NCBI GenBank assembly: GCA_030040915.1
Contig: JASHSI010000083.1
Coordinates: 1-41,043 of the forward strand
DNA length: 41,043 nt
Source of the DNA: Thermoplasmata archaeon
Lineage (GTDB): Archaea; Thermoplasmatota; Thermoplasmata; Lutacidiplasmatales; UBA184
Direction: 5' to 3'
Position 1 is the first letter of the stretch. The number at the start of each line of letters is the position of its first letter. The notes under the pieces are model-generated. The model was not told the origin of the DNA and did no database searches. It worked only from the letters and a program-made list of their open reading frames with translations. Below are positions 1 through 41,043 of this stretch, one piece after another. A program made the translations under genes and the position numbers.

Positions 1-24
1 GGCGGCCGCCGAGGGGATCGTCGA

Positions 25-1182
25 ATGGTCAAGCTCGCGGAGTGGCGCGGCAAGGAGATCTTCCAGAAGTACGGCATCCCGACCCCGGAGGGGAGGGTCG
101 TCCGTTCGGCGGAGGAGGCCGAAAAGCTCGTCCGGGCCGGCACCGTGCCCCTCCCCTGCGTCCTCAAGGCCCAGGTGCTCGCCGGGGGCCGGGGCAAGGG
201 CGGGGCGGTGCGGTTCGCGGCCTCCGCCGAGGAGGCGAGGTCTGCGGCCCAGGCGATCCTCGGCCTTGAGTTCCAGGGGGAGAAGGTCCGCGAGCTCCTC
301 CTGGAGCCGAAGCTTCCCCTCGCGAAGGAGTTCTACCTATCCCTCACCCTCGACCGGAGCCTCCGCCTCCCGGTGCTCATCGCGAGCGCCCAGGGCGGAG
401 TCGAGATCGAGTCGGTGGCAGAGGGTTCGATCCTCCGCCTGCCGATCCATCCGTTCACGGGCCTCGTGGGGTACGAGCGGCGACGCGTCGTCCGCGCGTT
501 CGGGCTGAGCGGACCGGCCGCCCAGTCGCTCGACGGGCTCCTCACGCGCCTGTGGACCGCCTTCGACCGGGAGGACGCCGAGCTCGTCGAGATCAATCCG
601 CTGGCCCTCGTTGGCGATCGGATCGTCGCGCTCGATGCGAAGGTGATCATCGAGGACGACGCCGGCTTCCGGCACCCGGAGTACGCCGAGCTCCTCGACG
701 ACCGGACCCCGCTCGAGGAGATCGCCCGCGAGAAGGGGATCGCCTTCGTCCAGCTCGACGGGAACATCGGCGTGATCGCGAACGGGGCGGGCCTCACCAT
801 GGCCACCCTCGACGTGCTCGCCGAGTTCGGCGGGCGACCGGGGGTCTTCCTCGACCTCGGCGGAACGGATGACCCGGCGAAGGTCACCGAGGCGTTCCTG
901 CTCATGGCGAAGGCCCGTCCGAGCGCGGTGTTCCTGAACATCTTCGGCGGCGTGACCCGCTGCGACACGGTCGCGAAGGGGCTCGTCGAAGCGATGCGTC
1001 AGGTCCCCCCGACGGACCGCTTCCCCCTTGTCGCGCGGATCCGGGGCAACAACGAGGCCGAGGGGACGGCGATCCTCCGGGAGGCGGGGGTCACCTCGGT
1101 CCCCGACCTCAAGGAGTCGGTCCAGGCGGCGGTCAAGGCCGCGCAGGGAGCGATCGCGGCGTCCCCGGGAGGGTCCCGATGA
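25..1182 (+). CDS. sucC: succinate--CoA ligase (ADP-forming) beta subunit
   Basis: ATP-grasp N-terminus MVKLAEWRGKEIFQKYGIPTPEG, VLKAQVLAGGRGKGG and NIGVIANGAGLTMATLD. SD-like GAGGGGAT lies 8 nt upstream. ATGA overlap with sucD. Confidence 0.9.
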   Translation: MVKLAEWRGKEIFQKYGIPTPEGRVVRSAEEAEKLVRAGTVPLPCVLKAQVLAGGRGKGGAVRFAASAEEARSAAQAILGLEFQGEKVRELLLEPKLPLAKEFYLSLTLDRSLRLPVLIASAQGGVEIESVAEGSILRLPIHPFTGLVGYERRRVVRAFGLSGPAAQSLDGLLTRLWTAFDREDAELVEINPLALVGDRIVALDAKVIIEDDAGFRHPEYAELLDDRTPLEEIAREKGIAFVQLDGNIGVIANGAGLTMATLDVLAEFGGRPGVFLDLGGTDDPAKVTEAFLLMAKARPSAVFLNIFGGVTRCDTVAKGLVEAMRQVPPTDRFPLVARIRGNNEAEGTAILREAGVTSVPDLKESVQAAVKAAQGAIAASPGGSR

Positions 1183-2063
1183 GCGTTCTCGTCGACGCCG
1201 GGACGAAGGTGGTGGTCCAGGGGATCACCGGGCACCAGGGGACGGTCCATGCCCGTCAGATGAAGCTGTTCGGCACGCCGGTCGTCGCCGGGTCCACGCC
1301 CGGGAAGGGGGGCAGCACGGTCGAGGGCGTTCCCGTCTTCGACAGCGTGGCCGAGGCGGTCGAGCGGACCGGGGCCAACGCCGCGTGCATCTTCGTCCCG
1401 GCGCCGTTCGCCCGCGACGCCTACATCGAGTCGGTCGACGCGGGGATCCCGCTCGCGGTGATCGTCACCGAGCACATCCCCTTCCACGACATGCTCTCGA
1501 TGTACCACTACGGCCGCGCCCGGGGGGCCCGGATCATCGGGCCGAACTGCCCGGGGATCGCGAGCCCGGGGAAGGCGAAGGTCGGGATCATCCCGAACGT
1601 CGTCTTCCATCCGGGTCGGGTCGGGGTGATCTCGCGGAGCGGTACCCTGACCTACGAGATCGTGAGCGGCCTCAAGGAGCATGGGCTCGGCCAGAGCACC
1701 TGCCTCGGGCTCGGGGGGGACCCGGTCGTCGGGACGAGCTTCGTCGACGCCCTCCCGCTCTTCGAGGCCGACCCCGAGACCGACGTGCTCGTGCTCGTCG
1801 GGGAGATCGGCGGGACCGCCGAGGAGGACGCCGCGGCCGAGATCCGCCGCCACTTCACGAAACCGGTCGTGGCCTACGTCGCCGGTCGCTCGGCGCCACC
1901 CGGGAAGCGGATGGGCCACGCCGGGGCGATCATCGCCCGCGGCAAAGGGACGGCCGAGAGCAAGCTCAACGCCCTCCGCGAGGCCGGCGCGGAGATCGCC
2001 CGCTTCCCCTACGAGATCCCGGAGATCGCCGCCCGGCTCCAGAAGGAGCGGGCCCGGCGATGA
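1179..2063 (+). CDS. sucD: succinate--CoA ligase alpha subunit
   Basis: [31 protein letters not shown] and phosphohistidine loop MGHAGAII. Start overlaps the sucC stop (ATGA at 1179-1182). Confidence 0.92.
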
Positions 2064-2287
2064 GCCCGGCGCCCCCGGCCCGTCCGGCGGAGCCTCGGGC
2101 CGCGGACCCCTGCCGGTTCCCGGGGTGCGGCGAGCCGTCGGTCCGCCACCTTTCGTTGGCCGAGGCCCGCCGTGCGTTCGACGAGCTCCCAGAAGAGGGG
2201 CGGCGGGCGCCCCTCTGCCGGATCCACTACAAGGAGTGGAAGCGGCGCACGAAGGACGCCCGCAAGTTGGAGCGCCTGGGGCGGTAA
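2060..2287 (+). CDS. 75-aa putative zinc-finger microprotein with basic C-terminus
   Basis: ATG overlaps the sucD stop (ATGA 2060-2063). It is in frame inside track ORF 1028..2287. Third codon positions are strongly G/C as in flanking genes. Cys/His pattern is CRFPGCG ... LCRIH followed by KEWKRRTKDARKLERLGR. Confidence 0.5.
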   Translation: MSPAPPARPAEPRAADPCRFPGCGEPSVRHLSLAEARRAFDELPEEGRRAPLCRIHYKEWKRRTKDARKLERLGR

Positions 2288-2305
2288 CCGGCGGGCGCCG
2301 GTTAC
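2284..2305. terminator. perfect 10-bp inverted repeat (gtaaccggcg gg cgccggttac) spanning the stop codons of two convergent genes
   Basis: Read directly. The left arm contains TAA (2285-2287) of the + microprotein. The right arm contains the TAA complement (2302-2304) of the minus eL41 gene. Confidence 0.35.
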
Positions 2306-2409
2306 TGCTGGCGCATCTTCTGGGCCCGCATGCGGCGGCGCATCCGCTTCTTGCGCCACTTCCAGCGCATGTGGCCGCGCTTCTTCCAGACGCGTGAGCT
2401 ACGTTTCAT
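2302..2409 (-). CDS. rpl41e: ribosomal protein eL41 (35 aa), too short for the supplied ORF track
   Basis: Manual translation gives MKRSSRVWKKRGHMRWKWRKKRMRRRMRAQKMRQQ*. The RWKW(R/Y)KKR(M/L)RR core is the eL41 signature as I recall it from archaeal and eukaryotic L41e. Confidence 0.8.
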   Translation of the reverse strand: MKRSSRVWKKRGHMRWKWRKKRMRRRMRAQKMRQQ

Positions 2410-2447
2410 CCCGAGACGACCGGAGTGGCGCGGGTTACTTGCCGCCC

Positions 2448-2455
2448 CTTATTAG
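2448..2455 (-). promoter_or_regulatory. TATA-like box (CTAATAAG on minus) upstream of eL41
   Basis: AT-rich octamer in a GC-rich spacer, centred about 43 nt upstream of the ATG at 2409. Confidence 0.3.
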
Positions 2456-2499
2456 ATTGACACCCGCGATTTTCGACGGTGGCGCGCCGCCAGCGCCGC

Positions 2500-2916
2500 T
2501 CACGGAGCGCGCAGGCGAGAGAGCCCGTCCGGGCTGAGCAAACGGTCCGCCCAGGGTTCCGGCACGTAGAGGAATCCGCCGTCGGCCTCGGCGTGCCGGC
2601 GCCAGGCGATCCCCCGCTCCTCGAAGCGGGTCGGCTGGGCCGCCGCCTCGAGCGCTTCGCCCTTCGGCGGGCTCGCCCCGGGCTTCCCGTCCTTCGCCGG
2701 CACGAGGAGATCGGCCGCGAGGTCGTAAGCGATCCAGGCGACCGGGAGGGCGACCTGCAGGCGGATCACCTTCGGGCGGAAACGGCTCTCGCTCTCGGTC
2801 TCCCGCCGCGTGAAGAGGGCGATGGGCTCGCCGTCCCAGTCGATCGTCCGCTCGAACGAGAAGCTCTTGCGGTTGAAGTCGAGGACGTTGAGCTCGAGGT
2901 CGGCCGGCTCGACCAC
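2500..2916 (-). CDS. hypothetical protein (138 aa), family not recognised
   Basis: High GC3 and gene-like amino-acid composition. GTG start lies 32 nt downstream of the top6A stop on the same strand. No recognisable motif. Confidence 0.6.
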   Translation of the reverse strand: MVEPADLELNVLDFNRKSFSFERTIDWDGEPIALFTRRETESESRFRPKVIRLQVALPVAWIAYDLAADLLVPAKDGKPGASPPKGEALEAAAQPTRFEERGIAWRRHAEADGGFLYVPEPWADRLLSPDGLSRLRAP

Positions 2917-2948
2917 GGGCTAGCTCCCGGGGGGCGCGCGCCGGGCCT

Positions 2949-4088
2949 TCACGACTCGATCCCCATCTCCGCGAGCTTCTCCGGGAGGTAGTGGTCGGTC
3001 ACGTAGTTGAGCCCGTACTTCGCGAGCGACTGCTGCTCGGCCTTCTTGCCGTTCTTGAGCATCAGCTCGATCTCGGAGCGCCACTCCTGGGTGGAGAAGC
3101 GGGGGTCGGTGAGCTCCGCTTGGAGAGCCTTGACGTCCTGGTCGCTCAACTTGTCCGACGGGAGCTTGTAGTTCTCGATGTCGGAGGCGGTGACGCCGAG
3201 GAACTCCGCCTGCGGGGTGGCGAGGTAGTGGGAGATGTGGGCCGTCTTGATCGCGCCGTACGCCACGCTCGCGAAGATCCGGAACGACCAGGGATCCCCG
3301 TCGGTGAAGACCACGACGGGGAGCTTCAGCTCCTCGTTGATCCGCTTCAGGAACCGCCGGGTCGACCGGGCCGGCTGCCCCTTGAGGTGGAGGAGGATCG
3401 CGTCGTGCTTCTCGTCGAAGCCGTTCTCGGCCAGGCGGTCGACCATGCCGCCGCACTCGATGGCGATCACGAACTTCGCGTTCGTGCCGACGAACTCGAT
3501 CTTCTCCTTCTCGACGTTGAACGGGAGCGCGTACCCCCCGTCCCCCACGTCGTCGCGGCAGTTGAACTTCTTGACGACCCCCTTGCGGTTCGTCTCCTTG
3601 ATCGTCAGGTCGCCGATCACCGAGGCCCCGTTCTCCTCGGGGTGGAGGCGGAAGTCCTCGCGGAGGCGCTCGCAGAGCACCTCGAGGTCCTCGATGAGGA
3701 GGTTCGATTCGTCCTCGCTGTGGAACTTCCCCTCCTCCCACCCCTCCGAGATGTAGTAGAGCTCCCGGAGCGTCGAGGTCTTCGAGTCCCGGGCCATCTC
3801 GTTGATGAAGTCGACGAGGTAGAACGTCCGCAGGAGCATGAGCGCGCCGTCGAGCTTGCGGGCGCTGCGCGTCCCGAGCGCCCGGCCGAGCCGCCAGACC
3901 CCCTCGCGCATCTGGAACTGCAGGTTCTGCTTCGTGCGCAACGGCAGGCGCATCCGGGGAATCTCCCCCCGGTCGAGCTGGTCGTAGATCTCCCCGGCGA
4001 GGCGCTGGGTCGGCTTCAGGGCCTCGGGGGGCTCGGTCCGGGCCGGCTTACTCGTCGTCTTCGCTGCGCGCGCTCGTTTCGGCGGCAT
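2949..4088 (-). CDS. top6A: DNA topoisomerase VI subunit A
   Basis: [12 protein letters not shown] (catalytic Tyr region) and Toprim motifs FVIAIECGG and [14 protein letters not shown]. The ATG at 4088 overlaps the top6B 3' end by 41 nt. Confidence 0.93.
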
Positions 4089-6057
4089 CGTAATCCACCT
4101 CCGCTTCGGCCCCCGCGGGGGGCGCCTCGAGCCCGGCCTCGGCCGCCTCGATGACGGCCCGCGGCAACCGGACGTCCCAGTCCCCGGGGAGGGGCTCGGC
4201 CCCGAGGAGGTGCCCCTCGTCGACGCCGGCGACGAACCAGGATGGGTCGGACGCCTCGAGCTCGGTCTTCGCCGGGAAGGTGGCGGAGACCTTCGTCCGG
4301 CCGCTCGGCGGGAGCTTCTCGAGCGTCCACCAGGCCCGGCCGAGCTCGGCGTCGGTCCCGTCCGGGGCGGGCTCGAACCGGCCGAGCGGGAACAGCTCCG
4401 CGGGCAGCTCGACGAACAGCTCGAGGACCCGCGCCCTCGGCGTGTAGTTCGTGATCTCGGCGTCGAGACGGACCCCCTCCGGGGTCGCCTCGACCTTCTC
4501 CTCGAGGTTCACCACGTCCATGATCCGCGTGATCACCGGGGTGAGGTCGGGGACCGGCTTGCCGACGAGATCGCTCGTCTTGGTGGCGAGCTTGGGGAGG
4601 ATCTTGAGGATGATGTCGAACTTCTCCTGGGCGAACGCCCGGCGGTTGCGCCGGGCGAGGTGCGTCTTCAGGTGGCGTGCGGCGACCTGGAGGGCGAGGG
4701 TGAGCTCCCGATCGATCTCCGGGTCCTCGGCGACCGCCTCCTTCGCCTCGCTCGTGAACGGGACCTTCGCGGAGGCGAGGTGGACGAGGAGGAGCGCGGG
4801 CCCGATGGGCAGACCGGCCCCGCCCTTCTGCTCGAGTCCGTAGCGGCGCCAGTCGAGCGTCTGGACGGCGGTCGTGATCGCGCAGGCGCCCTGCTGGAAG
4901 AGGAGGGGGACCCGGTTCGCGAACCGAAGAAGCTGGATCGGCTGGTCGGCCGGGAGGCCCCCGCCGTAGACGAGCCCCACCTCGACGAGGAACGGAAAGC
5001 CGCCCCGGACCTTCGGCGGTCGGCTGACCGGGGGGGCGTAGAACTCCGGCCGGACCTCCCCGAGGACGTTGCGGAGGCCCCGCTTGATGAGCACCGGGCC
5101 GATCGGCGACAGGGATTCGGCGGACGGCGGGAGCAGCTTGACCTCGTGCATCGCCGCAAGAAGGGCCTCCAGGCGCTCCCCCTGGACGGACCCGGGCGCC
5201 TCCTTGCCCGTCAGCCCCGCCTTCCCGACGATCTCGCTGGCGGCCCGGGAGCTCACTCCCGCGAACTGCTTCGCGAGGAACTCCCCGAGGGTCTTCGGTC
5301 CCGGGAGCTTCAACCGGTAGGCGAGCTCGCCGAGCTCGAGCCCGTAGGGGTGAGGGGGGACCTCCTTCGGGACGGGGGGGATCTCGGTGGAGGCCCGCTC
5401 GTACGTGATCCGCGTCCCGTCCGGCTCGACGAGGACGAGGCGGGCGTGGGGGTTCACGATCGCACTCCCGCGCAGGTACTCGTACGGGGACTGACGGCCC
5501 CGTTGGTACTTCGCCTTCAGGACGAGCGAGATCGAGGTCCCGCTCTCCCGGTCCCAGAGGAGGAGGTCGTCGGCGACGACCTTCGGGAGGTTCTTCTGGG
5601 TGTCGAGAAGGAGGTCGAGGACGTGCGCCGCCTCCTCCTCGCGGACCTTCGAGATCACGTGGGCCGGCCGCGCCGTGGTGAGGCCCGCGTAGAGGACGGC
5701 GGCCGAGATCCCGATCCCCTGCTGCCCCCGCGACTGGCGGTTCGCGTGGAAGCGCGAACCGTAGAGGAGGCGGCCGAAGACGTTCGGGACTTCCCGCTTC
5801 AGGATGCCGGGGCCGTTGTCCGTGACGGTGACCTGGAGCCGGTCGGGCCCGGCCTTCGCGATCTCGACGAGGACATCGGGAAGCACGCGGGCTTCCTCGC
5901 ACGCGTCGAGGGCGTTGTCGACCCCTTCCTTCACGGTGGTCAGGAGGGCCCTCAGCGGGTTGTCGAAGCCGAGGATCTGACGGTTCCGCTCGAAGAACTC
6001 GGCGACCGAGATCTCCCGCTGCTTCGACGCGAGCTCTTCCGCCAGCGTCCTGGGCAC
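4048..6057 (-). CDS. top6B: DNA topoisomerase VI subunit B (start re-called to GTG 6057; track ORF runs to 6717)
   Basis: GHKL/Bergerat motifs [20 protein letters not shown] and [10 protein letters not shown]. The homologous N-terminus (M)[21 protein letters not shown] begins at an in-frame GTG. A TATA-like CTTATAG is centred about 29 nt upstream. The upstream part of the track ORF is Arg/Pro-rich and overlaps the C-N hydrolase gene. Confidence 0.85.
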
Positions 6058-6082
6058 AGTGAACGCGACGATAGCGCGGGCG

Positions 6083-6089
6083 CTATAAG
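6083..6089 (-). promoter_or_regulatory. TATA-like box (CTTATAG on minus) for top6B, implying a leaderless mRNA
   Basis: Centre at 6086, with the proposed GTG start at 6057. Confidence 0.4.
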
Positions 6090-6110
6090 CGTGAGCTTCG
6101 ACTGAGCGCC

Positions 6111-6959
6111 CTACCGAGGAGCCAGTGAGCCCAGGGCCGCGGGATCGGTCGGGGGGCCCCTCGGAGCGCGCGAGGCCACGTCGCGCAGCACGGGACGGGC
6201 CCGGCGCCATCGGGCGGCCGTGGCGAGATCGATATCGGCCCGGACGATCCGCCCGCCCTCCCGCGGCGTGGCGGCAGATACCGGCTCGAGGGGGAGCTCC
6301 TCCCCGCGGGCGTCGAGGGCCACCGAGCCGCCCCCGAAGACTATCCCCTCCTCGGCCCCGACGCGGTTCACGTAGACGAGCGGGACCGCGTTCTCGATGG
6401 CCCGGGCCGGCAGGATCCGGTCGAAGAGCCGCCGCGAGGTGACCGGCGCCGCCGAGATCACCGCGAGTAGCTCCGCCCCGCCAAGAGCGAGCTCCCGGCT
6501 CACCTCGGGGAAGAACGCATCGTAGCAGATCTCGACCCCGAGGAGGGTCCCGAGCGCTCGGATCGGTCGGCTCCGATCGACGGGAGTGAACTGGACCCCC
6601 TCCTCGAACGGTCCGAACGTGGGGAGGTAGCGCTTCGCCTGCACGAGGATGGTGCCATCGGGCTGGGCGAGGAGGGCCGCGTTCCACACCTCGCCGGGCC
6701 GTTCGGGGGAACGCCACGGGGCCCCCACGACAATGGCCTGACGGTGCGTGCGGGCGATCTCCCCCAGACGCTCCACCAGGAGATGGCCGGGTCCGAACGC
6801 GGCGTGATGCACCCGGTCCCCGACCCGGTAACCGGAGAGGTAGAGCTCGGGGAAGATCGCGAGGTCGGAGGGGGAGGCGGCGATCGCCGCCTCGAGCCGG
6901 GAGAGGTTCTCCTCGGGCGCGTGGAGGGACGGCGCGAGCTCGGCGAGGAGTACGCGCAT
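6111..6959 (-). CDS. carbon-nitrogen hydrolase (nitrilase superfamily) protein
   Basis: Glu-Lys-Cys triad contexts [16 protein letters not shown] and [12 protein letters not shown]. The ATG at 6959 shares one nt with the upstream TGA (TGATG). Confidence 0.85.
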
Positions 6960-7396
6960 CAGTAGAAATGGCGCCGGACGATCAGGAGGTAGACGAACAC
7001 GGCGAGGAGGATGAGGAAGAGGTAGGTGATGGAGTCGGTGAAGAACAGGAAGGCGAGCCCCGCGAAGCTCACGCCGATCGTCGTGTAGAGGGCCCAGACC
7101 TCCTGGCGCCAGAGCGCGGTGGCGAGGGCGAGCAGGACCGCCCCGAGAAGGACCAGCAGGGCCGCGCCGACCGCGCTCACCGAGTGGACGATCAGCAGGT
7201 CGGTCGGGAGGAGGTTCCCCGTGTAATACTGGATGAGGAAGAGGCCCCCGGCGAGGAGCAGTAGGATCCCGATGAGGCCGATCAGGAACGCCAGGAGGCC
7301 GACCCCGATCGGGCGGTTCGGACGCGCCTGGGTGTACGCGGGGATCGGGGGAAGATGGCCCACCTCGGGGGCTCCCGCGTCCGAGACGGCGCTCAT
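6959..7396 (-). CDS. integral membrane protein (145 aa), function unknown
   Basis: The C-terminal 145 aa of track ORF 6959..8062 from [10 protein letters not shown] is strongly hydrophobic, about 4 TM ([22 protein letters not shown] ...). The upstream part of the track ORF is Arg/Pro/Gly-rich shadow. Confidence 0.65.
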
Positions 7397-7443
7397 TGAC
7401 GGCGAGAAACGCGCCTCCGGCGGGACGAAGGTCGGGTAGGGAT

Positions 7444-7450
7444 GATAAAG
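7444..7450 (-). promoter_or_regulatory. TATA-like box (CTTTATC on minus) upstream of the membrane protein / C-N hydrolase unit
   Basis: AT-rich heptamer about 50 nt upstream of the ATG at 7396, directly after the hairpin at 7451-7478. Confidence 0.3.
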
Positions 7451-7478
7451 GGCCGGCTCGAAGCGCCGGGAGCCGGCC
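7451..7478 (-). terminator. 9-bp perfect stem (ggccggctc / gagccggcc) with 10-nt loop, downstream of the prenyl synthase stop
   Basis: Read directly. On the minus strand it lies 23 nt after the TAA at 7501-7503 and is followed by CTTTAT. Confidence 0.3.
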
Positions 7479-7500
7479 GAGCGCCCCCGTCCAAGGCGGG

Positions 7501-8556
7501 TTAGAATCTCCGGGCGGCCGCGCCGCGGGCCAGCCACTCGAGGAGGGTTCGGTAGGGCCCGGGCGAGATCGGGTCGAGGGCTCGGACCGCCCGCTCCGCC
7601 CACGACTCGGCCGCGAGCGCGACGGTCCGGGCCACATCGGTCCGGTCCGTGAGCGAGCGGAGGCGGAACAGGTCGCCCGGTTGCTTGCGCCGCAGACCGA
7701 ACAACCGCTCGAACTCCTCCCGCTCGGGCCCGTGGAGGGCGGCGTGCGTCTCGAGCGAGACGAGGGTGGGGTTCCCCTCGCGGAGGTCGGTGTAGCGCGG
7801 CTTGCCGAGGAGGTCCGGGTCCCCGTAGACGTCGAGGAGGTCGTCGCGGATCTGGAAGGCGATGCCGAGGGAGCGGCCGTACGTCTCGCAGGCGTCCCGC
7901 ACCTCCGCCGGGGCCCCCGCGATCTCGGCGACCGAGGCGAGGGCGGCCGCCACGATCGCGGCCGTCTTCCGCTCGATGACCCGGTAGTAGTGCTCCGGGC
8001 CGGTGGTGAGGTCGAACCGTCCGGCGTCCTGCAGCACCTCTCCTTCGACGAGCGCGGCGCACGACTCGCCGCAGCGCAGGATGATGGAGCGGGGGTACTC
8101 CGCCGCGAGCTCGAACGCGCGAACGAACAGGTAATCGCCGGTGACGATCGCCGAGGGGAGACCGAACGCCCGCGGGACCGAGGGCCGGCCCCGGCGGAGC
8201 TCGGCGTGGTCGATGACGTCGTCGTGGACGAGCGTCGCGGTATGGATGAGCTGGAACGCCGCCGCGAGCGCGCCGATCGGACGGACCGATTCGAGGCCGA
8301 GCGCGCGCGCCGTCGCGGCCATCAACAGGGGCCGCACGCGCTTCCCGCCGGCGCTCACGGCATAGGAGGCGGCCTCGGTCAGGCGGGGGTAGGTCGAGCC
8401 GAGGACCTGCTGGATCCGCTGGTCGATGGCGGCGAGGTCGTCGGTGAGCGTCGGGAGGAGCTCGACGAGCGCCTCCGGGGCGCCGACGCCCAGCGAGCGG
8501 TAGACGAGCGCCTCCAGGGACGGCTCGCTCGGGTCGGCCGGTCGGGTCGCGCTCAC
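7501..8556 (-). CDS. trans-polyprenyl diphosphate synthase (long-chain IspB/HepT-like signature)
   Basis: FARM IHTATLVHDDVIDHAELRRGRPS and SARM FQIRDDLLD. Small residues (T, A) occupy positions -4/-5 before the FARM. GTG start at 8556 overlaps the upstream stop (GTGA). There is no in-frame ATG near the homologous N-terminus. Confidence 0.85.
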   Translation of the reverse strand: MSATRPADPSEPSLEALVYRSLGVGAPEALVELLPTLTDDLAAIDQRIQQVLGSTYPRLTEAASYAVSAGGKRVRPLLMAATARALGLESVRPIGALAAAFQLIHTATLVHDDVIDHAELRRGRPSVPRAFGLPSAIVTGDYLFVRAFELAAEYPRSIILRCGESCAALVEGEVLQDAGRFDLTTGPEHYYRVIERKTAAIVAAALASVAEIAGAPAEVRDACETYGRSLGIAFQIRDDLLDVYGDPDLLGKPRYTDLREGNPTLVSLETHAALHGPEREEFERLFGLRRKQPGDLFRLRSLTDRTDVARTVALAAESWAERAVRALDPISPGPYRTLLEWLARGAAARRF

Positions 8557-9653
8557 GCGTTCCCCCCGAGCCGCGCGGGCCAGCGCATCCGCATCATGGC
8601 GTCGAGACCGGACGGGCCGATATATCGCATTCCGAGGGCGAGGAGGAGGTCCGAGCCGGCGAAACGGTCGGCGAACCGCTTGATCCGGTCCCCTCGGGCC
8701 AACGGCCCCGAAAGGTGGGTCCGGAAGCGCCGGTCGTACTCCGCAAGGGGAAGTCCCTCGCGCACGTGGGCCGCGGCGACCTCCCCGGCCTCGAACCCGG
8801 AGAGCATGGCGGTCGGGATGCCACCGCCGTTCGTCGCCATCACGGCGTTCGCCGCGTCCCCCGCGAACAGGGCCCGCCCACGGACCACCGACTCCGGCGG
8901 AGCGCCGATCGGAACCCACCAACGAGTTCGGCCGCCGGGGGCGGAGAGGGAATGCGCGGCGAGGAACCGGTCGAGGAGCCGTGAAAGGCTCGCCCCGGCC
9001 GGCCGCTCCGTGACCCCGAGGCCCACGTTCGCCTCGCCGGCCTTCGGGATGACCCAGGCGTACCCCCCCGGGGAGACCGAGCCGAAGTAGAGGGCGATCT
9101 CCGCCGGGAACTCCCCGGGGACGTTCGCGGTGATCATCCGATAGAGGAGCCGGGGGGGTTCGAACCCGGCGCCCCGGGCGACGGTCGAGAGCGGTCCGTC
9201 GGCCCCGACGACCACCTTCGCCTCGACGTCGCCGCCGCGCGCGAACGTCACCGTGCCGTCGCGCACCCGGGTCACGCCGGCGGGATGGCGGAGCTCGGCA
9301 CCGGCCTCCTCCGCCCTTCGGGCGAGCGCCTGGTCGAACCGCCGGCGGTCGACGCTCAATCCTTGGAGCGGGAAGCGGTAGCTCCGACCGCTCGGGGCCA
9401 CGCAGGCCATCGCCGTGGTCGTGCGAAGGACTGCCTCGTTCGGGAGGTCGTAGGCCGCGTGGATGAGCGAGGGGAACGGAAAGAGGTCCTCGAGCTCCTT
9501 CGCCGAGGGGAGGAACTCCCCGCACTGGACCGGGCGACCGATCTCCGGGCGCTGGTCGACGAGGAGGGTGCGGGCCCCGCCCGTCGCGGCCGCCCGGGCG
9601 GCGAGGCTCCCGGCCGGACCGGCCCCGACGACGACGACGTCGAAGCGCTCCAC
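8553..9653 (-). CDS. geranylgeranyl reductase family flavoprotein (prenyl-chain saturase)
   Basis: FAD fold FDVVVVGAGPAGSLAARAA, CGEFLP and LFAGDAA. GTG start lies 2 nt after the nuoN stop. Confidence 0.88.
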   Translation of the reverse strand: MERFDVVVVGAGPAGSLAARAAATGGARTLLVDQRPEIGRPVQCGEFLPSAKELEDLFPFPSLIHAAYDLPNEAVLRTTTAMACVAPSGRSYRFPLQGLSVDRRRFDQALARRAEEAGAELRHPAGVTRVRDGTVTFARGGDVEAKVVVGADGPLSTVARGAGFEPPRLLYRMITANVPGEFPAEIALYFGSVSPGGYAWVIPKAGEANVGLGVTERPAGASLSRLLDRFLAAHSLSAPGGRTRWWVPIGAPPESVVRGRALFAGDAANAVMATNGGGIPTAMLSGFEAGEVAAAHVREGLPLAEYDRRFRTHLSGPLARGDRIKRFADRFAGSDLLLALGMRYIGPSGLDAMMRMRWPARLGGNA

Positions 9654-9655
9654 GC

Positions 9656-11224
9656 CTACGCTCCGATCTGGAGGAAGTGCGTGGCGGCGAGCTGGATCCC
9701 CGAGATTACCGGGCCCGGGTAGATCCCGAGCGCGACGATCGCGACGGTGGCAAGCAGGATCGCGCCGGCCCGGCCGGCGCCGATCCCGCCGAACCGCCCC
9801 GAGCCGGTCGCGCCGACCCCCGCCGAAGCCGGCGACGGCTCGAGGAACATCACCTTGAGGACCCGAGCGTAGTAGAAGACGGAGAGCGCGCTGTTGAGGA
9901 GGCCCGCCACCGCGAGCCAGACGAAGTAGCCCTGGGCCTGCACGGCGGCGCTGAAGAGGACGAACTTCGAGACGAACCCCACCGTGAGCGGGATCCCCGC
10001 GAGCGAGAGGAGCATCAAGGCGAACGGGACGCCGAGCGATGGCCGGCGGTTGCCGAGACCCCTCCAGTCGTCGATGAGCGGCCCGACCCCGATCGACGCG
10101 GCCGCCCCGACGACCAGGAACGCCCCGGTCTTCATGAACAGGTGCGCGAACACCTGGAACGTCGCCCCGGCGATCGCGGGGCCCGTGCCGACCGCCACGC
10201 CGATGAGCATGTAGCCGGCCTGCGAGATCGACGAGTAGGCGAGCATCCGCTTCATCTCCTTCTGCCGGAGGGCGAGGAGGTTCCCGACGGTCATCGTCAG
10301 GACCGCGAGGACACCGAGCGTGATCTGGAGGCTCGGGCCGAATCCGCTCGGGAGCGCCGACGGCATCCGCTCGGCGAGCAGGAGCGGTCCGAGGAAGACG
10401 AGGAAGAAGGCGAAGACCCCCATCTTCTTCGACCCGCCGGCGAGGAACGCCGAGACATCGTCCGGCGCCCCGTCGTAGACGTCGACCGCCCAGGCGTGGA
10501 ACGGCACCGCGGTCACCTTGAACCCGAGCCCGGCGATGAGGAGCGCGTAGCCGACGGTGGCGAGGTAGGGGTAGCCGACGTAGCCGGTCGCTGCCCCGAG
10601 CGCGTAGAAGCTGGTCCCGCCGTACGCCCCGAACAATAGCGAGGCGCCGAAGAAGGAGAGCGCGGTCGACAGCGCCCCGATGATGAAGAACTTCATCGCG
10701 GCCTCGACCGGGCGCGGCTCTTTCCTCGGATAGGCGACGAGGAGGTAGGTCGAGAGGCTCGTTACCTCGATGGCGAGGAGCAGGAAGATGAGGTCGGAGG
10801 CGACCGCCACGAGGAGCATCCCGAGCGTGGCGAGGAGAAGGAGGCCGAAGAACACGGCCGCCCCGGGCTCATGCGAGGGCCGGGACAGGCTCGCCAGCGC
10901 GACTAGGAACGCCGTGAGGAGGAAGATCGCCTGGAAGACCAGGCCCAGGCTCGTGAACGCGTAGAGCGTCGGACCGAGCGGCTGGTCGATCGCGCTCGCC
11001 GGGATCGTCGAAAGCGCGTGCAGCGGGGCGTAGCCGAGGTCGCCGATCACCACGAGCTCGCCGAGGGCGGTGACCGCCGCCGCGATCCCGCCGAACACCT
11101 CGAGGCGCTTCACCCCGAGGACGTCGAGGAGGAAGACGAGGAGCGCGCCCGCGAGGAGGAGGAGCTCCGGTAGGAAGTCCAGGAGGTTCACCGTCGACCG
11201 ACCCCCGCTACGGCCACCCGGCAA
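9656..11224 (-). CDS. nuoN: NADH-quinone oxidoreductase subunit N (antiporter-like)
   Basis: Polytopic Mrp-antiporter-like protein in the last position of the nuo order. Start is ATG 11224 (17-nt overlap with nuoM) or GTG 11191. Confidence 0.85.
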   Translation of the reverse strand: MPGGRSGGRSTVNLLDFLPELLLLAGALLVFLLDVLGVKRLEVFGGIAAAVTALGELVVIGDLGYAPLHALSTIPASAIDQPLGPTLYAFTSLGLVFQAIFLLTAFLVALASLSRPSHEPGAAVFFGLLLLATLGMLLVAVASDLIFLLLAIEVTSLSTYLLVAYPRKEPRPVEAAMKFFIIGALSTALSFFGASLLFGAYGGTSFYALGAATGYVGYPYLATVGYALLIAGLGFKVTAVPFHAWAVDVYDGAPDDVSAFLAGGSKKMGVFAFFLVFLGPLLLAERMPSALPSGFGPSLQITLGVLAVLTMTVGNLLALRQKEMKRMLAYSSISQAGYMLIGVAVGTGPAIAGATFQVFAHLFMKTGAFLVVGAAASIGVGPLIDDWRGLGNRRPSLGVPFALMLLSLAGIPLTVGFVSKFVLFSAAVQAQGYFVWLAVAGLLNSALSVFYYARVLKVMFLEPSPASAGVGATGSGRFGGIGAGRAGAILLATVAIVALGIYPGPVISGIQLAATHFLQIGA

Positions 11225-12677
11225 TCGGCGAGGCGACGATCACGTGGACGAGGAGCTCCGGGAGGATGCCGAAGAGGATCGTGGCGCCGGCGAGCATCGC
11301 CATGCCGAGGAGCTCGAACCTCGGGAGGTCGTGGACGGTCGGCGGGACCCCCTTTTCCGGGCCGAAGAGGACCCGCTGCATCATCCACAGATAGAACGCC
11401 GCGGTGACGACAAGGACCACCAGGGGAACGACGACCCAGTAGCCGATCCGATCCCACGCCGCGAGGAACGCGGCGAACTCGGCCGGGAAGCTGATGAGGG
11501 CCGGCAGGCCGAGCGAGGCGAGCGATCCGACCATCACCATGGTCGATAGCGCCGGCGTCCTCGGCGTGATCCCGCCGATCCCGCTGACGTCGCGCGTGCC
11601 GAAGGTGTGGTGCACGCTCCCCGAGACCATGAAGAGGAGCGCGCTCACGATACCGTGGGCGAACATGAGCAGGACCGCGGCCGTGATGCCGAGGGAGGAG
11701 CCGACGGCGATCGCGAGCAGGACGATCCCCATGTGGTTGATCGACGAGTAGGCGACCATCCGCTTCAGGTCCCGTTGGGCGAGCGCGATCACCGCCCCCC
11801 AGATGATCGACGCGAACGCGACCGCGTAGAGGAGCGGCGCGAGGTCGCTCGCTCCGGTCGGCAACAGCTCGACGGCCCACCGGATGAGCCCGTACCCGCC
11901 GAGCTTCAGGAGGAGCCCCGCTAGGAGGACCGACCCGCCGGTCGGGGCCTCCACGTGGGCGTCGGGGAGCCAGGTGTGGAACGGGACGATCGGGAACTTG
12001 ACGCCGAAGCCGAAGAAGAGCCCGAAGAACAGGACGACCTGCGTCACGGGCATCAGCGTGCGGGCCGGGCCGTAGAGACTCTCGAAATCGAACGACGACG
12101 CCCCCGAGTAGAAGGCGAGGGCGAGCAGGCTCACCAGCATCACGATCGAAGCGACGTGGGTGTAGACGAAGAACTTCAGCGCCGCATACCGGCGGTTCGG
12201 TCCCCCCCAGAACCCGATGAGGAAGAACATCGGGATGAGGACCGCTTCCCAGAAGAGGAAGAACAGCAGGATGTCGAGCGCGACGAACACCCCGAAGCAT
12301 CCGAGGCAGGTCAGGAGGACGAGGCCGAACCACTCGGCGGGGCGCTTCGACTCCTCCCACGAGTAGACGACGGTGGCGACCTGGAGGATCGCGGTGAGCA
12401 GGATGAAGATGAGGGAGATCCCGTCGATTCCGATCGTGTAGTTGACGTGCAGCCAGGCGATCGAGATCCACGAGTAGCTCTCGTAGTCGTTGTAGAGCGG
12501 TAGGTGGCCCGAGGCGAAGCCGGCCCACTGCGAGAAGCCGGCGATGAGCCCCAGGACCTCGACGAGGAAGACGAGCGAGCCGGCGAGCGCGACATAGCGG
12601 GCCCGCTTCCCGGCGAAGAAGGTCGCGAGGGTGCTGACCAAGAGCGTCGCGAGGACGATCGAGAGGATCGGCGCCAC
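11208..12677 (-). CDS. nuoM: NADH-quinone oxidoreductase subunit M
   Basis: Antiporter-like, with VPFHTWLPDAHVEAPT motif. GTG start lies 1 nt after the nuoL stop. Confidence 0.9.
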   Translation of the reverse strand: MAPILSIVLATLLVSTLATFFAGKRARYVALAGSLVFLVEVLGLIAGFSQWAGFASGHLPLYNDYESYSWISIAWLHVNYTIGIDGISLIFILLTAILQVATVVYSWEESKRPAEWFGLVLLTCLGCFGVFVALDILLFFLFWEAVLIPMFFLIGFWGGPNRRYAALKFFVYTHVASIVMLVSLLALAFYSGASSFDFESLYGPARTLMPVTQVVLFFGLFFGFGVKFPIVPFHTWLPDAHVEAPTGGSVLLAGLLLKLGGYGLIRWAVELLPTGASDLAPLLYAVAFASIIWGAVIALAQRDLKRMVAYSSINHMGIVLLAIAVGSSLGITAAVLLMFAHGIVSALLFMVSGSVHHTFGTRDVSGIGGITPRTPALSTMVMVGSLASLGLPALISFPAEFAAFLAAWDRIGYWVVVPLVVLVVTAAFYLWMMQRVLFGPEKGVPPTVHDLPRFELLGMAMLAGATILFGILPELLVHVIVASPIAGWP

Positions 12678-12678
12678 G

Positions 12679-14664
12679 CTACGACCCTCCGAGGTGGGCG
12701 ACGATCCACGGCGCGACGACGAGCAACAGGAGGAGGAAGCCGACGAGGCCGCCGATCACGTAGGCGGCGTAGTCCGAGACGATCCCCGTCTGGACCTTCC
12801 GCAACTGGTCCGAGCCCCGAGCGAACGCCCGCTCGATGCCCCGGATCGTCCCGTCGATCACGTAGCGTTCGACGAAGTCGGCGGCCCGGGAGAACCCGTA
12901 GACGGCCCGGAGGCCGATCCAGTCGTAGCCCGCCTTGAAGTAGTAGCGGTTGAGGAGGACCGAGCGGACGCGGTCGGCCGCCGATCCCGCCGGCACCTCC
13001 ACCATCCGGCCGTTCCCGAACAAGGCGTAGGCGAGGCCGATCCCTCCGAGGACGAGCCCGAAGGAGACCGCCGAGAGCGCGAGGTCCGTCGCGGAGAAGC
13101 TCGGCGGGACGCCGCCGCCGGCGAGCAGGCTCGCGAACGGCGGGTAGAAGGCGAGCCACCCGGCGCCGAGGGCGAGCGCCGAGAGGACGATCAGCGGGAG
13201 CCGCATCACCCAGGGCCCCTCATGGGCCTCGGGGAGCGCCGGGTCCCTCGGGGCGGGCCCGCCGAACGCCAGGAAGAACGCGCGGAAGATGTAGTAGGCG
13301 GTGAGGAAGACGGTGAGGAGCGCGAGGAGGAAGAACGGCCAGTAGAGCGGGTGCGCGCTCGTGGCGGCGAGCACGGAGCCCAGGATGTCGTCCTTCGAGA
13401 GGAACCCCGACGTGAACGGGAAGCCCGACAGGGAGAGCGCGCCGAAGAGGAACGCGAGCCCGGTGATCGGGAGCTTCTTCCAGAGTCCCCCCATCTTGCG
13501 GAGGTCCTGGGTCCCGACCGCGTGGATGACCGACCCGGCGGCGAGGAAGAGGAGCGCCTTGAAGAAGGCGTGCGTGAACAGATGGTACATCCCCACCATC
13601 GTCACGCCGGCCCCGACGGCGAGCACCATGTACCCTAACTGGGAGATCGTCGAGTAGGCGATCACCCGCTTGATGTCCGTGTTCACGACGGCCATCGTCG
13701 CCGCGAAGAAGCAGGTGAACCCCCCGATCGCCACGATGGCGAGCTGGTCGGTCGCCGTGAAGCCCAGGAAGATCGAGGTGACGGCGAGGAGGTAGACGCC
13801 CGCGGCGACCATCGTCGCCGCGTGGATGAGCGCGCTCACCGTCGTCGGCCCCTCCATCGCGTCCGGGAGCCAGACGTGGAGGGGGAACTGGGCGGACTTC
13901 CCCGCGGCCCCGGCGAGCATGAGGAGCCCCGCGATGGTCAGCGTCGTGCTGTTCCCGCCCGAGATCCCGGCGAGGAAGGGCTGGGTGCCGTTCGCGAACT
14001 TGAACCCGCTCGCCGCCCAGCCGGCCCCCGGCCCGCTCGTCGCGAAGGTGGCGAAGTAGAGGAAGATCCCGAGGAGGAACAGGACGTCCCCGACCCGGGT
14101 GACCAGGAACGCCTCCTTCGCGGCCGAGGCGGCGGACGGCTTCTCGTAGTAGAACCCGATGAGGAAGTAGGAACAGACGCCGACGAGCTCCCAGAACAGG
14201 AAGAACTCGAGGAGGTTGTCGGAGAGCACGAGGCCGTTCATCGCCGTCAGGAACAGCGAGAGCTCGGCGTAGTACCGGGGGAGCCCCCGGTCGTGGTGCA
14301 TGTACCCGATCGAGTAGAGCATCACGAGGAAGCCGACGACCGTCACGACGATCAGCATCAGCGCCGAGAGCGGGTCGACGAGGACCCCCATCACGAGGTT
14401 CACGCCGTTCGGGAACGTCCCGGGAGAACCGGGCACGGAGAGCCAGGTGAAGCTCTGGTCCGTGTACGTCCCCGGCCCCATCATCTCGGCGGCCGCCACG
14501 AGGAGGCCGACGACCATGGCGACGAACGCGCCGGCGACGGCGACCCATCCGCCCCACTCGAGCCGCTTGAGCCGGTTCCCCGCGAGCCCGACGATGACGA
14601 ACGCGACGAGCGTCGACAGCGGGACGAGCCAGGCGTAGTCGAGCGCGAACGAGAGCCCCGTCAA
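12679..14664 (-). CDS. nuoL: NADH-quinone oxidoreductase subunit L
   Basis: 661 aa, with FPLHVWLPDAMEGPTTVSALIHAATMV motif and a long C-terminal helix region. TTG start. Confidence 0.9.
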   Translation of the reverse strand: MTGLSFALDYAWLVPLSTLVAFVIVGLAGNRLKRLEWGGWVAVAGAFVAMVVGLLVAAAEMMGPGTYTDQSFTWLSVPGSPGTFPNGVNLVMGVLVDPLSALMLIVVTVVGFLVMLYSIGYMHHDRGLPRYYAELSLFLTAMNGLVLSDNLLEFFLFWELVGVCSYFLIGFYYEKPSAASAAKEAFLVTRVGDVLFLLGIFLYFATFATSGPGAGWAASGFKFANGTQPFLAGISGGNSTTLTIAGLLMLAGAAGKSAQFPLHVWLPDAMEGPTTVSALIHAATMVAAGVYLLAVTSIFLGFTATDQLAIVAIGGFTCFFAATMAVVNTDIKRVIAYSTISQLGYMVLAVGAGVTMVGMYHLFTHAFFKALLFLAAGSVIHAVGTQDLRKMGGLWKKLPITGLAFLFGALSLSGFPFTSGFLSKDDILGSVLAATSAHPLYWPFFLLALLTVFLTAYYIFRAFFLAFGGPAPRDPALPEAHEGPWVMRLPLIVLSALALGAGWLAFYPPFASLLAGGGVPPSFSATDLALSAVSFGLVLGGIGLAYALFGNGRMVEVPAGSAADRVRSVLLNRYYFKAGYDWIGLRAVYGFSRAADFVERYVIDGTIRGIERAFARGSDQLRKVQTGIVSDYAAYVIGGLVGFLLLLLVVAPWIVAHLGGS

Positions 14665-14676
14665 CCCGTTCCCATC

Positions 14677-14994
14677 CTACGACTTGAGCGCGTTCGCCTC
14701 GGCGACGTTGATCGACCCGCGCAGGCGATTGAGGGCGAGGACGATGGCGAGCCCCACGGCCACCTCGGTCGCCGCGAGCCCGATGAGGACGACGGCGATC
14801 GCCTGCCCGCTCAGCGCCGAGGCGGAGCCGGAGAACGCGGCGAAGTAGACGAAGTTCAGGACGGCCGCGTTGATCGCGATCTCCACCGAGATGAGCAGGA
14901 GGATGAAGTTGCGACGGGTCAAGATGCCGAACAGCCCGATCGCGAGGAGGCCCCCCGAGAGCGCGAGCAGGCCGGCCGGGGAGAACGCGCTCAT
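14677..14994 (-). CDS. nuoK: NADH-quinone oxidoreductase subunit K
   Basis: 105-aa 3-TM protein in the conserved position. ATGA overlap with nuoJ. Confidence 0.88.
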   Translation of the reverse strand: MSAFSPAGLLALSGGLLAIGLFGILTRRNFILLLISVEIAINAAVLNFVYFAAFSGSASALSGQAIAVVLIGLAATEVAVGLAIVLALNRLRGSINVAEANALKS

Positions 14995-15479
14995 TCGCGC
15001 CCCTCCCGAACGAGGTAGATCGCGCCCGCGAGCGCGCTCAGCATCGCGAGGCCGAGCAGGATGAGCCAGGGTCCGTCGGCGTTGAACAGCTGGGCGGAGA
15101 GGAGCGCCGGATCATAGGAGTGGACGACGCTCCCCGACTGCGGGAGCTCTTCGGTCCCGAGGAGCACGAAGGCGAGGGAGAGGCCGGCGAGGGCGACCGG
15201 GGCCGGGCCGATTCCCGTGGCCGCCTCGCGCGAGAAGATCCGCTTGCGGGTGACCATCACCCCGAAGAGGAGGAGGATCGTCACCGCGCCCGCGTAGACG
15301 CCGAGCTCGAGGACGCCCAGGAACGGGGCGAGAAGGAGGAAGTAGAGCGCGGCGAGGTCGATGAAGAAGATCGCGACCCACAGGATGGTGTGCACGAGCT
15401 CGCGGACGAGGAGGGCGTTGAGCGCCGTGACGATCGCGACCGCCGCGATCAGGAGGAACGCGAGTTCCTCGTAGATCAC
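14991..15479 (-). CDS. nuoJ: NADH-quinone oxidoreductase subunit J (start re-called to GTG 15479)
   Basis: The hydrophobic 162-aa C-terminal part of track ORF 14991..15998 starts (M)IYEELAFLLIAAVAIV. GTGA overlap with the nuoI stop. Confidence 0.8.
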   Translation of the reverse strand: MIYEELAFLLIAAVAIVTALNALLVRELVHTILWVAIFFIDLAALYFLLLAPFLGVLELGVYAGAVTILLLFGVMVTRKRIFSREAATGIGPAPVALAGLSLAFVLLGTEELPQSGSVVHSYDPALLSAQLFNADGPWLILLGLAMLSALAGAIYLVREGRE

Positions 15480-16249
15480 GGATGGGTCCCCCAGAACAGG
15501 CACTCCTTCGGGCAGACCGAGATGCACGTGCCGCAGCGGACGCAGTCCGAGTCGTTGATGACCGGCTCCTTCCAGATCCGGCGGGGGAGCTTCTCCCCGG
15601 GCTTCGCCGTCGGCTTCGGGGTGTCGACCATCGTGATGCACGACGTCGGGCAGTCCCGGGAGCAGGCGTTGCAGCCGATGCACAGCGGCGCGTCGAGACG
15701 GATCGCGTCCTCGTTCTCCGGACGCTCGAGCCGGATCGGGTTCATGGGGAGCTTCCGCTCGAACACCTCGTGGAGCTTCTGGGGCGAGTAGATCATCTCC
15801 GAGCGATTCGGGGTCGAGAGCTCGTAGCGGGTCGTCATCGAGAGGCAGCCCTCGGGGCAGGCGTCGGAGCAGAACCCACAGTAGCTGCACTTGCCGTAGT
15901 CGATCTGCGGGCACTTCTTCGGGTGCTTCGGGTCCCCGCCGGGCACCGTGACCATCTCGATGCACAGGTCGGGGCAGCTGAACGCGCAGAGGTTGCACGA
16001 GATGCAGGTGGCGATGTTCAGCGCGTGCACGCCGCGGTAGTTGTCCCAGATCGGCCCGACGCCGATCGGATGGCCGCTCTCGACCTTCACCTCCTCCCGG
16101 AACGAGGGGTCCTCGAGCCGCTCGAACGGGTAGACGATCGTGGACGGGCGCACGAGGCTCTTCACGAACTGCCGGGCGGCGGTGGCCATCGGTTTGACGA
16201 TCAGGAACGCCGCGTTCGGGCCCTCCTTCGGTTCGGTGCTGGCCGCCAT
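15476..16249 (-). CDS. nuoI: NADH-quinone oxidoreductase subunit I with an extra C-terminal 2x[4Fe-4S] ferredoxin module (257 aa)
   Basis: Four CxxCxxCxxxCP motifs: CISCNLCAFSCP, CSYCGFCSDACP, CIGCNACSRDCP and CVRCGTCISVCP. The ATG at 16249 lies 5 nt after the nuoH stop. Confidence 0.88.
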   Translation of the reverse strand: MAASTEPKEGPNAAFLIVKPMATAARQFVKSLVRPSTIVYPFERLEDPSFREEVKVESGHPIGVGPIWDNYRGVHALNIATCISCNLCAFSCPDLCIEMVTVPGGDPKHPKKCPQIDYGKCSYCGFCSDACPEGCLSMTTRYELSTPNRSEMIYSPQKLHEVFERKLPMNPIRLERPENEDAIRLDAPLCIGCNACSRDCPTSCITMVDTPKPTAKPGEKLPRRIWKEPVINDSDCVRCGTCISVCPKECLFWGTHP

Positions 16250-16254
16250 CTTGC

Positions 16255-17355
16255 TTAGCTCCCCAGCCCCGGCACGCAGCCGAGGACCGGCAGGCAATGG
16301 GCGGCGACGACCGCCGCCGCGATGAGGACGGAGACGAGGGCGAGCGGGACCATCCGCATCCAGCCGACCCGCAGGAGCTGGTCGGTCCGGACCCGCGGGA
16401 GCGAAGCGCGGACCCAGACGAAGACGCCGAAGACGAGGTAGGTCTTCACCATGAACCAGAAGATCCCCGCGAGCGGGAAGCTCGTCAGCGCCGCCGGGAC
16501 GTAGGAGGGGAGGGTCCACCCCCCGAGGAAGAGGAGCACGATGAGGATGCTCCCGATGAGCGCCCGCAGGTAGTCGGCGAGCATGAAGAAGGCGAAGAGC
16601 ATCCCGCCGTACTCGGTGTTCCACCCCTCGACGAGCTCGGCCTCCGCCTCGGGGAGGTCGAACGGGATGCGTTCCATCTCGGCGAGCATCCCGGCGACGA
16701 AGACGATGAGGGCGAGGAAGAGGGGGAGCGCGAACCAGTAGTTGCGCTGCTCCGAGACGATCGTGGTGAGGTCGAAGCTCCCCGAGAGGACGACCACCGC
16801 GACCACGGCGATGAGGATCGGGACCTCGTAGGCGATCATCTGGGCGGCCGAGCGCATCCCGCCCATCAGGGAGTACTTGTTGTTCGACGACCACGCGCTG
16901 AGGAAGATGAACAGCGGTGCGAACGAGAAGATCACGAGGGCGAGGAGGAGGGAGAGCGGGAGCGAGCCGTTGTCCCAGCCGGTGGAGATCGGCAGGATCC
17001 CGAAGATCACGAGCGAGCTCACCATGTACGCCGTCGGCCCGCCGTAGAAGCCGAGGGAGTCCGCCTCGCGGGGCTTGTAGGTGTTCTTGCGGAACAGTTT
17101 CAGGCCGTCGGCGAAGTTCTGGAGGAGCCCGGCGTAGCCGACGTGCATCGCCCCGCGGCGGTCCATGAACCGGCCGAGGAGCTTGCGCTCGTACCAGATC
17201 AGCACGATCGTGTTGATCATGCTCGCCGCGAGCAGGATCGCGCCGAACACCACGTCGGCGATGATCGTGACGAGCCAGGGCGGCAGGAACGGGAGGAGGT
17301 AGGCGATCCCCCCGGCGACGAGGGCGGCCACCCCGTAGAGGCTCTGGACGGTCAT
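16255..17355 (-). CDS. nuoH: NADH-quinone oxidoreductase subunit H
   Basis: LAEMERIPFDLPEAEAELVEG signature, polytopic. SD GGAGGGAG upstream. Confidence 0.92.
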   Translation of the reverse strand: MTVQSLYGVAALVAGGIAYLLPFLPPWLVTIIADVVFGAILLAASMINTIVLIWYERKLLGRFMDRRGAMHVGYAGLLQNFADGLKLFRKNTYKPREADSLGFYGGPTAYMVSSLVIFGILPISTGWDNGSLPLSLLLALVIFSFAPLFIFLSAWSSNNKYSLMGGMRSAAQMIAYEVPILIAVVAVVVLSGSFDLTTIVSEQRNYWFALPLFLALIVFVAGMLAEMERIPFDLPEAEAELVEGWNTEYGGMLFAFFMLADYLRALIGSILIVLLFLGGWTLPSYVPAALTSFPLAGIFWFMVKTYLVFGVFVWVRASLPRVRTDQLLRVGWMRMVPLALVSVLIAAAVVAAHCLPVLGCVPGLGS

Positions 17356-17371
17356 CTTCCCGGGCTCCCTC

Positions 17372-18517
17372 CTACCGGTCGACCTCGCCGACGCAGACGT
17401 CGACCGAGCCCATGATCGGCGGGATGTCGGCGACGTGGTATCCCACGAGGTATTTGTGGGCCGCGCTCAGGTTCACGTAGACGGGGGAGCGGAACTTGAC
17501 CCGGTAGGGGTGCTCCCCGCCCTCGTTCACGACGTAGGCGTTCGCCTCCCCGTGCGGCTCCTCGATGGCCGAGAGACCGACCCCCTTCGGGTAGTTCCGC
17601 TTGAGGAGGTAGCCCTCCCGGCCGACCGGGGCGTACGGCGCGCCGAGCCAGCGGGGGAGGTTCGGGGCCATCACGGGGCCCGGATGCTTGTCGAGCCAGT
17701 CGACGACCTGCCGGAGGATGCGGACCGATTGGCGCATCTCCTCCATCCGGACGAGGTAGCGGCCGGTGACGTCGGCCGAGTCGGCGATCGCCATGTCGAA
17801 GTCGACCTGGTCGTAGATGGCGTAGGGGCGGTCCTTCCGAAGGTCGCGGCGCACCCCGGCGCTTCGGAGCATCGGGCCGGTGACGCCGTAGGCGATGCAG
17901 TCGTTCGCCTTCAGCACCCCGAGGTCATCGCAGCGCTTGCGGAAGATCTCCGAGCCCATGCAGAGCCGGTCGTACTCGACGAACCGGTCCATCAGCCAGT
18001 CGAGCGTTTTGCGCATCCGGTCGGTCGTCCCCGGGGGGAGGTCGTTGCGGACCCCGCCGACGCGCATGTACTCGTAGGTGAGGCGGCCGCCGGTGAAGCT
18101 CTGGAAGTGGTCGAGGAGGAGGTCCCGATCCCGCATCCCGTAGAGGAACGGGCTCATCAGGCCCAGGTCCTGGACGAACGCGGCGTACCACATCACGTGC
18201 GAGGCGATCCGCTGCATCTCCTCGCAGAGGACCCGGATCCAGAGGGCGCGCGCCGGGGGGGTGACGTGGAGCGCCTGCTCGGCGGCCTGGATGTACAGGT
18301 GCTCCCACGCGATGCCCGCGACGTAGCAGGTCCGGTCCATCAGGGTGATGACTTCGTTGTAGTGCCGGTCCTCGCTGATCTTCTCGATCCCCCGGTGCAG
18401 GAAGCCCATCTCGGGGTCGATTTCCTTCACGATCTCCCCCTCGATCTTGACGCGGAGGTTCCACAGGCCGTGCGTCATGGGGTGCTGCGGCCCCATGTTG
18501 ATCCACATCTCAGACAC
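17372..18517 (-). CDS. nuoD: NADH-quinone oxidoreductase subunit D
   Basis: NMGPQHPMTHG and C-terminal GSVDVCVGEVDR. Start is GTG 18517 or ATG 18508. Confidence 0.92.
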   Translation of the reverse strand: MSEMWINMGPQHPMTHGLWNLRVKIEGEIVKEIDPEMGFLHRGIEKISEDRHYNEVITLMDRTCYVAGIAWEHLYIQAAEQALHVTPPARALWIRVLCEEMQRIASHVMWYAAFVQDLGLMSPFLYGMRDRDLLLDHFQSFTGGRLTYEYMRVGGVRNDLPPGTTDRMRKTLDWLMDRFVEYDRLCMGSEIFRKRCDDLGVLKANDCIAYGVTGPMLRSAGVRRDLRKDRPYAIYDQVDFDMAIADSADVTGRYLVRMEEMRQSVRILRQVVDWLDKHPGPVMAPNLPRWLGAPYAPVGREGYLLKRNYPKGVGLSAIEEPHGEANAYVVNEGGEHPYRVKFRSPVYVNLSAAHKYLVGYHVADIPPIMGSVDVCVGEVDR

Positions 18518-19013
18518 GGCGCACCTTCACCTCGAGCTCCTCCGGCTCGTGGAGCTTGAACGACCTCAGGAGCGGGTGGAACGCGTAGCCGTCGGGCATG
18601 AGGAGGTGGCGGAGGTCCGGGTGGTGGTCGAAGCGGATGTCGACCATCTCCCACGCCTCGCGCTCGTGCCAGTTCGCGCTCGGCCAGACCGGGGTCGCGC
18701 TCTCGATGTGCGCGTCCCTGGCGGCGATCCGGGTGGAGAGGAGGAGGTAGTTGCGGCGGAGGTCGGACCAGACTAGGTAGATCACCTCGCGCTCCTCGAC
18801 CCAGTCGATCCCGCCGACCATCGAGAGATGATCGTAGCCGAGGTCGGAGCGGACGACTCGGAACACCTCGAGCGCGGACTCGGCGCGGAAGCGAACGCGC
18901 CCAGCGGTCCCGGGGAGCTCCTCGAAGGCGAGGACCGCCTCGGGAAGCTTCTCCTTGAGCCGTCCGGAAATCTCCTCCGACGTCATTCGACCCGTCCCGC
19001 CGTCCGTGCCCAT
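18510..19013 (-). CDS. nuoC: NADH-quinone oxidoreductase subunit C (start re-called)
   Basis: NWHEREAWEMVDIRF motif. The ATG at 19013 is 20 nt after the nuoB stop, with an alternative ATG at 18986. Confidence 0.85.
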   Translation of the reverse strand: MGTDGGTGRMTSEEISGRLKEKLPEAVLAFEELPGTAGRVRFRAESALEVFRVVRSDLGYDHLSMVGGIDWVEEREVIYLVWSDLRRNYLLLSTRIAARDAHIESATPVWPSANWHEREAWEMVDIRFDHHPDLRHLLMPDGYAFHPLLRSFKLHEPEELEVKVRRV

Positions 19014-19033
19014 GGCGCCGCCCCTCGGAGCGG

Positions 19034-19642
19034 CTACTCCTGGCGCTCCCGGATGAGCTCCTCGAGCTTCAGGATCCCGTCGAGGAGGGCCTCGGGCCTC
19101 GGCGGGCAGCCGGCGATGTAGACGTCGACCGGGACGAGCTTGTCGACCCCGGGAACCACCGAGTACGCCGTTCGGAACGGCCCGCCTCCGGTGGCGCAGT
19201 TGCCCATGGCGATGACCCACTTCGGCTCGGGCATCTGCTCGTAGAGCGTGATGAGCTTGTGCGCGACCTTCCAGGTCACGGTCCCGTTCACGATCAGGAG
19301 GTCGCACTGCCGGGGCGAGGAGCGCGGCACGACGCCGAACCGTTCGGCGTCCCATCGGGCGCCGAAGGCGCTCGCGAACTCGATCGCGCAGCAGGCGAGC
19401 CCCCAGTGGAGCGGGAAGAGCGAATTGCGCCCGGCCCAGTTGAAGACCGGCCGGATGAGCTTGCCGTGGGCCCGCTCGGCGAGGAGCGAGGTGAGCGCCT
19501 CCTTGGCCGCGGGGATGAACTGCTGCGATCGGAGCCCCTCGATCTCGAGGAACGGCACGGCCGGGGCGGTGACCTCCGCGACGCCGGCGGAAGGGATGGC
19601 CACGGTGGGAGGGGCCTCGATCGCCTTCGCCGGGGCGCTCAT
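19034..19642 (-). CDS. nuoB: NADH-quinone oxidoreductase subunit B (start re-called)
   Basis: N2-cluster motifs [20 protein letters not shown] and [16 protein letters not shown] overlap with nuoA. Confidence 0.92.
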
Positions 19643-20025
19643 ACGACCCACCGCTTCTCGCCGGAGAGCGCGTAGTAGATCCCGGCGAGTGCCAAGAGGG
19701 TGAAGACGACGGCGATGAAGACCGGGTACTCCGCGTCGTTCACTCCGCGGAAGGTAAGGGCCCAGAGGGCCAAGATGAAGCCAAGGACGTCGACCGCCAC
19801 GAAGACGATCGCGAAGGTGTAGTGCTGGGTCGGGAAATCGATTTGCGCCTCCCCCTCGGCCTCCTCGCCGCACTCGTAGGTCTCGAGCCTCAGGTAGGAG
19901 CGTCGGGCCTTCGCGCCGAGCGTCCGGTTCGCGATGATCGAGCCGACCCCGAACGCTGCGGCGATGGCGAGGAACACGAGGAAGGTCTCGATGTCCGCAG
20001 CCCCCATGCTCGTCCCCGCTTCCAC
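19639..20025 (-). CDS. nuoA: NADH-quinone oxidoreductase subunit A
   Basis: 3-TM protein containing YECGE, first gene of the cluster. Start is GTG 20025 or ATG 20007. Confidence 0.85.
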
Positions 20026-20061
20026 TGACGTTGGAAGCGATTCGATAGGACCAACGCACGG

Positions 20062-20068
20062 TATTTAA
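20062..20068 (-). promoter_or_regulatory. TATA box (TTAAATA on minus) of the nuo operon
   Basis: Strongest AT-rich element in the 164-nt spacer, centred 40 nt upstream of GTG 20025. Confidence 0.45.
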
Positions 20069-20126
20069 CGGTCGCTTGGGGAGCGCCGCCCGGCTCGGCG
20101 GGAGCGGGTGATTTATCGTCGAGGAA

Positions 20127-20173
20127 CCGCGCTCCGGGGCCGCCCGGCGGCGCCCCAAGGACGCGGAGCGCGG
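20127..20173 (-). terminator. 10-bp perfect inverted repeat (ccgcgctccg / cggagcgcgg) with a 27-nt GC-rich loop
   Basis: Read directly. It lies 17-63 nt downstream of the crotonase-family stop (20190) and upstream of the nuo TATA. Confidence 0.3.
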
Positions 20174-20189
20174 GGCCGGTGAGGCGACC

Positions 20190-21002
20190 CTACTTCGGGC
20201 GATGGAATTCGGGCTTGCGCTTCTCGCGGAACGCCTGGATCCCCTCGGGCAACTCGGAGCGCCGGGCCGCCTCGACGGCCCCGCGGCGTTCGAGGGCGAG
20301 CTGGCCCTCGAGGGACTCGGAGAAGGCGCTCAGCATGAGCCGTTTCATCCAGCCGTAGGCGAACGTCGGTCCGCCGGCGAGCTCCCGCGCGCGTGCGAGG
20401 CTCCTCGGCCCGAGCTCCGCCGCGGGAACGACCTCGTGGAGGAGGCCCAGTTCGCGGGCACGGGCCGCGGGGATCCGGGCGTTGGTGAACAGCACCTCCT
20501 GGGCGAGGCCGATTCCGAGGTAGTGGGGCAGGAAGTAGGTGAGGCCGCCGTCCGGGACCGCCCCGAGCCCGGGAAACGCCGGCACCAGGCGGGCCGACTC
20601 AGATGCGATTCGCCAGTCCGCGGCGAGCGCGAGGGACAGGCCGCCCCCGGCGGCGACGCCGGGAAGGGCCGCGACGACGGGCTTCGGCATCGTGAGGATC
20701 TCCCGGACCGACAGCTCCTGCTCGCCGGTCAGTTCGTGGAAGAGGGTGGGCAGGTCCCCGCTGAGGCGTGCGCGTTCCATCGACTCGAGGTCGCCGCCGG
20801 CGCAGAACGCTTCCCCACTTCCGGTGAGCACCACGGCACGGACCTCGGCGTCGAGAGCGGCCGTCTGCAAAGCCTCCCGTACCGCGCGGAAGGACGGGAC
20901 ATCCAGGGCGTTCAGGCGCTCGGGTCGATGGATCGTGATTTCTTTGACCGGGCCGTCCCTCCGGACGGCGACCGGGCCCGGAGTGCCCGCGCCCCCGGTC
21001 AC
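20190..21002 (-). CDS. enoyl-CoA hydratase/isomerase (crotonase) family protein, non-canonical active site
   Basis: [12 protein letters not shown] oxyanion motif and [16 protein letters not shown] start overlaps the SPFH stop (GTGA). N-terminus ...[23 protein letters not shown] matches the family start. Confidence 0.85.
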
Positions 21003-22315
21003 GGTGGGGGGGTCTTCTTGCGGGCCGAGGGGTCCTGGGGGGGCGCGGAGGGCGGAGGTGGAAGTCCGGGTCCCGCCGCGGTCGTCATCGAGGGAGGAGC
21101 GGTCGGGGCGGAGAGCCCGGGCGGGGCGGCCCGCGACGACGCCGGGGGTGCGGGGACCGTGGCGCGTCCTCCGGGGGTGTCGGAAACATCCGAGTCGTCG
21201 AGATCGGGCGGGGGGACGAGATCGGCCCCGCGCGACCCCGCACCTCCGCGGTCGACCATGTTGGTCGAGCTTTCGGACTCGGCCTTGATCTCCTCCTCGA
21301 TCGACTTGATCTCGGTCATGAGCTCCTCCTGCCGCGGGATCGGGCCCAAGATGTCGTCCATCGTTCCGATCTGCTTCTCCAGGTCGGGGAGCGCGTTCAG
21401 GCTGCGATCGGGTACGGTCCTCGAGGTCCCGAGGTACTCCGAGGCGCCCTCCATCAGGCGCGAGAACTCGAACGGGAAGAGGATCTTGGTCGCCTGCCCC
21501 TCGCCGAGCTGGCCGATCGTGTCGAGAGAGATGACGGTGAGGGCCTTGGCATCCAACGTCCCCGCCCCCAGCGCGAGGATCCGCAACCGCTGGGCCTCCC
21601 CCTGGGCCTCGAGGATGGTGGCGACCCGCGCGCCCTCGGCCTCGAGGATCTTCGACTGGCGCACCCCCTCGGCCTGCAGGATGCGGGAACGCTTCTGCCC
21701 CTCGGACACGAGGATGGCGGAGCGCTTCTCCCCGTCGGCGCGAAGGACGGCGGCCCGGCGCTGGCGCTCGGCCGCCGTCTGCTCTTCCATCGCGGCCTTG
21801 ACCGGGCCGACCGGGTCGACCTCCTTGATCTCGACCGCCTCGACGCGCACGCCCCACCGGTCGGTCGACTCGTCGAGGATGTCGCGGAGCCGGGTGTTGA
21901 TCCGCTCTCGGTTGTAGAGGACCTCGTCGAGCTCCATGTCGCCGATGACGGACCGCAGGGTCGTCTGGGCGAGGGCGACCGTGGCGACGTGGTAGTCCTG
22001 GACCTGGAACAGCGCCTTCGGCGAGTCGACGACCTTGATGTAGATGATGGCGTCGACGTTGGTCGGCGAGTTGTCCTTGGTGATGACCTCCTGGCGCGGG
22101 ACCTCGAGGACCTGCGTCCGCAGGTCGACCTTCAACACCTGGGCGATCGGGGAGATACGGTTGAGCCCCGGATTGATCGTCCGCTGGTAGCTCCCGAGCC
22201 GGGTAACGACCCCTTGCTGATAGGGGAGGATCTGGTAGAGGGCCCGACTCAGGTAGACGATGAGGATGACGAGGACGACGAATACGATGAATACGATCGC
22301 TACGACGTCGGTCAT
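20999..22315 (-). CDS. SPFH/band-7 (stomatin-like) protein with a long Pro-rich C-terminal tail
   Basis: N-terminal TM, PYQQGVVTRLGSYQRT, LRSVIGDMELDEVL, WGVRVEAVEIKEV and coiled coil AERQRRAAVLRADGEKRSAIL. ATG 22315 is preferred over TTG 22330. Confidence 0.88.
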   Translation of the reverse strand: MTDVVAIVFIVFVVLVILIVYLSRALYQILPYQQGVVTRLGSYQRTINPGLNRISPIAQVLKVDLRTQVLEVPRQEVITKDNSPTNVDAIIYIKVVDSPKALFQVQDYHVATVALAQTTLRSVIGDMELDEVLYNRERINTRLRDILDESTDRWGVRVEAVEIKEVDPVGPVKAAMEEQTAAERQRRAAVLRADGEKRSAILVSEGQKRSRILQAEGVRQSKILEAEGARVATILEAQGEAQRLRILALGAGTLDAKALTVISLDTIGQLGEGQATKILFPFEFSRLMEGASEYLGTSRTVPDRSLNALPDLEKQIGTMDDILGPIPRQEELMTEIKSIEEEIKAESESSTNMVDRGGAGSRGADLVPPPDLDDSDVSDTPGGRATVPAPPASSRAAPPGLSAPTAPPSMTTAAGPGLPPPPSAPPQDPSARKKTPPP

Positions 22316-22503
22316 CCGATCCCGAACCAAGCCCTCCGATAGGTTCGATCGAGGGCGAGCCAGCGACCCTACATAGCGCCGGCGACCTTCGCAAGGCGTC
22401 GCGCGATCGAGCGCGCCAGCCGCCGCTCAACCGGCCCTCCGGCCCGACCGGAGTCGCCCGGACCGCGGTACGAGACCGCGGGGACGAAGGTGGCGTGCTC
22501 CGG

Positions 22504-23043
22504 TCACCGGTCCGGCCGAAGCGGAGCGCCGGCGGCCGACCCGATTGGCTCGACCTCCCTCAGCTCGGCGGCAACCACTTGGACGCCCCACGCCCTCGTG
22601 GACTGGTCGAGGGTGTCCCGTGCGCGCGAATCGATCCCGAGCCGGTCGGCGAGGATATCGTCGAGCTTCACTCCTCCGAGGAGGGCCTGGAACGTGGACT
22701 GGGTGAGGTCGATCACCGCTTGCCTGTAATTTGCGGCCGCGAAGACCGCTTTGACCGGGTCCACGACCTTGATGGTGACGGCGGCATCGACGCGGGCTCG
22801 CGTCCGGTCTTGCGTGATGACCTCTTGCCGCGGGACCGCGAGCACCTGCGCCCGCACGTCGACCTTCGCCACGTAGGCGATTGGCGAGATCGGGTTGAAT
22901 CTCGTCCTCTGGTACCGTCCGAGCCTGGTAACGACCCCCTGCTGATAGGGAAGGATCTGGACGAAGGACCGGCTCAGGACGACGACGAAGACGACCAAGG
23001 CCATGACTACCACGACCGCCAGGTAGTCCGACGTACCATCCAC
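22504..23043 (-). CDS. short SPFH-domain paralogue (179 aa; ends right after the SPFH core)
   Basis: ILPYQQGVVTRLGRYQRT, QVLAVPRQEVITQD and WGVQVVAAELREVEP parallel the downstream long paralogue. The coiled-coil region is missing. Confidence 0.75.
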   Translation of the reverse strand: MDGTSDYLAVVVVMALVVFVVVLSRSFVQILPYQQGVVTRLGRYQRTRFNPISPIAYVAKVDVRAQVLAVPRQEVITQDRTRARVDAAVTIKVVDPVKAVFAAANYRQAVIDLTQSTFQALLGGVKLDDILADRLGIDSRARDTLDQSTRAWGVQVVAAELREVEPIGSAAGAPLRPDR

Positions 23044-23154
23044 CCCGGACCCCGGTGGAGGGCCGGTCGGGCCGAACCTCCCAGGCTACTTATCCGTGGG
23101 GAAACGGCGGAACGGACGTCCTCGGAGCTCGCTCGAACCGGGGGTCCGGTCGGG

Positions 23155-23634
23155 TCAGTCCGACGGCCTCGGAGGGGTCGGGTCGACGGGTTCGACGCGA
23201 AGGGAGACTCCTTCCCCGTGGACCACCCGGACATGGGTGCCCGCCGGGATTGGCTGGTCGGCGATCGCCGACCAGATCTCGGATCGGATGCGGACCTTCC
23301 CCTTGAGCGTGTGCGGGACGACGGCCACCGTGACGATCGCCGATTCCCCGATCAGGCCCGCGGTCGTCGTGCTCATCGGTTTGGTGGGTTTGCCAATCCA
23401 CAGCAGGTAGCGCATCTCGATCAGAGTCGCTCCGATCGCCACTAGGATCACGATGATCGGCCCGAGGATGCTGTCGAGGAGGACGTCGGGGAGGAGCAGG
23501 TAGAGGAACCCCGCGACCATCAGGATCGTTCCCGGGATGAACAACAGGACGCCGGGATGGGCGAGCTCCAATGCGAGGAGGATGATCCCGATGACCACGA
23601 TCGCGATGCCGAACGGCACGTCGACGCTGACCAT
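23155..23634 (-). CDS. NfeD-family membrane protein (short form, no protease domain)
   Basis: About 3 N-terminal TM helices plus a C-terminal OB-like segment GESAIVTVAVVPHTLKGKVRIRSEIWSAIADQPIPAGTHVRVVHGEGVSLRVEP. Classic position upstream of SPFH genes. Confidence 0.8.
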   Translation of the reverse strand: MVSVDVPFGIAIVVIGIILLALELAHPGVLLFIPGTILMVAGFLYLLLPDVLLDSILGPIIVILVAIGATLIEMRYLLWIGKPTKPMSTTTAGLIGESAIVTVAVVPHTLKGKVRIRSEIWSAIADQPIPAGTHVRVVHGEGVSLRVEPVDPTPPRPSD

Positions 23635-23662
23635 GGGCCCCGGCGGCGTACGACCCGCCGCG

Positions 23663-23670
23663 CATTAAAA
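23663..23670 (-). promoter_or_regulatory. TATA box (TTTTAATG on minus) of the NfeD-SPFH operon
   Basis: Centred about 32 nt upstream of ATG 23634, implying a near-leaderless mRNA. Confidence 0.45.
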
Positions 23671-23714
23671 CGTCGACGGCAGGGGCCCCGACGTCACTGG
23701 GCCGGAGCGCCCGG

Positions 23715-24284
23715 CTATCGGATGTACTGCGCCGTCGACGCGAGGTCGAACCGAGGGACGATGCGCAGGTGGGTCCCCCGGCCGCGCGGCGCCTGCTGGA
23801 GGAACGGGTAGAGCCGCCATAGGTCCCCCTCCGCCATCCGGGTCGCCGGGTGTTCCGGGCCGAACGCGAGCCGGGCGACCCGGGCCGTCGCCGGACGGAC
23901 CTCCTGCTCCGAAAGGTAGCCGAGCGTGTGGAGGTACTCGTGGGCAAGGATCACGAAGACGAACGAGTTGAACTCCCTCGGGGATCGGGCGTTCTGTCGC
24001 ATCGTCTCGACGAGGCCCTCGTTCATCACGATGAGGTTCCCGGTGACCGGCCAGTACGCCCCGAGCCCGGGCGGCAGGTCGGAGAGAGCGAGCCCGAGCC
24101 CGGTCCGCTCCAGGCCGAACGTCCTGCGAGCGGCGTCGCGGACAACGCCAAACACCTGGTCATAGGTCATCCCGCCATCCAGCGCGCCGGCGAGCGGACC
24201 CGGGGCCCCCGGGCCTGCGGCCGGGATCCGGCCCCGAGTCGGCGGAGCGGGCCCCACGTCGGAAATCGACCAACCCAGCATCAC
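23715..24284 (-). CDS. putative small zinc metallopeptidase (HExxH)
   Basis: VILAHEYLHTLGY motif. Start is GTG 24284 or ATG 24281, with a TATA-like box about 26 nt upstream. An alternative internal ATG is at 24170. Confidence 0.6.
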   Translation of the reverse strand: MMLGWSISDVGPAPPTRGRIPAAGPGAPGPLAGALDGGMTYDQVFGVVRDAARRTFGLERTGLGLALSDLPPGLGAYWPVTGNLIVMNEGLVETMRQNARSPREFNSFVFVILAHEYLHTLGYLSEQEVRPATARVARLAFGPEHPATRMAEGDLWRLYPFLQQAPRGRGTHLRIVPRFDLASTAQYIR

Positions 24285-24306
24285 CCCAGGAACGGTCGCC
24301 GGGCCT

Positions 24307-24314
24307 GATATACT
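24307..24314 (-). promoter_or_regulatory. TATA-like box (AGTATATC on minus) for the HExxH gene
   Basis: Centre at 24310, start codon at 24284/24281, so the mRNA would be leaderless. Confidence 0.4.
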
Positions 24315-24380
24315 CCCGATAACCGGCGGGTAACTATCGCTCTCGCTTCACCCTTCGGTCGCGGCCCGTCGGCCGGGGAT

Positions 24381-24387
24381 TCTTAAG
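24381..24387 (+). promoter_or_regulatory. TATA-like box (TCTTAAG) for the rio1-KH-priS unit
   Basis: Centre at 24384, ATG at 24418. Confidence 0.4.
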
Positions 24388-24417
24388 GGAGGAGCCCCGC
24401 TGGCCCCCCGTTGATCG

Positions 24418-25200
24418 ATGCCGGACATGGAGGAGCTCCTCTATCCGACCAAGAAGGAGCGGGTCGAGGACCGCCGGAAGGAGCAGCGGCACCGCAAGCT
24501 CCAGGACGAGTTCTTCGATCACCCCACGCTGACGACGATCTCCCGCCTGATCACCCAAGGCCAGTTCGAGTCGATCGACTATCCGATCTCGACCGGAAAG
24601 GAGGGGGGCGTCTTCCGCGCAACCCTCCCCGGAGGGTTCCGGGCGGTGAAGGTTTACCGGATAGGGAACACGATCTTCAAGCGACTCCCCCCGGCCGTGC
24701 TCGAGGACCTCATCCGCGAGGCCGGGGCCCACCAAAGGGCCCGACTGGTCTTCGCGTGGGCGAGGCGCGAACACACGATCCTTAGGAAGCTCGCCGCCGC
24801 CCAGGTCCGCTGCCCCGAGCCGTACGGTTACCTGCGGAACGTCCTCGTGATGGAGTTCATCGGCACGGACGGGGTCCCGGCCGCCACGCTGCAGGAGATG
24901 GTCGTCGAGGACCCTGGCGGGCTCTATGAGGAGCTCGTCGAGCAGATCCGACGGATGGTCCACAACGCCGAGCTCGTGCACGGCGACCTTTCCCCTTACA
25001 ACTTGCTCCTCTGGGAGGGGAAGCCCGTGTTCATCGACGTAGGGCAATCGATCCCCTCGGCCCACCCTGAGGCGAGCGGCCTCCTCGCCCGCGACGTCGC
25101 GACGCTCGCGAAGTTCTTTGGGCGGTGGGGCGTCGACACCTCTCCCGAAGCGATGCTCGAGTCGATCGGGCCGATCCGGTCGGCGTCGGAGGCGGCGTAG
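24418..25200 (+). CDS. rio1: RIO-type serine/threonine protein kinase (Rio1-like)
   Basis: STGKEGGVFRA P-loop, VKVYR, HGDLSPYNLLL and FIDVGQS. Confidence 0.9.
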   Translation: MPDMEELLYPTKKERVEDRRKEQRHRKLQDEFFDHPTLTTISRLITQGQFESIDYPISTGKEGGVFRATLPGGFRAVKVYRIGNTIFKRLPPAVLEDLIREAGAHQRARLVFAWARREHTILRKLAAAQVRCPEPYGYLRNVLVMEFIGTDGVPAATLQEMVVEDPGGLYEELVEQIRRMVHNAELVHGDLSPYNLLLWEGKPVFIDVGQSIPSAHPEASGLLARDVATLAKFFGRWGVDTSPEAMLESIGPIRSASEAA

Positions 25201-25203
25201 CCG

Positions 25204-25779
25204 ATGCCGGTCCTCCACCTTCGTCTCCCCGAGGACCGGATCGGGGCGGCGATCGGCCGCGGCGGGTCGACGAAGCGGGCGATCGAGGCCGCGACCTCGA
25301 CGAAGATCGAGGTCGACCCGGAGGAGGGGGACTTCCGGATCTCCGCGCCCGACGCCGGAGGGGCGATGGACGCGATCCGAGCGCGGGACATGTTGCTCGC
25401 GATCGGTCGCGGGTTCTCTCCGGAGCGGGCCCGTCGGCTCCTCCGGGACGGCACCTACCTCGCGGTGATCGACATCAAGCTCGTCAGCGGCAAGAAGGGC
25501 CGCGACCAGCTTTGGCGGATCCGATCCCGCCTCATCGGCGCCCAGGGGAAGGCGCGGGCCCGGATCGAGGAGCTCTCGGGGTGCTCGGTGAGCGTCTACG
25601 GTTCGACCGTGGCCCTCATCGGGGACGAGAGGGAGCTCCACCGCGCGGTCGAGGCGGTGGAACTTCTCCTCCACGGGAGCGAGCACTCCACGGTCTTCCA
25701 CTGGCTCGCCCGCCAACGCCGCGAGGACGGACGGGAGGACGCGCTCGCCCCGCTCCCGATCGACGAGGGGCCCGACTAG
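25204..25779 (+). CDS. KH-domain RNA-binding protein (archaeal Dim2/Pno1-like)
   Basis: Two KH GxxG loops (IGRGGSTKRAIE, IGAQGKARARIE), in the conserved position next to rio1. Confidence 0.8.
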   Translation: MPVLHLRLPEDRIGAAIGRGGSTKRAIEAATSTKIEVDPEEGDFRISAPDAGGAMDAIRARDMLLAIGRGFSPERARRLLRDGTYLAVIDIKLVSGKKGRDQLWRIRSRLIGAQGKARARIEELSGCSVSVYGSTVALIGDERELHRAVEAVELLLHGSEHSTVFHWLARQRREDGREDALAPLPIDEGPD

Positions 25780-25785
25780 GGACCG

Positions 25786-26991
25786 ATGGCGAAGATCGTA
25801 CCCCTGGCCGAGCGCGAGCTCGCCTGGGCGCGGGGACGGTTCGCCGAGTACTACGGACGCGTGCGGGTCCCCCCACCCCCGGTACTCCCCCGGCGCGAGT
25901 TCGCCGCGTTCCCCTTCGCCGAAGGGACGTCGATGCGGCGGCACGCGGCGCTGCCGACCGAATCGGAGTTCCGGCAGTTCCTGACCGGCTTCCTCCCGCG
26001 GCACGTCTACTACTCGTCGGCCTACTACGCCGAGCCGGACCATCCCACGATGGCGTCCAAGGAGTGGCTCGGCGCCGACCTCATCTTCGACCTCGACGCG
26101 GACCACCTCAAGGGCGCCGAGTCGATGTCCTACGCCCAGCAGCTCGCCCTCGTCAAGCGCCAGCTGGTGCGGCTCTACGACGACTTCCTCCTCCGCGACT
26201 TCGGCATCGACCCCGCCCAGGCGCAGATCGTCTTCAGCGGCGGCCGCGGCTACCACGTCCATGTCCGCGAGGAGCGAATGCGCGGCCTGTCGAGCCCCGA
26301 ACGCCGCGAGCTCGTCGATTACCTCGCCGGCACCGAGTTCGACACCGCGAGCGTCATCGTCGAGGAGCGGCACAAGGACGTGGCGGGCCTCCCCGCCCGG
26401 ACCTTCCGCCGTCTCGCCGGTCCGGCCGCCCCCGGTTGGCCCGGGCGCGCGACCCGGGGGCTCTTCGAGACGTTCGAGCGCTGGAGGGCCCAAGGGACCG
26501 AGGCGGCGGCCGCCGAGCTCATCGCCCAGGGGATCGAGCGCCGGGCGGCCCGCCAGCTCGCCAAAACCCTCGTCGAGGAGGGCGGCGCGGCGGGGATCGA
26601 ACGGACGCTCCGGCTCGATGGTTCGAGCGAGAAGCTCTCGACCGAGCTCTTCCGGCACGTCCTCAAGGGGGCGGCGCTCCAGATGCAGGGGGAGACCGAC
26701 GCTCCGGTCACGACCGACATCCACCGGCTGATCCGGCTCCCGGGCTCCCTGCACGGCGGGACGGGCCTCAAGGTGCAGCCGATCCCCCGGGAGGAGGTCG
26801 AACGGTTCGACCCGTTCCGCGACGCGCTCGCCCCGGTCGGACCGGCCGGCCCGGTGGAGGTCGTGCTGAAGGGGACGGTCGACCACCCGTTCGATCCGCC
26901 GGTCCGAGGCACCGCGGGCGAGAAGGTCGCCGTGAGCGGCCCGGTCGGCCTCTTCCTGGTGCTCAGGGGGGAAGCGGAGCTTCCGGCTTGA
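25786..26991 (+). CDS. priS: DNA primase small (catalytic) subunit
   Basis: DLIFDLDADH (catalytic DxD) and FSGGRGYHVHV. Confidence 0.9.
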   Translation: MAKIVPLAERELAWARGRFAEYYGRVRVPPPPVLPRREFAAFPFAEGTSMRRHAALPTESEFRQFLTGFLPRHVYYSSAYYAEPDHPTMASKEWLGADLIFDLDADHLKGAESMSYAQQLALVKRQLVRLYDDFLLRDFGIDPAQAQIVFSGGRGYHVHVREERMRGLSSPERRELVDYLAGTEFDTASVIVEERHKDVAGLPARTFRRLAGPAAPGWPGRATRGLFETFERWRAQGTEAAAAELIAQGIERRAARQLAKTLVEEGGAAGIERTLRLDGSSEKLSTELFRHVLKGAALQMQGETDAPVTTDIHRLIRLPGSLHGGTGLKVQPIPREEVERFDPFRDALAPVGPAGPVEVVLKGTVDHPFDPPVRGTAGEKVAVSGPVGLFLVLRGEAELPA

Positions 26992-27940
26992 CGGGGACGA
27001 CGAGCCGCCCGATCTTCTCGATCGAGCCCTCGACCGCATCCCCGCCCTTGAGCTTCCTCGACTCGTTGCCGAACTCGTAGCCCGGGACGCCCCCGAGGCT
27101 CCCGAGCGAGATCAGGTCCCCCGGTTCGAGCGTGATCCCCTTCGTCAGGTGCTCGACCACCTGCGGGATCCGGAAGATGTAGTCCGACGTGTCGCCGGTC
27201 TGGCGGACCGTGCCCGCGACCTTGAGTTCCATTTTGAGCGGGTAGGGCTCCCCGACCTCCTCCTTCGGGACGATCCACGGCCCGACGGCCATGCTCGCGT
27301 CGAACCCCTTCCCCATCACCCAGTCGGTCCCGCCGGCGGCCGGGTACTGGAGGTCCCGGTAGCCCATGTCGAGAGCGACCGTGTAGCCGGCGACGTGCTC
27401 CATCGCCTGGGCCGCCTTCACGTGCTTCGCCTGTCGGCCGATCACGACGGCGAGCTCGAGCTCGACGTCCGGGAACGTCCCGGCGTGGTGGAGGACGAGC
27501 GGCTCCCCCGGCCCGACGAGGCTGTTGAAGAACCGGGCGAAGGTGAACGGCTGGGTCGGCGCGGGCTTCTTCTGCTCGGCGACGTGGGAGCGGGAGTTCG
27601 AGGCGAGGCAGTAGATCTTCGAGCCCGCGATCACCGGCGCGAGGAGCCGGACCCCCTCCTCCGCCTTGAACAGGAAGCGGGCGCCCGTGGCGGCCCTCGG
27701 GGTCCATCCCGCCTTGCGGCGCCGGTCGATGTACTCGAGGATCTTCCGCGTGATCTCGACCGACTCCGGACCCCCTTGGAAGAACGCCCGCATGTCGCGG
27801 AATCGCGAGGGGTCCGCCCCCTTCACCGGGTTCACGCCGAAGTAGTCCCGGCAGGCGGTGTCGAGGTCGAGGTACTCGTTCTGGTCGGTGACCATCCCGA
27901 AGTGGAACTGGTCGGCGAGCAGGAAGTGCACGAGGCGCAT
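26963..27940 (-). CDS. fumarylacetoacetate hydrolase (FAH) family protein (start re-called)
   Basis: VELELAVVIGRQ and GKGFDASMAVGPW. ATG 27940 (MRLVHFLL). The 3' end overlaps the priS 3' end by 29 nt. Confidence 0.85.
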   Translation of the reverse strand: MRLVHFLLADQFHFGMVTDQNEYLDLDTACRDYFGVNPVKGADPSRFRDMRAFFQGGPESVEITRKILEYIDRRRKAGWTPRAATGARFLFKAEEGVRLLAPVIAGSKIYCLASNSRSHVAEQKKPAPTQPFTFARFFNSLVGPGEPLVLHHAGTFPDVELELAVVIGRQAKHVKAAQAMEHVAGYTVALDMGYRDLQYPAAGGTDWVMGKGFDASMAVGPWIVPKEEVGEPYPLKMELKVAGTVRQTGDTSDYIFRIPQVVEHLTKGITLEPGDLISLGSLGGVPGYEFGNESRKLKGGDAVEGSIEKIGRLVVPVKPEAPLPP

Positions 27941-27974
27941 GGCCGGATTACCCGCCCCTCGACCCGTGCGAGGA

Positions 27975-27981
27975 GATAAAG
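27975..27981 (-). promoter_or_regulatory. TATA-like box (CTTTATC on minus) for the FAH gene
   Basis: Centre at 27978, ATG at 27940. Confidence 0.35.
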
Positions 27982-28002
27982 TGTCGGCGCGCGGGCGCAC
28001 GC

Positions 28003-28671
28003 CTACCGTCGGGTGCCGCCCGACGGCCGGTACGTGAGGAGCGTCCCCGCCCCCTCCCGCTCGGACGAGACGAACTCGAGCGGGATCGCGTGGGCTTCGT
28101 CGGGGCTCTCGGGACCCGCCAACAGCGACGGGGCGGTCCGGCCCCCGATCAGGAGCGGCGCGACGTAGACGGTGAGCCGATCGAACTCCCGGGACCTCAG
28201 GACCGACGCGAGGACCTCGGAGCCTCCCTCGACCATCACCGGGTCGAGGCGCCGGCGGACGAGCTCGGGCCACAGCCGGTCGAGCTCCACCCGCTCGCGC
28301 CCGGCGACGAAGGTCTCCACCCCGCTGGGGAACGACCGGTGGCACCTCTTCGTCGTGGCGACGAGCGTCGGGGCGCTCCCGTCGAGGACCCTCGCTCCCT
28401 CGGGGGTCCGACCCGTCGAGTCGAGCACGATGCGCGTGGGATCCGGCCCGGGCGCGCTCCCGAGGCCCCCCCAGTCGACCCGCAGCGACGGGTCGTCGGC
28501 GACGACGGTCCCGACCCCCACGAGGATCGCCCGCGCGGCCGCCCGCATCCGGTGGACGCGTACGAGGTCCCCGGGGCCGGAGAGCCTCGCGCGCCGCCCC
28601 CCGGCGTAGGCGAGCTTGCCGTCGAGCGAGACCGCGCAGTTGACCCAGACGGTCGGCCGCTCGGCGCTCAC
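28003..28671 (-). CDS. 2,5-diamino-6-ribosylamino-4(3H)-pyrimidinone 5'-phosphate reductase (RibD C-terminal-domain type)
   Basis: VWVNCAVSLDGKLA, ILVGVGTVVADDPSL and VMVEGGSEVLASVL. GTG start overlaps the upstream stop (GTGA). Confidence 0.85.
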   Translation of the reverse strand: MSAERPTVWVNCAVSLDGKLAYAGGRRARLSGPGDLVRVHRMRAAARAILVGVGTVVADDPSLRVDWGGLGSAPGPDPTRIVLDSTGRTPEGARVLDGSAPTLVATTKRCHRSFPSGVETFVAGRERVELDRLWPELVRRRLDPVMVEGGSEVLASVLRSREFDRLTVYVAPLLIGGRTAPSLLAGPESPDEAHAIPLEFVSSEREGAGTLLTYRPSGGTRR

Positions 28672-30176
28672 GGGGCCGGCTCCCCGAGGAGCTCGGCGAG
28701 GGCCCCGGAGAGCCCCCGGGTGTCGATCCCCTCCTTCGCGAGCTCCTCGAGGTTCGCGCGGACGTTCGCCGCCGCGCCCGTCGCCCCGGCCTCGGCGAGG
28801 GCGATCCCCGAGAGGAGATCGCTCGCGATGGTCGCCTTGATCCGGCCCTCGACCCGCCGCGCGAGATCGGCCGTCCTCCGTGCGAGTCGGGTCGTTTCGA
28901 GCGGCACCTCCGCGGCCCGCCGGAGCGCGGCGCGGAGCGCCTGGCGGCGCTCGACGTCCTGCGGGTCGACCTTCCGGGCCCGACGGGTCGACCGGACCTC
29001 CTCGTAGGAGCGCGCGTCCTCGTCGACGAGTTCGATCAAACGGGAGCGCGCCTTCTCGAGCTCGGCGAGGGCCTCGTCGAACTCCGGGTCGGTGGGTGGC
29101 GACTCCGCCGGCCGACTGAACCGGATCGCCATCTCGACTAGCGCCGCCCCCAGAGCGGCCGCGGCCGCGCACGCGCTTCCCCCCCCGGGGGTCGGGGTCC
29201 GCGCGGCCACCCGGCGGGCGAGCTCCGCCACGGAAAGTCCCGACAGCCCGACCTCCCCCGCGGGGGGGGCGGGCCGGTCGACCGCGCCAAGACGGCGCTC
29301 CAGGAGCCGCGACCGGTCGAATCCCTTGAGCGCGAGATAGCGCTCCGCCGCCTCGAGGAGCGCCTCCTCCGGGACGAGGCCGACGATCTCCGAAGACGTC
29401 ACCTCGACCCCGCGCTTCTTCGCTTCGGCCCGGACGGCCTCGAGGGCCTGCGAGATGGAGGTCCGGTGGACGTCGGTGAGGTTCATCGAGACCTGGGCGG
29501 TCGGTGGGGTCCCCGCCTCGAACCCGAGCGCCTTCACCGCGGGCAGGCCCCCGTCGCGCTCCCGGATCGCGTGCGCGATCGATCGCGCGATCGCGACATC
29601 GGGGGTCGATAGGTAGGCGTTGTAGGCGATGAGGACCGGCCGCGCCCCGACCGCCACGATCCCGGCGGTCGGATGGACCCGGGGCTCGCCGATGTCCGGG
29701 GCGCGCACCGGATCGGTCGCGATCTCGGCCCGGATCCCCTCGAACTCCCCGCGGCGGAGGACCGAGAGGTCGGCGTGCTCGGGGCGACGCGCGGCCGCAC
29801 CGTAGAGATAGACGGGAAGGCCGAGCTCGGTCCAGAGCCGTCGGCCGAGCCGCTCGGCGAGCGTCGCCGCCTCCTCGATCGTCGCGTCGCCGAACGGAAC
29901 GAACGGGACGACATCGACGGCCCCCATCCGCGGGTGCTCCCCGCGGTGGTGGTTGAGGTCGATCGTTTCGATCGCCACCTTCGCCATCCGCACGAGCGCC
30001 TCGACGAGCGGATCCCCCTCGCCCGCGAGGGTCACGACCGAGCGGTGGTGGGCCGGATCGAGCTCGACGTCGAGGACCACGAGGCCGTCGACCGACCGCC
30101 CGGCCTGGACGATCCGGTCGACCTTGCCCGCGTCCCGTCCCTCGGAGAAGTTCGGGACCGACTCGAACAGCTTCAC
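28668..30176 (-). CDS. bifunctional glutamate formimidoyltransferase / formimidoyl-THF cyclodeaminase
   Basis: N-terminus (M)KLFESVPNFSEGRD is typical of formiminotransferase. The C-terminal cyclodeaminase segment is TPTPGGGSACAAAAALGAALVEM. GTGA overlap with the fen stop. Confidence 0.85.
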   Translation of the reverse strand: MKLFESVPNFSEGRDAGKVDRIVQAGRSVDGLVVLDVELDPAHHRSVVTLAGEGDPLVEALVRMAKVAIETIDLNHHRGEHPRMGAVDVVPFVPFGDATIEEAATLAERLGRRLWTELGLPVYLYGAAARRPEHADLSVLRRGEFEGIRAEIATDPVRAPDIGEPRVHPTAGIVAVGARPVLIAYNAYLSTPDVAIARSIAHAIRERDGGLPAVKALGFEAGTPPTAQVSMNLTDVHRTSISQALEAVRAEAKKRGVEVTSSEIVGLVPEEALLEAAERYLALKGFDRSRLLERRLGAVDRPAPPAGEVGLSGLSVAELARRVAARTPTPGGGSACAAAAALGAALVEMAIRFSRPAESPPTDPEFDEALAELEKARSRLIELVDEDARSYEEVRSTRRARKVDPQDVERRQALRAALRRAAEVPLETTRLARRTADLARRVEGRIKATIASDLLSGIALAEAGATGAAANVRANLEELAKEGIDTRGLSGALAELLGEPAP

Positions 30177-31198
30177 GAGGCTCCGAACGCGTCGAGCTGG
30201 GCCTGCTTCCGGCCGTCCGGGGGCAGCGTCCGGGGCGGCGGCGGGCGTTGTGCGCGGGTCAGGGCGGACCGGACACGCTCGGCGGAGAATCCCCGGCCGG
30301 CCACCAGGAGTTCCTCGACACGGGCCGCGTCGATCGGGCCGAACGTCACGTCCGGGCTGGGAGCGATCACGGGGCTCCGGAAGATCTGGGCGGCCTCCTC
30401 CACCGCCGCCGGATCGAGGCCGGCGGTCCGGAGCGTCGCCTCCCATCCCAGGTGGCGCTGGGCGAGCTTGAGCGCCTTCTTCGGCCCATAACCCTTCGCG
30501 CCGTCGTTGAAGTCGGTCCCGACGAGGAGCCCGATCAGGAGGAGCTCCTCTCGATCGATCGCGAGCTCCTCGAGGAGCCGGTCGAGCTCGATGAGCTGCG
30601 CCGCCGGCTGGTCGCCGGAGCGGGCCCGCGCGGCGAGTCCGCGGATCAACCGGGGGGAACCGAACAGGAGGGAGTCGTAGTCCTCGGAGCCCGACGCCCA
30701 GACGGCGCCATCGGCGGCCATCCGGGCCGCCTGGGCCTCCCCCTCGGACGGCGCCTGGACCGTTGGGACCCCGAGAGCCCCGAGGAGCTCGATCGCCTCG
30801 GCGGCCATCGGGCGGGTGAACCGGCTCGTCGCGGCCGCCTTGCGCCGGGCCGTCTCGAGGTCGTGGCGCTCCAGCGCGTCCTTCCACTCGGCCTCGGCCC
30901 GCTCCTTGGCCCGGAAGCGGGCGCCGAGCGTCCCGGCCTTGAGCTCCGGCGGTTTCCCGTCGAACACCCAGATGGGCCGGACCCCCTGGGCGAGGAGGGA
31001 GGCGGTCCGGTACAGGACCCCGATGAGGTGGCTCGTGACGTGGCCCTCGGAGTCCGAGAACGGCTGCCCGTCCCGCTGTCGTACCGTCGCGAGGAACTGG
31101 TAGACCGCGTTGTTCCCATCGACGGCGAGCCGGCGGCCCGAGAGCTCCGTCCAGGCGATCTCCCGGGGGTGGACGAGGTCGGTGAACGGGAGCCCCAT
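30173..31198 (-). CDS. fen: flap endonuclease 1
   Basis: LAVDGNNAVYQFL, PIWVFDGKPPELK, QAPSEGEAQAA, SEDYDSLLFG and LVGTDFN. C-terminal PIP-box-like QAQLDAF. Confidence 0.92.
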   Translation of the reverse strand: MGLPFTDLVHPREIAWTELSGRRLAVDGNNAVYQFLATVRQRDGQPFSDSEGHVTSHLIGVLYRTASLLAQGVRPIWVFDGKPPELKAGTLGARFRAKERAEAEWKDALERHDLETARRKAAATSRFTRPMAAEAIELLGALGVPTVQAPSEGEAQAARMAADGAVWASGSEDYDSLLFGSPRLIRGLAARARSGDQPAAQLIELDRLLEELAIDREELLLIGLLVGTDFNDGAKGYGPKKALKLAQRHLGWEATLRTAGLDPAAVEEAAQIFRSPVIAPSPDVTFGPIDAARVEELLVAGRGFSAERVRSALTRAQRPPPPRTLPPDGRKQAQLDAFGAS

Positions 31199-31220
31199 TT
31201 TCGCCCGACGAGCGGCCGCG

Positions 31221-31227
31221 AGTACTT
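31221..31227 (-). promoter_or_regulatory. weak TATA-like element (AAGTACT on minus) for fen
   Basis: Centre at 31224, ATG at 31198. Confidence 0.25.
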
Positions 31228-31274
31228 GGAGGTTCGGAGCCGCCGCCGGACCCAGCCCCCCTGTCGCTCGCAGG

Positions 31275-31282
31275 CTAAGTAG
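31275..31282 (+). promoter_or_regulatory. TATA-like element (CTAAGTAG) for the PAC2 gene
   Basis: Centre about 31278, ATG at 31304, so the mRNA would be leaderless. Confidence 0.3.
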
Positions 31283-31303
31283 ACCAACGCCTACTTCCGC
31301 CGC

Positions 31304-32083
31304 ATGGACGAAGGGCCCCAGTGGGCCGACGAGGGCGGGAGCGTGCTCGCGCCCGGGGCGGTCCTCCTGTCGAGCTTCCCGAGCGCGGGACTCGCCGCGA
31401 CCGTCGCCGCCCACTACATCGTCCAGACGATCCCCCTGCCGCGCATCGGGCTCGTCCGGCACCCGGGACTCGCGTCGATCGCGGTCGTCCAGGGGGGGGC
31501 CGTCCAGCCGACGATCCGCGTCCACGGCCGGCCGGACATGGGTCTCGTCCTCTCCGAGCTCCCGGTCCCACCGTCCGAGGCGACGGGGGTCGCCCGGCTC
31601 ATCCTCGACGGGGCCGAGCGTCGGAAGGTCCGGATGCTGATCGGCCTCGAGGGGGTCGTCCCGCACCCGGAGGGGGACGGGTCGAACGACGACACCGCCG
31701 AGTTCGTCTGGGCCGCCGTCTCCCGCTCGGACCCCGCGCTCACCGCCCGCCTCAAGGAGGCGAAGGCCCGGATCCTCGACGACGGGATCATCGGCGGGGT
31801 GTCGGGGGGGCTCCTCGTCGAGGCGCTCACCCGCCCGATCCCGGTCGTGGTGCTGCTCGTGAGCGCCCGCCCGTCCGAGGAGGGGTTCCCCGATCACCGG
31901 GCGGGCGCCGCGCTCATCGAGACGCTCGACCGGCTCCTCCCCGACCTCAAGATCGACACGGGGCCGCTGAGGTCCCGCGCCGAGATGATCGAGCGGGCCC
32001 TCCGAGGCACGCTCAAGAACCGGCCGTCGCGGCCCACGCCCGAGCCGGCGGGTCCACCCCCAGAACCGACGATCTACGGATAG
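31304..32083 (+). CDS. PAC2-family proteasome assembly chaperone (PbaA/PbaB-like)
   Basis: Overall PAC2-like pattern (LLSSFPSAGLAATVAAHYIV ..., GGVSGGLL) and a C-terminal hydrophobic-Tyr-X (HbYX) ending, IYG. Confidence 0.7.
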   Translation: MDEGPQWADEGGSVLAPGAVLLSSFPSAGLAATVAAHYIVQTIPLPRIGLVRHPGLASIAVVQGGAVQPTIRVHGRPDMGLVLSELPVPPSEATGVARLILDGAERRKVRMLIGLEGVVPHPEGDGSNDDTAEFVWAAVSRSDPALTARLKEAKARILDDGIIGGVSGGLLVEALTRPIPVVVLLVSARPSEEGFPDHRAGAALIETLDRLLPDLKIDTGPLRSRAEMIERALRGTLKNRPSRPTPEPAGPPPEPTIYG

Positions 32084-32104
32084 CCCGGGGAACCCCCGGC
32101 CCGA

Positions 32105-32275
32105 CTACGCGCTGAAGCTCTCCCGGTAGGTGAGGAGATAGAATCCGCCGACGATCATCACGGTGATGAGCCCGAGGATCGCGAGCGGGTTCGAGGCGAA
32201 CTTCCAGACGGTGATCCCGATCAGGATCGCCGGCAACAGGAACGCGGCAAGGACCGTGAACACCCGGCCGTCCAT
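32105..32275 (-). CDS. 56-aa two-TM microprotein, too short for the supplied ORF track
   Basis: Manual translation gives MDGRVFTVLAAFLLPAILIGITVWKFASNPLAILGLITVMIVGGFYLLTYRESFSA*. TATA-like CTTTAAG is centred 30 nt upstream of the ATG. High GC3. Confidence 0.5.
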   Translation of the reverse strand: MDGRVFTVLAAFLLPAILIGITVWKFASNPLAILGLITVMIVGGFYLLTYRESFSA

Positions 32276-32301
32276 GGACCGGGGTCCGACGCCCTGACCC
32301 T

Positions 32302-32308
32302 CTTAAAG
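32302..32308 (-). promoter_or_regulatory. TATA-like box (CTTTAAG on minus) for the 56-aa ORF
   Basis: Centre at 32305, ATG at 32275. Confidence 0.4.
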
Positions 32309-32376
32309 CCTCGGCGAGCGCCGACGGGTCCCGATCCGGGTCGGGCGCCGTTCGCTGCCGGGCGCGGACCTCTCGC

Positions 32377-32835
32377 CTACGTGGCCGTCCGTCGAACGGT
32401 GCGCTGGATCGCCGACACCCCACCGGCCACCGGTGGCTTCCAGAAGAACAGGTGGGTCCCCCCGTAGGCCGCGAGCAGGGTCCCCACGAGGAAGCCGGCC
32501 CCGAGGGCGAACGGGAGGTTGATCAGGAACAGGACGATCCAGATCCGCGCGCCGTCGAGCCGATGGCGGCTCGGGAGGGCGTAGGCGAGGAGCGCGATGA
32601 GGGCCACGAGGCCGCCGGTGACGATCATCGAGAGTCCCTGAGCCCCGGGGTCCCCCGGGAAGACGATCGAGTAGACGAGCCCGAGCTGCGCCCCGTACGC
32701 CTCGACGAGCGCTCCTTGGACCCCGATGAGGAACCCTCCGGCGATCGTGGCCACGACCGGGGCGACGGGGCCCGTCCCGGCGGCGAAGTACTCGCGCGGG
32801 TGCGGGATGTACGACGGCTTCGGACCCGCGCTCAC
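32377..32835 (-). CDS. polytopic membrane protein (152 aa, about 4 TM), family not recognised
   Basis: Hydrophobic segments VAPVVATIAGGFLIGV, LSMIVTGGLVALIALLAYAL, IWIVLFLINLPFALGAGFLVGTLLAAYG. GTG start is preceded by the SD-like GGGGGGAT. Confidence 0.7.
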   Translation of the reverse strand: MSAGPKPSYIPHPREYFAAGTGPVAPVVATIAGGFLIGVQGALVEAYGAQLGLVYSIVFPGDPGAQGLSMIVTGGLVALIALLAYALPSRHRLDGARIWIVLFLINLPFALGAGFLVGTLLAAYGGTHLFFWKPPVAGGVSAIQRTVRRTAT

Positions 32836-32928
32836 CGATCCCCCCCAGCTCCGCCGGACGGTGGTAAGGCTTCCGGGACCCGGGTCGTCGGAGGATCGAG
32901 GCCCGCCGTAGGGGCACGGTCCCCGGGG

Positions 32929-33840
32929 CTAACCGGTCGGGTCGCCCGCGGAGGGGCGGAGAACCTCGAAGGTGAGCTCCACGCCGTCCGGTCGAGGTTG
33001 AGCGGCGACCGGGGCGAGCCGGTGCGCGATTGGACCGATCGGTTCGATCTCCTCCGTCGGTTCCTCCCCCTTGGGGAACAAGGACCGGACGGGACCAGCG
33101 CGCGCGATGGCGGCGCTCCGCTCGGCGCGGAGGACCGCTTCGGCCGGCTGGATGAGCTCGCGCTCGACGAGCCCGGCGACGACGTCCCCCCAGTACCGTT
33201 CCAGGTGGGCGATCGGAAGCCGACGGGCGGCCCGCGCGAGCGATTCGTTGTCGAGTACCTGGAGCGTGGCGTGGCCGCGCTCCCGCTTCTCCACGAACGG
33301 CTCGACGAAATGCAGGCGGGCGAGGGTCCGCTCGGCGAGGGCCCGGCGCTCCCCCTCGCACTCGAACGGCTTCACCACGAAGAGCTTGAGCGCGCTCGAG
33401 GCGCGGGCGGCCGATTCGAGGACCCAGGGGAGGGCCCCGGTCCCGCTGCCACCGCCCAAGCTCGCGACAATCGTGACGAAGTTCGCCCCTTCAAAGACCC
33501 GGTTGAGCGCCGGGACCGCCGAGCGCGCGAGCTCCGAGCCGACCGCGGAGGAACCCCCCGTGTCCGGATCCGCGCCGGACTCCGGCGCGAGGCAGATCCG
33601 CCGGTCGAACTCCTCGAGGTCCTGGACCCGGGCGTCGCAGTTGATCGCCACCGTCTCAAGGTACGGCAGGTGCCGACGGGCGACCGCCCGGCCGACCCGG
33701 ATGCCCCCGCCGCCCACCGCCGCCAGGACGAAGCGCAGGTCGTGTCCGAGGCGGGTGGTCTCGAACACCTCCGCGTCGTACCCTTCGGCCGGGCCGAATC
33801 CCTCCGCATGATCTCCCGAGCGTCCCTCCTCCCCCTGCAT
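32929..33840 (-). CDS. FtsZ/tubulin-superfamily GTPase-domain-only protein (303 aa)
   Basis: T1 loop AAVGGGGIRVG, VAINCDA, tubulin signature SLGGGSGTGALP, KPFECEGERR and VLDNESL align colinearly with the FtsZ N-domain. ATG 33840 follows the SD AGGTGG by 7 nt. The track start GTG 33849 is an alternative. Confidence 0.8.
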   Translation of the reverse strand: MQGEEGRSGDHAEGFGPAEGYDAEVFETTRLGHDLRFVLAAVGGGGIRVGRAVARRHLPYLETVAINCDARVQDLEEFDRRICLAPESGADPDTGGSSAVGSELARSAVPALNRVFEGANFVTIVASLGGGSGTGALPWVLESAARASSALKLFVVKPFECEGERRALAERTLARLHFVEPFVEKRERGHATLQVLDNESLARAARRLPIAHLERYWGDVVAGLVERELIQPAEAVLRAERSAAIARAGPVRSLFPKGEEPTEEIEPIGPIAHRLAPVAAQPRPDGVELTFEVLRPSAGDPTG

Positions 33841-33878
33841 TGCAACCACCTACGTTCCGCCGTGTCCCGCGCCGCCGC

Positions 33879-34382
33879 CTACCTGCCGACGACCCCCTTG
33901 CGCTCCAGCTCCTCGCTGGTGCGCCCGAGCGCGCGAAGACGGTCCCGGGCCTCCGCCGCGCCCTTCACCGAGGCGCGGTGGCGTCCGACCGTCTCTTGGA
34001 CCTTCAACTCGAGCTCGCCGCGACGGACGAGCTGCGCCAGGAGGTCGGCGAGCTCCTGGCCGTTCGAGGCGAGCTCTCCGTACGCCTGGAGGGTCTCGAC
34101 CTCCTCCTCCCGCAGCCGGACCGGGACCTCGACGAGGTCGAGGGGCGAGGCCAGCGCCCTCGCGGCAGGGATTGCCTGCGCGGCGCGTTCGCGAAGGAAG
34201 TTCTGCAGCGCCGCCCGGACGATCTCCGAGCGGTTCCTGAACTCCCCGCTCGCGACGAATGAATCGACGAGTTGAAGCTCCCGGATGTTGCACCGGACGG
34301 CGATCCGCTCATCCTCGGGCCCGATCCGGTGGGCCCGGCGAGCCCGCTCCTCGGGTCCGTGGTCTTCCGGTTTGTCGAACAC
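33879..34382 (-). CDS. ribbon-helix-helix (CopG-like) DNA-binding protein with a second RHH-like module and coiled-coil tail
   Basis: ERIAVRCNIRELQLVDSFVASGEFRNRSEIVRAALQNFLRE is a textbook beta-alpha-alpha RHH. VEVPVRLREEEVETLQAYGELASNGQELADLLAQLVRRGE repeats the pattern. GTG start. Confidence 0.8.
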   Translation of the reverse strand: MFDKPEDHGPEERARRAHRIGPEDERIAVRCNIRELQLVDSFVASGEFRNRSEIVRAALQNFLRERAAQAIPAARALASPLDLVEVPVRLREEEVETLQAYGELASNGQELADLLAQLVRRGELELKVQETVGRHRASVKGAAEARDRLRALGRTSEELERKGVVGR

Positions 34383-34412
34383 GACGGGGTCGAGTTATGC
34401 AAATTCCATCTA

Positions 34413-34419
34413 CTTAAAC
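34413..34419 (-). promoter_or_regulatory. TATA-like box (GTTTAAG on minus) of the RHH / FtsZ-like operon
   Basis: Lies in the most AT-rich patch of the window (34395-34425), centred 34 nt upstream of GTG 34382. Confidence 0.45.
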
Positions 34420-34540
34420 CAAAGCGTAGTCGCGCGTCGAAGCGGGTTCGATCGCCCCGAGCGCCGGTTTTTCGACGTGTCGAACAAGTTCCGACCCGCC
34501 GGATCCGCGGAGGGTTCGAGATGCGACCGCAGTATAACCG

Positions 34541-34564
34541 CCCGCGCGCGCGGGTTCCGGAACC
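34541..34564. repeat. two overlapping perfect palindromes: cccgcgcgcgcggg (34541-34554) and ggttccggaacc (34553-34564)
   Basis: Read directly. They lie 24-47 nt downstream (minus sense) of the stop of the Zn-ribbon membrane protein gene. Confidence 0.6.
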
Positions 34565-34587
34565 GTCCGGGCGTGGGCGCGGACGTT

Positions 34588-35640
34588 CTACGGGGACTTC
34601 GACGACGCGAGCGGCGCCGAGCTCGCCGGCTGCGCCGGGGCGAGGCTCTTCCCGCACTTCCAGCAGGTCGTCTCGTTCGGATAGACGACCGCCTGGCAGT
34701 TCGGGCAACGCATCTCCGTCGCACCCGGGGAACCACCCCCAGCGGCCCCCGGCGGCGCTCCGGCGGGCGTCGGGGTCCCGTCCGTCGGGGTTGGCTGGGA
34801 GGGTCCGGCGCCCTTGCGGTTGCGCTCGCGGCCCTTGAGGAAGGCGTAGAAGAGCAGCGCGATCAGAAAGACGATGCCCGGATAGATGAAAACCACCTCG
34901 TAGGCGGTCGGCAGGAGGAAGAGGACCACGGAGCCGAACGACCCCGAGACCGGTCCCTCGATCCCCGAGTAGCTGCCGTCGTAATCGAGCCAGATGCCGG
35001 TCAGGTTGTGCGGACTCGCGTCGTCCTCGACCACGGCCTCAAGGTCCCACCACCAGATGTCGGTCCCGGGGAGGTTCCTGGAGTAGCTCACCACGGTCGG
35101 GGCGGCCGGGTTCGCGCCGAATTGGATCGTATCGGTGTAGAACGGGTAGGAGCTCCCGCAATCCGGGGAAGAGTTCGACGTGGCGCCGGGGCAGTCGGTG
35201 ACGTAGAAGGTGACGTTCGTTATCGTCGTGTTCACGGGAAGGTACTGAGGGTAGATCGTGGCACTGAAGTTGTAGAGGCCGCCAGCGGCCCCGACGAACG
35301 GGGTGACGAGGGCGTCCTGGATCACCGGCTGGCCGTTCCCGTAGGGGGCGGCGCCGTTCGAGGTCACCGCCGGGGTCGGGACTCGGAGCTCGTCCGTGTA
35401 GATCACCGTGAACACCGGGGCCGTGATCACGAGCGTGGCGATCCCGAGAATCGCGAGCGGCTTCAGTCCGCGCTGGCCGAGGAAGATCGGGAGGGCGAGG
35501 CCGAAGATCAGGAGGGTCAGGATCGCGAGGTACGGCCCGAGGTAGAACAGGGTCCCGGCGAGGGCGAGGACCCCGACGATTAACAGGACGACGAGGCCGA
35601 ACCACGACCTCGCGAACGTCCGCCAGCTCATGGCCGCCAT
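34588..35640 (-). CDS. membrane protein with sequon-rich extracytoplasmic domain and C-terminal zinc ribbon (350 aa; start re-called)
   Basis: From MAAMSWRTFARSW: 3 N-terminal TM helices, a roughly 170-aa domain with NFS, NTT, NVT, NSS and NLT sequons, further TM helices, a KGRERNRKG stop-transfer, a Pro/Gly linker, then CPNCQAVVYPNETTCWKCG. Confidence 0.75.
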   Translation of the reverse strand: MAAMSWRTFARSWFGLVVLLIVGVLALAGTLFYLGPYLAILTLLIFGLALPIFLGQRGLKPLAILGIATLVITAPVFTVIYTDELRVPTPAVTSNGAAPYGNGQPVIQDALVTPFVGAAGGLYNFSATIYPQYLPVNTTITNVTFYVTDCPGATSNSSPDCGSSYPFYTDTIQFGANPAAPTVVSYSRNLPGTDIWWWDLEAVVEDDASPHNLTGIWLDYDGSYSGIEGPVSGSFGSVVLFLLPTAYEVVFIYPGIVFLIALLFYAFLKGRERNRKGAGPSQPTPTDGTPTPAGAPPGAAGGGSPGATEMRCPNCQAVVYPNETTCWKCGKSLAPAQPASSAPLASSKSP

Positions 35641-35668
35641 GCGCGCGGCCCTCTCGATTAGGGCGGGC

Positions 35669-35676
35669 CATATAAG
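35669..35676. promoter_or_regulatory. single central TATA box (CATATAAG / CTTATATG) shared by divergent genes
   Basis: The only AT-rich element in the 63-nt spacer 35641-35703. Its centre (35672.5) matches the spacer midpoint (35672), about 32 nt from each ATG. Confidence 0.5.
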
Positions 35677-35703
35677 CCGTCGTCCGCGTCGGTCCGCCGG
35701 ACC

Positions 35704-36990
35704 ATGTCGCGGGCGCTCATCGTGCTCGACGGGCTGGGCGACCGGGCCGACCCCGCGTCGGGTCGGCCCACCCCCCTCGAGTCCGCCCGGACCCCGAACC
35801 TGGACCGGATCGCGGGACGCGGGTCGCTCGGCCAGGTGGTGGTCGTCGCCCCGGGGGTCGCCCCCGAGTCGGACGCGGGGGCCCTCGCCCTGCTCGGGAT
35901 CGACCCGAGGACCGAGTCGCCCGGGCGGGGGGTGTTGGAGGCGCTCGGGGCGGGCCTCGACCTCCGCCCCGGGGACATCGCCCTTCGGCTCAACTTCGCG
36001 ACCTCCGATGGGACGGGACGGATCGTGGACTCCCGCGTCGGCCGGTCGTTGACCTCGTCGGATGGGGCCGTGCTCGCACGGGCCCTCACCGAGGCCGACC
36101 TGCTCGCCCCCCAGGGGGTCCAGGCCGAGGTGCGGTCGACCGTGGGCCACCGGGGGGTCTTGCGGCTGCGACCCGTATCTGGGCCCCCCCTCTCGGCCGC
36201 GATCTCCAACTCGGACCCGTTCTACGAGAAGGTCGGGGGGGCGGGCCAGGCGAGGCCCGGCTCGGAGCCCCGGATCCGGTCCGTTCAGCCGCTCGACGGG
36301 TCCGCGGCGGCCCGCCGGAGCGCGGAGCTGGTCGACCGGTTCGTCGCGGGCGCCCCCGGGATCCTCGCCGGGGCGGCGGTCAACGCACGGCGGGCGCGTG
36401 CGGGCCAGCCGATCGCCAACACGGTGCTGGTCCGGGCGGCGGGCGCCGTTCCGGAAGGCCCGTTCCGGGGCTTTCGGGACCGCACCGGTCTTGCCGGGGC
36501 CGCGGTCACCGAGATGCCCGTGGAGCGGGGCATCGCCCGCTGGCTCGGGCTCCGGGACCTCTTCGTGGGCCCGATGGGCCCGGACAAGGGCAGCGCGCTC
36601 GCCGAACGGGCGCGCATGGTCGCCGAGGCGCTCCGCACCGATGCGTTCGTCTACGTCCACCTGAAGGGCCCGGACGAACCGGGTCACGATGGGGATTTCG
36701 ACCGCAAGCGCGACATCATCGAGGGGCTCGACCGAGCCTTCTTCGGACCGTTCCTCGAGACGTTCGACGCGTCGAAGGACCGGATCGCCGTCACCGCGGA
36801 CCACGCGACCCCGTGCGCGTTGAAGGCCCACTCCGACGACCCGGTGCCGCTCCTGCTCTTCGGGGCGGGGATCGGGCGCTCGGACTCGACGGCCGACCGA
36901 GCTCTTCCGAAGTTCGGCGAGGCGGCGTGCCGGGCCGGCGCGATCGGGACCTGCCCGGGGGCGAGGGTCCTCCCCCTCTTGCTCTCGTGA
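35704..36990 (+). CDS. apgM: 2,3-bisphosphoglycerate-independent phosphoglycerate mutase, archaeal type
   Basis: ALIVLDGLGDR, TPNLDRIA, GVAPESDAGALALLGIDP, DIALRLNFAT and TADHATPC. Confidence 0.88.
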   Translation: MSRALIVLDGLGDRADPASGRPTPLESARTPNLDRIAGRGSLGQVVVVAPGVAPESDAGALALLGIDPRTESPGRGVLEALGAGLDLRPGDIALRLNFATSDGTGRIVDSRVGRSLTSSDGAVLARALTEADLLAPQGVQAEVRSTVGHRGVLRLRPVSGPPLSAAISNSDPFYEKVGGAGQARPGSEPRIRSVQPLDGSAAARRSAELVDRFVAGAPGILAGAAVNARRARAGQPIANTVLVRAAGAVPEGPFRGFRDRTGLAGAAVTEMPVERGIARWLGLRDLFVGPMGPDKGSALAERARMVAEALRTDAFVYVHLKGPDEPGHDGDFDRKRDIIEGLDRAFFGPFLETFDASKDRIAVTADHATPCALKAHSDDPVPLLLFGAGIGRSDSTADRALPKFGEAACRAGAIGTCPGARVLPLLLS

Positions 36991-38027
36991 CCGATCCGGC
37001 GATGGTGACGGCCCCCGGCCTCTCGGTCGAGCGATCGCGCGGAGAGAAAGTCCGGCGCTGGCTCTCGGAGGCCGGCCTCCTCCGCACCGACCTCAAGATC
37101 GCCACCGAGCCGGGCCGGCTCGTGCTGCCGCTCCTTCGACCGCCACCGGTCCCTCCCGACGGGACCGAGCTCGTCGAGCGGGTGTTCGACCCCCTCTCCC
37201 CGCCCTCGGCGGGCTCCTACCGGGACCGTATCGATCTCCCCGAGGGAGAGCGGGCGAAGCTGCCGAGGGCGTTCGACGTCGTCGGGGACATCGTGCTGAT
37301 CCGCCTCCCGTCCGAACTGAAGGGACGGGGGGCGGAGATCGGCCGCGCGCTGCTCGAGTTCGTCCCGGGGTGCCGGCTCGTCGGCGCGGACGAGGGGGTA
37401 CACGGTGAGGAGCGTCGGCGACGTCTCGTCCCCCTCGCCGGATCGGGTCCTTGGACGACCCGTCATCACGAGAACGGCCTTTCGATCGACGTCGACCTCG
37501 AGCGGGCCTACTTCTCCCCGCGGCTCGCCCGGGAGCACGCCCGCGTCGCCCGCCAGGTCCGCTCCGGAGAGCGCGTGTTCGACCTGTGCTGCGGGGTCGG
37601 ACCGTTCGCCCTCACGATCGCCCGCGACGGACGCGCCTCCCGGGTCACCGCAGTCGACCACAACCCCGTCGCGGCGGCGCTCGTACGAGAGAACGCGCGG
37701 CGCCTCGGCCTCGACGGCCGGATCGAGGTCGTCGAGGAGCGGGTCGAGCGGTTCGCCGAGCGTTCCGGGACCGCGGACCGCGTCGTCTTCAACCTCCCCC
37801 ACGGAGGGATTAAGTACGCTTCCGGGGTGGGAAACCTCGTCGAGATCGGCGGCGTCCTCCACTACTACGAGGTGACGGAGATTGGGGCCCAGGAGCGGCG
37901 CCCGCGCGAGCTCTGTCGGGTCTTCGGGGGCGACTCCAAGGGGTTCGAACCCGAGGAGTCCCATCTCGTCCACCCGTACTCCCCCCGGGAGGAACTAGTG
38001 GCCTACACCCTGCGGAGAAGCTCGTGA
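36987..38027 (+). CDS. trm5: tRNA (guanine37-N1)-methyltransferase Trm5 / Met-10+ family
   Basis: AYFSPRLAREHARV, SAM motif VFDLCCGVGPFALTIA and NLP motif VVFNLPHGG. GTG 36987 overlaps the apgM stop (GTGA). An alternative ATG is at 37002. Confidence 0.82.
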   Translation: MTDPAMVTAPGLSVERSRGEKVRRWLSEAGLLRTDLKIATEPGRLVLPLLRPPPVPPDGTELVERVFDPLSPPSAGSYRDRIDLPEGERAKLPRAFDVVGDIVLIRLPSELKGRGAEIGRALLEFVPGCRLVGADEGVHGEERRRRLVPLAGSGPWTTRHHENGLSIDVDLERAYFSPRLAREHARVARQVRSGERVFDLCCGVGPFALTIARDGRASRVTAVDHNPVAAALVRENARRLGLDGRIEVVEERVERFAERSGTADRVVFNLPHGGIKYASGVGNLVEIGGVLHYYEVTEIGAQERRPRELCRVFGGDSKGFEPEESHLVHPYSPREELVAYTLRRSS

Positions 38028-40375
38028 CCGGCGCCCGACCCGCGCTCGTCGTCCCCCTCTCCGAGGTCTCCCGCGGGGACCACGAGCTCGTCGGCGGCAA
38101 GGCGAGCCAGTTGGGGGAGGTGATCCGCCAGGGCCTTCCCGTCCCCCCGGGCGTGGTCGTCACGACGCAGGCGTACTCCGCCTTCGTCGAAGGCACGGGG
38201 ATCGCCCCGGCGATCGCCCAGGCGCTCGCCTCGATCGATCCGGCGAAGCCCGAAACGGTCGAGCAGGCCTCGCGGACCATCCGAGAGCGATTCGAGGGGA
38301 CCCCGTTCCCGGAGGCGCTCCTCGCCGAGCTGTCGCCGGCGGTCGATGCGTTCCAGCGGGAGCACGGGGTGGCGTACGCCGCGGTCCGCTCCTCCTCGAC
38401 CGCGGAGGACCTCGAGTCCGCCTCCTTCGCCGGCCTCCAGGAGACCTACCTCAACGTGCACGGCACGGAGGCGATCCTCGGGGCGATCCGGAAGTGCTGG
38501 GGCTCGCTCTTCACCCCGAGGGTCCTCGTCTACCGGGCCCGCAAGGGGTTCGACCACTCCAAGGTCCGCCTCGCCGTCCTCGTGCAGAAGATGGTCGACT
38601 CGTCGGTGAGCGGGATCCTGTTCACCCGCGACCCCAACACCGGCGAGAACCACATGATCATCGAAGCGGGCTGGGGGCTCGGGGAGGCGATCGTCGGCGG
38701 GGAGGTGACCCCGGATCACTACGTGGTCGACGGCGCGTCCCATCGGATCGTCCAGAAGCAGGTGGCAGAGCAGGCGTTCAAGCTCGAGCGGGGCGCGGAC
38801 GGCGGGAACGCGAAGGTCCCCGTGCCGGTCGCCGACCGGTCCCGGCAGAAGCTCGTGGACGAGCGGATCCAACGACTCGCCTCCCTCGCCCGGGTGATCG
38901 AGTCGCACTATCGCCGCCCGATGGACGTGGAGTGGTGCGCGGACGGGAACGGCCTCTACATCGTCCAGGCCCGCCCGATCACGACGATCCCCTCGGGGAC
39001 GGGCCCACCGCCGGCCCCGAGGGGCGGTCCCGCCGCTGCGTCCGACGGCGCGGAGGGGGAACGCCCGCTCGTGAGCGGATTCGGCGCGAGCCCGGGGATC
39101 GCCGGGGGGGTCGCGAGGATCCTGCGCTCCGCCGGGGAGATGGAGCGCCTCAAGCCGGGCGAGGTCCTCGTCACGACGATGACGACCCCGGACATGGTCC
39201 CCGCGATGGCCCAAGCGGCCGCGATCGTCACCGACGAGGGGGGGATGACCTGCCACGCGGCGATCGTCTCCCGCGAGCTCGGGGTCCCGTGCGTGGTGGG
39301 GACCCGGAAGGCCACGAGCTCGATCGCGGAGGGCTCCCCGGTCTCCGTCGACGGCAAGGCGGGGACGGTCTATGCGGGGCTCGACCGGGCCGAGAAGGCG
39401 AAGGTCCCGCCGGCCGCCGCCCTGGCCGCGACCGATCTCGGCCAGCACGCGCCGGTCACCGCCACGAAGATCCTCGTCAACGTGGGGGTCCCCGAGAAGG
39501 CCGCCGAGTATGCCCGCCTGCCGGTCCAGGGCGTCGGGCTGCTGCGGATCGAGTTCATCTTCACGGCCCACATCCGCGAGCACCCGCTCTCGCTCATCAA
39601 GAAGGGTCAGCGGGAGGAGCTCGTCGAGCGTCTCGCCGACGGGATCGCCAAGGTCTGCCGGGCGTTCCACCCCCGCCCGGTGATCGTCCGGACGAGCGAC
39701 TTCAAGACGAACGAGTACCGCGGCATGCCCGGCGGCGCCGAGTTCGAGCCGAACGAGGAGAACCCGATGATCGGCTGGCGCGGCTGCTCCCGTTACATCT
39801 CGCCGGTCTACAAGGAGGCGTTCTTGGCCGAGCTCGACGCCATCGCGCGGGTCCGCACCGCGCGGGGTCTCAAGAACGCGATGGTGATGCTCCCGTTCGT
39901 CCGCAACACCTGGGAGCTCGAGGAGATCGCCGAGATGATGCGGGCCCAGGGGCTCAAGCGCTCCCGGGACTTCAAGCTCTACCTGATGGCCGAGGTCCCG
40001 TCGACGGTCTTCCTCGCGGAGGAGTTCGCGAAGCACTGCGACGGGTTCTCGATCGGCTCGAACGACCTGACCCAGCTCGTGCTCGGCGCCGACCGCGACT
40101 CCGAGACCCTCGGGCGCATGGGCTACTTCGACGAGCGCGACCCGGCGGTGCTCCGGGCGATCGAGATGCTGATCGAGGGCGCCCACGCGGCGGGCCGGAC
40201 GGTCGGGATCTGCGGGCAGGGGCCGAGCGTCTACCCCGAGTTCGCCGAGTTCCTCGTCCGCCAGGGGATCGACTCGATCTCGCTCAACGCCGACACGGTC
40301 GTCCCCACGATCCGGACGATCGCCGCGCTCGAGCAGCGGCTGAAGCTCGACGGGTTGAGGCGCTCCGAGGACTAG
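38024..40375 (+). CDS. ppsA: phosphoenolpyruvate synthase (pyruvate, water dikinase)
   Basis: VGGKASQLGE, phosphohistidine loop TDEGGMTCHAAIVSRELGVPCVVG and C-terminal PEP-utilising TIM-barrel motifs (SIGSNDLTQL, GICGQ). GTGA overlap with the trm5 stop. Confidence 0.93.
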   Translation: MTGARPALVVPLSEVSRGDHELVGGKASQLGEVIRQGLPVPPGVVVTTQAYSAFVEGTGIAPAIAQALASIDPAKPETVEQASRTIRERFEGTPFPEALLAELSPAVDAFQREHGVAYAAVRSSSTAEDLESASFAGLQETYLNVHGTEAILGAIRKCWGSLFTPRVLVYRARKGFDHSKVRLAVLVQKMVDSSVSGILFTRDPNTGENHMIIEAGWGLGEAIVGGEVTPDHYVVDGASHRIVQKQVAEQAFKLERGADGGNAKVPVPVADRSRQKLVDERIQRLASLARVIESHYRRPMDVEWCADGNGLYIVQARPITTIPSGTGPPPAPRGGPAAASDGAEGERPLVSGFGASPGIAGGVARILRSAGEMERLKPGEVLVTTMTTPDMVPAMAQAAAIVTDEGGMTCHAAIVSRELGVPCVVGTRKATSSIAEGSPVSVDGKAGTVYAGLDRAEKAKVPPAAALAATDLGQHAPVTATKILVNVGVPEKAAEYARLPVQGVGLLRIEFIFTAHIREHPLSLIKKGQREELVERLADGIAKVCRAFHPRPVIVRTSDFKTNEYRGMPGGAEFEPNEENPMIGWRGCSRYISPVYKEAFLAELDAIARVRTARGLKNAMVMLPFVRNTWELEEIAEMMRAQGLKRSRDFKLYLMAEVPSTVFLAEEFAKHCDGFSIGSNDLTQLVLGADRDSETLGRMGYFDERDPAVLRAIEMLIEGAHAAGRTVGICGQGPSVYPEFAEFLVRQGIDSISLNADTVVPTIRTIAALEQRLKLDGLRRSED

Positions 40376-41043
40376 CGGGCCGGCCTGCGGCGCGGGGGCC
40401 GCCACCGGGGCGGCCCCGGTGGGCCGGGGGACGGCAGAGAGAGCGCGGCGTCCTTCGGCAGCCGATACTCGGTCCGAAGCCCCACCCGCTCGAACCCCAG
40501 GTCCCCTAGCCGCCGGGCGACCCCCGCGCCCCGGGCGACGAGGCCGAGCCGGCCGGCCGATTCCGTCTCTGGCTGGCGGAGCGCGGACCGGACGAGCGCG
40601 CTCGCCGCTCCGAGCCCGCGGGCCTCGAGCGTCGTCGCCACCCCGTGAAGGCCCGCCCGGCGCCCGTCGGTGTAGAGGACGGCCGAGGAGACGTCCTTGC
40701 CCGCGCGCACGGCCACGAACGCGGACAGGCTCTCCCCCGGGTTCGGGTGGTGGGCCAGGACCTCGAAGGCCCGGGCGAGCTCCTCCGCCTCCCGGTCCTC
40801 GGCCCAGAACGGTAGGACCCGGGCGATCTCGGCCCGCCCGAGGCGCACCACCTCCACGGTGGGTCCGCGGGGCTCGGTCGGCCCGGGCGGTAGGCCCTCG
40901 AGGAGGAGGACCGGCTCGGGCCCGGGGAGGAAGCCGAAGCGGCGCAGACCCTGGTCGAGGTGGCGGGGGACCGGGGCGCGGGTCCAGACCGCGGGCCGCA
41001 GGCCCCGCTGGAAGTAGTGGTCGAGGGCGCGCTCGAAGAACGC
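40372..41043 (-). CDS. GNAT-family acetyltransferase, 5'-partial (runs off the window end)
   Basis: The frame is open from 41043 (AFFERALDHYFQRGLRPAVW ... RFGFLP) through the track ORF 40372..40857 (GLHGVATTLEARGLGAASALV, LGFERVG), suggesting two GNAT-like halves. Its stop overlaps the ppsA stop in CTAG. Confidence 0.6.
   Translation of the reverse strand, partial: AFFERALDHYFQRGLRPAVWTRAPVPRHLDQGLRRFGFLPGPEPVLLLEGLPPGPTEPRGPTVEVVRLGRAEIARVLPFWAEDREAEELARAFEVLAHHPNPGESLSAFVAVRAGKDVSSAVLYTDGRRAGLHGVATTLEARGLGAASALVRSALRQPETESAGRLGLVARGAGVARRLGDLGFERVGLRTEYRLPKDAALSLPSPGPPGPPRWRPPRRRPAR

Follow-up and report, generated by a model that had tools for sequence, protein, structure and literature searches.

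The window analysed here is a 41,043-nucleotide stretch of the genome of a soil archaeon of the Thermoplasmata. It harbors a compact locus whose ORFs, designated A, B, C and D, all lie on the minus strand, together with their control elements and an upstream membrane protein gene, E. The features are as follows.

32105..32275, minus strand: D, a 56-aa microprotein with two predicted TM segments
32301..32308, minus strand: TATA-like box CTTTAAGA, the predicted promoter of D, upstream of it
32377..32835, minus strand: C, a 152-aa polytopic membrane ORF (GC3 0.93; 3-4 TM segments predicted)
32929..33840, minus strand: B, a 303-aa truncated FtsZ paralogue with an ATG start
33846..33851, minus strand: Shine-Dalgarno-like AGGTGG, 5 nt before the ATG of B
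33879..34382, minus strand: A, a 167-aa CdrS-like RHH protein with a C-terminal helical/coiled-coil extension and a GTG start
34372..34382, minus strand: box 3, GTGTTCGACAA, which overlaps the GTG that starts A
34411..34419, minus strand: proximal TATA box, GTTTAAGTA; an AT-rich element, TTTGCATAA, comes after it at 34395..34403
34474..34486, minus strand: operator-like box 2, TGTTCGACACGTC, at -104
34532..34538, minus strand: GTTATAC, a distal TATA-like box lying 156 nt ahead of where A starts
34588..35640, minus strand: E, a 350-aa membrane protein (by TM prediction) that has a linker rich in Pro/Gly and, C-terminally, a zinc ribbon (weak DZR and Zn_Ribbon_1 matches)

All four ORFs of the original prediction are present, and are probably coding since their in-frame GC3 of 0.89-0.95 is like that of the flanking core genes. 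The flanking genes, PAC2/FEN1 at one end and apgM at the opposite end as described, were confirmed by synteny with Pfam-annotated loci. The comparison set consists of 62 related Thermoplasmata loci, 59 of which have enough upstream flank to be scored for gene order and 57 of which enter the promoter-box counts. A precedes B in every one of the 59, across a gap of 29-45 nt, and in 60 of the 62 B is followed by D, encoded on its strand. C gives only a weak match to DUF6114, has no homologue by tblastn in the 62 loci and is replaced by different inserts in other genomes, making it a window-specific insert outside the conserved module. The expected trio of RHH, FtsZ-like and membrane genes is thus syntenic as far as the A-B pair is concerned, while its third member, a supposedly co-transcribed 152-aa membrane protein, is confined to this window. 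The conserved unit is therefore a different one, composed of A and B, usually followed by D, with C excluded. These observations support the RHH protein A and the domain-truncated FtsZ-like GTPase B as a genuine conserved operon, their co-transcription being suggested by the spacing.

The module locus is single-copy and chromosomal, is vertically inherited and maintains fixed synteny with core genes in 59 species, which argues for a housekeeping role. A pair of RHH and short-FtsZ genes recurs in at least four other genomic contexts (L089, L084-086, L090 and L091; GC 42-63%), indicating that the linkage is functional, and the RHH partners are homologous across these separate-context lineages (hhalign 96.6%, E = 5e-10).

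B, about 305 aa long in the related loci, consists of an FtsZ GTPase domain, helix H7, a short T7-like acidic stretch and a disordered Pro-rich tail with a conserved ELTFEV motif. A GGGGTGG-type purine run precedes its start in nearly all of the 29-45 nt A-B spacers. The spacer in the window was described as 29 nt long with an AGGTGG Shine-Dalgarno element; the element is indeed there, but the spacer measures 38 nt if B starts at 33840, and 29 nt fits only a GTG at 33849, located inside the element itself. The description of B as a GTPase-domain-only protein agrees with its sole Pfam match, PF00091 (residues 43-178, E = 2e-12, 48 bits against a gathering score of 33). No Pfam match to the C-terminal domain PF12327 was obtained over the corresponding region, and in the AF2 model (pLDDT 85.7) residues 30-250 are folded while residues 250-303 are disordered. 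PF12327 is likewise absent from all 120 B-family members among the matches listed. The identity of B to FtsZ is about 25-30% and confined to the N-terminal domain. FtsZ sequences from the PDB align to that domain only, with alignments ending after about 195 residues, and Foldseek matches B to FtsZ over ~195 aligned columns with an rmsd of 2.5-2.9 Å.

Within this domain the nucleotide-pocket motifs are conserved: T1 GGGG, T2 NxD, T4 GGGSGTG, T5 PFxxEGxRR and T6 LDN. The T4 motif is the tubulin signature, in which G129, G130, G133 and G135 are invariant in the family. H7 spans residues 210-247 and is followed by conserved acidic residues. The stretch that aligns with the canonical NxDxxD of T7 reads PAEAxL(E/D)A, is predicted to be helical and contains the invariant E234, and one relative, P0266, retains GLDAMD there. 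The tail carries the invariant motif E-L-T-x-E; canonical archaeal FtsZ C-termini read GI(D/E)(Y/F/V)(I/L). Against TIGR00065, B scores 68.3 bits compared with an equivalog cut-off of 295.2, canonical archaeal FtsZ scoring 332-404 bits, and its phmmer scores against FtsZ1 and FtsZ2 are flat, at about 60-70 bits each, so that neither type is favoured. A match to PhuZ reaches only E = 0.006. The placement of B outside canonical FtsZ1, FtsZ2 and CetZ, as had been anticipated, is borne out, and a normal C-terminal domain is missing as well. The family, which numbers 21 representatives at E < 1e-30, is a narrow one, and since the tubulin signature is degenerate in some relatives (GGEAGTE, GGETGSS, SGGASGSE), GTP binding may not be family-wide. 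By sequence and model, B is a GTPase-domain FtsZ that has lost its entire C-terminal domain.

The partner protein A is 165-167 aa long in the related Thermoplasmata loci, its relatives overall covering 129-175 aa, each with a helical C-terminal extension. Its AF2 model contains helices at residues 33-45, 51-70, 92-105 and 111-161. A tandem RHH had been proposed; the model instead has a single helix pair of RHH type, another helix pair and a helix of 50 residues, with no intramolecular ribbon. The best NCBIfam match of A is the CdrS model NF058555 (E = 3e-6, 27 bits against a cut-off of 100), which is also the best match for all 22 of the 22 RHH partners tested (best E = 5e-8), always below cut-off. 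Other NCBIfam models matched among these 22 are ParD (8), aCcr1 (4) and NikR (4), and the Pfam matches of A to RHH_8 and RHH_1 are under their gathering scores. Weak matches of A to ParD, VapB and RelB are all sub-threshold and less frequent than those to CdrS. The N-terminus consists of an invariant MFD followed by a variable disordered stretch, the invariance being explained by the overlap of box 3 with the GTG start codon.

The antitoxin-type matches raise the question of a built-in division inhibitor or toxin-antitoxin (TA)-like pair, in which B, a 'bottomless' FtsZ, would cap the filaments of the host's FtsZ and A would be its RHH repressor or antidote. An RHH gene placed first, an effector second, a short spacer and autoregulatory boxes resemble type II TA loci, and an intact nucleotide face combined with a reduced opposite face could in principle cap filaments. 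In Agrobacterium, according to the available text of a preprint, division is inhibited when a truncated FtsZ paralogue is overexpressed (bioRxiv 10.1101/2025.09.29.679267). TA modules are, however, patchy and mobile, while this locus is single-copy and vertically inherited at a fixed site in 59 species; the family-wide best match of A is CdrS, not an antitoxin, and B has an FtsZ fold rather than a toxin fold. Such a pair is considered highly improbable, and membership of the type II class itself was rejected on the fixed synteny, the FtsZ-fold partner and the sub-threshold antitoxin matches.

The region upstream of A contains TGTTCGACA boxes at fixed positions. The TATA-like GTTTAAG reported earlier is found at 34419..34413 as part of the conserved box GTTTAAGTA, which is kept at -36 from the start of A in about 50 of the 57 related loci and would leave A with a very short 5' leader. 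Box 3 is present in 55-56 of the 57. The core GTTCGAC falls in the -105 bin in 52 of the 57 loci, 30 loci carrying an extra copy at -125, and its density is 11.75 per kb upstream versus 0.57 per kb elsewhere in the loci (~20-fold enrichment). Outside these positions TGTTCGACA occurs only 3 times in 587 kb. Related boxes occur in distant lineages, with TGTCCGACA present twice in L089, TGTCTGACA in L091, and inverted pairs of TGTCCTACA or TGTCATACA in L084, L085 and L090. Further upstream, GTTATAC is found at -154 to -158 in 54 of the 57 loci, within otherwise unalignable sequence, and may serve as a second promoter or belong to the control region. A centromere-like repeat or iteron array was looked for at the locus and none was found, only 2-3 operator-like boxes flanking the promoter.

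This last result bears on the segregation logic of ParR/ParM and TubR/TubZ to which the locus had been likened. ParR has an RHH fold and ParM is actin-like, while TubR is a winged HTH protein and TubZ possesses both tubulin domains; both ParMRC and TubZRC are carried by plasmids or phages and have multi-repeat arrays as centromeres. Transferred to this locus, A would be a box-bound adaptor and B an NTPase motor that binds A by its C-terminal tail, moving or tethering chromosomal or other DNA. The order of an RHH adaptor and an NTPase, with binding sites flanking the promoter, is that of ParR-parC, the long C-terminal helix of A suits oligomerisation, and the tail of B, like that of TubZ, is flexible and carries a conserved motif at its end (PMC5322520). 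The scarcity of boxes speaks against it, as do the chromosomal location in fixed core-gene synteny, rather than on a plasmid or virus, and the absence from B of the C-terminal domain, which in tubulin-family filaments helps to form the longitudinal interface. Degenerate nucleotide motifs in some family members, and a transcription factor, CdrS, as best family match of A, weigh in the same direction, and a segregation role is regarded as improbable.

The microprotein D was described as a two-TM protein with its own TATA box, and both elements stand: the box is CTTTAAGA, and a TTAAGAG or TTATGAG box lies ~30-35 nt before the ATG of D in most B-D spacers. D is 54-62 aa long across loci, with the conserved pattern M.GR..P..L..T..F.SNP..L..M..G..YL..Y..F. 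Homologues also occur in L088 and in L089, the latter a different neighbourhood, whereas L090 and L091 have no adjacent microprotein gene, and hhalign detects no homology (1%) between D and the microprotein adjoining P0282-type genes. Given that D has its own promoter, much of its linkage in the main clade could reflect general synteny. A homologue of E lies within 5 kb upstream in about 40 loci, often with intervening genes, and E is thus tied to the module only loosely.

A further reading is that of a module which remodels membranes or governs cell shape and has no part in cytokinesis. Like CetZ or the FtsZl families, B would be tethered by its tail to D or another membrane protein as a GTP-regulated switch or scaffold, and A would be only a local repressor. 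A two-TM microprotein adjoins B in three lineages, including the non-homologous, opposite-strand one in L084-086, the zinc-ribbon membrane protein E lies nearby, and FtsZ-like families found among membrane proteins have been proposed as membrane remodellers (PMC2875224). The missing C-terminal domain of B also speaks against canonical Z-ring filaments. On the other side, the microprotein is not adjacent in L090 and L091, D is separately promoted, the CdrS-like identity of A points to division control, and homology to the CetZ or FtsZl1 architecture was not found. Overall a remodelling role appears unlikely, if less so than segregation.

The reading preferred here, with moderate confidence, is that the locus is an autoregulated, Thermoplasmatota-specific variant of the archaeal RHH-ftsZ division operon typified by cdrS-ftsZ2. 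The fold of B, its pocket motifs, the boxes, the gene pairing, the CdrS match and the synteny support it, and bacteria offer a precedent for truncated FtsZ paralogues that tune division (bioRxiv 10.1101/2025.09.29.679267); against it, the score of A is well short of the CdrS cut-off and its length almost three times that of CdrS, and B is assignable to neither FtsZ1 nor FtsZ2. In such an operon, A would bind 9-bp TGTnnnACA boxes, probably as a dimer or higher oligomer through its long C-terminal helix. The target boxes would be those ~104 nt upstream of its start (in many genomes also 125 nt) and directly over the start codon, allowing autoregulation of an A-B transcript that starts just after the TATA box. 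B would then be translated from the same mRNA, 38 nt downstream of A and behind its Shine-Dalgarno element. With a complete nucleotide pocket, H7 and the short acidic T7-like stretch retained, the C-terminal domain gone, and a disordered linker whose ELTFEV end resembles the C-terminal anchor-binding peptide of archaeal FtsZ, B is most likely a GTP-binding accessory or modulatory subunit. Here the accessory role is assumed, and GTP binding is predicted from the pocket. B could dock via its nucleotide face and tail onto FtsZ-type filaments or membrane anchors, with putative contacts to FtsZ, SepF or D; canonical filaments from B alone are not expected. A candidate for the membrane partner is D, which lies directly downstream and has a promoter to itself.

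A bolder version would make A, B and D a self-contained minimal machine. The half-FtsZ would assemble head-to-tail via its nucleotide face and T7-like helix, with the RHH/coiled-coil protein coupling DNA and the microprotein coupling membrane, and would replace FtsZ2 or all canonical FtsZ in division or chromosome-membrane coupling. This is a decidedly doubtful proposal; if true, the tubulin-family C-terminal domain would be dispensable for cytomotive or positioning function.

FtsZ-based division in archaea is only partly understood, and almost all knowledge comes from haloarchaea. The Thermoplasmatota are abundant uncultured archaea of soil and sediment for which, to our knowledge, cell-biological data are lacking. 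B represents a natural experiment on the roles of the tubulin-family halves, in that the nucleotide pocket is kept and the domain forming half of the filament interface is lost. If accessory in the division operon preferred above, it would naturally cap or modulate FtsZ filaments, and archaeal division would gain an endogenous regulator of a negative or tuning kind. Its pairing with an extended CdrS-like regulator suggests that the haloarchaeal example understates how old and how plastic the RHH-FtsZ unit is, and the positionally fixed candidate operator makes regulator A directly testable.

Among known systems the closest is the cdrS-ftsZ2 operon. CdrS is a small RHH cell-division regulator of Euryarchaeota, and cdrS is co-transcribed with ftsZ2 at a locus widely conserved in archaea (PMC7439475, PMC8406309); the statement that no described RHH plus truncated-FtsZ module was known thus calls for a qualification as regards the pairing itself. 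As in cdrS-ftsZ2, the RHH gene sits directly ahead of an ftsZ-family gene and shares its strand, symmetric boxes of operator type are found close to the promoter, and the RHH domain has the CdrS model as its best, if sub-threshold, curated match. CdrS regulates cell-division genes; for A, the candidate operator boxes seen are those at its own promoter only. Unlike CdrS, which is about 60 aa long and contains the RHH domain only, the A family comprises proteins of about 130-170 aa with an extra helical C-terminal half, and unlike FtsZ2, B is without the C-terminal domain, falls short of the FtsZ equivalog cut-off and has flat FtsZ1/FtsZ2 scores.

B shares with canonical FtsZ (TIGR00065, PF00091 plus PF12327) the GTPase fold, the tubulin signature, T1-T6, H7 and a disordered tail with a conserved terminal peptide; the missing PF12327 and the TIGR00065 score rule it out as a canonical member. 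FtsZl1 and FtsZl2 (Makarova and Koonin 2010, PMC2875224) are likewise divergent members of the FtsZ superfamily, and their operons include predicted membrane proteins. In FtsZl1 the N-terminal domain is FtsZ-like but has no T6-H7, and a long coiled coil leads from it to an alpha-helical C-terminal domain (PMC2875224); B, at about 300 aa, with an LDN T6, H7, a disordered tail and no such C-terminal domain, is not an FtsZl1. The resemblance to TubZ-TubR-tubC and ParM-ParR-parC lies in a small, predicted site-specific DNA binder beside a cytomotive-family NTPase with a flexible C-terminal tail; a TubZRC type III partition system is ruled out by the single-domain B, the RHH partner, the want of a repeat array and the chromosomal core synteny. 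FtsZ paralogues of the Hyphomicrobiales (Agrobacterium FtsZ1 and FtsZ3) are, in the available text of their description, shortened, maintained and thought to tune division rather than drive it (bioRxiv 10.1101/2025.09.29.679267). They differ from B in being bacterial and of independent origin, and the same text describes no RHH partner gene and does not indicate loss of the same region. A description of the present module was not found in the searchable literature, and what is new here is the truncated FtsZ together with the extended RHH protein, not their pairing.

The five genes listed below are all carried on the minus strand of the window.

Genes of the locus
34588..35640, minus strand: E, 350 aa, directly upstream of A
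33879..34382, minus strand: A, CdrS-like RHH protein, 167 aa, GTG start
32929..33840, minus strand: B, truncated FtsZ-like protein, 303 aa, ATG start
32377..32835, minus strand: C, membrane ORF, 152 aa
32105..32275, minus strand: D, two-TM microprotein, 56 aa

The ORFs A to D lie where the original prediction had placed them, as does its GTTTAAG element (34419..34413), and the predicted 93-nt spacer between B and C agrees, whereas the A-B spacer measures 38 nt rather than 29 nt. An alternative GTG at 33849 would give a B of 306 aa; this codon falls inside the AGGTGG Shine-Dalgarno-like element, and the alignments of B homologues begin at the ATG. Third-position GC is 0.89–0.95 in all five genes, the same as in the flanking PAC2 and apgM genes (genome ca. 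70% GC), and they are thus probably coding.

B matches a single domain, PF00091 (the tubulin/FtsZ GTPase domain, N-terminal in FtsZ), over residues 43–178, scoring 48 bits where 33 is the gathering score; with the FtsZ equivalog model (TIGR00065) it reaches 68 bits, the cut-off being 295. Solved FtsZ structures match B by sequence only over residues ca. 40–180, or 40–213 for M. jannaschii FtsZ1. With 118 homologues as input, AlphaFold2 gives a model (mean pLDDT 85.7) that is confident for residues 30–250, where a GTPase domain of Rossmann type is followed by a long helix (210–247) equivalent to H7, while residues 250–303 are disordered. Comparison with the PDB by Foldseek aligns ca. 195 columns to FtsZ with an rmsd of 2.5–2.9 Å, and finds no C-terminal domain.

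The nucleotide pocket is conserved, with T1 GGGG, T2 N-C-D, T4 GGGxGxG, T5 PFxxExxRR and T6 LDN all kept in alignments of the B family, and B is expected to bind GTP. Following H7, a conserved P-A-E-A-x-L-(E/D) aligns beneath the canonical T7 loop LINLDFAD, without the NxDxxD pattern, and the truncation point is located immediately behind this T7-equivalent stretch. The remaining tail runs through a variable, Pro-rich segment to an invariant E-L-T-x-E (ELTFEV) at the end. Since canonical archaeal FtsZ in the comparison set terminate in GI(D/E)(Y/F/V)(I/L), the tail looks like a retained linker and C-terminal peptide. B could be assigned to neither FtsZ1 nor FtsZ2, as phmmer scores are flat between PN/EG-type and LDNN/ERAR-type FtsZ; of the type labels, only ‘FtsZ 1’ for Methanothrix is sourced, and the FtsZ2 motif assignment is presumptive. 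Among canonical FtsZ, the best match to B belongs to a cluster that takes its name from Candidatus Natronoplasma (Thermoplasmatota), consistent with B having arisen by duplication within that phylum. A search of representative proteins also returned P0262, P0264 and P0265, of 731–840 aa, in which two complete tandem FtsZ copies are separated by a low-complexity linker.

A gives sub-threshold Pfam RHH matches over residues 22–70, and its best NCBIfam match is CdrS (NF058555; E = 3e-6, 27 bits, cut-off 100). In the AlphaFold2 model (pLDDT 79.5, pTM 0.41) the RHH helices span residues 33–45 and 51–70, followed by a linker containing the beta-like VEVPVRL, a helix at 92–105 and a 50-residue helix at 111–161. 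The VEVPVRL stretch and the two helices suggested a tandem RHH pseudo-dimer, as originally predicted; the modelled monomer contains no intramolecular ribbon, which leaves the tandem arrangement unconfirmed. Foldseek gave no significant match for A, the best being ParD and NikR, with MatP at E > 1.

The B family is narrow. Among the matches listed from a search of 5.8 billion proteins, nearly all relatives are ca. 300–310 aa and every named one is a ‘Thermoplasmata archaeon’. Searched exhaustively with a profile, 1.84 billion representatives yielded 21 at E < 1e-30, below which a gap precedes generic FtsZ at ca. 75–108 bits. Scanning one genome per species recovered B at an identity of at least 46% in 59 Thermoplasmata MAGs, including Candidatus Lutacidiplasma silvani and UBA184, past which identity drops sharply to the 23–37% of canonical FtsZ. 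Related loci numbered 62, three from contig look-ups (L001–L003) and the rest from the genome scan (L004–L062); L002 and L005 are the same (ENA contig_5858), leaving 61 distinct loci. No second tubulin signature occurs within the window or the 10-kb loci.

Wherever the upstream flank is available (59/59 loci, the other three ending at a contig edge), an A homologue lies directly upstream of B on the same strand. The gap between them is 29–45 nt, one locus excepted, and contains a GGGGTGG-type purine run. The wider order apgM, E, A, B, D, PAC2, FEN1, FTCD is also conserved within the clade, so adjacency there is by itself weak evidence of function. The pairing, which the original prediction had right, recurs in other contexts: the representative search also found divergent, separate short FtsZ-like proteins of 248–321 aa.

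Short FtsZ-like genes in other genomic contexts
L089: P0253 type, 314 aa; GC 63%; NDK, Sua5 and M24 peptidase upstream, RNA polymerase downstream; RHH upstream (160 aa); 56-aa D homologue, same strand
L084–L086: P0282 type, 290–305 aa; GC 46–49%; PTH2 upstream, HSP20 and CDC48, or others, downstream; RHH upstream (136–162 aa); 63–66-aa two-TM protein, opposite strand
L090: P0266, 291 aa; GC 42%; QueF, carbamate kinase (AA_kinase) and HisRS downstream; RHH upstream (129 aa); no microprotein
L091: P0285, 248 aa; GC 53%; SCP2-domain gene upstream, DCD-like and hydrolase genes downstream; RHH upstream (130 aa); no microprotein

Only L090 among these distant loci is tied to the phylum by name, through a neighbour gene with a cluster member named from ‘Candidatus Thermoplasmatota archaeon’. 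All RHH partners tested match the CdrS model, below its cut-off (22/22), with 8 matching ParD, 4 aCcr1 and 4 NikR. They have in common the motif (I/L)x(V/L)R...(L)..(I/V/M)D(S/T)F...F.NRSE(F/I)(V/L)R.A, and profile-profile comparison relates them across lineages (96.6% probability, E = 5e-10). Retention of the pair through several rearrangements is good evidence that RHH protein and short FtsZ are functionally coupled.

Some short FtsZ carry degenerate tubulin signatures, with GGEAGTE, GGETGSS or SGGASGSE for GGGTGTG (P0251 and P0252, at L087 and L088, and L086:1055-1927), and retain both the RHH partner and the gene order. These proteins may no longer bind GTP, and with several such relatives a nucleotide-independent scaffolding role is possible.

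The microprotein D, a predicted two-TM hairpin, has a homologue downstream of B on the same strand in 60 of the 62 loci, usually after a gap of 23–141 nt, with its own TTAAGAG or TTATGAG box ca. 30–35 nt ahead of the ATG. In the P0282-type lineage a 63–66-aa two-TM microprotein of D-like size and topology lies convergent to the short ftsZ, 5–10 nt past it (minus strand; L084:5924-6124, L085:5921-6121, L086:1938-2129). Homology between the two is not detectable (hhalign 1%). The linkage of D is weaker than that of the RHH and short-FtsZ pair; the D homologue of L089 supports it, and D may be a partner of the module.

C, by contrast with its originally proposed place in the module, does not belong to it. 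This ORF, with 3–4 predicted TM segments and a weak DUF6114 match, has a homologue in 0/62 related loci. The B-D spacer that it occupies (window 32276..32928) holds unrelated inserts of 260–4000 nt in six other loci (L001, L010, L023, L050, L059, L060), so that C is an insertion specific to the window, and the spacer a hot spot for insertions.

Upstream of A, a homologue of E is found within 5 kb in ca. 40 related loci. E comprises ca. 4 TM segments, an extracellular portion and, after a Pro/Gly-rich linker, a zinc ribbon at the C terminus, for which the Pfam matches (DZR and Zn_Ribbon_1) are weak. This succession of membrane anchor, disordered linker and zinc ribbon is reminiscent of CdpC, which anchors FtsZ1 to the membrane in Haloferax (bioRxiv 10.64898/2026.07.16.738847). 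At the haloarchaeal cdrS locus, the second regulator (CdrL) likewise has a zinc ribbon, in double form (PMC7439475). Elsewhere in the window, adjoining SPFH/Band 7 and NfeD genes (22504..23634, minus strand) make up a commonplace membrane-scaffold pair with no relation to the module.

The 220 nt upstream of A, compared across 57 loci, are mostly unalignable, with elements at fixed positions.

Elements upstream of A, positions relative to the A start
-156 (window 34532..34538, minus strand): GTTATAC, 54/57 loci
-125: GTTCGAC(A/C), 30 loci
-104: TGTTCGACACGTCAG, operator-like box 2, 46–52 loci
-36: GTTTAAGTA, ca. 50 loci
about -21 to -13: (A/T)TTTGCATAG
on the start codon (window 34372..34382, minus strand): GTGTTCGACAA, operator-like box 3, 55–56 loci

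The box is a near-palindrome, TGT-N3-ACA. GTTCGAC reaches 11.75 per kb in the upstream windows versus 0.57 per kb elsewhere in the loci, and the 9-mer TGTTCGACA has only three other occurrences in 587 kb. GTTCGACA occurs 4 times in the window (0.9 expected), two of these being promoter boxes of A; the others (4614 and 26337) were rejected as further TGTTCGACA targets and are probably chance matches, because both fall within predicted ORFs (4048..6717 and 25786..26991). Related boxes precede the RHH gene in distant lineages, namely TGTCCGACA twice in L089, TGTCTGACA in L091, and inverted pairs of TGTCCTACA or TGTCATACA in L084, L085 and L090. An autoregulating RHH dimer would require sites of this kind, and A is predicted to bind DNA.

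The invariant MFD N-terminus of A coincides with box 3 and precedes a variable, disordered stretch; a box over the start codon explains this invariance, the first three codons seemingly being constrained at the DNA rather than the protein level. GTTATAC at -156, a second TATA-like box, could be a distal promoter, from which transcription would begin close to the GTTCGAC box at -125. Between GTTATAC and the A start, searches gave neither an ORF nor an Rfam family nor a stable RNA fold. A small RNA or structured leader in this conserved 5' region was rejected (no Rfam match; fold z-score -0.08), as was an upstream mini-ORF from box 2, because the codon ahead is frequently CTG or CCG. Centromere-like repeats or an iteron array were likewise sought in the control region and not found.

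Taken together, A and B would form an autoregulated regulator and accessory-FtsZ module tied to division or membrane, the favoured reading, at about even odds; B may interact with FtsZ filaments or their anchors. The partition logic originally proposed is unlikely, as the A-B module lacks the features of TubZRC and ParMRC, the iteron array among them. Membership of B in FtsZl1/FtsZl2 was rejected on account of a different architecture (PMC2875224). Truncated FtsZ paralogues in Hyphomicrobiales appear to tune division, according to a preprint (bioRxiv 10.1101/2025.09.29.679267); this is a bacterial, independent case, for which no RHH partner is described. For Thermoplasmatota, no description of truncated or short FtsZ was found in the literature, an absence of evidence only given incomplete coverage, and FtsZ is not mentioned in the Lutacidiplasmatales genome paper or its supplements.

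Of the known systems, the cdrS-ftsZ2 operon comes closest: its RHH regulator, of ca. 60 aa, is co-transcribed with FtsZ2 and required for division, and the locus is widely conserved in archaea (PMC7439475, PMC8406309). This precedent was missed by the original prediction, whose suggestion of novelty stands to the extent that the variant is undescribed. Gene order, the probable RHH type and promoter-proximal symmetric sites are common to both, whereas in the A-B module the RHH protein is extended, the FtsZ C-terminal domain is lost and both proteins fall below the curated family cut-offs for CdrS and FtsZ. The locus is a real, conserved and apparently undescribed variant of the cdrS-ftsZ2-type RHH-FtsZ pairing.

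Follow-up and report, generated by a model that had tools for sequence, protein, structure and literature searches.

Work on FtsZ-based division in archaea has so far dealt mainly with FtsZ1, FtsZ2, SepF and a few Cdp proteins, in haloarchaea. As a rule, an RHH gene, cdrS, precedes ftsZ2 and is transcribed together with it (PMC7439475; PMC9871819), and in haloarchaea CdrS controls division genes as a global regulator (PMC8406309). In the cdrS-ftsZ2 operons of Halobacterium and Haloferax (Darnell 2020, PMC7439475; Liao/Vogel 2021, PMC8406309) the RHH gene lies directly upstream of, and co-oriented with, the FtsZ gene, an arrangement that we also observed in the 41,043-nt stretch of Thermoplasmata DNA analyzed here (the window; all features given below lie on its minus strand). 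There, the gene for a CdrS-like RHH protein of 167 aa (33879..34382) is followed after 38 nt by a co-oriented gene for a short FtsZ of 303 aa (32929..33840); the two genes form an operon that is strictly conserved. FtsZ2 is a complete, polymerizing FtsZ with two subdomains, whereas the window FtsZ consists of the N-domain only; likewise, the CdrS model covers 61 positions, while the window RHH protein has in addition a second RHH-like repeat, a long helix and a terminal GVVGR. The layout thus copies that of the known cdrS-ftsZ2 module, and what differs here is that only half of an FtsZ is encoded and that its RHH partner is longer.

The coding sequence of the short FtsZ ends with a stop codon at 32929-32931 and forms part of an open reading frame that an ORF scan placed at 32929..33849. 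A preliminary description of this DNA had begun the protein at the GTG at 33849, three codons further upstream than the ATG at 33840. The ATG is probably the true start, giving the 303-aa product, because a Shine-Dalgarno-like AGGTGG lies just 5' of it (33846..33851; 5 nt upstream, within the 38-nt operon junction between the RHH and ftsZ-like genes) and because it agrees with database entry P0001 (303 aa). Third-codon-position GC was 0.88, typical for coding sequence in a window of 70% GC. Scans of the 41-kb window for tRNAs and Rfam families returned no matches, and tblastn found no second FtsZ in it.

The protein belongs to the FtsZ/tubulin superfamily, with a similarity far above chance, as had been proposed from its GTP-binding elements. 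Residues 30-205 (33226..33753) make up an FtsZ/tubulin GTP-binding domain with S1-S6 and H1-H6, recognized by Pfam, motifs, AF2, Foldseek, NCBIfam and hhalign. PF00091 matched residues 43-178 (E = 2e-12; 48.2 bits against a cut-off of 33), and the top matches by sequence among solved structures were FtsZ (E = 1e-13). The NCBIfam FtsZ model TIGR00065 matched residues 34-177 only (E = 7e-19), at 68.3 bits against a curated cut-off of 295.2, which falls short of the full-length, above-cut-off match that defines the equivalog. With hhalign, the short family aligned to canonical archaeal FtsZ at a probability of 99.7%, over residues 31-225 only, and a Foldseek search with the AF2 model, a check suggested earlier, returned FtsZ structures exclusively among its top 50 (~195 aligned columns; query-normalized TM-score of 0.55).

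The phosphate- and ribose-binding loops T1 to T6 are intact in the window protein (T1 GGGG, NCD, T3 DTGGS, T4 GGGSGTG, T5 KPFECEGERR and T6 LDN), as judged by Pfam, structure-sequence matches, alignment, NCBIfam and hhalign. Among 45 homologues, T1 GGG, NCD, T4 GGGxGxG, KPFxxExxRR and LDN were invariant or nearly so. The short family also has an insert of ~10 aa after H5 that is specific to it, as well as an invariant L-G-x-D-x-R-F motif before S1. The guanine-contacting Asp in H7 of FtsZ is not conserved in this family, and T3 reads GGS instead of GAG; base specificity is therefore uncertain, and the top (nucleotide) face may not fit a canonical bottom face. The T4 signature itself is damaged in some relatives (GGGTGSE in P0274 and P0376; GGEAGTE in P0250), suggesting that nucleotide binding may be dispensable in those lineages. 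PhuZ (E = 0.006) and RepX (E = 0.017) matched weakly, with the TubZ/PhuZ range at about 0.006-0.02, and membership in TubZ/PhuZ was rejected on these weak matches and on the chromosomal housekeeping context of the locus. PDB entry 9pm9, a 'Tubulin/FtsZ GTPase domain-containing protein', matched at E = 0.1 only.

Beyond the nucleotide-binding half, the resemblance to FtsZ stops. In the profile alignment, homology with canonical FtsZ ended near residue 225, in the middle of H7, and the AF2 model (mean pLDDT of 84.7) contained a single long helix over residues 210-247, followed by disorder through residue 303. H7 and its extension (residues 206-247; 33100..33225) are accordingly predicted by AF2 and hhalign to be one continuous helix, and the N-x-D-x-x-D motif of the T7 synergy loop is absent from the window protein. 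There was no Pfam match to FtsZ_C (PF12327) in the protein and no precomputed match in any homologue. Six canonical C-domains used as tblastn queries matched nothing in the window in any frame, nor in 59 family loci and 11 short-form loci; every canonical locus, serving as a positive control, scored. The absence of both the T7 loop and the C-terminal domain, as first claimed, is thereby borne out. A canonical CetZ architecture, with a tubulin-like C-terminal domain, is likewise excluded by the lack of any C-terminal domain in the AF2 model.

Where the canonical T7 would begin (P-[GS]-L-I-N-L-D-[FY]-A-D), the window protein has P232-A-E234 (33139..33147), located inside the 'QPAEA' of the preliminary description, and P232 and E234 are invariant throughout the short family. 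E234 occupies the position of the catalytic Asp/Glu that opens H8 in FtsZ and alpha-tubulin, which would fit an autonomous polymer in which the N-domain, the extended H7 and the P-x-E motif self-assemble in a new geometry, with E234 as the substitute catalytic residue and the tail as the polymer anchor. The invariant pre-S1 motif and the family's own insert after H5 also count in favor of this reading. We consider such a polymer improbable, however: the entire bottom interface (T7, H8-H10 and S7-S10) is missing, AF2 puts P-x-E in a solvent-exposed helix and not in a loop, and the motif is absent from the other short subfamilies. To our knowledge, no polymer is made of a tubulin-fold N-domain alone, although for FtsZl-1, another family of the superfamily, a novel filament mechanism has been thought likelier than none. 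This last opinion is that of Makarova and Koonin (PMC2875224).

In place of the C-terminal subdomain, residues 248-303 (32932..33099) form a disordered tail, identified from AF2 and composition, whose 10 Pro and 7 Glu per 56 residues agree with the Pro/Glu-rich tail reported at the outset. Within this otherwise variable linker, 10-12 residues before the C-terminal end, alignment of homologues revealed a peptide of the form [DE][AV]ELTFE[VI] (residues 286-293; 32962..32985), which reads GVELTFEV in the window. Its conservation in 44 of 45 sequences speaks for a role as a docking motif, as do the similar ends (ELGIEVI, LGIDYII and ELTGIPKI) of the canonical archaeal FtsZs compared, M. jannaschii FtsZ1 among them. 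The peptide is thus a candidate docking motif, and its relation to the FtsZ C-terminal peptide is one of resemblance only.

Truncated ftsZ duplicates are common in bacteria, and in one relative, P0006, the tail is abnormal in a way that suggests a frameshift, so the gene might be a pseudogene, the product of an assembly frameshift, or a split ftsZ with its C-domain next door. These explanations are scarcely credible and were rejected on family-wide conservation and on the C-domain tblastn, which addressed an adjacent C-domain. Some 57 species and hundreds of sequences from metagenomes share the architecture, motifs and tail peptide, the third-position GC cited above is that of a coding gene, and C-domain similarity was lacking in every frame of the window and of the 70 related loci, with working controls. 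Neither of the two events by which the preliminary description might have been overturned was therefore found, that is, a C-domain restored downstream by a frameshift or the decay of an ftsZ copy, which would not keep length and motifs across so many species. These results show that the gene is an intact, vertically inherited 'half-FtsZ', consisting of the nucleotide-binding N-domain and H7 and having neither T7 nor the C-terminal subdomain.

The family comprised at least 397 homologues of ~300 aa. It was carried by 57 GTDB species representatives, all of them Thermoplasmata and including Ca. Lutacidiplasma, and an architecture of 300-320 aa was constant over about 57 species of Lutacidiplasmatales-like Thermoplasmata. 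Similarity dropped steeply, from 46% identity (E = 4e-28) within the family to ~26% (E = 3e-9) for canonical FtsZ, and only 21 cluster representatives among 1.84 billion proteins reached E ≤ 1e-30. In public annotation most of the short proteins are unnamed or called 'hypothetical protein', with a few labeled FtsZ or Tubulin/FtsZ family. Literature searches returned no description of the short FtsZ family, and the Lutacidiplasmatales paper and its supplements make no mention of FtsZ or SepF.

Modules of an RHH gene and a short FtsZ gene occurred in several Thermoplasmatota lineages, and many further short forms were found in Thermoplasmatota. In one genome, GCA_048620615.1 (Natronoplasma), one contig encoded an RHH protein (106 aa) with an FtsZ of 336 aa (Tubulin and FtsZ_C domains), and another contig encoded an RHH protein (128 aa) with a short FtsZ of 278 aa (Tubulin domain only). 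Because both modules are present, the short form is a paralogue able to coexist with a full-length, RHH-linked FtsZ, and not its replacement, a coexistence seen in Natronoplasma only; this is a further difference from the cdrS-ftsZ2 system. Among the 150 best profile hits, the T6 sequence LDN was restricted to the family, its short relatives and archaeal FtsZs, and with the family HMM, RHH-linked FtsZs reached 77-90 bits, compared with 52 bits for M. jannaschii FtsZ1. Both observations favor a possible affinity with FtsZ2-type proteins over M. jannaschii FtsZ1.

A neighbor-joining tree, the placement proposed earlier, was built from 185 N-domain columns with 300 bootstraps. It put the short family among archaeal FtsZ, as far as position goes, but on a long, poorly supported branch and thus without useful bootstrap support. 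Bacterial FtsZ branched off as a clade of its own in 86% of bootstraps, the place of the family among FtsZ2 sequences was weakly resolved, with no more than 64% for groupings wider than the family, and distances were saturated at 1.7-2.4 substitutions per site. Identity between the family and canonical FtsZ was 26-30%, which is below the usual level for co-assembling paralogues.

Membership in FtsZl-1, which the preliminary description had left open, can be answered in the negative. Like the window protein, FtsZl-1 has a divergent FtsZ-superfamily N-domain and no recognizable canonical C-terminal domain (Makarova and Koonin 2010, PMC2875224). FtsZl-1 proteins, however, are some 1000 aa in length and combine a long coiled coil with a C-terminal domain that is alpha-helical; they have family-specific inserts between T1 and T4, and their T6-H7 region is not alignable (PMC2875224). 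The window protein has 303 aa and a disordered tail, with no coiled coil or C-terminal domain; its T6 (LDN) can be aligned with canonical FtsZ, as can H7 over its first half, and there are no T1-T4 inserts. The neighborhoods differ as well: FtsZl-1 is associated with OmpA-family proteins, a vWA-domain protein and a distinct GTPase (PMC2875224), whereas the gene in the window has RHH, apgM, PAC2, FEN1 and membrane-protein genes as neighbors. FtsZl-2 is proteobacterial, has a T7 loop and bears an alpha/beta C-terminal region of ~300 aa (PMC2875224), and was rejected too, the window family being archaeal, without T7 and with a disordered tail of 55 aa. Conserved FtsZ paralogues that are truncated, and whose supposed role is to tune division and not to drive it, also include FtsZ1 of Rhizobiaceae and FtsZm of Magnetospirillum, but their truncation is the opposite one: the two-subdomain core and T7 are kept, and the linker and C-terminal peptide are lost.

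The preliminary description covered neither the conserved tail peptide nor the invariance of P-x-E nor, most importantly, the obligatory RHH gene and its operator-like boxes, and these features change what the locus is. Wherever a family locus included upstream DNA, the RHH gene was the next gene in that direction, in the same orientation. Its product, defined by Pfam and NCBIfam matches, alignments and locus comparison, has an RHH domain at residues 25-70, a second RHH-like repeat at ~85-125, and a C-terminal part made of a long helix and an invariant GVVGR end. The 167-aa protein may on this basis be read as a tandem RHH; the AF2 monomer model was all-helical and of low confidence (pTM of 0.34) and did not confirm a double-RHH pseudo-dimer. 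CdrS (NF058555) was its top NCBIfam match, at 27 bits against a curated cut-off of 100. Of the four other modules scanned, three had a partner for which CdrS likewise ranked first in NCBIfam, among them the full-length module of Natronoplasma (77 bits); the partner in the Poseidoniia module gave no RHH match in that scan. RHH partners measured 128-167 aa in the short modules, where they carry an additional C-terminal helical extension, versus 106 aa in the Natronoplasma full-length module, where they do not. The surroundings (RHH gene, apgM, PAC2, FEN1 and a membrane protein) are chromosomal and single-copy, with conserved housekeeping synteny.

Comparison of 52 distinct orthologous family loci revealed a conserved promoter. 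A TGTTCGACA box, a candidate operator, overlaps the GTG start codon of the RHH gene (34373..34381), and its core GTTCGAC was found at +2 in all 52 loci. A TATA box, TTTAAGTA (34411..34418), lies 36 nt 5' of the start codon, a position that it occupied in 46 of the loci and that implies a nearly leaderless mRNA. A second TGTTCGACA box at about -103 (34478..34486), also recovered by repeat search, sits in the window within an inverted repeat, TTCGAC-AC-GTCGAA; GTTCGAC was present at -103 in 50/52 loci, and a further copy at -125 in 30/52. Exact TGTTCGACA sites occurred twice in the 41-kb window, both in the RHH promoter, where 0.12 were expected. Further upstream, at -156, a GTTATAC element (34532..34538), possibly a second TATA-like element, was shared by 50 of the 52 loci. 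The Natronoplasma full-length module has an analogous GTCGGAC at -31 and +2, so that a box on the RHH start codon is found both here and in a full-length Thermoplasmatota module. GTTCGAC and GTCGGAC are thus candidate operators of CdrS-like regulators outside haloarchaea.

A DNA-binding gene placed before a gene for a tubulin-fold protein with a flexible C-terminal tail, together with two or three direct repeats upstream, also recalls type III plasmid partition (TubZ-TubR-tubC). By analogy with TubZRC or ParMR, the GTTCGAC repeats would serve as a centromere for the RHH protein, and DNA would be moved by the FtsZ-like protein, whose tail would contact the adaptor in the way the TubZ tail contacts TubR. 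TubZ, however, is a filament-forming protein with T7 and the two subdomains in place, its partner TubR has a winged helix-turn-helix fold, and the centromeres are longer iteron arrays. PhuZ likewise retains both subdomains and T7, and the window protein matches either family only weakly, as noted above. A repeat search of 32300-35000 for iteron- or centromere-like arrays gave short two-copy families only, and the two or three boxes occupy promoter-typical positions, the start codon included. Since, moreover, the site is chromosomal and single-copy in housekeeping synteny (apgM, PAC2, FEN1), the RHH protein has CdrS as its best match, and a bona fide full-length FtsZ shows the identical layout, DNA segregation is very improbable.

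The same operon structure can be read as that of a GTP-sensing pair, in which the half-FtsZ would bind the RHH protein and not filaments, and would change RHH DNA binding in a nucleotide-dependent manner. Contact might be made, for instance, through the long C-terminal helix and GVVGR end of the RHH protein, or through the ELTFEV peptide, and the pair would act as a GTP-gated switch for cell-division or cell-cycle genes. Consistent with this are the strict co-inheritance of the two proteins and their similar conservation across loci (identities of 45-66% between the RHH proteins and 46-68% between the FtsZ-like proteins), the C-terminal helical extension that short-FtsZ partners (128-167 aa) have and the 106-aa partner lacks, the conserved operator-like boxes, and the global control of division genes by haloarchaeal CdrS (PMC8406309). 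An FtsZ-fold protein as co-regulator is without known precedent, however, and the canonical cdrS-ftsZ2 operon has the identical gene order with no such coupling known. The AF2 monomer model of the RHH protein is weak, and the degenerate T4 of some relatives counts against nucleotide gating as much as against capping. We regard this switch as unlikely.

The best explanation, which we advance tentatively, is that the half-FtsZ caps or adapts canonical FtsZ filaments while its tail recruits a partner and the RHH protein sets its dose. The RHH protein would bind the GTTCGAC boxes and autoregulate the operon, and the half-FtsZ would bind GTP through the conserved T1-T6 loops. In such a protein the 'top' (nucleotide) face would be present and the 'bottom' (T7/C-domain) face absent; lacking the latter, it should neither self-polymerize head to tail nor activate hydrolysis by a neighbor. 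FtsZ filaments grow at the bottom end, and blocking the bottom face caps them substoichiometrically, as MciZ does (bioRxiv 10.1101/2020.02.25.965095). The GTP face of the half-FtsZ would dock where a protofilament of canonical FtsZ exposes T7, at its bottom, growing end, and the protein would become a terminal, non-propagating subunit, a built-in 'bottom capper'. T7 of the canonical subunit would then hydrolyze the GTP of the half-FtsZ and so time its release. The earlier statement that the protein cannot use polymerization-coupled hydrolysis holds for homopolymers and for activating a neighbor, but need not apply to its own GTP, which could be hydrolyzed via the T7 of canonical FtsZ. The tail peptide may tether the filament end to a partner, for example a SepF-like anchor or another divisome protein, and overall the protein would act in substoichiometric amounts to control the length, turnover and attachment of filaments in cell division. 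MciZ and bottom-face FtsZ mutants offer a functional analogy only, the predicted shared effect being a block of elongation at substoichiometric dose with increased GTP turnover; MciZ is a 40-aa peptide acting on the FtsZ C-domain, whereas the capper proposed here would be an FtsZ-fold subunit.

Several observations weigh against capping, namely the 26-30% identity to canonical FtsZ, the changes of the H7 Asp and T3, and the damaged T4 of some relatives. The nearest bacterial precedent does so as well: A. tumefaciens FtsZ3 (Atu_4215), a recent duplicate 48% identical to E. coli FtsZ, is diffuse and without phenotype. FtsZ3 differs in having neither linker nor C-terminal peptide, whereas the window protein has a linker and a conserved peptide, and it was described without an RHH partner. 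The window protein is conserved across an archaeal order. The capping idea also leaves unexplained the invariant P232-x-E234, the pre-S1 L-G-x-D-x-R-F and the longer RHH partners of the short modules. A more far-reaching version, possible though doubtful, is that Thermoplasmatota evolved a separately regulated 'terminator subunit', a half-FtsZ that joins filaments only as the last subunit, is loaded with GTP that the canonical neighbor hydrolyzes in trans, and comes with a docking peptide and a duplicated CdrS-like dose regulator. If so, the polymer's own subunit would have given rise to a genetically encoded end-capper of tubulin fold, and the cdrS-ftsZ module would have been duplicated and sub-functionalized as one unit.

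Whichever function holds, the locus points to a duplication of the whole RHH-ftsZ module within Thermoplasmatota. A conserved N-domain-only FtsZ that retains the nucleotide face and a candidate docking peptide, lacks the face required for filament propagation and has its own CdrS-like regulator is a natural experiment that separates the two halves of the FtsZ polymerization cycle. If the protein is coupled to its RHH partner as a switch, it would link the tubulin fold to transcription; if its role is to cap or adapt canonical filaments, it would represent a new class of endogenous cytoskeletal regulator and a tool for studying filament polarity in archaea.

The window has a G+C content of ~70%, which fits the 69% with which the Lutacidiplasmatales were described. 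An ORF scan of the window showed the half-FtsZ ORF at 32929..33849 (minus strand) to be genuine, with third- and second-codon-position GC of 0.88 and 0.51, respectively, the coding signature of this genome. Its start is likely the ATG at 33840, giving a protein of 303 aa; AGGTGG precedes this codon and the database entry (P0001) agrees. Long ORFs were plentiful on both strands; one of 607 aa (32452-34275, plus strand) lies opposite the FtsZ-like gene and its upstream neighbor, and such very long antisense ORFs are artefacts of 70% G+C, most of which disappear when ORFs are filtered by second- and third-position GC.

The protein matched the Pfam family PF00091 over residues 43-178 (E = 2e-12) and the NCBIfam FtsZ model TIGR00065 (E = 7e-19) at 68 bits versus a curated cut-off of 295. 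Strong sequence matches among solved structures were all FtsZ and covered only residues 40-180 or so. An AlphaFold2 model based on an alignment of 45 sequences (mean pLDDT 84.7, pTM 0.74) contained a Rossmann-like S1-S6/H1-H6 domain (residues 30-205) and one long helix (residues 210-247), followed by disorder up to residue 303. When this model was compared with the PDB using Foldseek, all of the top 50 matches were FtsZ, with alignments of only ~195 columns and a query-normalised TM-score of 0.55, so that half of FtsZ has no counterpart in the window protein. Profile-profile alignment of the family (i.e., the homologues of half-FtsZ) to 19 canonical archaeal FtsZs (probability 99.7%) covered residues 31-225 only, stopping mid-H7, and revealed a family-specific insert of ~10 residues behind H5. 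Neither the N-x-D-x-x-D motif nor an FtsZ_C domain was present in half-FtsZ, and the protein thus departs from canonical FtsZ in its T7 loop, its C-terminal subdomain and its partial match to TIGR00065, all of them defining features. Six canonical C-domains used as tblastn queries matched no frame of the window and none of 70 related loci, while matching all canonical loci tested as a positive control. Pfam, AlphaFold2, Foldseek, profile alignment and tblastn thus confirm the preliminary description of an FtsZ-type protein without T7 loop and C-terminal domain, and its overall interpretation is supported. Both routes by which it might have been refuted fail: the search for a C-domain hidden downstream by a frameshift came back empty in all window frames, and the gene is not a decaying pseudogene copy of ftsZ.

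At least 397 database proteins match half-FtsZ; the best 120 of these were 50-71% identical and nearly all 298-324 aa long, and their named sources were 'Thermoplasmata archaeon' MAGs. A GTDB scan with one genome per species recovered the family from 57 species, every one of them in the Thermoplasmata (Ca. Lutacidiplasma silvani and UBA184 among them). Similarity then drops sharply, 46% identity (E = 4e-28) giving way to ~26% (E = 3e-9) in canonical FtsZs. Only 21 of 1.84 billion cluster representatives were recovered at E <= 1e-30 in a profile search. Short FtsZs are mostly unnamed or 'hypothetical protein' in public annotation, a few being called FtsZ or Tubulin/FtsZ family, and we found no description of the half-FtsZ archaeal family in the literature. 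Invariant in the family alignment were T1 (GGG), NCD, T4 (GGGxGxG), KPFxxExxRR, LDN and a pre-S1 motif, L-G-x-D-x-R-F. The guanine-contacting H7 aspartate of FtsZ was unconserved in our reading of the alignments. The linker was variable (mean column conservation 0.37), and the tail peptide [DE][AV]ELTFE[VI] (residues 286-293) was kept in 44 of 45 sequences. Half-FtsZ is a conserved family and no accident, and gene decay is an extremely improbable explanation of the short protein. Also invariant was P232-x-E234, situated where the canonical T7 loop (P-[GS]-L-I-N-L-D-[FY]-A-D) would start; self-assembly through a new interface using these residues is conceivable but unlikely. One family member, P0006 (locus L004, CAVOMG010000003.1), has an odd Ser/Arg-rich tail (…SSRSLRT…PRRTKR) without the ELTFEV peptide, its tblastn match ending at query residue 282; in this long-read MAG the tail looks frameshifted, whether through faulty assembly or through a genuine lesion.

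The suggestion that the protein might belong to FtsZl-1 turned out negative. FtsZl-1 has about 1000 aa, a coiled coil, a helical C-domain and no alignable T6-H7, and it is linked to vWA, GTPase and OmpA-family genes (PMC2875224), unlike half-FtsZ. FtsZl-2 was also rejected, being proteobacterial, with a T7 loop and a C-terminal region of ~300 aa (PMC2875224). Among truncated bacterial paralogues, Rhizobiaceae FtsZ1 and FtsZm show the opposite loss, with the whole core kept and linker and peptide gone. Only Agrobacterium tumefaciens FtsZ3, in which the N-terminal portion alone is kept, resembled half-FtsZ among those compared, but it is a recent duplicate without linker and peptide.

In every family locus with upstream DNA, half-FtsZ was directly preceded by a ribbon-helix-helix (RHH) gene, conserved on par with the FtsZ-like gene. 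In the window, this gene (33879..34382, minus strand) ends 38 nt upstream of half-FtsZ on the same strand. Its 167-aa product is an RHH protein according to Pfam, and its best NCBIfam match, below the curated cut-off, was CdrS, the haloarchaeal 'cell division regulator short'. In the RHH family alignment, another RHH-like repeat followed the first domain; behind it came a long helix, and the terminal GVVGR was invariant. An intramolecular RHH pair was not borne out by the monomer AlphaFold2 model. Across archaea, cdrS and ftsZ2 are conserved as a unit transcribed together (PMC7439475), and an RHH_1 gene is usual in ftsZ2 contexts (PMC9871819). The half-FtsZ locus has the gene order that marks the cdrS-ftsZ2 module but lacks its 'complete FtsZ'. 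Other neighbors are housekeeping genes (apgM, Trm5/TYW2, PPDK, PAC2, FEN1 and primase) that are syntenic across species, which points to a chromosomal, vertically inherited locus; a TubZRC-like role of the module in segregation is very improbable. Upstream of the RHH gene and co-oriented with it is a gene (34591-35649, minus strand) for a ~353-aa protein that matched nothing in Pfam or NCBIfam and has, by eye, hydrophobic membrane-like segments and a CxxC...CxxC zinc-ribbon-like end (MRCPNCQ...CWKCGK). It has upstream homologues in many family loci, some of which carry an inserted Pilin_N/CARDB gene between the homologue and the module (L002). Directly downstream of half-FtsZ, a 152-aa gene (32377-32835, minus strand; membrane-like by eye, weak DUF6114 match) had no tblastn counterpart in any other related locus and therefore represents an insertion specific to this lineage, lying between PAC2 and the module and outside the conserved operon.

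Comparison of 52 distinct orthologous upstream regions revealed fixed-position elements, conspicuous against otherwise diverged DNA. Relative to the RHH start codon, GTTCGAC occurred at +2, overlapping the GTG start (52/52 loci), at -103 (50/52) and at -125 (30/52), and a TATA box, TTTA[AT]GTA, at -36 (46/52), which points to a nearly leaderless mRNA. A further element, GTTATAC, at -156 (50/52 loci; 34532-34538, minus strand, in the window), follows directly after the upstream gene's stop codon and may act as an additional TATA-like promoter or as a different site of protein binding; from there to the main TATA box only the GTTCGAC boxes were conserved. The 41-kb window contains exactly two copies of TGTTCGACA, both in the RHH promoter, against 0.12 expected. 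Autorepressor boxes classically lie on the start site, as one of the boxes does here, and we infer that the RHH protein binds the GTTCGAC boxes as candidate operators. The full-length module of Natronoplasma has GTCGGAC at -31 and again at +2, where it lies on the start codon (L086 3590-3625). In other RHH-FtsZ modules (L085, L088 and L092), the RHH gene is likewise preceded by repeated boxes, distinct from GTTCGAC but related to it; in the halophilic short modules these are GTAGGACA/TGTCCTAC inverted repeats. The common core looks like GTnnGAC.

The best profile matches outside the family included archaeal FtsZs with the identical T6 'LDN' signature, among them those of Ca. Natronoplasma and Poseidoniia (both Thermoplasmatota), and further short proteins without T7 loop and C-domain (P0266, P0274, P0376 and P0276). 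With a profile built from these four, numerous additional proteins of 270-310 aa with a Tubulin domain only were retrieved; those that are named belong to Ca. Thermoplasmatota, Natronoplasma, Saliniplasma and Thermoplasmata MAGs. Each short subfamily has its own conserved tail motifs (e.g., PPVLEALKYV and LDSFLENY). P0426-P0494, of the halophilic Natronoplasma/Saliniplasma type, have acidic tails with PPV[LI]EAL.YV and, at the extreme C-terminus, L[DE].[FK]LE.Y; as these differ from ELTFEV, docking peptides appear to be specific to each subfamily. P0427, a short FtsZ of this type on a 176-kb contig, is labeled 'Candidatus Aenigmatarchaeota archaeon' by NCBI; all its named relatives are Thermoplasmatota, which indicates mis-binning, misclassification or lateral transfer. 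T4 was degenerate in some short relatives (GGGTGSE, GGEAGTE): the last Gly of GGGTGSG is Glu (GGGTGSE[LM]) in a whole subfamily (P0274, P0376, P0425, P0430 and others), and P0250 reads GGEAGTE. These sequences suggest that nucleotide binding may be lost or altered in the damaged lineages. Among other matches, P0262 (826 aa), P0264 (731 aa) and P0265 (840 aa) are covalent FtsZ-FtsZ fusions of two complete tandem units, each unit with its own T4 signature and, in P0262 and P0265, a canonical T7. In L078 (Ca. Micrarchaeota), two full-length ftsZ genes (2872-3945 and 3950-4966) lie head-to-tail 4 nt apart; they differ in T4 and T6 signatures and could represent an FtsZ1/FtsZ2-type pair in tandem.

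Gene contexts were read for five short forms, and all five have a co-oriented gene ahead of them, its product 128-139 aa long. Four of these products matched RHH_1 at faint to full strength; the 139-aa one lacked any Pfam match and had CdrS as its best match. The full-length Natronoplasma FtsZ (336 aa, Tubulin+FtsZ_C) follows a 106-aa protein with two RHH_1 stretches and 77 bits on CdrS, and the 133-aa protein ahead of the Poseidoniia FtsZ had no match among RHH families. Five upstream proteins, including that of the window, all align over one common two-repeat layout. Assembly GCA_048620615.1 encodes short and full-length modules on separate contigs. At least there, a short FtsZ coexists with canonical FtsZ, so that the short FtsZ and its RHH gene are a paralogous module copy, and the short FtsZ is not the sole FtsZ2 orthologue. 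A neighbor-joining tree grouped the family with P0274 and P0376 at just 64% bootstrap and set bacterial FtsZs apart at 86%. The family HMM scored RHH-linked FtsZs at 77-90 bits versus 52 bits for Methanocaldococcus jannaschii FtsZ1 (query 364/364 identical to PDB entry 1W58).

In FtsZ protofilaments, the GTPase site on a subunit's nucleotide face is completed by the T7 loop of its neighbor. Growth by subunit addition takes place at the bottom end, and a missing or blocked bottom face leads to substoichiometric filament capping, as with MciZ (bioRxiv 10.1101/2020.02.25.965095). Half-FtsZ has an intact nucleotide-binding half, no bottom face and a conserved tail peptide, and it comes with a CdrS-like partner gene that is obligatory; the promoter boxes are conserved, and the module is paralogous to a full-length one. 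Our tentatively preferred reading, which falls somewhat short of probable, is that half-FtsZ caps canonical FtsZ filaments at the bottom end as a non-propagating last subunit. With a top face only, it would be unable to homopolymerise or to activate a neighbor, but it could occupy the last position at the bottom end of a canonical filament, where a canonical T7 could hydrolyse its GTP and so time its release. The tail peptide would tie the capped end to a partner, and dosage would be controlled by the RHH protein. The canonical archaeal FtsZs compared terminate in peptides resembling the tail peptide (ELGIEVI, LGIDYII, and ELTGIPKI in M. jannaschii FtsZ1); the anchor of FtsZ2 in Haloferax is SepF. 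Against capping stand the low identity of half-FtsZ to canonical FtsZ, the unconserved H7 guanine contact, the T4 degeneracy of some relatives and the lack of a phenotype for the partial-domain A. tumefaciens FtsZ3. Its main rival, a GTP-gated complex of half-FtsZ with the RHH regulator, is favored by the strict co-inheritance of both genes and by the additional C-terminal helix that RHH proteins paired with short forms carry, and we consider it possible but rather doubtful.

The locus goes beyond the lone half-FtsZ first described: it is a putatively autoregulated module of two genes, a CdrS-like RHH gene and half-FtsZ, which arose by duplication of the archaeal RHH-ftsZ module and is kept in several Thermoplasmatota lineages.
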